This document shows positions 1-28,283 of a stretch of 28,283 bases of DNA, in pieces. The notes under the pieces are model-generated. The model was not told where the DNA came from and ran no database searches. It saw nothing but the letters and a program-made list of their open reading frames with translations. The stretch is taken from positions 1 through 28,283 of IMG/VR virus record IMGVR_UViG_3300038406_000282; one strand, 5' to 3'. Each line of letters begins with the position of its first letter. The stretch's first letter is position 1. The translations under genes were made by a program, and so were the position numbers. The stretch is from a virus. Lineage: Duplodnaviria > Caudoviricetes.

Positions 1-144
1 GACTCGGCCGCTGGTAAAAAATCGGCGTTCGTCTAACCACGTTGCGTTATCTCAGCTCTCAACTTTCGGTATTCGGCAGGTTCCCAGTACCGATCCGAGA
101 ACGAACCGGACATCGCTGACGCTCTATGGGGGGGGGTATTGACG

Positions 145-588
145 ATGGCCGATTCTGGGGCGGAGCGAGCCCGCCGCGCCCGCCGGCACAAGGCGGGCGA
201 CCACTCGCTATGCAGCCCTGGCCGATGCCCGGAGCTGTCGCAGCCCGAGCCGGCGAACACCGTGCGCGCCGGGGCTGGACTGCCGGACGTGCCGCCGCCC
301 GACGTGGCCGCAGCGGTGCGGGAAGACATCGAAGCGCTACCGCCAAAGCTGCGGCGGGACTCACGTGCCGCAGCCGCGCTGTTCCTGGCCGGCCTGATGC
401 GAGACGCGACACCGCGGGACGCCGCGACCATCTGGGACCGGGTCCGCTCGACGCTGGCCGAGCTGCGTGCGGCCGCGGCCGCTGCTCCGGGGGAGGCTGA
501 TCCGGTTGACGAGCTTGAGCAGCGTCGCCAGCGCCGTCGCGGTGCCGCGGTACCTGAGGGCGCCGACGTCGGCGACCAACGCGTCTGA
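145..588 (+). CDS. terS: Terminase small subunit
   Basis: Directly upstream of and overlapping terL. N-terminal RRHKAGDHSLC and C-terminal DPVDELEQRRQRRR are typical of actinophage TerS. ATG at 145 follows a G-run; TTG at 139 is an alternative start. Confidence 0.75.
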   Translation: MADSGAERARRARRHKAGDHSLCSPGRCPELSQPEPANTVRAGAGLPDVPPPDVAAAVREDIEALPPKLRRDSRAAAALFLAGLMRDATPRDAATIWDRVRSTLAELRAAAAAAPGEADPVDELEQRRQRRRGAAVPEGADVGDQRV

Positions 589-1981
589 GGACATCATCGG
601 GTTGGCGGACTCGGCCGGCCTGCATCTGGACGAGGCGGAGCAGCTGGTCCTGCGGGCGGCGCTCGGTGAGCGGGTCGACGGGACGTGGGCAGCCAGCCAG
701 GTGGGACTCGTGGTCCCGCGGCAGAACCTGAAAACCTGGACGCTGGGTGCGGACGCGCTGGGGTCGATCTTCGTCCTGAAGATTCCACTGATCATGTGGA
801 CGGCGCACCGGTTCTCGACCGCGATCGAGGCGTGGCGGTGGATGCGCGCGGTGGTCACCAACTACGACCATCTGCGCCGTCGGGTGCAGGGGGTTCGCCG
901 TACGACGTGGGGCGGCGGCGAGATCGAGCTGGTCGACGGCTGCCGGATTCTGTTCGGGTCGCGGTCGAACGGCGCGACCGGTCGCGGGTTCTCCATCGAC
1001 AAGCTGTACTTCGACGAGGCGTTCGACCTGACCGACGACGACCTGGCGGCGTTGCTGCCGGCGTTGAGCGCGCGTCCGAACCACCAGGTGTGGTACGCGA
1101 GCTCGGCGCCGAAGCCGCACAGCGCGGTGTTGCGGCGGATCTGTGAGGCGGGGCGTGCGGGCGTGACGCCAGGGCTGGCATATGTGGAGTGGTCGGCGCC
1201 GGACTCCGCCGCATCGGACGACCCGGCGGCGTGGGCGGCGGCGAACCCGTCGTATGGGATGCGGCGGGCGAACGGGTCGGGTATCACCGAGGAGACGATC
1301 CGCAGCGAGCTTGCCACGATGTCTGACGGGGACTTCCGCCGGGAGCGGCTGGGGATCTGGGATCCGGTCGACGGCCAGGCGATCGACATGGGCCGGTGGC
1401 GGGACCTGCAGGACGCCGGCTCACGCCGCGCCGGCGGGGCGACCGCGGTGGGGGTGGCGGTCACGCCGTTGCGGGACGCGGCCGCGGTGGTGGCGTTCGG
1501 TTCCCGCGAGGACGGCCTGGGCCACGGCCAGCTGGTGCGGTGGGCCAGCGGCGTGGACTGGGTGCCGTCGGCGGTGGCGGAGCTGCTGGAGGCATGCCGG
1601 CCGGCGCTGGTGGGGATGACCCGGGCGACGGCCGCCTCGCTGGAGCGGCTGACGGAGGCGGGCATCACGCCGCCGGAGGATGCGGCCGAGCCGGAGCACG
1701 GCAACCTCATCACGCTGGCTGGGCCGGACTCGGCGGCGGCGTGTTCGCAGCTGCTGGTGGCGGTGCGCGAGGGGTCCCTGCGGGTGGTGCCGGCGCCGGA
1801 TCTGGATGCGGCGGTAGCCGGCGCGCAGACGCGGGTGGTGGGCGATGGCGTGACGTGGGCGCGGCAGGGGATGGGTACGGAGGCGGCGCCGTTGGAGGCG
1901 CTGACGGTGGCGCGGTGGGTGCACGCCACGAAGGGGCATCTGCTGGTCAACGACTACGACCCGGTGGGTCAGATCTTCTGA
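506..1981 (+). CDS. terL: Terminase large subunit
   Basis: Walker A-like VPRQNLKT, WTAHRFSTA, RGFSIDKLYFDEA (Walker B), YASSA coupling motif, WAAANPS and FRRERLGIW. Start inferred at TTG 506, 9 nt after GGAGG (492-496); the ORF track starts at 467. Confidence 0.93.
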   Translation: MTSLSSVASAVAVPRYLRAPTSATNASEDIIGLADSAGLHLDEAEQLVLRAALGERVDGTWAASQVGLVVPRQNLKTWTLGADALGSIFVLKIPLIMWTAHRFSTAIEAWRWMRAVVTNYDHLRRRVQGVRRTTWGGGEIELVDGCRILFGSRSNGATGRGFSIDKLYFDEAFDLTDDDLAALLPALSARPNHQVWYASSAPKPHSAVLRRICEAGRAGVTPGLAYVEWSAPDSAASDDPAAWAAANPSYGMRRANGSGITEETIRSELATMSDGDFRRERLGIWDPVDGQAIDMGRWRDLQDAGSRRAGGATAVGVAVTPLRDAAAVVAFGSREDGLGHGQLVRWASGVDWVPSAVAELLEACRPALVGMTRATAASLERLTEAGITPPEDAAEPEHGNLITLAGPDSAAACSQLLVAVREGSLRVVPAPDLDAAVAGAQTRVVGDGVTWARQGMGTEAAPLEALTVARWVHATKGHLLVNDYDPVGQIF

Positions 1982-1992
1982 GGGCGAGGGCG

Positions 1993-2238
1993 ATGAGCGG
2001 CTACGTCTACGGCATCCCGCGTTCGGCCGCTCGCCGGCCGCCACGCTGGCCAAATCTGGCCGGCGCGCTGGCGGCGGCAGCGGGGCACGCCGCGCGGGCG
2101 GGTCGGCAGGCAGCGGTTCGGCTGCCGGGGCTAGCCGGGTCGGTGGCGGTGTGCTACGGGGCATGGCTGGCGTGGGCACCGGCCGGGTTCCTGGCCGCTG
2201 GGGCGTTCCTGCTGCTGCTGGACCGGCGGGTGCCGTGA
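1993..2238 (+). CDS. Small membrane protein between terminase and portal
   Basis: ATG 1993 after GAGGG. Hydrophobic C-terminus (GLAGSVAVCYGAWLAWAPAGFLAAGAFLLLL). Stop overlaps the portal start (GTGA). Confidence 0.7.
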   Translation: MSGYVYGIPRSAARRPPRWPNLAGALAAAAGHAARAGRQAAVRLPGLAGSVAVCYGAWLAWAPAGFLAAGAFLLLLDRRVP

Positions 2239-3470
2239 GCATGTTCTTCCGGTCTCGGCCGCGGGCGGAGCAGCGGTCCGAGTCGACGTGGGGTACGCCG
2301 CGGCCGCTGTCCGAGGTGCTGCTGGGGCTGGTGTCGCGCGGCTTCAGCGAGATCGATTTGTCGCGCGCTGAGGCCAGCCTGCAGTCGGTCGCGGTGCGGG
2401 CGGCGGTCGACCTGATTGCGTCCGTGGCGTCCGAGCTGCCGCTGGACATCTTCCGCGGCACCGGGTCCCGGCGGACCGAGCTGCGGATGCCGGGCCACCT
2501 GGAGGATCCGGACGGGTCGGACCAGGGGCTACAGGACTGGTGCTATCGGGTCCTGGTGTCGTGGCTGCTGCGGGGCAACCTGTACGGAGACGTGCTCGAG
2601 CGCGGCCCCGGCGACACACTGCGGCAGGTGGACATCTTCCACCCGGACCGGGTGCATCCGGAGATCGACAACGATGGCGTCCAGGCGGTGGTGCGCTGGT
2701 TCGTCGAGGGCCGGGAGGTTCCGCAGGCCCGGATGCTGCATCGCCGGGTGAACCCGATACCCGGCTGTGTGTTAGGGCTCTCGCCGGTGGCGTACCACGC
2801 GTGGACGATCGGGCTGTCGTTGACGGCGACCCGGTTCGGGCTCCAGTGGTTTCAGGATGGCGCTCACCCGGGCGGCGTGCTGCGCAACACGATGGCGGAG
2901 TTGGACGCCAAGCAGAGCAGGACCGCCAAGGAGCGGTTTATGGAGGCGCTGCGCGGCTCCCGGGAGCCGGTGGTCATGGGCAAGGGCTGGGAGTGGCAGC
3001 AGATCCAGCTGAACCCCGAGGAGAGCCAGTTCCTGGAGACGCAGCGGTTCTCGGCCGCGGAGTGCGCGAGGATCTTCGGGCCGGGCATCCCGGAGGTGCT
3101 GGGTTACTCGGACGGCAAGAGCAGCCTGACCTACTCGAACGTGGTCGACCGCGACCTGCACGTGCTCAAGTATGCGCTGAACCGGTGGCTGCGCCGGCTG
3201 GAGCGGCTGCTGTCGGCGTTCCTGCCACGGCCGCAGTACGCCCAGTTCAACCGGGACGCACTGCTGCAGACGAACACGTTGCAGCGTTATCAGGCGCACG
3301 CGAGCGCGCTGAGCAACCGGTGGAAGACGGTGAATGAGGTGCGGGACGTCGAGGACATGCCGCCGGTCGAATGGGGCGACGAGCCGAACGATGCGGCAAC
3401 CGGCGAGTCCGTAGACGCACCACCACCGCCGCCGGACGTAGAGGACGACGCCGAGGGAGGCGACCAGTGA
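2235..3470 (+). CDS. Portal protein, HK97 family
   Basis: AVRAAVDLIASVASELPL, LLRGNLY, GLSPV, FQDGAHPGGVL, EESQFLETQRFS and TVNEVRDVEDMPP. Start is GTG 2235 or ATG 2241. Confidence 0.95.
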   Translation: MSMFFRSRPRAEQRSESTWGTPRPLSEVLLGLVSRGFSEIDLSRAEASLQSVAVRAAVDLIASVASELPLDIFRGTGSRRTELRMPGHLEDPDGSDQGLQDWCYRVLVSWLLRGNLYGDVLERGPGDTLRQVDIFHPDRVHPEIDNDGVQAVVRWFVEGREVPQARMLHRRVNPIPGCVLGLSPVAYHAWTIGLSLTATRFGLQWFQDGAHPGGVLRNTMAELDAKQSRTAKERFMEALRGSREPVVMGKGWEWQQIQLNPEESQFLETQRFSAAECARIFGPGIPEVLGYSDGKSSLTYSNVVDRDLHVLKYALNRWLRRLERLLSAFLPRPQYAQFNRDALLQTNTLQRYQAHASALSNRWKTVNEVRDVEDMPPVEWGDEPNDAATGESVDAPPPPPDVEDDAEGGDQ

Positions 3471-4297
3471 TGCGCTCGATGCGTGGCCTGTACGTGATCC
3501 GGGGCGGCGCGGCGGTGCCGCGGTTGGCGGCTCTCGCCGTGCGGGCTGATGAGCCGGCTGGGGACGCCCCGGCCGATGGTCGGCTGGGGACGCTCGAGGT
3601 GGACTTCTCCAGGTTCGACACCTGGTACGAGATCGACTCGTTCTGGGAAGGCCAGTTCGTCGAGCGCATCGTGCGAGGTGCGTTCAAGAAGACCATCCGG
3701 GAGAACGGCTCCAACGTCAAGGTCCTGTTCAACCACGGCTTCGACTTCCACATCGGCGACAAGGTCCTCGGCGTTCCCGAGGTGCTCGAGGAGCGGGACG
3801 TCTCACCACACCTCGAGGCCGGCCTGCTCGACACCAGCTACAACCGGGACCTTGAGCCCGGCCTGCGCGCCGGCGCCTACGGCAGCTCGTTCATGTTCGA
3901 GGTGCTCGCCGAGAAGTGGGTGCGAGAGCCGGAGAAGTCGGAGCACAACCCGGACGGCCTGCCGGAGCGCACCATCACGCAGGTGCGGCTGTTCGAGGCC
4001 GGCCCGGTGACGTGGCCGGCCAACCCGGACGCTACCGCCTCGCTGCGGTCGGGCACCGACTGGTACGCGGAGCAGGTGCAGCTTCGCCGTGACCGGGAGC
4101 AGTTCGACGAGCTGGTAAGATCCTTTGCAGCTTTCCGTGCGCTGAACGGGCTCAGCATCCCCGAGGGGACCGCTACCCCGCCGGTCACGAAGCCGGAAAC
4201 GCCGGCATCCGAGCCAGACTCGGACCGCCACGTCGACGGAGTATCCGCGACGGCACGACGCCGTCGCCTGGCACTCATCGATATGGCGAGGAGATAG
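3470..4297 (+). CDS. HK97-family prohead (maturation) protease
   Basis: FVERIVRGAFKKTI, VLFNHG (His), GSSFMF (Ser) and LFEAGPVTWPANPDA. Lies between portal and capsid. GGAGG RBS with TGATG coupling; GTG 3467 is an alternative start. Confidence 0.92.
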   Translation: MRSMRGLYVIRGGAAVPRLAALAVRADEPAGDAPADGRLGTLEVDFSRFDTWYEIDSFWEGQFVERIVRGAFKKTIRENGSNVKVLFNHGFDFHIGDKVLGVPEVLEERDVSPHLEAGLLDTSYNRDLEPGLRAGAYGSSFMFEVLAEKWVREPEKSEHNPDGLPERTITQVRLFEAGPVTWPANPDATASLRSGTDWYAEQVQLRRDREQFDELVRSFAAFRALNGLSIPEGTATPPVTKPETPASEPDSDRHVDGVSATARRRRLALIDMARR

Positions 4298-4299
4298 GC

Positions 4300-5835
4300 A
4301 TGCGCGACACTCGCGCCCTGCCGCCGGTGATCGGCTACCGGCGAGACGGGCGTCCCATCTACGCGATCGCGGGCGGCGCGCCCGTGATGGTGCGGGTGGG
4401 CGACAAGGAAGTCACCATCGAGGCCGCGGAGAAGCGGCTGGGGGAGATCGAGGAAGAGCTTCGGGGGATCAACGAAGAGGCACCCGACGGCCAGGATCTC
4501 GACGAGGAGCAGACCCGCACCTGGAATGAGCTCGACACCGAGCACAAGGAGCTGGCGGCGGCGACCCGTAAGGCGCAGCGTGCGGAGCGGCTGGCCGAGT
4601 CCCGCGCCCGGTGGGGTTCGACGCAGGTCGGGGCGAAGAAGGAAGACCCGTTCGACGCGGATGCGCGGACCATCGGCGAGACTCAGGCGCTGTCCCGGGC
4701 TCGGCAGGTGCTGGACAGCAAGGAGCACAACTCGCACCTTCGGGATGACCAGAAGGCGCAGTTGGAGAAGACGCTCCGGACCCGCAACGGCGACCTGGAC
4801 GGTGACCTGGTGGCGCGGCTGATGCTGGCCACCGAGAACCCGCACTACCGGTCGGCGTTCCAGAAGGTGGCCGCGTCGGCGACGCCGGCGTTCACGCAGG
4901 AGGAGTCGCGGGCGATCGACCAGGTTCGGCTGATCAAGCGGGCGATGTCCATCGGGGTCGACTCGGCCGGCGGGTTCGCCGTTCCTGTGCTGATCGACCC
5001 GACGATCATCATGACCGCGCAGGGGTCGCCCAACGACATCCTGCGGCTGGCCCGGGTGGAGACGATCACCAACGACACCTGGCGCGGGCTCAGCTCGGCC
5101 GGGGTCAGCTGGAAGTTCGACGCCGAAGCCGCCACCGCGACGGACAACAGCCCGAGCGTGGCTCAGCCGGAGGTGCCGACCCGGCGCGCGGACGGGTTCA
5201 TCCCGTTCAGCATCGAGGTCGGCATGGACTGGCCCGGGTTCGCCGAGCAGATGAGCATGCTGCTGGCGGAGGGCTACGACGAGCTGCTGGCCGAGAAGCT
5301 CACCGTCGCCACCGGCGCCAACGAGCCGGGGGGTCTGATCGCCCAGCTGGCGGCGAGCACCAGCCCGGACGTGAGTATCGCGACCACGACCTCTGCCGGC
5401 ATCGCGGCCGGTGACATCTACGGGCTGTGGGCGGCGCTGCCGCAGCGCTTCCGGCGTGCCGCCAACTGTGCATGGATGTCGAGCACTGATGTGCAGAACA
5501 CGATCCGGCAGCTCGGCGAGGACGACCCGAACTTCACCGTGGACATCACGCAGGAGGCCATCCCGCGGATGTTCGGCCGGCAGTACCCCATGAACGACTT
5601 CATGGAGGACGTTCCGTCGGACACCGGCACGGAGCCACTGCTGGTGGTCGGGGACTTCCGCGGCTACGTGGTGGCGCAGCGCGCCGGCATGACCGTCGAG
5701 TTCATCCCGATGCTGTTCGACGTGACCAACAACCGGCCGACCGGCCAGCGTGGCTGGTTCGCCTGGGCGCGCGTCGGCGGCGGCGTCGTGAACCCGTTCG
5801 GGTTCCGGCTCCTGATCAACAACGACGGCAACTGA
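4300..5835 (+). CDS. Major capsid protein, HK97 fold, with N-terminal coiled-coil delta/scaffold domain
   Basis: Coiled-coil N-terminal region, AGGFAVPVLIDPTII, LVVGDFRGYVVAQRAGMTVE and GQRGWFAWARVGGGV. AGGAG RBS. Confidence 0.95.
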   Translation: MRDTRALPPVIGYRRDGRPIYAIAGGAPVMVRVGDKEVTIEAAEKRLGEIEEELRGINEEAPDGQDLDEEQTRTWNELDTEHKELAAATRKAQRAERLAESRARWGSTQVGAKKEDPFDADARTIGETQALSRARQVLDSKEHNSHLRDDQKAQLEKTLRTRNGDLDGDLVARLMLATENPHYRSAFQKVAASATPAFTQEESRAIDQVRLIKRAMSIGVDSAGGFAVPVLIDPTIIMTAQGSPNDILRLARVETITNDTWRGLSSAGVSWKFDAEAATATDNSPSVAQPEVPTRRADGFIPFSIEVGMDWPGFAEQMSMLLAEGYDELLAEKLTVATGANEPGGLIAQLAASTSPDVSIATTTSAGIAAGDIYGLWAALPQRFRRAANCAWMSSTDVQNTIRQLGEDDPNFTVDITQEAIPRMFGRQYPMNDFMEDVPSDTGTEPLLVVGDFRGYVVAQRAGMTVEFIPMLFDVTNNRPTGQRGWFAWARVGGGVVNPFGFRLLINNDGN

Positions 5836-5859
5836 TCAGCGCCTTCGCGGTGTGAGTTC

Positions 5860-5898
5860 TCGCACGGCGGGCACGCTCAGCCCGTGCCCGCCGTGCGA
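5860..5898 (+). terminator. 16-bp perfect GC-rich hairpin after the capsid gene (terminator or mRNA-stabilising stem)
   Basis: TCGCACGGCGGGCACG-ctcagcc-CGTGCCCGCCGTGCGA. No strong U-tract follows. Confidence 0.65.
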
Positions 5899-5922
5899 AC
5901 CGTTCCTGGCTGAGAGGAGTTC

Positions 5923-6222
5923 ATGGTGAAGTACGCAAAGATCGATGCGGCGATTCGGTGGAGTGGCGGTACGACGATCCTGAGAAAGGGGCAGACCGCC
6001 GACGACGACCATCCGCTGGTCAGGGAGCGGCCGGATCTGTGGCGCGACGAGTCCCCGGGTGCATCACTGAAGACGCCGCGTACCGGTCCGCCGGCGGTCG
6101 AGCGGGCAACCCGCGCGCCCGGCGAGGTCCGCAAGGCGCTGAGCCGGCCGGCCAAGAAGGTGGCCAAGCCTGCCGAGGCGAAGGAGTCGAAGCCGACCGC
6201 CGCCGCGACCGACGATGAGTGA
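5923..6222 (+). CDS. Small post-capsid virion-associated protein
   Basis: GAGGAG RBS. VERATRAPGEVR motif of the kind seen in small actinophage genes after the capsid. Lys/Ala/Pro-rich tail. Confidence 0.7.
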   Translation: MVKYAKIDAAIRWSGGTTILRKGQTADDDHPLVRERPDLWRDESPGASLKTPRTGPPAVERATRAPGEVRKALSRPAKKVAKPAEAKESKPTAAATDDE

Positions 6223-6976
6223 TCGCTCGGTGCCCAGCAACGGTCGGGTACAGCTCGTGTACCTGCACCCACACCGCGTCTCGCACAGCTGGCATGAGTC
6301 CATGATGCGGCTAGTGGCATACGACGCGGCCAGCGAGGGCCGGATCGTGTCGACCGGCGGCCCGTTCATGATCTCCTGTGACGCCGGCGGCCTGGTCGAG
6401 GCCCGCAACACCGGTGTGCAGCGGTTCCTCGACGAGACCGACCACGAGTGGTTGTGGTTCATCGACACCGACATGGGCTTCCAGCCGGACGTCGTCGACC
6501 GGCTGGTGGCCGCGGCGGATCCGGTGGACCGCCCGGTGGTGGGTGGGCTGTGCTTCGGCCTGCGCGAGGTGGCCTACGACGGGTACGGCGGGCGCCGGGT
6601 CATGCCGGTGCCGACGCTGTACATGCCGGCGAAGAGCACCCAGGGGCACGTCGGGTTCACCAACCGGTTCGAATACCCGTCCGACACCCTGCTACAGGTG
6701 GCAGGTACCGGCGCGGCGTGCCTGCTGATCCACCGCACCGTACTGGAGAAGCTGCGGGCGGAGCACGGCGATGGCTGGTTCGACCGGGTGCGCTACGGCG
6801 ACGGCGTGCCCATCTCCGAGGACCTCAGCTTCTGCGCACGGCTGGCCATGGCCGGCGTCCCGCTGTTCGTCCACACCGGCGTGAAGACCACCCACCACAA
6901 GCAGTTCTGGGTGTCCGACGACGACTACACCCCGCCCCGGGTGGTCCAGCCCGAGCCGGAGCCGGCCGATGGCTGA
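6215..6976 (+). CDS. Glycosyltransferase, GT-A fold (GT2-like)
   Basis: ARNTGVQRFL, WLWFIDTDMGF (DxD), GTGAACLLIHR, SEDLSFC and VHTGVKTTHHK. Confidence 0.85.
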   Translation: MSDRSVPSNGRVQLVYLHPHRVSHSWHESMMRLVAYDAASEGRIVSTGGPFMISCDAGGLVEARNTGVQRFLDETDHEWLWFIDTDMGFQPDVVDRLVAAADPVDRPVVGGLCFGLREVAYDGYGGRRVMPVPTLYMPAKSTQGHVGFTNRFEYPSDTLLQVAGTGAACLLIHRTVLEKLRAEHGDGWFDRVRYGDGVPISEDLSFCARLAMAGVPLFVHTGVKTTHHKQFWVSDDDYTPPRVVQPEPEPADG

Positions 6977-7679
6977 CCTGGCCGTGCTGGTCCCGACCCG
7001 GGAGCGGGTCGACCGGTTCGTGGCTATGGCCGACGCCTGCCACAACCTGGCCGCGGGCACGGTCGAGGTGGTCGCCTACGTCGACGACGACGACCCGCAG
7101 CTCGACCAGTACCGCAAGGAGATGCTGGGCCGGGGCCGGCTGCTGGTCGGGCCCCGGCTGAGCCTGTCCGCGGCGACCAACTTCGCCGCCACGTGGGTGC
7201 TGAACCCGCGCAACGGCGACTGCCCGCGGTGGCTGGCCAGCATGGGCGACGACCACCTGCCCCGTACGGCTGGCTGGGACTTCACGCTGGCGCAGGAGTG
7301 CGGCGAGGTCGGCTGGGCGTACGGCGACGACCAGCTGCAGGGCGGCCGCCTGCCGACCGCCTGGGTGCAGACGGCGAACCTGGCGCGGGCGCTGGGGTGG
7401 GTGATGCTGCCGGCCTGCCAGCACATGTACGTCGACAACGCCGTGGCCGCGCTGGGCAAGGCCGCGGACGCGATCCGGTACGTGCCGCAGGTCGTGATCG
7501 AGCACCTGCACCCGATCGCCCGCAAGGCGGCCGTGGACGCCACCTATCTGGCCACCAACACGAACCAGCAGTACGCCCGCGACCAGGCCGCCTACCGGGC
7601 GTGGCTGGCCGACGGGCTGGACCGCGCCGTCGAGCGGGTCCGCCAGCTGCAGCACAAGACCACGAGCGTCGGGAGGTAG
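6969..7679 (+). CDS. Glycosyltransferase, GT2-like
   Basis: LAVLVPTRER, VVAYVDDDD, SMGDDH (xDD), HMYVDN and IEHLHP. Confidence 0.8.
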   Translation: MADLAVLVPTRERVDRFVAMADACHNLAAGTVEVVAYVDDDDPQLDQYRKEMLGRGRLLVGPRLSLSAATNFAATWVLNPRNGDCPRWLASMGDDHLPRTAGWDFTLAQECGEVGWAYGDDQLQGGRLPTAWVQTANLARALGWVMLPACQHMYVDNAVAALGKAADAIRYVPQVVIEHLHPIARKAAVDATYLATNTNQQYARDQAAYRAWLADGLDRAVERVRQLQHKTTSVGR

Positions 7680-7682
7680 GCC

Positions 7683-8105
7683 ATGACCATCCTCGGAGAG
7701 TCCCTGTCGGTGGCCGACAGCGAGGCGGAACTGCTGCTGGCCCGGGGTAGCAGCACCAGCCGGCGGACCCGCCGCAAGGCACAGACTCTGCTGGTAGCCG
7801 ACCTGGCGTTCACGACCTGGGGTGAGCCGGTTGCCGACCGCGGGCAGGTCACCGTCACCGACCTGACCCCGGCCACCGGCGACATCGTCGGCGGTACCAC
7901 GGTCACCGCCACCGGCACCAACCTGCTGGGCGCCACCTCGGTCACGTTCGACGGCGCCGCCGGGACCAGCCTGACCGTCAACTCGGCCACCGAGCTGGAG
8001 GTGGACACTCCGGCCGGCAGCGTCGGCCAGGTGGATGTGGTCGCGATCACCCCGGCCGGCTCAGCGACGGTCACCGACGGGTTCGAGTACACCGACGAGG
8101 GCTGA
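7683..8105 (+). CDS. IPT/TIG (Ig-like) domain protein, probable virion decoration
   Basis: VTDLTPATGDIVGGTTVTATGTNL...VTFDG...SATELEVDTPAG...VDVVAITPAGS...FEY matches the IPT/TIG pattern. GGAGG RBS. Confidence 0.8.
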   Translation: MTILGESLSVADSEAELLLARGSSTSRRTRRKAQTLLVADLAFTTWGEPVADRGQVTVTDLTPATGDIVGGTTVTATGTNLLGATSVTFDGAAGTSLTVNSATELEVDTPAGSVGQVDVVAITPAGSATVTDGFEYTDEG

Positions 8106-9094
8106 TGCTCTGGGTCATCACCCGCGAGCGGGTCAAGCAGTCGTTGGACTCCAAGGAGTCGGCGGCGAACAACGTCCAGGTGGACCGGGCGATCGAGGGT
8201 GCCTGCCGGTCCATCGAGGGCGAGCTCGGGCGCAAGTTCCACCCGCAGCTGGCGACGTACGCCTTTCCCCGACCGCGGGGCTGCCAGTTGTTCGTTGACG
8301 CCGAGGTCGACGTGGATCTGATCGAGGTGGACGAGGTCACCGTCGACGGGGTCGCGGTCGAGGGCTACATCCTGGCGCCGATCGACGGGCCGCCGTTCAC
8401 CCAGCTCGAGTTCGCGGCACGCATCGGCGGCAGATCCAGCGGCCGGCCGGTCTCCATCGAGGGGCTGTGGGGCTACGACAACGTCACCGCACCGGCCGGT
8501 GCGCTGGCCGCCGCCCTGACCGACTCCGCGACCGCGGTGGACGTCACCGACTCGTCGACCACCGGCGTCGGGTCGCTGCTCACCGTCGGCACCGAGCGGA
8601 TGGCGGTGGTCGAGCGCGGCCAGCTCGACACCGGGCAGACGCTGCAAGCCGCGTTGACGGCCAGCATCGCCGCCCGGATTGTCGAGGTCGGCGACGGGAC
8701 GCAGGTGCACGTCGGGGAGATCCTGCTCGTCGACGAGGAGCGCATGCTGGTCACCGACGTGGCCGGCAACAACGTGATCGTGCGCCGGAGCTGGGACGGG
8801 TCGGTGGTCGCCGCCCACGACTTGGGTACGGCGGTGTTCGCGCTGCGGCGGCTGACCGTCGACCGTGGCGTGCTGGGTACGACGGCGGCCGCCCACGACC
8901 AGGCCGATCCGGTGCTGCGGCAGGTGTTCCCGGGCCCGGTGGTCACGTACGCGGTGTCGCTGGCGCAGTCGCTGCTGTTGCAGGAGGTCACCGGCCAGCA
9001 ACAGGCCCCAGGCGGGCATACCTGGGGGACGACGGTGGATATGGACCGGGCCCGCGCGATTGCCGCGTGCGGCCGTGAGACCGGGTTCGCGTAG
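8105..9094 (+). CDS. Head-to-tail adaptor with inserted beta-rich domains
   Basis: N-terminal VDRAIEGACRSIEGELGRKF and SIEGLWGY, plus position after the head genes. Confidence 0.7.
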   Translation: MLWVITRERVKQSLDSKESAANNVQVDRAIEGACRSIEGELGRKFHPQLATYAFPRPRGCQLFVDAEVDVDLIEVDEVTVDGVAVEGYILAPIDGPPFTQLEFAARIGGRSSGRPVSIEGLWGYDNVTAPAGALAAALTDSATAVDVTDSSTTGVGSLLTVGTERMAVVERGQLDTGQTLQAALTASIAARIVEVGDGTQVHVGEILLVDEERMLVTDVAGNNVIVRRSWDGSVVAAHDLGTAVFALRRLTVDRGVLGTTAAAHDQADPVLRQVFPGPVVTYAVSLAQSLLLQEVTGQQQAPGGHTWGTTVDMDRARAIAACGRETGFA

Positions 9095-9102
9095 GAGGTC
9101 AG

Positions 9103-9312
9103 ATGCTCAACCACTGCCAGGAGTGCACCGCGGCGTACGCGGTCGGGCTGAAAGCCTGCCCGCAGTGCGGCACCGCGCAAACGGTGACGGTGACCGCCCC
9201 GCCGGGGCTGCAGGAGCCGGAGCAGCGGCCCGAAACCGACTCGGGGCCGGCCGAGGAACCGCCGGCCGAGACCAAGCCCCGCCGGCGAGCCAGGGACGCC
9301 GACGATGGCTGA
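9103..9312 (+). CDS. Small zinc-ribbon protein
   Basis: CQEC...CPQCG. AGGAGG RBS. Confidence 0.7.
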   Translation: MLNHCQECTAAYAVGLKACPQCGTAQTVTVTAPPGLQEPEQRPETDSGPAEEPPAETKPRRRARDADDG

Positions 9313-9697
9313 TGTCGGCGTAGAGGTCACGCTGGCCGGGCCCATCTTCGACGGCCGCGCCGAGCAGGCCGTGGACGACTTCCTGGTGGAGGCGGCCGAG
9401 GTGGTCGCCGAGCAGGGCCTGAACGACGTGCTCAACGCACTGGGTGGGGTGCTTCGCAACCCGACCGGCTACTACGAGTCGCAGATCCGGACCGACCGGG
9501 TCTCCGTGGACCGGGTGGACGTGTCCGACGGTGGCGTGGTGTACGGGCCGTGGCTGGCCGGCGTCGGCTCCCGCAACCAGACGACCGACTTCGCCGGCTA
9601 CGAGCACTGGCAGATGGCCACGCAGGCACTCGACGGGCAGGCCGACCGGGTCGCCGAGCAGCGGCTGGCCCCGTACGTGGACCGGATGAATGGCTGA
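9305..9697 (+). CDS. Neck/tail-completion protein (HK97 gp10-like position)
   Basis: GPIFDGRA, NPTGYYES and VYGPWLAGVGSRN. Synteny with flanking connector genes. Confidence 0.65.
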   Translation: MADVGVEVTLAGPIFDGRAEQAVDDFLVEAAEVVAEQGLNDVLNALGGVLRNPTGYYESQIRTDRVSVDRVDVSDGGVVYGPWLAGVGSRNQTTDFAGYEHWQMATQALDGQADRVAEQRLAPYVDRMNG

Positions 9698-10148
9698 CCA
9701 GCACGCGTGGCTGCAGCCGCTGGTCGATGCGGTGGTCACGCACGCGCAGGCGATCGGCCGGTTTGAGCGCGTGAACGGCCACGAGCCGGTGAGCGCGCCC
9801 GGCAACGGCCTGACGTGCGCGGTGTGGCCGCAGGAGATCGTGTCAACCCGTTCCAGCGGGCTGCGGTCGACGAGCATCCTGGTCATGCTCAGCGTGCGGA
9901 TCTTCGCGCCGGGCATGTCCGAGCCGCGGGACGATGTGGACCCGACGATGGTGGCCGCGCTGTCCAACCTGCTCGCCGAGTATCACCGGGATTTCACGCT
10001 GGGCGGGCTGGTGCGGCAGGTGGACATCTTCGGCCAGCATGGCCGCGGCCCGCTGCGGGCGGTCGCCGGCTGGCTGACACCGAAGATCCGCGTATACACC
10101 ATCAACCTGCCGCTCGTGGTCGACGGCGTGTGGACGCAGGGAGGCTGA
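9690..10148 (+). CDS. Probable tail terminator
   Basis: VNGHEPVSAPG and YHRDFTLGGLVRQVD. Immediately upstream of the tail-tube-like genes. Confidence 0.6.
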   Translation: MADQHAWLQPLVDAVVTHAQAIGRFERVNGHEPVSAPGNGLTCAVWPQEIVSTRSSGLRSTSILVMLSVRIFAPGMSEPRDDVDPTMVAALSNLLAEYHRDFTLGGLVRQVDIFGQHGRGPLRAVAGWLTPKIRVYTINLPLVVDGVWTQGG

Positions 10149-10149
10149 C

Positions 10150-10881
10150 ATGGGCAAAGAGTCGGGGCTGGGGCATGAGCTGTATGTGGACGGCTGGGAC
10201 CTGTCCGACGACATCGGCTCGGTCTCCCGGCTCGGCGGCGGCTGCGCGGTGCTGGACCTGACCGGAATCCGGCAGCTGGCGTTCGAGCGGCGCGGGGGAA
10301 TCCGCGATGGCAGCATCGAAGCGTCGTCCTGGTTCAACCCGACCGGTGCGCACGCCGCCCTGTCGACACTGCCCACCACCGACCGGGTCGTGTCCTATCT
10401 GGCCGGTACCGCACCGGGCCGGCCGGCGGCATGCCTGATCGGCAAGCAGCCCAACTACGACCCGACCCGCAACGCCGACGCCAACCTGCCGATCGCCTTC
10501 GCCACGCAGGGCAACGGGTTCGGGCTGGAGTGGGGCGAGATCCTGGCCGCCAGGGCGGCACACGCCGGTGCCACCAACGGCACGCCGGTGGACCTAGCCG
10601 CCTCGACGTCGTTCGGGCTGCAGGCGTACCTTCACGTGCACGCGTTCACCGGCACCAGCGTGACCGTGGTGGTGCAGGACTCGGCCGACGGGTCGACCGA
10701 CTGGCAGCCCGTCACCGGCGCCGGGTTCACCGCGGTGAGCGCGGCGCCGGCCGCGCAGCGGATCCAAACCGCCCGCGACGCGACGGTCCGCCGGCACCTG
10801 CGGATCGCCAGCACCGGCACCTTCACCAGCGCCACCGTCTCAGTGATCGCGGTGAAGAACGTGATCGCGGCGGCGTTCTAG
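10150..10881 (+). CDS. Tail-tube-like protein with an extra C-terminal beta-sandwich domain
   Basis: MGKESGLG...DLTGIRQLAFERRGGIRDGSI aligns with the 11344 gene. C-terminal VVVQDSADGSTDW domain. Confidence 0.6.
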   Translation: MGKESGLGHELYVDGWDLSDDIGSVSRLGGGCAVLDLTGIRQLAFERRGGIRDGSIEASSWFNPTGAHAALSTLPTTDRVVSYLAGTAPGRPAACLIGKQPNYDPTRNADANLPIAFATQGNGFGLEWGEILAARAAHAGATNGTPVDLAASTSFGLQAYLHVHAFTGTSVTVVVQDSADGSTDWQPVTGAGFTAVSAAPAAQRIQTARDATVRRHLRIASTGTFTSATVSVIAVKNVIAAAF

Positions 10882-11340
10882 ATGGCCGGCGTGATGCTCG
10901 GGCAGCAACTGAACCGGGCCCGGCCGGCGTTGCCGGTGCACGCCTACCAGTCCTTCGAGATCCGGCGGCCGCTGCCGACGCATTGGCGGGAGGCGACCTG
11001 CCGGGAGGTGGGTTGCCCGCACGCCGACGGTTGGGTGATGCGCGCCGACGAGTCCACCGAGCTGGGCCGCAAGCAGGCGCACTACATCCGCTACAGCTCC
11101 GGCCGGCGGCACCGCGAGTCCCGCGACCCCACCGGCCTGACCGTGTTCACCTTCCCCAGCGGGGAGCGGTGTTTCGCCAACCACATGCTGCCGACCGGAC
11201 GCCCGGAGCTGTTCGTGGTCCGCGGCGGCGACTGGCGCCGTTCGCTGGGGACGATGCGGCGGCACACCCGGCCGGAGCACTGGGTGGAGCAGTTCGCGGC
11301 CAACCAGGACCGCATCGCGACCGCACGAAAGAGAGGATGA
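10882..11340 (+). CDS. Hypothetical tail-region protein (Cys/His motifs)
   Basis: Abuts the upstream stop. Contains CREVGC and CFANH. Confidence 0.65.
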   Translation: MAGVMLGQQLNRARPALPVHAYQSFEIRRPLPTHWREATCREVGCPHADGWVMRADESTELGRKQAHYIRYSSGRRHRESRDPTGLTVFTFPSGERCFANHMLPTGRPELFVVRGGDWRRSLGTMRRHTRPEHWVEQFAANQDRIATARKRG

Positions 11341-11343
11341 CCG

Positions 11344-11778
11344 ATGTCAAAAGAGACAGGCTTGGGTTGGACCGCGCTCACCATCGACGACGCCAGCGGC
11401 ACGCCGGTGGAGCTCGTTGACCCGGACAGCGGCGTCGACCCCGTCACGAACCTGTCGTGGGCGACCCCGCGGGCGGTGCAGGACGTCACCGGCATCGGCA
11501 AGTCGGCCATGGAGCGGCTGCTGCTGCTGGCGGACATGTCCACCACCTACAACGGGGTGTTCGACCCCGGCGCCAGCTCGGCGCACTCGGTGTTCCGCAC
11601 CATCCCGTCCACGAGCGTGGCCCGGACGACGCTGATCCAGATCTCCGGGCAGGAGCTGGATACGGAGCTGCTCTACACCGACTATGGGCTGACCCGCAAC
11701 CAGGACGGCAGTTTCACCTGGACGGTTCCCGGCGTGCTCGCCGACGGCACCGTACCCACGTGGGACACGGTCGCCTGA
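11344..11778 (+). CDS. Major tail tube protein (probable)
   Basis: MSKETGLG...QDVTGIGKSAMERLLLLAD...LADGTVPTW. Directly upstream of the chaperone and tape measure genes. Confidence 0.7.
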   Translation: MSKETGLGWTALTIDDASGTPVELVDPDSGVDPVTNLSWATPRAVQDVTGIGKSAMERLLLLADMSTTYNGVFDPGASSAHSVFRTIPSTSVARTTLIQISGQELDTELLYTDYGLTRNQDGSFTWTVPGVLADGTVPTWDTVA

Positions 11779-12194
11779 TGGGCTTCGAGGAGCCGCGCAC
11801 CATCGTCCGGGTCCAGTTCGCCGACCCGAGCTTCGCTGGGCTGGAGGTGCGCGCCTACGCGGCGCCCACCGACGTCCTCGAGGAGACGGCGGAGCTGGCG
11901 TTCGTCGACGGCAGCAAGCCGGTTGACCCGGCGACGCTTTCGCGCATCCGCGGCATCGTCAAGCGGTTCGCCGACGAGCTGGTGTCGTGGAACCTGGAGC
12001 GCGATGGGCAGCCGCAGCCGGCCACCGTCGAGGCGGTGCGCCGGCTCGATCTGACGTTCGCGTGGCAGCTGGTCGGCGGGTGGATCGTCGCTACCCACCG
12101 GGTGCTGGGCGGCGCCATGCAGGAGGCCCGCCAGCGGCAGGAGGCGGAGTTCGACGAGGCGGAGCTGCCGCCGATGGAGCTGCCCGCCGACTAG
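11778..12194 (+). CDS. Tail assembly chaperone
   Basis: TGATG coupling to the tube gene. LVSWNLE motif and acidic C-terminus ELPPME. Position before the tape measure gene. Confidence 0.7.
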   Translation: MGFEEPRTIVRVQFADPSFAGLEVRAYAAPTDVLEETAELAFVDGSKPVDPATLSRIRGIVKRFADELVSWNLERDGQPQPATVEAVRRLDLTFAWQLVGGWIVATHRVLGGAMQEARQRQEAEFDEAELPPMELPAD

Positions 12195-12436
12195 TCCTGC
12201 CCGCGCCTGAGCTGCCAGCAGATGCCGGCGCCGGCCAGCACCACGGCGAGCATCACCCCGCCCGCAGCCAGCAGTGTCCGCCCCATCTCGGCCGCGGCGG
12301 GGTCGTAGTCGAAGGCGGCGGGGTCGGCGTTGCTGCTGGTGAGGATGATCCCGGCCAGCCCGACGGCGACGGTAATGAGCCAGCCGGTGATCAGCCAGGG
12401 GTTGGTGTCGGTGGCGATCCGCTTGGTGGTGGTCAT
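12191..12436 (-). CDS. Antisense 81-aa two-TM membrane protein (moron-like)
   Basis: MTTTKRIATDTNPWLITGWLITVAVGLAGIIL...LLAAGGVMLAVVLAGAGICWQLRR. Fills the gap between chaperone and tape measure; the two stops overlap in CTAG. Confidence 0.75.
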   Translation of the reverse strand: MTTTKRIATDTNPWLITGWLITVAVGLAGIILTSSNADPAAFDYDPAAAEMGRTLLAAGGVMLAVVLAGAGICWQLRRGQD

Positions 12437-12443
12437 GTCGCGC

Positions 12444-12471
12444 AGCGTACGTGAGCCGTGCCACTCGTGAA
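12444..12471 (-). promoter_or_regulatory. Putative leaderless promoter for the antisense membrane gene
   Basis: Minus strand reads TTCACG-16nt-TACGCT-7nt-ATG. No Shine-Dalgarno. Confidence 0.5.
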
Positions 12472-12502
12472 CCAGCCGATCGTGCGAAGGGAGGTGACCT
12501 GA

Positions 12503-14608
12503 TTGGCGAACGAAGTCTCCATCTCGGTGACGGCCGAGGACACCGGCGCCAAGGCGACGATGGAGTCGACCGCCCAGTCGGGCGACAAGCTCTCCGGCTC
12601 GGTGAAACGGGTTGGTGAGACCGCTGGCGGAGTGCTCGCCGCGAACACCATCACCAACCTGTCCAAGCAGGTCACCGGCTTCATGACCGCCACGGTCGCC
12701 GCCGGCGATCAGGTAGACAAAGCGTCGGCTCGGCTGGGAGTGTCCGCCAAGGCGTATCAGGAGCTGGACTTCTGGGCCAGCCAGAACGGCATCTCGCAGG
12801 GTGCACTCGAGGGCGCGGTCCGCACCCTGAACCAGCGCATCGGCGAGGCGACCGAGGGCAACCAGCAATACGCCGACGCCTTCCAGGCGCTCGGCGTCGA
12901 CATCGAGACCAGCAGCGGGCAGATCCGCGACACCGAGGATGTCCTCACCGATGTCATCGGCAAGCTCCGTGACATCGACGACCCGGCGCGTCAGGCCGCG
13001 CTGGCCGCCGAGCTGTTCGGCCGCCGGATGGGTGCCCAGCTGCTGCCGGCGCTGCGGGACACCTCCTTGTCCCTTGAGGATGCGGCGAAGCGGGCGGCCG
13101 AGCTGGGCATCGTCATGGACCAGGACGCCATCGATGCCTCCGTCAAGTTCGCCGACACTCTCGATGAGCTGAAACGCGCCGGGCAGGCGGTAGTCCGCGA
13201 CCTGATCATGCCCATGGTCTCTGCCTTCGCTGATCATCTGCTGCCGGTTATGGTCGACATCACGGCCGGGTTCCGGTCGCTTCCCGGTCCCGTGACCGCG
13301 GTGGCCGTCGGGGTTGCTGCGCTGTCGGCGGCGGCGTTGCTGGTGGCGCCTCGGGTGCTGGCTGCCCGGTCTGCGCTGATCGCGTTCGGGCTGTCCGCCA
13401 CGGCCGCCAATCGGGCGCTCGGCGCGATTGGGCTGGCCATCACCATTATCGGTGTTGCGGTGGCTGCGTTCGGCGACGCGCAGGGCAAGGGCGCGTCCAT
13501 GGTGGATGAGCTTACCGCCAGCATGGACAAGCAGACCGGCGCGCTGAGTAGCCAAACCCGCGAGATCATCGCCAGCCGGCTTGAGCATGACGGCTTGCTG
13601 AAATCGGCTCAGAGCCTGGGCATCGGCCTTGAGGATCTTACCGACATAATCCTGTCAGGCGAAGACGCCCAGCGGCAGATGATCGATGCCATCAACGCCA
13701 CGGGTGTCGCCACCCTCGGAGCGGACGGCGCGTTCACCGACTTCAAGGACTCCACAAAGGATCAGCGGGTCGCCATCATCTCGCTGATGGACGGCCTGAG
13801 CGAACTGGCGCCGCAGGTGACTGCGGCGCAGGGGGGATGGGAGCGGCAGCGGGAGGCTGTCGACGGTGCCACCGAAGCCAACTACGAGCAGATCGACTCG
13901 CTGCAGTCGCTCGCGGACGAGCTGCGTGCGCAGGTTGATCCCGCCTTCAAGCTGATCAAGGCGCAGGAGGACCTCGCCGAGGCGCAGAAGGCGGTTACCG
14001 AGGCCGAGCGGGACCATGGCAAGAAGAGTCCGGAGTACCGGGCGGCGCTGCGGGACGAAGCCAAGGCGGCGCTGGATGTGCTGTCGGCTGCCGGGGAGCT
14101 CGGCGACGAGTTCACTGGCGACCTGTCCAAGGCGCAGCGCAAGATGCTGGAGGACGCCGGCATCTCCGAGGCGGCGATCGAGCGGCTGGCGGCCGATCTG
14201 CGCAAGGCGAAGAAGGACGCCGACCGGCTCGACGGCACCCGTGTACGCATCAACGAAGAGCACACCATCACCACCACCCGCATCAACCGGGAGATCACCG
14301 AACGGCACGGCGTCAACGCGCCGACGCTGCGCGCCCACGGCGGTGTCACCGGTGCCGAGGTCAGCTCGGCGCAGACCGGAGGCGTACGCCGCGGCATGAC
14401 CATTGTCGGCGAGGCGGGCCCGGAGCTGGTGGAGCTGCCGGTGGGGTCGACGGTCATCCCGGCCGGCGCCACCCGCAACATGCTCAACGGCTCCGGCGGC
14501 GGTCCGACCGAGGTGGTGGTGCGGCTGGAGTTCGTCGGCGCTGACGAGGAGTTCGCCGAGTTCTTCCGGCGGATCGTGCGCCGCCGGCCCGGCCTGGTCG
14601 CGGCCTGA
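12503..14608 (+). CDS. Tape measure protein (701 aa)
   Basis: MANEVSISVTAED start after GGAGG, long Ala-rich helical sequence with a hydrophobic middle, and C-terminal VGEAGPELVELPVGSTVIPA. Confidence 0.92.
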   Translation: MANEVSISVTAEDTGAKATMESTAQSGDKLSGSVKRVGETAGGVLAANTITNLSKQVTGFMTATVAAGDQVDKASARLGVSAKAYQELDFWASQNGISQGALEGAVRTLNQRIGEATEGNQQYADAFQALGVDIETSSGQIRDTEDVLTDVIGKLRDIDDPARQAALAAELFGRRMGAQLLPALRDTSLSLEDAAKRAAELGIVMDQDAIDASVKFADTLDELKRAGQAVVRDLIMPMVSAFADHLLPVMVDITAGFRSLPGPVTAVAVGVAALSAAALLVAPRVLAARSALIAFGLSATAANRALGAIGLAITIIGVAVAAFGDAQGKGASMVDELTASMDKQTGALSSQTREIIASRLEHDGLLKSAQSLGIGLEDLTDIILSGEDAQRQMIDAINATGVATLGADGAFTDFKDSTKDQRVAIISLMDGLSELAPQVTAAQGGWERQREAVDGATEANYEQIDSLQSLADELRAQVDPAFKLIKAQEDLAEAQKAVTEAERDHGKKSPEYRAALRDEAKAALDVLSAAGELGDEFTGDLSKAQRKMLEDAGISEAAIERLAADLRKAKKDADRLDGTRVRINEEHTITTTRINREITERHGVNAPTLRAHGGVTGAEVSSAQTGGVRRGMTIVGEAGPELVELPVGSTVIPAGATRNMLNGSGGGPTEVVVRLEFVGADEEFAEFFRRIVRRRPGLVAA

Positions 14609-17445
14609 TGTCCGCCCTGCTCGACGGCCAGATCAAGGTCGAGATCGCGCCAGGTGCGGACCCGGCCGACCCCACCACGTGGGACTTCGTCGACATCACC
14701 GGCTATGACGGCATCGACCGTATCCGCTACGCCGACGGTATCGACCTGGCGTACGGGGTGCGCAACGAGGGCGGCTACTGCGACCCCAGCACGTGCGCCC
14801 TGACCATAGACAACCGCGACGGTGTGTTCTCTTCCCGGAACCGGCTCGGCCCGCTCTACGGCGGGCTGACCAAGAACACGCCGCTGCAGGTCACGATCGG
14901 CGACCAGGACGCGCTGCCGGCCGTAGCGGTCCGGTCGGTGGCCACCCACGAGTCCGGAACCACCGACGCGTTCAACGTGACCGCACCAGCTGGACTGGTT
15001 GCCGGTGACGTGCTGGTTGCGTTCCACACCAACGATTTCGGCTCAACCGCGCAGATGGGCATCTCCGGTGGTGCGGCGTGGCAGCCGCTGGCGCAGGCAA
15101 CGATCGGCGTTGAGCATGCCAACACCCGCGTGTGGTGGAAGGTGGCCGGCGGGTCGGAGCCGGCGACCTACGGCTTCACCCAGCACTCCAATGCGGATGC
15201 GGTGGTGGCCATCGTGGCGGTGGAGGACGCCTCCGAGGCGGTCCCCACGGTCGAGCTGCTGACCTCAGCGGAGGTGTCCGATCTGCTGGACACGCCGTCG
15301 ACCGACCCGGGTACGGCCCGGCTGGAGCTGCGGTGGGTGGGCGCCAACTCGGTGGACGAGGTGGCGACCACGTTCACGCCGCCGGCGGGGTTCGCCGAGT
15401 TGGCCGACCTGGACTCGGACGCCAACATAGCCGGGTCGCTGGCCGAGCGGGACCTTACCTCGTCTGCACCCACAGGAGTGCACAGCTTCTTGGCCGACCA
15501 GGACATCAGATACCACAACGGTGTGACGGTCAACCTGTCCAACGCGCCGACGGCCGCCTTCGTCGGGTTCGTCCCCGAGTGGCCGGTCGACTGGAACCCG
15601 GCAGGTACAGCCGACTCGTTCGTGCGGATCACCGCTCAGGGGACGCTGTACCGGGTGCAGAAGGGTGCCAAGCCCCTGCACTCGGCGACCCGCCGCGTGG
15701 CCCAGTCCAACCCGGCGGTGGCCGCCTATTGGCCGATGGAAGACGGGTCCGGTGCGACCCGGTTCGAGTCGCCGATTCCCGGCGTCCGGGCGATCCAGCC
15801 GACGGGCGACTTCTCCCCGGCGGCGCAGGAAGGCCCCGGCGGGTCGAAGCCGCTTCCGGTGCTTCGGCCCGGCATGACGTTTTTTGGCCAGGTGCCCAAC
15901 GTCATGAACTCCAACGGGCCATGGTTGGTCGAGTGGATGTTCTACATGGAGGCTCCAGCGGTGGCCGGCACTCACCGTGCGGCGCTGCGTATCCGCACCA
16001 CTTCCAACGCTGGCGCGGAGTGGGTGGCAACCGTCAGCTCCACACAGATGCGCATGCTCATATTGGACGGTGACGGCTCGCAAACGTTCAACCAGTCGGT
16101 GGACCTGCATCCCGACTTCTACGGCCGGTGGGTGAAGTTCGCAATGCAGGCCACACAGGTCAACCCCACCACTGCCGCCGGGTTCCTGACGGCCATCTAC
16201 GAGGACAGCACCGTAGCCAACTCTCTGGGTTCCGCGTCGATCAGCCTCAATGAGGTGGGGCGGCCGGTGGCGGTGGGGTACATGCCGTTGGCGGCCACAC
16301 CGGACTCCCGGTCGGCGGGGCATATCGCGGTCGGGCCGCTTCCCGGGTTCTCACTGGCATCCCTGATCGGGGAGCAGTCCATCGCATCCGCTACCACCAC
16401 GTCTATCGACGGCTGGAATGGTGAGCACGCCGCCGACCGGTTCATTCGTATCTGCGCCGAGAACAACATCCCAGCGGTGGTGCGCGGGAACCCGGCCGAG
16501 TCCGAGCCGATGGGGGCGCAGCTGCCCAAGACGCTGCCCGAGCTGCTGCGGGAGATCGAGGACACCGACGGCGGCCGGGTGCATGAGATCGGCACCGGGT
16601 TGGGCTACCTGACCCGCACCGCCCGCTACAACCAGGCGGTGGCGATGCACATCGACGCCGACCAGATGGCCCGCACACCCCGGCCCACCGATGACGACCT
16701 GCCGCTGGCCAACCAGGTGGAGGTGACCCGGCAGGGCGGGTCGTCTGCCATCGCCCGCAACGAGCCGTCCATCGCCGCGGACGGGCTCGCCGACCGCGAG
16801 CATCCGGTCAACACGCATACGGACAACCTGTTGCAGGACATCGCCGGCTGGCAGGTGTGGAAGGGCACCCACGACGGGTACCGGTGGCCGCTGATCCCGG
16901 TGGAGCTTCACCGGCCGGCGGCGCAGGCGCTGATCCCCACGTGGCAGGCCATCCGGATCGGTGATCGGGTGACGGCCGACCACGCCTTCACCCAGCTCCC
17001 CAATGTGGGCATTGATGTGCAGGTGGAAGGGTGGCGGCAGCGGATCACCCAGTTCACCTGGGATGTGTCTCTGTACACGGTTCCGGACGCCACGTGGCAG
17101 CTCGGGCAGCTCGGCGCCGGCCGATACGGGCCATCCTTCGGGGACACGTTCCGCCACGCCGCGCCCGGGCCGATTTCCGACTCGCAGACCACAATCACCT
17201 TCGAGGTCGCCACCGCGTGGGTCAACTCCACGGACAACCCGGAGCTGTTCCCGTTCCTCATCGAGATGTTCCCAGCGGCGCTGGGTGGCCGGTTCGGGAC
17301 CGAGATCATGCAGGTGACCGCGGCGCTCGCGCCGGTCGGCGATATCCAGGAGTTCACGGTGGTCCGCGGAGTCAACGGGGTGCAGACCGCCCACCCGGTA
17401 GGGACCGTGGTGATGCTGGTGGACCCGCTGCGGTACGCGCTATGA
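14608..17445 (+). CDS. Large minor tail protein (tail tip/hub) with inserted beta-sandwich and LamG-like regions
   Basis: Follows the tape measure gene by TGATG coupling. Contains LTIDNRDGVFS, AYWPMEDG and NQVEVTRQGG. Confidence 0.8.
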   Translation: MSALLDGQIKVEIAPGADPADPTTWDFVDITGYDGIDRIRYADGIDLAYGVRNEGGYCDPSTCALTIDNRDGVFSSRNRLGPLYGGLTKNTPLQVTIGDQDALPAVAVRSVATHESGTTDAFNVTAPAGLVAGDVLVAFHTNDFGSTAQMGISGGAAWQPLAQATIGVEHANTRVWWKVAGGSEPATYGFTQHSNADAVVAIVAVEDASEAVPTVELLTSAEVSDLLDTPSTDPGTARLELRWVGANSVDEVATTFTPPAGFAELADLDSDANIAGSLAERDLTSSAPTGVHSFLADQDIRYHNGVTVNLSNAPTAAFVGFVPEWPVDWNPAGTADSFVRITAQGTLYRVQKGAKPLHSATRRVAQSNPAVAAYWPMEDGSGATRFESPIPGVRAIQPTGDFSPAAQEGPGGSKPLPVLRPGMTFFGQVPNVMNSNGPWLVEWMFYMEAPAVAGTHRAALRIRTTSNAGAEWVATVSSTQMRMLILDGDGSQTFNQSVDLHPDFYGRWVKFAMQATQVNPTTAAGFLTAIYEDSTVANSLGSASISLNEVGRPVAVGYMPLAATPDSRSAGHIAVGPLPGFSLASLIGEQSIASATTTSIDGWNGEHAADRFIRICAENNIPAVVRGNPAESEPMGAQLPKTLPELLREIEDTDGGRVHEIGTGLGYLTRTARYNQAVAMHIDADQMARTPRPTDDDLPLANQVEVTRQGGSSAIARNEPSIAADGLADREHPVNTHTDNLLQDIAGWQVWKGTHDGYRWPLIPVELHRPAAQALIPTWQAIRIGDRVTADHAFTQLPNVGIDVQVEGWRQRITQFTWDVSLYTVPDATWQLGQLGAGRYGPSFGDTFRHAAPGPISDSQTTITFEVATAWVNSTDNPELFPFLIEMFPAALGGRFGTEIMQVTAALAPVGDIQEFTVVRGVNGVQTAHPVGTVVMLVDPLRYAL

Positions 17446-17457
17446 GGGCGGTGAGCG

Positions 17458-17967
17458 GTGGCGCATGACCCGTTCCTGCCCGGCCAGCCGGTCGACCCGG
17501 ACCGGATCAACGAGCTGGACGTCCAGGGGACCTACGCGCCGGCGCTGACCGCCACCGGCGGCACACCCAACCTCGGCTCGACCGGCGAAGCCGTCGGGGT
17601 GTGGTGGCGCTCCGGACATTGGATGCAGGTGTTTGCCCGGTTCCTGTTCAGTGGCACGGGGATCGCCACCGGCGGCGGTGGCGTGTTCCACGTCAGTCTG
17701 CCTTTCCAGCCGGACCTGTCGCTGGTCGACGCCAACCCGTTCGACTCCACCTCGCTTAACGTCGGGTACGGGTGGATCCGCGACAGCTCGGCCGGCCTGA
17801 ACAGCCGCATCGTCACCGTCCAGCTGCGACCGTTCGACATCACCGGGCTCATCCACGCGCAGATGCGGCAGCCAGGCCTGGCGTCCGGCGTGTCCGGCAC
17901 CTCCCCGTTCACGGTCGCGACCGGAGACCGGATCGGCCTCAACTTCGCCTACCCGGTGGAGGACTGA
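17458..17967 (+). CDS. Minor tail / receptor-binding-like protein, paralog 1
   Basis: GTYAPALTATGGTPNLG...GVWWRSGHW...ARFLF...VSLPF. Beta-rich head-domain pattern. Confidence 0.7.
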   Translation: MAHDPFLPGQPVDPDRINELDVQGTYAPALTATGGTPNLGSTGEAVGVWWRSGHWMQVFARFLFSGTGIATGGGGVFHVSLPFQPDLSLVDANPFDSTSLNVGYGWIRDSSAGLNSRIVTVQLRPFDITGLIHAQMRQPGLASGVSGTSPFTVATGDRIGLNFAYPVED

Positions 17968-18485
17968 TGAGCCACGAGGCGTTCGGTGACGTCGCCACCC
18001 TGCCGTCGCGGATGATGGGCAACCTGGACCGCCACGAGGTGTACGGCCCGAGGCTGTACGGGGGCACCACCGACCCGTACCTGGGTGATGACGGCGAGGC
18101 GATAGGGATGTGGTCCCGCAAAGGCCACTGGATCAGGGGCATGGCCCGGTTCCTGTTCCTCGGCGACGGCCTGAGTGCCGGCTCGGGCCAGTACCGGATC
18201 TCACTGCCCCTGCCACTCGACTATTCGGTGGTGACCGGATCGGGCACGATCGCCGCGGGCACCTGCCTGGGGTTCGGCCGCATCCGCAACTTCGCCAGCT
18301 CGGCAGACAACTCCGACGTGTTCTTGCAGGCACCGGCGGAGGCGACGCAGGCCAATGTGGTCTACATGGTCCCCACCACGGGCAACGCCAGCGTTTCCGC
18401 GGCGTCGCCGTTCACGCCCAGCAACTGGACCAGGTTCACTGTTCAGTTTCGCTACCCTGCCGACCCCGCACACCTGCCGAGGTGA
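17967..18485 (+). CDS. Minor tail / receptor-binding-like protein, paralog 2
   Basis: ATG 17967 (TGATG, GGAGG RBS). YGPRLYGGTTDPYLG...GMWSRKGHW...ARFLF...ISLPL. Confidence 0.7.
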   Translation: MSHEAFGDVATLPSRMMGNLDRHEVYGPRLYGGTTDPYLGDDGEAIGMWSRKGHWIRGMARFLFLGDGLSAGSGQYRISLPLPLDYSVVTGSGTIAAGTCLGFGRIRNFASSADNSDVFLQAPAEATQANVVYMVPTTGNASVSAASPFTPSNWTRFTVQFRYPADPAHLPR

Positions 18486-18488
18486 GCC

Positions 18489-19004
18489 ATGCCGCATGAC
18501 CGCCTCCTGGTGGGTCAGATCGTAGACCCGGACCGGGTGAACATCCTGGACACACAGGGCACCTACACCCCGACGTTGCAGGCCACCACCACCAACCCGA
18601 CTCTTGGGACGGGTGCGGTGGCGGCCGGCCACTGGTGGCGTAGCGGGCATTGGATCGAAGGGTTCGCCCGGTTCGAGTTCGGTACCAGCATGAACGCCGG
18701 CTCGGGCACGTACTACATCTCCGTCCCGTTCCAGCCGGACATCACCCTGATGGGTTCCTCGGGGACCGGCGGGGCGGCGCAGCGGTGCGCCTTCGGGCGG
18801 GTGCGGGACCTCGACACTGGCGCAAACTCCAACACGGTGGTGGGGCAGTTCCGGACTGAGTCCGGCACCCACTACCTGTGGTTCTCGACCAACGGCAGCA
18901 TCAACTCGGTGTCCCACAACAGCCCGGTGCCGTGGGCCACCGGCGACCTGATCAGCATCCAGTTTGGCTACCTGGCCGACCCCGACGACCTGCCCACCCC
19001 GTAG
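18489..19004 (+). CDS. Minor tail / receptor-binding-like protein, paralog 3
   Basis: GTYTPTLQATTTNPTLG...GHWWRSGHW...ARFEF...ISVPF. Confidence 0.7.
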   Translation: MPHDRLLVGQIVDPDRVNILDTQGTYTPTLQATTTNPTLGTGAVAAGHWWRSGHWIEGFARFEFGTSMNAGSGTYYISVPFQPDITLMGSSGTGGAAQRCAFGRVRDLDTGANSNTVVGQFRTESGTHYLWFSTNGSINSVSHNSPVPWATGDLISIQFGYLADPDDLPTP

Positions 19005-19012
19005 GAGGCACC

Positions 19013-19879
19013 GTGCCCACCATCGTCACCCGCGCCGGCTGGGGTGCCCGCGCCCCGAAGTCGAGCATCCCGAAGACGACCTGGTCCCGGCGTACCGGGT
19101 TCGCCGTCCACCACACCGCCGGCCCCACCACGCAGACCGTGCGGGAGATCCAGAACTTCCAGATGGACGGCAACGGCTGGTCGGACATCGGCTACAACTG
19201 GCTGGTCGACCAGGACGGCAAAGTCTACGAAGGCCGGTCCGGTGGGTGGCTGGCCATCGGCGCCCACGCGGGCGGCCAGAACACCGCCTGGGTCGGGGTG
19301 TGCTGGATCGGCACCTCCGGCATCAACGAACCCAGCGCGGCCGCGCTCGCCAGCATCCGATGGCTGTACGACGAAGCCAACCGGCTCGCCGGGCGGCGCC
19401 TGAATGCCCGCGGCCACGGGCAGGTCCCCGGCCAGTCCACAGAGTGCCCCGGCTCCCGGCTACGCGCCTGGATCGCCGCCGGGATGCCCACCAAGCAGAA
19501 GGAGGACGACGTGCCCATCGACAAGACCGACGCCAACCGGATCTTCCGGTACGACGGCAGCATCGACGCACCCAACCTGACCGCCGGCGGTGAGAAGCGC
19601 GACTCAAGCGCCAACCCGACGTGGGCGGCCAACTCCGCCATCGGCGCCATCTACGACAACGTGGCCCGGGCCCGCGCCGACCTGCGGGTGGGGCTGGCGA
19701 AGGCCGCCGCGGAGCGGGCGGCCATCCGCGAGCTCGTCACCGGCCTGGCTGGCGCGGTGCAGCTCACCCCGCAGCAGGTCGACCAGCTGGCCGCCGCTGT
19801 GGCCGAGGCCGGCGACGGTGCTGCGCGGGAGATGCTGGACCGACTGGAGGCGGCCGGCGAAGCCCTGGCCGGCTCCTGA
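19013..19879 (+). CDS. Endolysin, N-acetylmuramoyl-L-alanine amidase (Amidase_2/PGRP-like)
   Basis: IVTRAGWGA, VHHTAG, GWSDIGYNWLV...VYEGR, GAHAGGQN and GH...TECPG Zn-ligand pattern. GTG 19013 after AGGAGG. Confidence 0.93.
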   Translation: MPTIVTRAGWGARAPKSSIPKTTWSRRTGFAVHHTAGPTTQTVREIQNFQMDGNGWSDIGYNWLVDQDGKVYEGRSGGWLAIGAHAGGQNTAWVGVCWIGTSGINEPSAAALASIRWLYDEANRLAGRRLNARGHGQVPGQSTECPGSRLRAWIAAGMPTKQKEDDVPIDKTDANRIFRYDGSIDAPNLTAGGEKRDSSANPTWAANSAIGAIYDNVARARADLRVGLAKAAAERAAIRELVTGLAGAVQLTPQQVDQLAAAVAEAGDGAAREMLDRLEAAGEALAGS

Positions 19880-19888
19880 TGCCGCCCC

Positions 19889-20170
19889 GTGGCCGCTGAG
19901 CACGAGGTCACCAATGCCGAGCTGGCGCGCAGGCTGGAGCACGTCTCCCGCGAGGTCCACACCGACCTCACCGAGATCATGCGCCGAATGGACTCCTACG
20001 TCCTGCGCGAGGTGTACGCCTCCGACCAGCAGCGCCGCGAGGACCAGGTGCAGGCCGTCAACCGGGAGCTGGAGCGGATCCGCGGTCAGGTCCGCTGGCT
20101 GTGGAGCGCGGTCGTGATGCCGATCCTGGCGCTGGTGATCTCGGTGTGGATGCAGGCGGGTGGTGGCTGA
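19889..20170 (+). CDS. Lysis-cassette membrane protein (coiled coil plus C-terminal TM)
   Basis: [11 protein letters not shown]...[20 protein letters not shown]. Directly after the endolysin. Confidence 0.7.
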
Positions 20171-20804
20171 GGTGGGTGTCCACGGCACACGGTTGACGGC
20201 GCGGCTCCAGGCGGTGGCCGGGCGGTGGGCGTGGCTGGCGGTGGCGCTGGTCGGTGCGGTGGTGCTGGCGTTCGGCGCCTACGAGCTCGGGCAGATGCGC
20301 GCGCAGCGGGACGCGTTGGCGGTGGCGCTGGACTTGCAGCGGCAGCAGGCGGTGGAGTCGGGGCAGACGCCGGTGGCGCCGGCGGCTGAGGAGGTGCGCC
20401 GTGATCCGCAGGTGATGGAGGGTGAGCAGGGTCCGCCCGGGCCGCCCGGTCCCGCGGGACCTGCGGGGCCGCGTGGCCTGGTCGGGCCGACTGGCCCGGC
20501 CGGTCCGGAGGGCAACCCGGGAGCTCCCGGCGAGGCCGGCCCGGCGGGTCAGGGCGGACCCGCGGGATCGACCGGCGAGCAGGGACCAGCCGGCTCGCAG
20601 GGTCTACCGGGCGCCGACGGCCAGGCCGGCCAGGACGGCGCCGACGGCGAGCAGGGGCCGGCGGGCCCGGAAGGACCCGCGGGCCCGACCGGTCCAGCGG
20701 GGCCACCGGGGCCGGCGTGCCCCGACGGGTGGCACCCCGAGGAACGGACCGTACTCACACCACCCGAGACGTGGGTCGTGTGCGTTCAAGATCAAGGAGA
20801 GTAG
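20160..20804 (+). CDS. Membrane-anchored collagen-like protein
   Basis: N-terminal TM ([19 protein letters not shown]), 33 uninterrupted Gly-X-Y triplets and C-terminal CPDGW...C. Exact start uncertain (20160, 20163 or 20172). Confidence 0.85.
20421..20717 (+). repeat. Collagen (Gly-X-Y)33 repeat
   Basis: [12 protein letters not shown] ... GPP GPA, counted from the translation. Confidence 0.9.
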
Positions 20805-20807
20805 GGC

Positions 20808-21245
20808 ATGGCGACACGACTTCCCGACGCGTCCCAGCAGGCCGCCGCCAACGCGGTGGTGGACCTGGCCGACGTCGGCACCACCAACACCGAAGGCAAG
20901 CTGCGGATCTACTCCGGCACCCAGCCGGCCGACGCCGACAGCGCCCCCGGCGGCGACCTGCTGTGTGAGATCGACCTCGAGGATCCGGCGTATGGTGCCG
21001 CCAACAGCTCGGGCACCGCGGCCGCGCTCGGGGTGCCGCTGGCTGGAGTCGGCACCGCGGCGGCGAGCACCGGCACCAACGCGCAGTCGTTCCGGATCGT
21101 AGGCCGCGACGAGCAGACCGTGTACGACGGGGCGGTAACCGGCACCGGCGGCGGAGGCGAGCTGACCCTCGACAACGTGTCCATCGCCGAGGACCAGGCG
21201 GTAACCGTCACCGCGCTGACCTACACGCAGCCCTCGGGAAACTGA
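20808..21245 (+). CDS. 145-aa beta-rich putative virion structural subunit
   Basis: AAGGAG RBS. LRIYSGTQPADAD...FRIV...VYDGAVTGTGGGGELTLDNVSI. Ends in the slippery G GGA AAC TGA. Confidence 0.8.
   Translation: MATRLPDASQQAAANAVVDLADVGTTNTEGKLRIYSGTQPADADSAPGGDLLCEIDLEDPAYGAANSSGTAAALGVPLAGVGTAAASTGTNAQSFRIVGRDEQTVYDGAVTGTGGGGELTLDNVSIAEDQAVTVTALTYTQPSGN
21236..21242 (+). other. Predicted -1 programmed ribosomal frameshift heptamer G GGA AAC
   Basis: X XXY YYZ heptamer in the correct phase, directly before the TGA. The -1 frame is open and continuous to 22177. Short GC stem CGGCC-ccg-GGCCG at 21247-21259. Confidence 0.75.
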
Positions 21246-22177
21246 CCGGCCCCGGGCCGATCTCCGGCGCTGCCGTCAGCGTGGCTCCGGCCGCGGTGGC
21301 GGCCGGCACCGGGTCGACCGGGGCGGAACCCGCCAACGTGCTGGACGGCTGGACGGTCGCCGGCTACGACACGTGGACCAACCCGCACGGTTGGCCGGAC
21401 TCCAGCAACACTGGCACGTCTGGGACGCTCACCCCGTTCTCGGGCGAGCTGTCCACGTCGTCCAACGGGCAGGTGATCGAGGACCTGGACATCGACGGCC
21501 GGGTCGAGGTCAACCACTCGGGTGTCATCATCCGCAACTGCCGGATCACCTCGCCGGGCGGCGCGTCTTTCCCGGGGAGCAAGTGTGTCTACGGCGGCGG
21601 CGGGGACTTGCAGGGCCTGCTCGTCGAGGACTGCGAGCTGACCTCCGCCAACGCCGGCACCTACGACTCGGTCATCGGGGACGACAACTACACGCTGCGG
21701 CGCACGTTCATCCACCACGTACCCGAGGGTCCGCGGATCGGCGACAACGTCCTGTACGAGGACTGCTACTTCGCCTTGCTCATCGGCAACGACGAGGAGG
21801 CGCACAGCGACGGCAGCCAGGTCACCGGATCATGCGTGGACTCGACCTACCGCCACAACACGGTGATCGCTGTCAACGTGGACGACGGCGACCAGACCAG
21901 CGCCCTACTCTGCGGGCCGGACCTCGGTGACGTGACCGGGCTGGTGGTGGAGGACAACCTGTTTGCCGCCGGCGGGTATACCACCTACTTCGGAGGGTCT
22001 GACTTCGACGCCGACGACTGGACCATCACCGGCAACCGGTACGGGCCGCTGACCGGCGACATGGCGCCCACCTTCGGCCGGCTGTCCGGGAACATCGGCG
22101 GGGTCACGAACCTGACCTGGTCCGGCAACGTCGTCGACGCCGACAACACCGAGCTGACGTTGGGGGACTTCGTGTGA
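21242..22177 (+). CDS. Right-handed parallel beta-helix (pectin-lyase-like) domain, probably expressed as a frameshift fusion with the 20808 gene
   Basis: VIEDLDI, VIIRNCRI, LLVEDCEL, HSDGSQ, YRHNTV, VVEDNLF and ITGNRY repeats. No RBS before GTG 21281 (the ORF-track start). Confidence 0.75.
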   Translation: MTGPGPISGAAVSVAPAAVAAGTGSTGAEPANVLDGWTVAGYDTWTNPHGWPDSSNTGTSGTLTPFSGELSTSSNGQVIEDLDIDGRVEVNHSGVIIRNCRITSPGGASFPGSKCVYGGGGDLQGLLVEDCELTSANAGTYDSVIGDDNYTLRRTFIHHVPEGPRIGDNVLYEDCYFALLIGNDEEAHSDGSQVTGSCVDSTYRHNTVIAVNVDDGDQTSALLCGPDLGDVTGLVVEDNLFAAGGYTTYFGGSDFDADDWTITGNRYGPLTGDMAPTFGRLSGNIGGVTNLTWSGNVVDADNTELTLGDFV

Positions 22178-23304
22178 GCGTCACGGTTCGCGAGGTGGTG
22201 CGGGCTGCCGACGACGTGACCCAGCAGCAGGTGGTCACCAGCTCAGCCGTGGCCATCGGCGACCTGTTGCTGCTGGTGCACATGACCGACGGCGATGGTG
22301 CGTCGGACATGCTCGCGCCGACCGGCACCGACGACGAGGACTGGCAGGGTCCGGTCATCATCGGTCGGGACAACGAGACCAGCACCACGCACATCAAAGC
22401 CTGGTGGCGCGAGGTGACCACCGGCGGAGCGCAGACCGTCAACACCAACCAGAGCGCCGACTGGAGCAACCACAACCACACGTTCGTGCTCATTGGTGTT
22501 GATCTGACCGACCCGATCGTGGCCGTCGGCGAAGGGTCCTCGTTCAGCGACAGCCAGGTGGCGCCGGGAATCTCCGGGCTCGACGAGGGACTGCTTGTCT
22601 GCGGCTGGATCTCCGATGACAATGGGTTGGCGTACGCCGCGCCCGGCAGCATGACCGGCGGGACCACCGATAGCGGCTTCAGCGACTCGCTGACCGCGTG
22701 GGAGGCGCTGGCCGCCGACGGCGCGACCGGCGACCGCACCGCCACCGCCAACGCCGAGAAGACCTACACCGCGGTGTCGGTGACCATCCGCCCGGCCGGC
22801 GGCGACGAAGGGGTGACCGGCGAGGGCGCGGCCACCGCCCCGACAGCGGTTGCCGCCGGAGCCGGTACGGCGCAGGTCGCGGGAACCGGCGCGGCGAGCG
22901 GCGCAGCAGCCACCAGCGCGGCCGCCGGGACCGTGGCCGTCTCCGGGACCGCCGCCGCCACTGCGGCCGCCGCAGAGGCCGCCGGGGTCGGCAGTCTGGC
23001 GGTCTCCGGCTCGGCGGCATCCGCCGCCCCGGCCGCGGTCGCCGCGGGCGTCGGCGAGGTGATCGTCTCCGGCTCCGGCGCCGCGGTCGCGCCCGCTGGT
23101 GCTGCGGCTGGCGCCGGGTTCGTCGGGGACACCGCGCCGCCGCCGGTCGACCTGAACGTGACCATCGGTGCGATGCGCGATGGGGGGCTGGCCGCCGTCG
23201 GCACGATGCGCGACGCGGCCGCCACCTCGGTCGCCGGCATGGCCCCGCCGACCTCGGTCGGGGCGATGCGCACCACCTTCACCGTCGGCAGCATGAGGGA
23301 GTAG
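22174..23304 (+). CDS. Putative appendage protein: about 205-aa beta-sandwich domain, five 21-aa Ala/Gly repeats and VGxMR repeats
   Basis: GTGA coupling to the upstream ORF. N-terminal domain resembles the insert in the 14608 tail protein. Confidence 0.75.
   Translation: MSVTVREVVRAADDVTQQQVVTSSAVAIGDLLLLVHMTDGDGASDMLAPTGTDDEDWQGPVIIGRDNETSTTHIKAWWREVTTGGAQTVNTNQSADWSNHNHTFVLIGVDLTDPIVAVGEGSSFSDSQVAPGISGLDEGLLVCGWISDDNGLAYAAPGSMTGGTTDSGFSDSLTAWEALAADGATGDRTATANAEKTYTAVSVTIRPAGGDEGVTGEGAATAPTAVAAGAGTAQVAGTGAASGAAATSAAAGTVAVSGTAAATAAAAEAAGVGSLAVSGSAASAAPAAVAAGVGEVIVSGSGAAVAPAGAAAGAGFVGDTAPPPVDLNVTIGAMRDGGLAAVGTMRDAAATSVAGMAPPTSVGAMRTTFTVGSMRE
22813..23127 (+). repeat. Five tandem 21-aa (63-bp) degenerate repeats
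   Basis: VTGEGAATAPTAVAAGAGTAQ / VAGTGAASGAAATSAAAGTVA / VSGTAAATAAAAEAAGVGSLA / VSGSAASAAPAAVAAGVGEVI / VSGSGAAVAPAGAAAGAGFVG. Confidence 0.85.
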
Positions 23305-23307
23305 GCC

Positions 23308-23646
23308 GTGGCCGAGATCTATCAGTTCGCCACCGAGTACAGGCGCATGGCCATCACGATCGCCGCCGGCGGCGACGTCGAGGACATCCTGGCTGTGGGG
23401 ATCGCCCTACGGGCCAACCCGAACGACGTGCCCGATCCGGGTGGCATCGAGGACCTGGGCGAGTTCACCGCGGTCACCCTCGACGACGCGGCCACACCGC
23501 CGGACATCCTGGCACTGATCGGCCCCCGCGGCGGCGACCTGGAGCCGACGGTGGCCGACTGGCAGGTGTTCACCCTGGTCCGCACCGCCGACGAGGACAT
23601 CATCGACCAGCCGGACACGCTGACCGTGGTCGGGACGCCGGCATGA
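23308..23646 (+). CDS. Hypothetical acidic beta-rich protein
   Basis: GGGAG RBS. LIGPRGG...WQVFTLV resembles small actinophage tail-associated adaptors. Confidence 0.7.
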   Translation: MAEIYQFATEYRRMAITIAAGGDVEDILAVGIALRANPNDVPDPGGIEDLGEFTAVTLDDAATPPDILALIGPRGGDLEPTVADWQVFTLVRTADEDIIDQPDTLTVVGTPA

Positions 23647-23876
23647 CCGCGCGGCTCGACGGCGGCTGGCTGGTGGTGCCGTACGCGGGGCCGGCGCTGG
23701 CGCCGTGCCACATCGCCACAGGCACCCGCGGACCGGGCGAGTGGCAGCCGGCGTTCAAGGCCGTCCGGGGTGGCCAGCGGGTGTTGCAGGTCCGGCCGCC
23801 GGCGAGCTCCGGTCCGGTGCGGGTGTGGGTCAAGATCTCCGGCGCCGTCACGGCGGCCGGACAAGTGACGCTCTGA
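23643..23876 (+). CDS. Hypothetical protein (77 aa)
   Basis: ATGA coupling. MTARLDGGWLVVPY...EWQPAF...VRVWVK. Confidence 0.65.
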   Translation: MTARLDGGWLVVPYAGPALAPCHIATGTRGPGEWQPAFKAVRGGQRVLQVRPPASSGPVRVWVKISGAVTAAGQVTL

Positions 23877-23885
23877 GGAGGGCGC

Positions 23886-24185
23886 ATGCAGCACAAGGCA
23901 GGCACACGGCAGGTGGAAGGCGCGCACGGCGAGCTGATCGAGCTGGACACCAAGAGCACCGAGCCCATCCTCACCCCGGCGCTGACCGCGACGGTGACGC
24001 AGGTGGTCGCGGTGGCGGTGGCGTTCGGGCTGGACCTGGACACCGCCCAGCAGGTGGCGATCATCGGGCTGCCGGCGGCGCTCATGCCGATCGCGGTGTG
24101 GTGGTCGGCGCGGCGGAAGGCGTGGGCGGGGAAGACCGTCGGCCAGGTGGTCGAACGGGTGGAGGACCAGGTGACCCGGCCTTGA
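23886..24185 (+). CDS. Holin-like two-TM protein
   Basis: GAGGAGG RBS. EPIL...VAVAVAFGLDLDTAQQVAII...WWSARRK is a common actinophage holin pattern. Confidence 0.65.
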   Translation: MQHKAGTRQVEGAHGELIELDTKSTEPILTPALTATVTQVVAVAVAFGLDLDTAQQVAIIGLPAALMPIAVWWSARRKAWAGKTVGQVVERVEDQVTRP

Positions 24186-24255
24186 GCATCGTGGACAGAC
24201 GGAGGGCTGAAACCCTTACGTACCAGGTCCGGATTGCAAGATCGCGGAGTCCGCG

Positions 24256-24543
24256 GTGACCGAGCCGGCCCCGCGCCGCGATCCCGGCTGGCTCCGCATC
24301 TGGTGGCCGCTGTGGCTGGCCGTGGCCGCGCTCGGGTTCGCCATCCCCGAAACCATCGCCCTACTCGCACCGGGTGACGGTGGCACGCTCAGTGAGATGT
24401 CCCGCGAGTGGTTGGGGATCAGCGTCGAGGGCACCGGCGGCACCGTCGGATGGACGGTGCTCACCGTGGCGCTGGCCGCGTTCGTGGTGTGGTATGCGGG
24501 GCACATGCGGAAATGGTGGTGGTGGGAGCGGCGGCGGGAGTAG
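24256..24543 (+). CDS. Trp-rich two-TM membrane protein
   Basis: WWPLWLAVAALGFAIPETIALL...GTLSE...WTVLTVALAAFVVWYAGH. GGAG RBS. Confidence 0.7.
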   Translation: MTEPAPRRDPGWLRIWWPLWLAVAALGFAIPETIALLAPGDGGTLSEMSREWLGISVEGTGGTVGWTVLTVALAAFVVWYAGHMRKWWWWERRRE

Positions 24544-24609
24544 AGCTTTCCTCTCTGGTGGTCGAGCGGGTCGGGGCGTTGGTGGCGCCCCGGCCCGCTC
24601 GCTTCGTCG

Positions 24610-24795
24610 TCAGCGGGGGTCGGTGGCGCCGGCCTGGACCAGCGTGGTGATCGCGTCCTTGACACCCACCAGGTATTCGTGGTCGTAGTCATCGGGGTCC
24701 AGGCTGGCGAGCAGGTTGCCCAGCACCTCGGCGGCGTCGTCGAAGCCGGCCTGGTGGATCTGCTCGGCCAGGCCGTGGATGTATCCGGTGTCCAT
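24610..24795 (-). CDS. Hypothetical acidic protein (61 aa)
   Basis: AAGGGA RBS. MDTGYIHGLAEQIHQAG... Confidence 0.65.
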   Translation of the reverse strand: MDTGYIHGLAEQIHQAGFDDAAEVLGNLLASLDPDDYDHEYLVGVKDAITTLVQAGATDPR

Positions 24796-24819
24796 CAAGA
24801 TCGTTCCCTTCGGGTTGGT

Positions 24820-24845
24820 GGGGAGGAGGCCGGAGCCCCCTCCCC
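24820..24845 (-). terminator. Intergenic hairpin (terminator or processing stem)
   Basis: Minus strand GGGGAGGGGGC-tccg-GCCTCCTCCCC, an 11-bp stem with one G-U pair, between two small genes. Confidence 0.5.
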
Positions 24846-24851
24846 GGTTGG

Positions 24852-25022
24852 TCACTCGATCGGCTTGAGCCCGCGGGCGGCGAGCGCGTCGGCGTCGTCG
24901 CTGAAGGCGGCGTATCCGATGATCCGCTCGTTCACCTCGGCGGCGTGCTCCAGGCAGATCGGGTTGTCGTGGTCGGTCCAGGTGGCGGTGTTGGTGCAGT
25001 CGGTGTAGGTGCATTCGGTCAT
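24852..25022 (-). CDS. 56-aa Cys/His (Zn-binding-like) protein, not in the ORF track
   Basis: GGAGGA RBS. MTECTYTDCTNTATWTDHDNPICLEHAAEVNERIIGYAAFSDDADALAARGLKPIE. Confidence 0.7.
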   Translation of the reverse strand: MTECTYTDCTNTATWTDHDNPICLEHAAEVNERIIGYAAFSDDADALAARGLKPIE

Positions 25023-25128
25023 GTCGTCCTCCGTGGTGTCCGTTGTGGTCTCTGTCGGCCCTGGCGGTTCAAATCGCAGTGGGGGCTTTTCTCGGTTCCC
25101 CTGGGCTTCCCTGTTTTCTTATATCTCT

Positions 25129-25157
25129 AGTCTAGCGTGCCCTAGACCTATCGTCAA
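25129..25157 (-). promoter_or_regulatory. Leftward sigma70/HrdB-type promoter
   Basis: Minus strand TTGACG-17nt-TAGACT. Confidence 0.75.
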
Positions 25158-25226
25158 GCTCAGCCTAGACATTTCTCCAAGATTTTCTAGGCTGCACTAG
25201 ACGCACGTGGCTAGGCTGACCTAGAC
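25130..25226. promoter_or_regulatory. Four palindromic operators, consensus GTCTAG-N6-CTAGAC
   Basis: 25130 GTCTAGcgtgccCTAGAC; 25153 GTCAAGctcagcCTAGAC; 25185 TTCTAGgctgcaCTAGAC; 25209 GGCTAGgctgacCTAGAC. Confidence 0.8.
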
Positions 25227-25227
25227 T
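25198..25227 (+). promoter_or_regulatory. Rightward leaderless promoter for the HTH gene
   Basis: TAGACG-18nt-TAGACT-6nt-ATG (25234). No Shine-Dalgarno. Confidence 0.6.
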
Positions 25228-25233
25228 CAGAGC

Positions 25234-25485
25234 ATGACCACCACCGACACCACCGACACCATCCTGCTAGCGCTGTCCGCGAAGATCGGCCTGCTGCGCC
25301 GGGCCCGCGACCCGGTCCGCCGCGAACAGCTCGCCAAGGAGCTGCTGTTCGACTTCAAGCCCGCGCTCGGCGCCGTCCGCCGGCAGGCCGCGCAGGATGC
25401 GGTCGCCGCCGGCATGAAGCCAGCCGAGTACGCCCGGGCGATCGGCGTGAGCCGGGGTGCCGTCGACCACCTACTGCACCGCTGA
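25234..25485 (+). CDS. Small HTH DNA-binding protein
   Basis: C-terminal AGMKPAEYARAIGVSRGAVDHLL helix-turn-helix. Confidence 0.8.
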   Translation: MTTTDTTDTILLALSAKIGLLRRARDPVRREQLAKELLFDFKPALGAVRRQAAQDAVAAGMKPAEYARAIGVSRGAVDHLLHR

Positions 25486-25494
25486 GGAGACGTC

Positions 25495-25668
25495 ATGAGC
25501 CGCCGCGTGGACCCGATCACCGGCCGCTGTGAGGTGTGCCAGCACATCGCCCGGCACGTGCTCACCAACGTGTGGCACTGCGACGACTGCCGTGGTCCGT
25601 GCCTGACCGAGGAGGGTCGGGCGCGCGAGGCGTCCTACCCGAAGCCGTGGGATAAGAGGAAGCCATGA
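25495..25668 (+). CDS. 57-aa Zn-finger-like protein, not in the ORF track
   Basis: GAGGAG RBS. MSRRVDPITGRCEVCQH...WHCDDCRGPC... Confidence 0.65.
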   Translation: MSRRVDPITGRCEVCQHIARHVLTNVWHCDDCRGPCLTEEGRAREASYPKPWDKRKP

Positions 25669-25736
25669 CCTTGACCGAGTTTCTGGCCGCCCGGCTGGAC
25701 GAGCGCCAGCACTTCGCCGCGGCCTGGCGGCCGTAA
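25665..25736 (+). pseudogene. Internally deleted remnant resembling DUF6221-family genes
   Basis: MTLTEFLAARLDERQHFAAAWRP joins what look like the family's N-terminus (..FLxARLDE) and C-terminus (..WRP*). GAGGA RBS and ATGA coupling. Confidence 0.5.
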
Positions 25737-25785
25737 CCCTCCGCCCGCCGGCTCGTTGAACCGGTAGACTCGGCGCCGGCAGCAA

Positions 25786-25820
25786 GCGGCCCGCCCCCCG
25801 TGATGAGGGGGGCGGGCCGC
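25786..25820. terminator. Probable bidirectional terminator between convergent units
   Basis: 14-bp perfect stem GCGGCCCGCCCCCC-gtgatga-GGGGGGCGGGCCGC, followed by CGTTCTGTGTT on + and TTGCT on -. Confidence 0.75.
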
Positions 25821-25830
25821 CGTTCTGTGT

Positions 25831-25896
25831 TCAGTGCTCGCCGCAGTCCCAGGTCTTGACCCACACCCCGTCGATCAACTCCCAGATGCAGCGCAT
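25831..25896 (-). CDS. Candidate 21-aa Cys/Trp peptide
   Basis: MRCIWELIDGVWVKTWDCGEH. Starts 3 nt after the upstream TAG, has GC-rich third positions and ends just before the terminator. Confidence 0.4.
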   Translation of the reverse strand: MRCIWELIDGVWVKTWDCGEH

Positions 25897-25899
25897 GGG

Positions 25900-26739
25900 C
25901 TACGCCGCGAACGTGGTCCGCCGACGCCGCGCCAGCCACAGCGCGCCGCCACCAACCGCAGCCGCCGCCCCGCCGGCCACTGCCAGCCCGGCCGCCGGCA
26001 CACCGGTCGTCGGCAGCTGTTCGTCGCCCGGCTCGTCGATCGCGCACAGCGGCAGGAACCCGTCGCCGCCGGCGACCAGCTCAGCCAGCCGCGGCCCGCC
26101 GGTGGCCAGGCCGTCTACCCGGCCTAGGTCGTCCACGCTGGCGAACGGCCGCAACTCGAGGATCTGCTGCGCCCGGTCGGCGTCGACGTGCATGAGCTGG
26201 AGCAGCTCCTCGGCGGTCGCTTCGTTGACGTCCACACACGGCTCGGTGGTGGGCTCCACCGTCGGCTCGACGGTCGGGTCCGGCGTCGGGTCGACCGTCG
26301 GCGTGGGCTCCGGCTCACAGCCCTCCACGGCGAGCTCGTGCCACGCCACCCCCGGCGCGTCGCCGTCGAGCACGTCCCCGCCGGCCTGCAGGTGGTCCAG
26401 CAGGTCCTGCAGGTCCTGCAGCGCCGGGTCGTCGTAGTCCCGCTCGCCGCCGCCCCAGGTGCGCCACTGCACCGCCGTGGTGCCCGGCGCCAGCTCGACG
26501 TCGAGCTGGTCGCCGACCTCGGCGGTGTGGACCTCGCCGGCCACGCGGACCACGACCACGGCGTTGGGCGACAGGTGTTCGTCGCTCGCCCACGCGGAGC
26601 TGGCGGTGAGCTGGCAGCCGTCCGCCTGGATGTCCACGCTCACCTCGTTGTGGTGGGCGCTGGCCGGGCTGGCGAGCGCGAGCCCGCCGACGGCCAGCCC
26701 TACGGCCACCGCTGCCCATCTGCTGATCTTCATCCTCAT
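25900..26739 (-). CDS. Secreted, sortase-anchored (LPTTG) protein with a ComEA-like helix-hairpin-helix domain
   Basis: Signal peptide ending ASPASA, PT/PE linker, CVDVNEATAEELLQL..VDADRAQQILELRPFASVDDLGRVDGL, then LPTTG, TM and RRRR. Confidence 0.85.
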   Translation of the reverse strand: MRMKISRWAAVAVGLAVGGLALASPASAHHNEVSVDIQADGCQLTASSAWASDEHLSPNAVVVVRVAGEVHTAEVGDQLDVELAPGTTAVQWRTWGGGERDYDDPALQDLQDLLDHLQAGGDVLDGDAPGVAWHELAVEGCEPEPTPTVDPTPDPTVEPTVEPTTEPCVDVNEATAEELLQLMHVDADRAQQILELRPFASVDDLGRVDGLATGGPRLAELVAGGDGFLPLCAIDEPGDEQLPTTGVPAAGLAVAGGAAAAVGGGALWLARRRRTTFAA

Positions 26740-26770
26740 CCTCTCGTTGAGCCGAGTGTCCCCGGCATGG

Positions 26771-26805
26771 CCCGGCCGCCGCTCTCACGCCTCACGGCGG
26801 CCGGG
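26771..26805 (-). terminator. Intergenic hairpin (11-bp stem)
   Basis: CCCGGCCGCCG-13nt-CGGCGGCCGGG between the Ltp and LPXTG genes. Confidence 0.55.
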
Positions 26806-26818
26806 TGCTCAGTCGGGC

Positions 26819-27430
26819 TTACAGCCCCACCTCGTTGGCGCCGTGCTCGGCCTGCTTGTGCGTGAACCCTTCAAACTCAAGTTGGTCAATCAGGCCCTGC
26901 CGCGAGAAGTGGGAGTAGTCCAGGTAGCCCTGCGCCACCCTGACCGCCTGCTCTTTCCAGTCCACGTCCAGGTAGTCCACCGCGAACTCGGCGTCCTCCG
27001 AGGTGAACCCTTCGAACTCGAGCTGGTCGATAAGGCCGGTGCGGGAGAACCCCGAGTAGCGCAGGTAGGACTCGGCCGAGCCGATCGCCTGCTCCTGCGC
27101 GACCGTCAGCTCGGGCTCCGGCGCCGGCTCCTCCTCGGGCTCGGGCTGCGGGGGTGTTGCCGGCTCCGCGGCCGGCTCGCCGCGCTGCTCCGTGTCCCGG
27201 TCGAAGATCCCGTTGTCGCCAGCGTCCGGCGCCGCGGCCGGCCGGTCGGCGCTGGTGTTGTCGCTGGTGGCCGCCGCGGCGACGCCGATGCCGCACAGGC
27301 CGACGATGAAGACGGCGCCCGCGATCAGCCACGGCTTCGCGCTGCTCTTCTTCGGCGGGGGCGGCGGGGGCGGCGGCAGGTAGACGCCGGTCGGCTGGTA
27401 GGGCTGGCCTGGTTGGGGCTGCTCGTACAT
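26819..27430 (-). CDS. ltp: Ltp-family host-cell surface-exposed protein (superinfection-exclusion-like)
   Basis: AAGGAG RBS. Pro-rich N-terminus, TM, then two repeats A..YL.YS.FSR.GLIDQLEFEGFT...A..A. Confidence 0.88.
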   Translation of the reverse strand: MYEQPQPGQPYQPTGVYLPPPPPPPPKKSSAKPWLIAGAVFIVGLCGIGVAAAATSDNTSADRPAAAPDAGDNGIFDRDTEQRGEPAAEPATPPQPEPEEEPAPEPELTVAQEQAIGSAESYLRYSGFSRTGLIDQLEFEGFTSEDAEFAVDYLDVDWKEQAVRVAQGYLDYSHFSRQGLIDQLEFEGFTHKQAEHGANEVGL

Positions 27431-27468
27431 GGCGCTCTCCTTCGGAACGGTCGGAACGGTGGGTGGTG

Positions 27469-27506
27469 CCTGGCCGCCGCGCCGTTCCGTGACCGCGGCG
27501 GCCAGG
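27469..27506 (-). terminator. Intergenic hairpin (13-bp stem) upstream of ltp
   Basis: CCTGGCCGCCGCG-12nt-CGCGGCGGCCAGG. Confidence 0.55.
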
Positions 27507-27510
27507 GGTC

Positions 27511-27609
27511 TCAGGTGCGCTCGGCCCGCTCGGCGCACTCGTCACACAGTGGGCCGGTGCCCGCCGGGATGGTGTCGCCGCAGTCTGCGCACACAGTCAC
27601 GAGCGCCAT
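27511..27609 (-). CDS. 32-aa CxxC-CxxC micro-protein
   Basis: TGATG coupling. MALVTVCADCGDTIPAGTGPLCDECAERAERT. Confidence 0.6.
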   Translation of the reverse strand: MALVTVCADCGDTIPAGTGPLCDECAERAERT

Positions 27610-27755
27610 CAGTCCCGCCACCAGCGCGGCTCGGCCGGGTCCTGCCACCACCGGTCGTGGGACCGGTCCAGCCACCGGCCGAGCCAGTGCACCCCGCCGA
27701 CGGCCGCGGCGGCCAGGCCGGCGCCGATGGCCAGGGTCAGTCCCAAAGTGTGCAC
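27609..27755 (-). CDS. 48-aa single-TM protein
   Basis: GAGGAGG RBS before [28 protein letters not shown]. Confidence 0.6.
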   Translation of the reverse strand: MHTLGLTLAIGAGLAAAAVGGVHWLGRWLDRSHDRWWQDPAEPRWWRD

Positions 27756-27877
27756 TGGTCCTCCTCGTCGAAGCGGTCTTCGGTGACCTCGGTGGCCACC
27801 CGGTAGCCGGCGTATGCGGCGGTCGCGGCCAGCGCGGCGGCGGCGGTGCCGGCCAGCACCATCAGCCACACGGTCAT
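27737..27877 (-). CDS. 46-aa single-TM protein
   Basis: ATGA coupling. MTVWLMVLAGTAAAALAATAAYAGYR with an acidic tail. Confidence 0.6.
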   Translation of the reverse strand: MTVWLMVLAGTAAAALAATAAYAGYRVATEVTEDRFDEEDQCTLWD

Positions 27878-28152
27878 GAGCCGGGCTCGTGGGCGTGCTG
27901 GTGGGCGGGGGCGAGCAGGTCTTCGTACCACGGCGGCAGGATGCCGTGGGTGCGCAGCCACGCCTGGGCTGCGGGGCGGTCGCCGGCTGGCAGCCGGGAG
28001 AGCAGGTCGGCGATGTCCTCCTCGCGGGCGGCGGCGATGTCGGCGAGGTGGTTGGCGGTGGTGGCGTCGGCGATCGGGTCGGCGTCGCCGTACAGCTGGG
28101 CGGCGATCTGCTGCGCGTCGTCGTCGGAGCGGAGGCTTGAGAGCACGATCAT
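27874..28152 (-). CDS. Hypothetical protein (92 aa)
   Basis: AAGGAG RBS before ATG 28152. MIVLSSLRSDDDAQQIAAQLYG... Confidence 0.65.
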   Translation of the reverse strand: MIVLSSLRSDDDAQQIAAQLYGDADPIADATTANHLADIAAAREEDIADLLSRLPAGDRPAAQAWLRTHGILPPWYEDLLAPAHQHAHEPGS

Positions 28153-28283
28153 GGGGGGCTCCTTCCGGGTGTGCGCCCGACCCGGCGGAGACAGGGTCAC
28201 GCCGGGCCGGGGCCTCGGTGTTGCCCGGCCGGGTAGCACGGCACTTCGGGGACCCCGAAGGGTGCTGACTCCCCTGCCGGGGT

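Follow-up and report, generated by a model that had tools for sequence, protein, structure and literature searches.

A putative -1 frameshift at the end of a garland/whisker bead gene in a metagenomic phage record

The bead gene and the open frame behind its stop

The window analysed here is the whole linear IMG/VR record IMGVR_UViG_3300038406_000282 (28,283 nt), which is metagenomic and about 41% complete. The locus under study lies 3' of the lysis genes and holds, all on the plus strand, a gene for a 145-aa bead protein, a -1 frame that encodes a beta-helix domain, a fibre gene with a 21-aa repeat and a gene of 112 aa. The GC content of the record is about 70%, and its late operon contains terminase, portal, protease, capsid, two glycosyltransferase, major tail protein, tape measure and minor tail genes, together with amidase, holin-like and collagen-like genes. 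No window gene matched a sheath protein, so the phage is probably a siphovirus; the GC content and the closest named homologs (Actinophytocola and Amycolatopsis) point to an actinobacterial host.

Several other features of the window were recorded. The two glycosyltransferase-like genes (6215-7679) lie between the capsid and head-tail adaptor genes, and we take it that they possibly serve virion glycosylation. A stand-alone IPT/TIG Ig-like domain protein is encoded at 7683-8105 in the head-neck region (Pfam E 3e-9), and two small paralogous genes (17458-17967 and 18489-19004) each match the C-terminal part of phrog_13144. On the minus strand, 25900-26739 encodes a protein with a signal-like N-terminus, a helix-hairpin-helix motif and an LPXTG-like anchor, resembling ComEA-like cargo. 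The gene at the tail assembly chaperone position (11778-12194) ends without an X XXY YYZ heptamer, and a small minus-strand ORF with hydrophobic segments (about 12192-12430) occupies the gap 5' of the tape measure gene, so that the usual G/GT frameshift appears to be absent from this phage.

The bead gene (20808..21245) runs from an ATG at 20808 to a TGA at 21243-21245 and is preceded by a Shine-Dalgarno-like site at 20793..20801 (duplex -8.3 kcal/mol, spacing 6). Its product was assigned to phrog_3758 (PHROGs E 1.4e-20), and a profile built from 75 bead sequences matched PDB chain 9rkv_A, the garland of Agrobacterium phage 7-7-1, at E 8e-20. This chain has 141 aa, the same length as 7-7-1 gp014, which in the available text of the source is named the garland protein and forms 36 homodimers around the baseplate (PMC12796354). 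The predicted bead structure (pLDDT 89) matched 9rkv_A with a VIA Z of 12.7 (rmsd 2.5, 132 residues aligned), followed by the Sf14 neck chain 9c39_K (Z 10.5) and GP4 fibre I 8jou_a (Z 7.3); by Foldseek it matched Bas63 connector chains, with a garland/whisker likeness at E 3.5e-8. The first-pass annotation had set the 145-aa product beside capsid or tube subunits that phages extend by frameshifts. The likeness to 9rkv_A makes it a garland/whisker-type virion protein, and a capsid or tube identity was ruled out, the major capsid (4300) and major tail (10150) proteins being other genes.

The bead gene ends TCG GGA AAC TGA, and the heptamer G GGA AAC (21236..21242) is a correctly phased X XXY YYZ sequence that abuts the stop. 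The -1 frame is free of stops from 20969 to 22174; counted from the CTG at 21242 it comprises 311 codons up to a stop at 22175-22177, and a -1 fusion would have 145 + 311 = 456 aa. Both the phased heptamer and the open frame, with a fusion of about this length, had been proposed in the first-pass annotation and are plainly present. The annotation overlooked that this CTG overlaps the bead stop as C-TGA (21242..21245) and is a rival start; canonical NTGA overlaps with the same geometry occur in 9/188 family junctions.

Four X XXY YYZ heptamers (Y = A or T) were counted on the plus strand of the 28 kb, and only the one at 21236-21242 is in phase in a listed gene. Its chance occurrence was 3.9e-4 per codon, or 1.9% given the encoded Ser-Gly-Asn, and it uses GGA, the rarest Gly codon here (40/675); since a very large scan led to the choice of this site, the chance figure alone is not decisive. 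What counts is that the heptamer sits at the single junction without a good downstream start. The same sequence is indeed an established slippery site that is used in bacteria, as had been claimed: according to the available parts of the sources, G_GG.A_AA.C has low efficiency in E. coli yet is among the commoner insertion sequence heptamers (PMC4066793), and it is the annotated tail chaperone slip site of Microbacterium phage Trackstar (PMC13460127).

A long GC-rich stem-loop (21246..21326) follows the stop. For the segment 21243-21330 the minimum free energy was -63.2 kcal/mol (z -3.56); the fold includes a helix at 21250-21255, which begins 7 nt past the heptamer, and an outer helix of 3 bp that begins at 21246. 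The stem noted in the first reading is therefore real, but it is locally unexceptional, because similar z values were obtained in 2 other of 72 folding segments across 20160-23300, both in Gly/Ala repeats. It buries the GTG at 21281..21283, the start chosen by the gene callers. This GTG has a Shine-Dalgarno duplex of only -1.9 kcal/mol and an unpaired fraction of 0.14, the lowest among 25 start sites tested, in agreement with the earlier remark that the downstream ORF has no ribosome-binding site. The 13 codons before it (21242-21280) have G or C at the third position in 12/13 cases, and the same proportion over the whole 311-codon frame was 0.92-0.94. A 3998-nt Logan contig crosses the junction with 0 differences and 0 gaps; it is perhaps from the same sample and is not independent, yet it counts against an assembly error, which was left unsupported.

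The globular domain of the -1 frame (21329..22177) was predicted to be a right-handed parallel beta-helix, with the helix at about 21419-22174. When the protein was modelled alone, residues 1-25 were disordered and the remainder reached pLDDT 88. VIA matched the model to polysaccharide lyases, glycoside hydrolases and tailspikes at Z 16-19 with 8-16% identity, and Atlas features for a beta-helix fold scored 0.98; Foldseek gave weak matches only, and Pfam Beta_helix was found at E 0.004, below the cut-off. The beta-helix anticipated in the first-pass annotation was thereby upheld and placed in the polysaccharide lyase/tailspike fold class. The predicted structures show the fold class of both the bead and the beta-helix domain. 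Conserved Arg, His, Asp and Asn columns in the beta-helix alignment A3 are only suggestive of glycan binding or catalysis. The domain is a mobile one, with 2237 representatives found at E up to 0.001, and the bead domain was absent from all beta-helix homologs examined. In one homolog, P0157, a long Ala/Gly region that resembles the rope stands in frame with a beta-helix at the C-terminus.

The 21-aa rope unit and its predicted fit to the bead dimer

The next gene (22174..23304) encodes a 376-aa fibre protein with an N-terminal domain, five tandem 21-aa Ala/Gly units (22804-23118) and short C-terminal repeats. A sixth, complete unit lies in the -1 frame behind the bead gene at 21251..21313 and scored 24.1 bits against a repeat profile made without the window. 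It is preceded by a Pro/Gly-rich linker of about 10 residues that resembles the linker before the first unit of the fibre gene. The codons 5' of the GTG look coding and supply the first half of a unit, as the first reading had held. The 10 residues before the GTG scored 7.1 bits with the same profile, a value reached by 0.13% of 28,251 10-mers from the window but low for real units (5th-25th percentile), and the last eleven residues of the unit, from the GTG on, scored 17.0 bits. Val is normal at the unit position of the GTG (53/456). With the iterated repeat profile, at least two units were detected within 3 kb downstream of 78/202 family junctions, the window included, a count that is partly circular because the profile was trained on those loci.

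A 112-aa gene (23308..23646) follows the fibre gene; a homolog with 60% identity stands 3' of a rope-bearing gene in locus L241, and similarly sized genes occupy the equivalent place in L103, L104 and L105. Short C-terminal repeats follow the rope units both here (23146-23301) and in L241 (4110-4976), with a homologous gene of 112-115 aa next in each, and the two elements may be an anchor pair. The -1 frame lacks C-terminal repeats of this type, and a covalent link to the bead would supply the anchor.

The complex of two beads and the first 37 residues of the -1 frame was modelled, giving a score of 0.93 in three runs, compared with 0.02 for the best of three controls; the mark used was attained by 116/157 solved pairs and 2/215 mismatched pairs. 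The runs agreed in at least 96% of contacts, and the partner had a pLDDT of 80. Partner residues 3-30 lie in the predicted interface. One bead contributes its residues 118-119 and 132-141, which pair with partner residues 7-15; the other bead is contacted by partner residues 18-24. One unit would therefore span one dimer, with the GTG (residue 14) near its middle, and a protein started there would lose most of one half-site. Half of the modelled interface comes from codons that precede the GTG, and these codons are therefore probably translated, through either a frameshift or a start at 21242. The model supports binding of a 21-aa unit by a bead dimer, although it may mirror the likeness to solved whisker-rope complexes, and it reads the same for a fusion as for a separate chain. 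The 21-aa repeat is likely to be the rope bound by garland/whisker beads.

Relatives of the bead and of the junction

The bead family was collected in scans that covered 60/64, 45/64 and 29/64 database parts, with 80 of 340 and 80 of 182 relatives retained in the last two, and in three further family searches, in which beads were found in 8, 5 and 9 of 401 genomes. In 197 non-redundant genes of the family, the final 30 nt contained no heptamer. Among 202 junctions, an X XXY YYZ heptamer ending within 6 nt of the stop was detected in the window only (0/201 others), and 19 further junctions gave 0/19, or 0/220 others overall. Only one of 120 homologous proteins, the window's own, ends in Gly-Asn. 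The conservation of GGGAAAC-stop in homologs, proposed as a check in the first-pass annotation, accordingly failed. At most of these loci, however, the bead is followed by another gene that has a start of its own, which makes them an unfair test of heptamer conservation. The next start lies within 15 nt of the bead stop in 139/188 family junctions, compared with 35 nt here.

The fair test is provided by two relatives in Logan, whose beta-helices are 80% (P0122) and 77% (P0123) identical to that of the window and whose beads are 83% (P0155) and 75% (P0023) identical. P0155 with P0122 and P0023 with P0123 form apparent bead/beta-helix pairs, matched by the equal lengths of their contigs (3435 and 4235). 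Both beads end in Pro-Gly-Gly, so that neither relative can encode G GGA AAC; they could use a slip site in a run of G, or a GGC TGA or GGT TGA overlap. P0122 and P0123 were called at the same mid-unit codon as the GTG at 21281 and keep the half unit, which is conserved in 10/10 and 9/10 residues after the start, whereas the next segment diverges. Scans with the beta-helix alignment recovered only distant loci (5 viral, 7 genome), and the loci of these closest relatives were not among them. A search for the junction pattern yielded 0 other matches in 240 loci, 5 viral matches of which none had a bead domain, and 33 more matches of which none had a bead or beta-helix domain. G GGA AAC appears to be a signal restricted to the present lineage.

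Other arrangements were found in the family. In L229 a bead gene is joined through TAATG to a beta-helix gene, and in L216, L219 and L191 rope-first genes with their own ATG or GTG stand behind the beads, which makes separate coupled genes the family norm. Among 8000 candidates scored, all 15 longer family members carried the bead domain at the C-terminus (15/15) and none had a C-terminal extension; the lack of an in-frame bead-first fusion among these 15 is a weak negative. Seven proteins (P0139, P0140 and P0142-P0146) are in-frame fusions with the bead domain C-terminal behind large or carbohydrate-binding (PF02018) domains, a mirror image of the present arrangement. The bead gene at L287/L289 (G045:C1:1263600-1264027) is split between frames: profile positions 1-66 match in one and 67-140 in another, the two matches overlap, and the copy is either broken or frameshifted.

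Explanations of the junction and their meaning

We consider a lineage-level -1 frameshift at G GGA AAC, yielding a branched fibre, to be somewhat better than an even prospect. The only in-phase heptamer of the listed genes sits at the one junction whose downstream gene has no usable start, and a rope with a C-terminal beta-helix in frame has a precedent in P0157. A frameshift accounts for the heptamer and its rare GGA codon, and also for the complete rope unit and for the missing anchor-like C-terminal repeat on the beta-helix protein. Against it stand the lack of the heptamer at the 220 other junctions, the two beta-helix relatives, which would need another site such as a run of G, the repeat regions that match the stem, the low score of the half unit before the GTG, and the family norm of own starts. 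Translational coupling is an unlikely alternative: ribosomes would re-initiate at the CTG overlapping the TGA and make a separate 311-aa rope and beta-helix protein, like Milano gp126 or the Bas63 collar, with the heptamer a product of chance. The geometry of this overlap (-4) equals that of the GTGA at 22174 and of the nine family junctions mentioned above; L229 has a beta-helix gene with a coupled ATG, and rope-first genes are known. Coupling also accounts for the whole rope unit, the predicted interface starts at residue 3 of the CTG frame, and the Gly-Gly-stop of the relatives would fit GGC TGA or GGT TGA without a heptamer. The CTG, however, has no Shine-Dalgarno sequence (-1.1 kcal/mol) and a strong stem immediately 3', and the heptamer, at its per-codon chance, has to be a coincidence. 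In the available text of a mycobacterial reporter screen, leadered starts required a Shine-Dalgarno sequence and CTG, a poor start in mycobacteria, was not enriched (0.03%) (PMC4633059). L025 and L287 have C-TGA-CC followed by a true ATG or GTG, which indicates that such a CTG can be a by-product.

Initiation at the GTG at 21281 also appears improbable. It would make the beta-helix protein at a low level, the half rope unit would plug one groove of the bead dimer, and the 13 upstream codons would be the relic of a longer fibre gene. The same codon was called in three lineages, the half unit behind it has the higher score of the two, and in the complex model each half touches a different bead. 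Yet the site has a near-zero Shine-Dalgarno duplex and is the most occluded of the starts tested, it lies farther from the bead stop than the next start in most family junctions, and the upstream codons retain their third-position G or C and their likeness to a unit at the 0.13% level; Val is ordinary at that unit position. The interval 21255-21280 contains no TA dinucleotide, and therefore no TANNNT -10 box for a leaderless transcript from the GTG. Far less probable is that the beta-helix ORF is a startless remnant that is not expressed, or that one wrong base in the assembly hides a natural in-frame fusion. No working start is evident and the record is metagenomic and incomplete, but the separately assembled contig, probably from the same sample, is identical across the junction, the beta-helix ORF is intact in two relatives at 77-80% identity, where it was called apart from the bead, and the longer homologs include no bead-first in-frame fusion.

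If the -1 frameshift takes place, a minority of ribosomes would slip at G GGA AAC just 5' of the bead stop and make the 456-aa fusion, which would join the bead, through a short Pro/Gly linker, to one 21-aa rope unit and then to the beta-helix. In the manner of Bas63 whiskers, GP4 fibre I and A1002 fibres, bead dimers would be threaded on the five rope units of the neighbouring fibre protein (22174). A fusion subunit in this string would offer a rope unit of its own and recruit one more dimer. Because the model places the C-termini of both beads halfway along the bound unit, the fused rope is expected to thread a second dimer and not its own. The beta-helix would be displayed as a side branch at the tip, where it may bind or cleave a host surface glycan, and a low slip rate would keep such branches few relative to the beads. 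The arrangement probably goes back to a gene for a rope and a beta-helix whose 5' part, with the start, was lost and whose remainder ended up after the bead stop in another frame. Each step of this branched-fibre assembly is one that we infer.

The locus resembles several known systems, which are described here from the available portions of the sources. Slips that extend coat and major tail proteins occur in T3/T7 gp10, Lactobacillus A2 and Listeria A118/A500/PSA, where the added domains are mostly Ig-like and are attributed to domains landing out of frame (PMC5009743). Here, too, ribosomes would slip close to the end of a gene for an abundant structural protein and put a C-terminal domain on a fraction of the subunits; the proposed event differs in that it is putative, its carrier is a garland/whisker bead and its extension is a rope unit with a beta-helix. 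It shares the heptamer, the -1 shift and an actinobacterial precedent with the G/GT frameshift of tail assembly chaperones (lambda; GGGAAAC in Microbacterium cluster EE, PMC13460127). Unlike that frameshift, it concerns another locus and another protein, and the chaperone-position gene of this phage has no such heptamer.

In sequence and fold the bead is homologous to the garlands of phages 7-7-1 (gp014, 9RKV) and Milano (gp125/gp127). Both of these are myoviruses with beads at the baseplate, in contrast to the window, which carries genes for a major tail protein and a tape measure but lacks a sheath match. The word 'frameshift' is absent from the 7-7-1 paper (PMC12796354). For Milano, the identity of the 'string' was posed as a question in the portion available, and gp126, with a long N-terminal string and a globular domain, was proposed (PMC10811340); its layout is that of the -1 frame described here. 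In Bas63, a rope runs through such dimers as a string runs through beads and fills out their incomplete beta-sandwiches (PMC12609058), and the chain-like fibres of A1002 and GP4 fibre I are built likewise (PMC13730344). The modelled bead dimer takes up the 21-aa unit in the same way as in the Bas63/Sf14 whiskers, GP4 fibre I and A1002. In those systems, as far as the accessible parts of the two papers go, the rope either is a protein by itself or belongs to a collar or nozzle protein, and a bead-fused rope is not described (PMC12609058, PMC13730344). No frameshift in a garland or whisker gene was found in the literature searched, the coverage of which was incomplete and excluded supplements.

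We propose tentatively, at somewhat less than even confidence, that a fraction of the garland beads become branch points through a programmed -1 slip, each with its own rope unit, an extra dimer and a glycan-active beta-helix, that the slip rate sets the branching, and that the widespread 21-aa Ala/Gly repeat is the garland 'string'. If this is true, phage recoding, known from tail chaperones, capsids and tail tubes, would gain a fourth class in the garland/whisker beads, and receptor-binding fibres would be branched with a stoichiometry set at the ribosome. Independently of the frameshift, the 21-aa Ala/Gly unit, one per bead dimer, offers a testable candidate for the 'string' of Milano.
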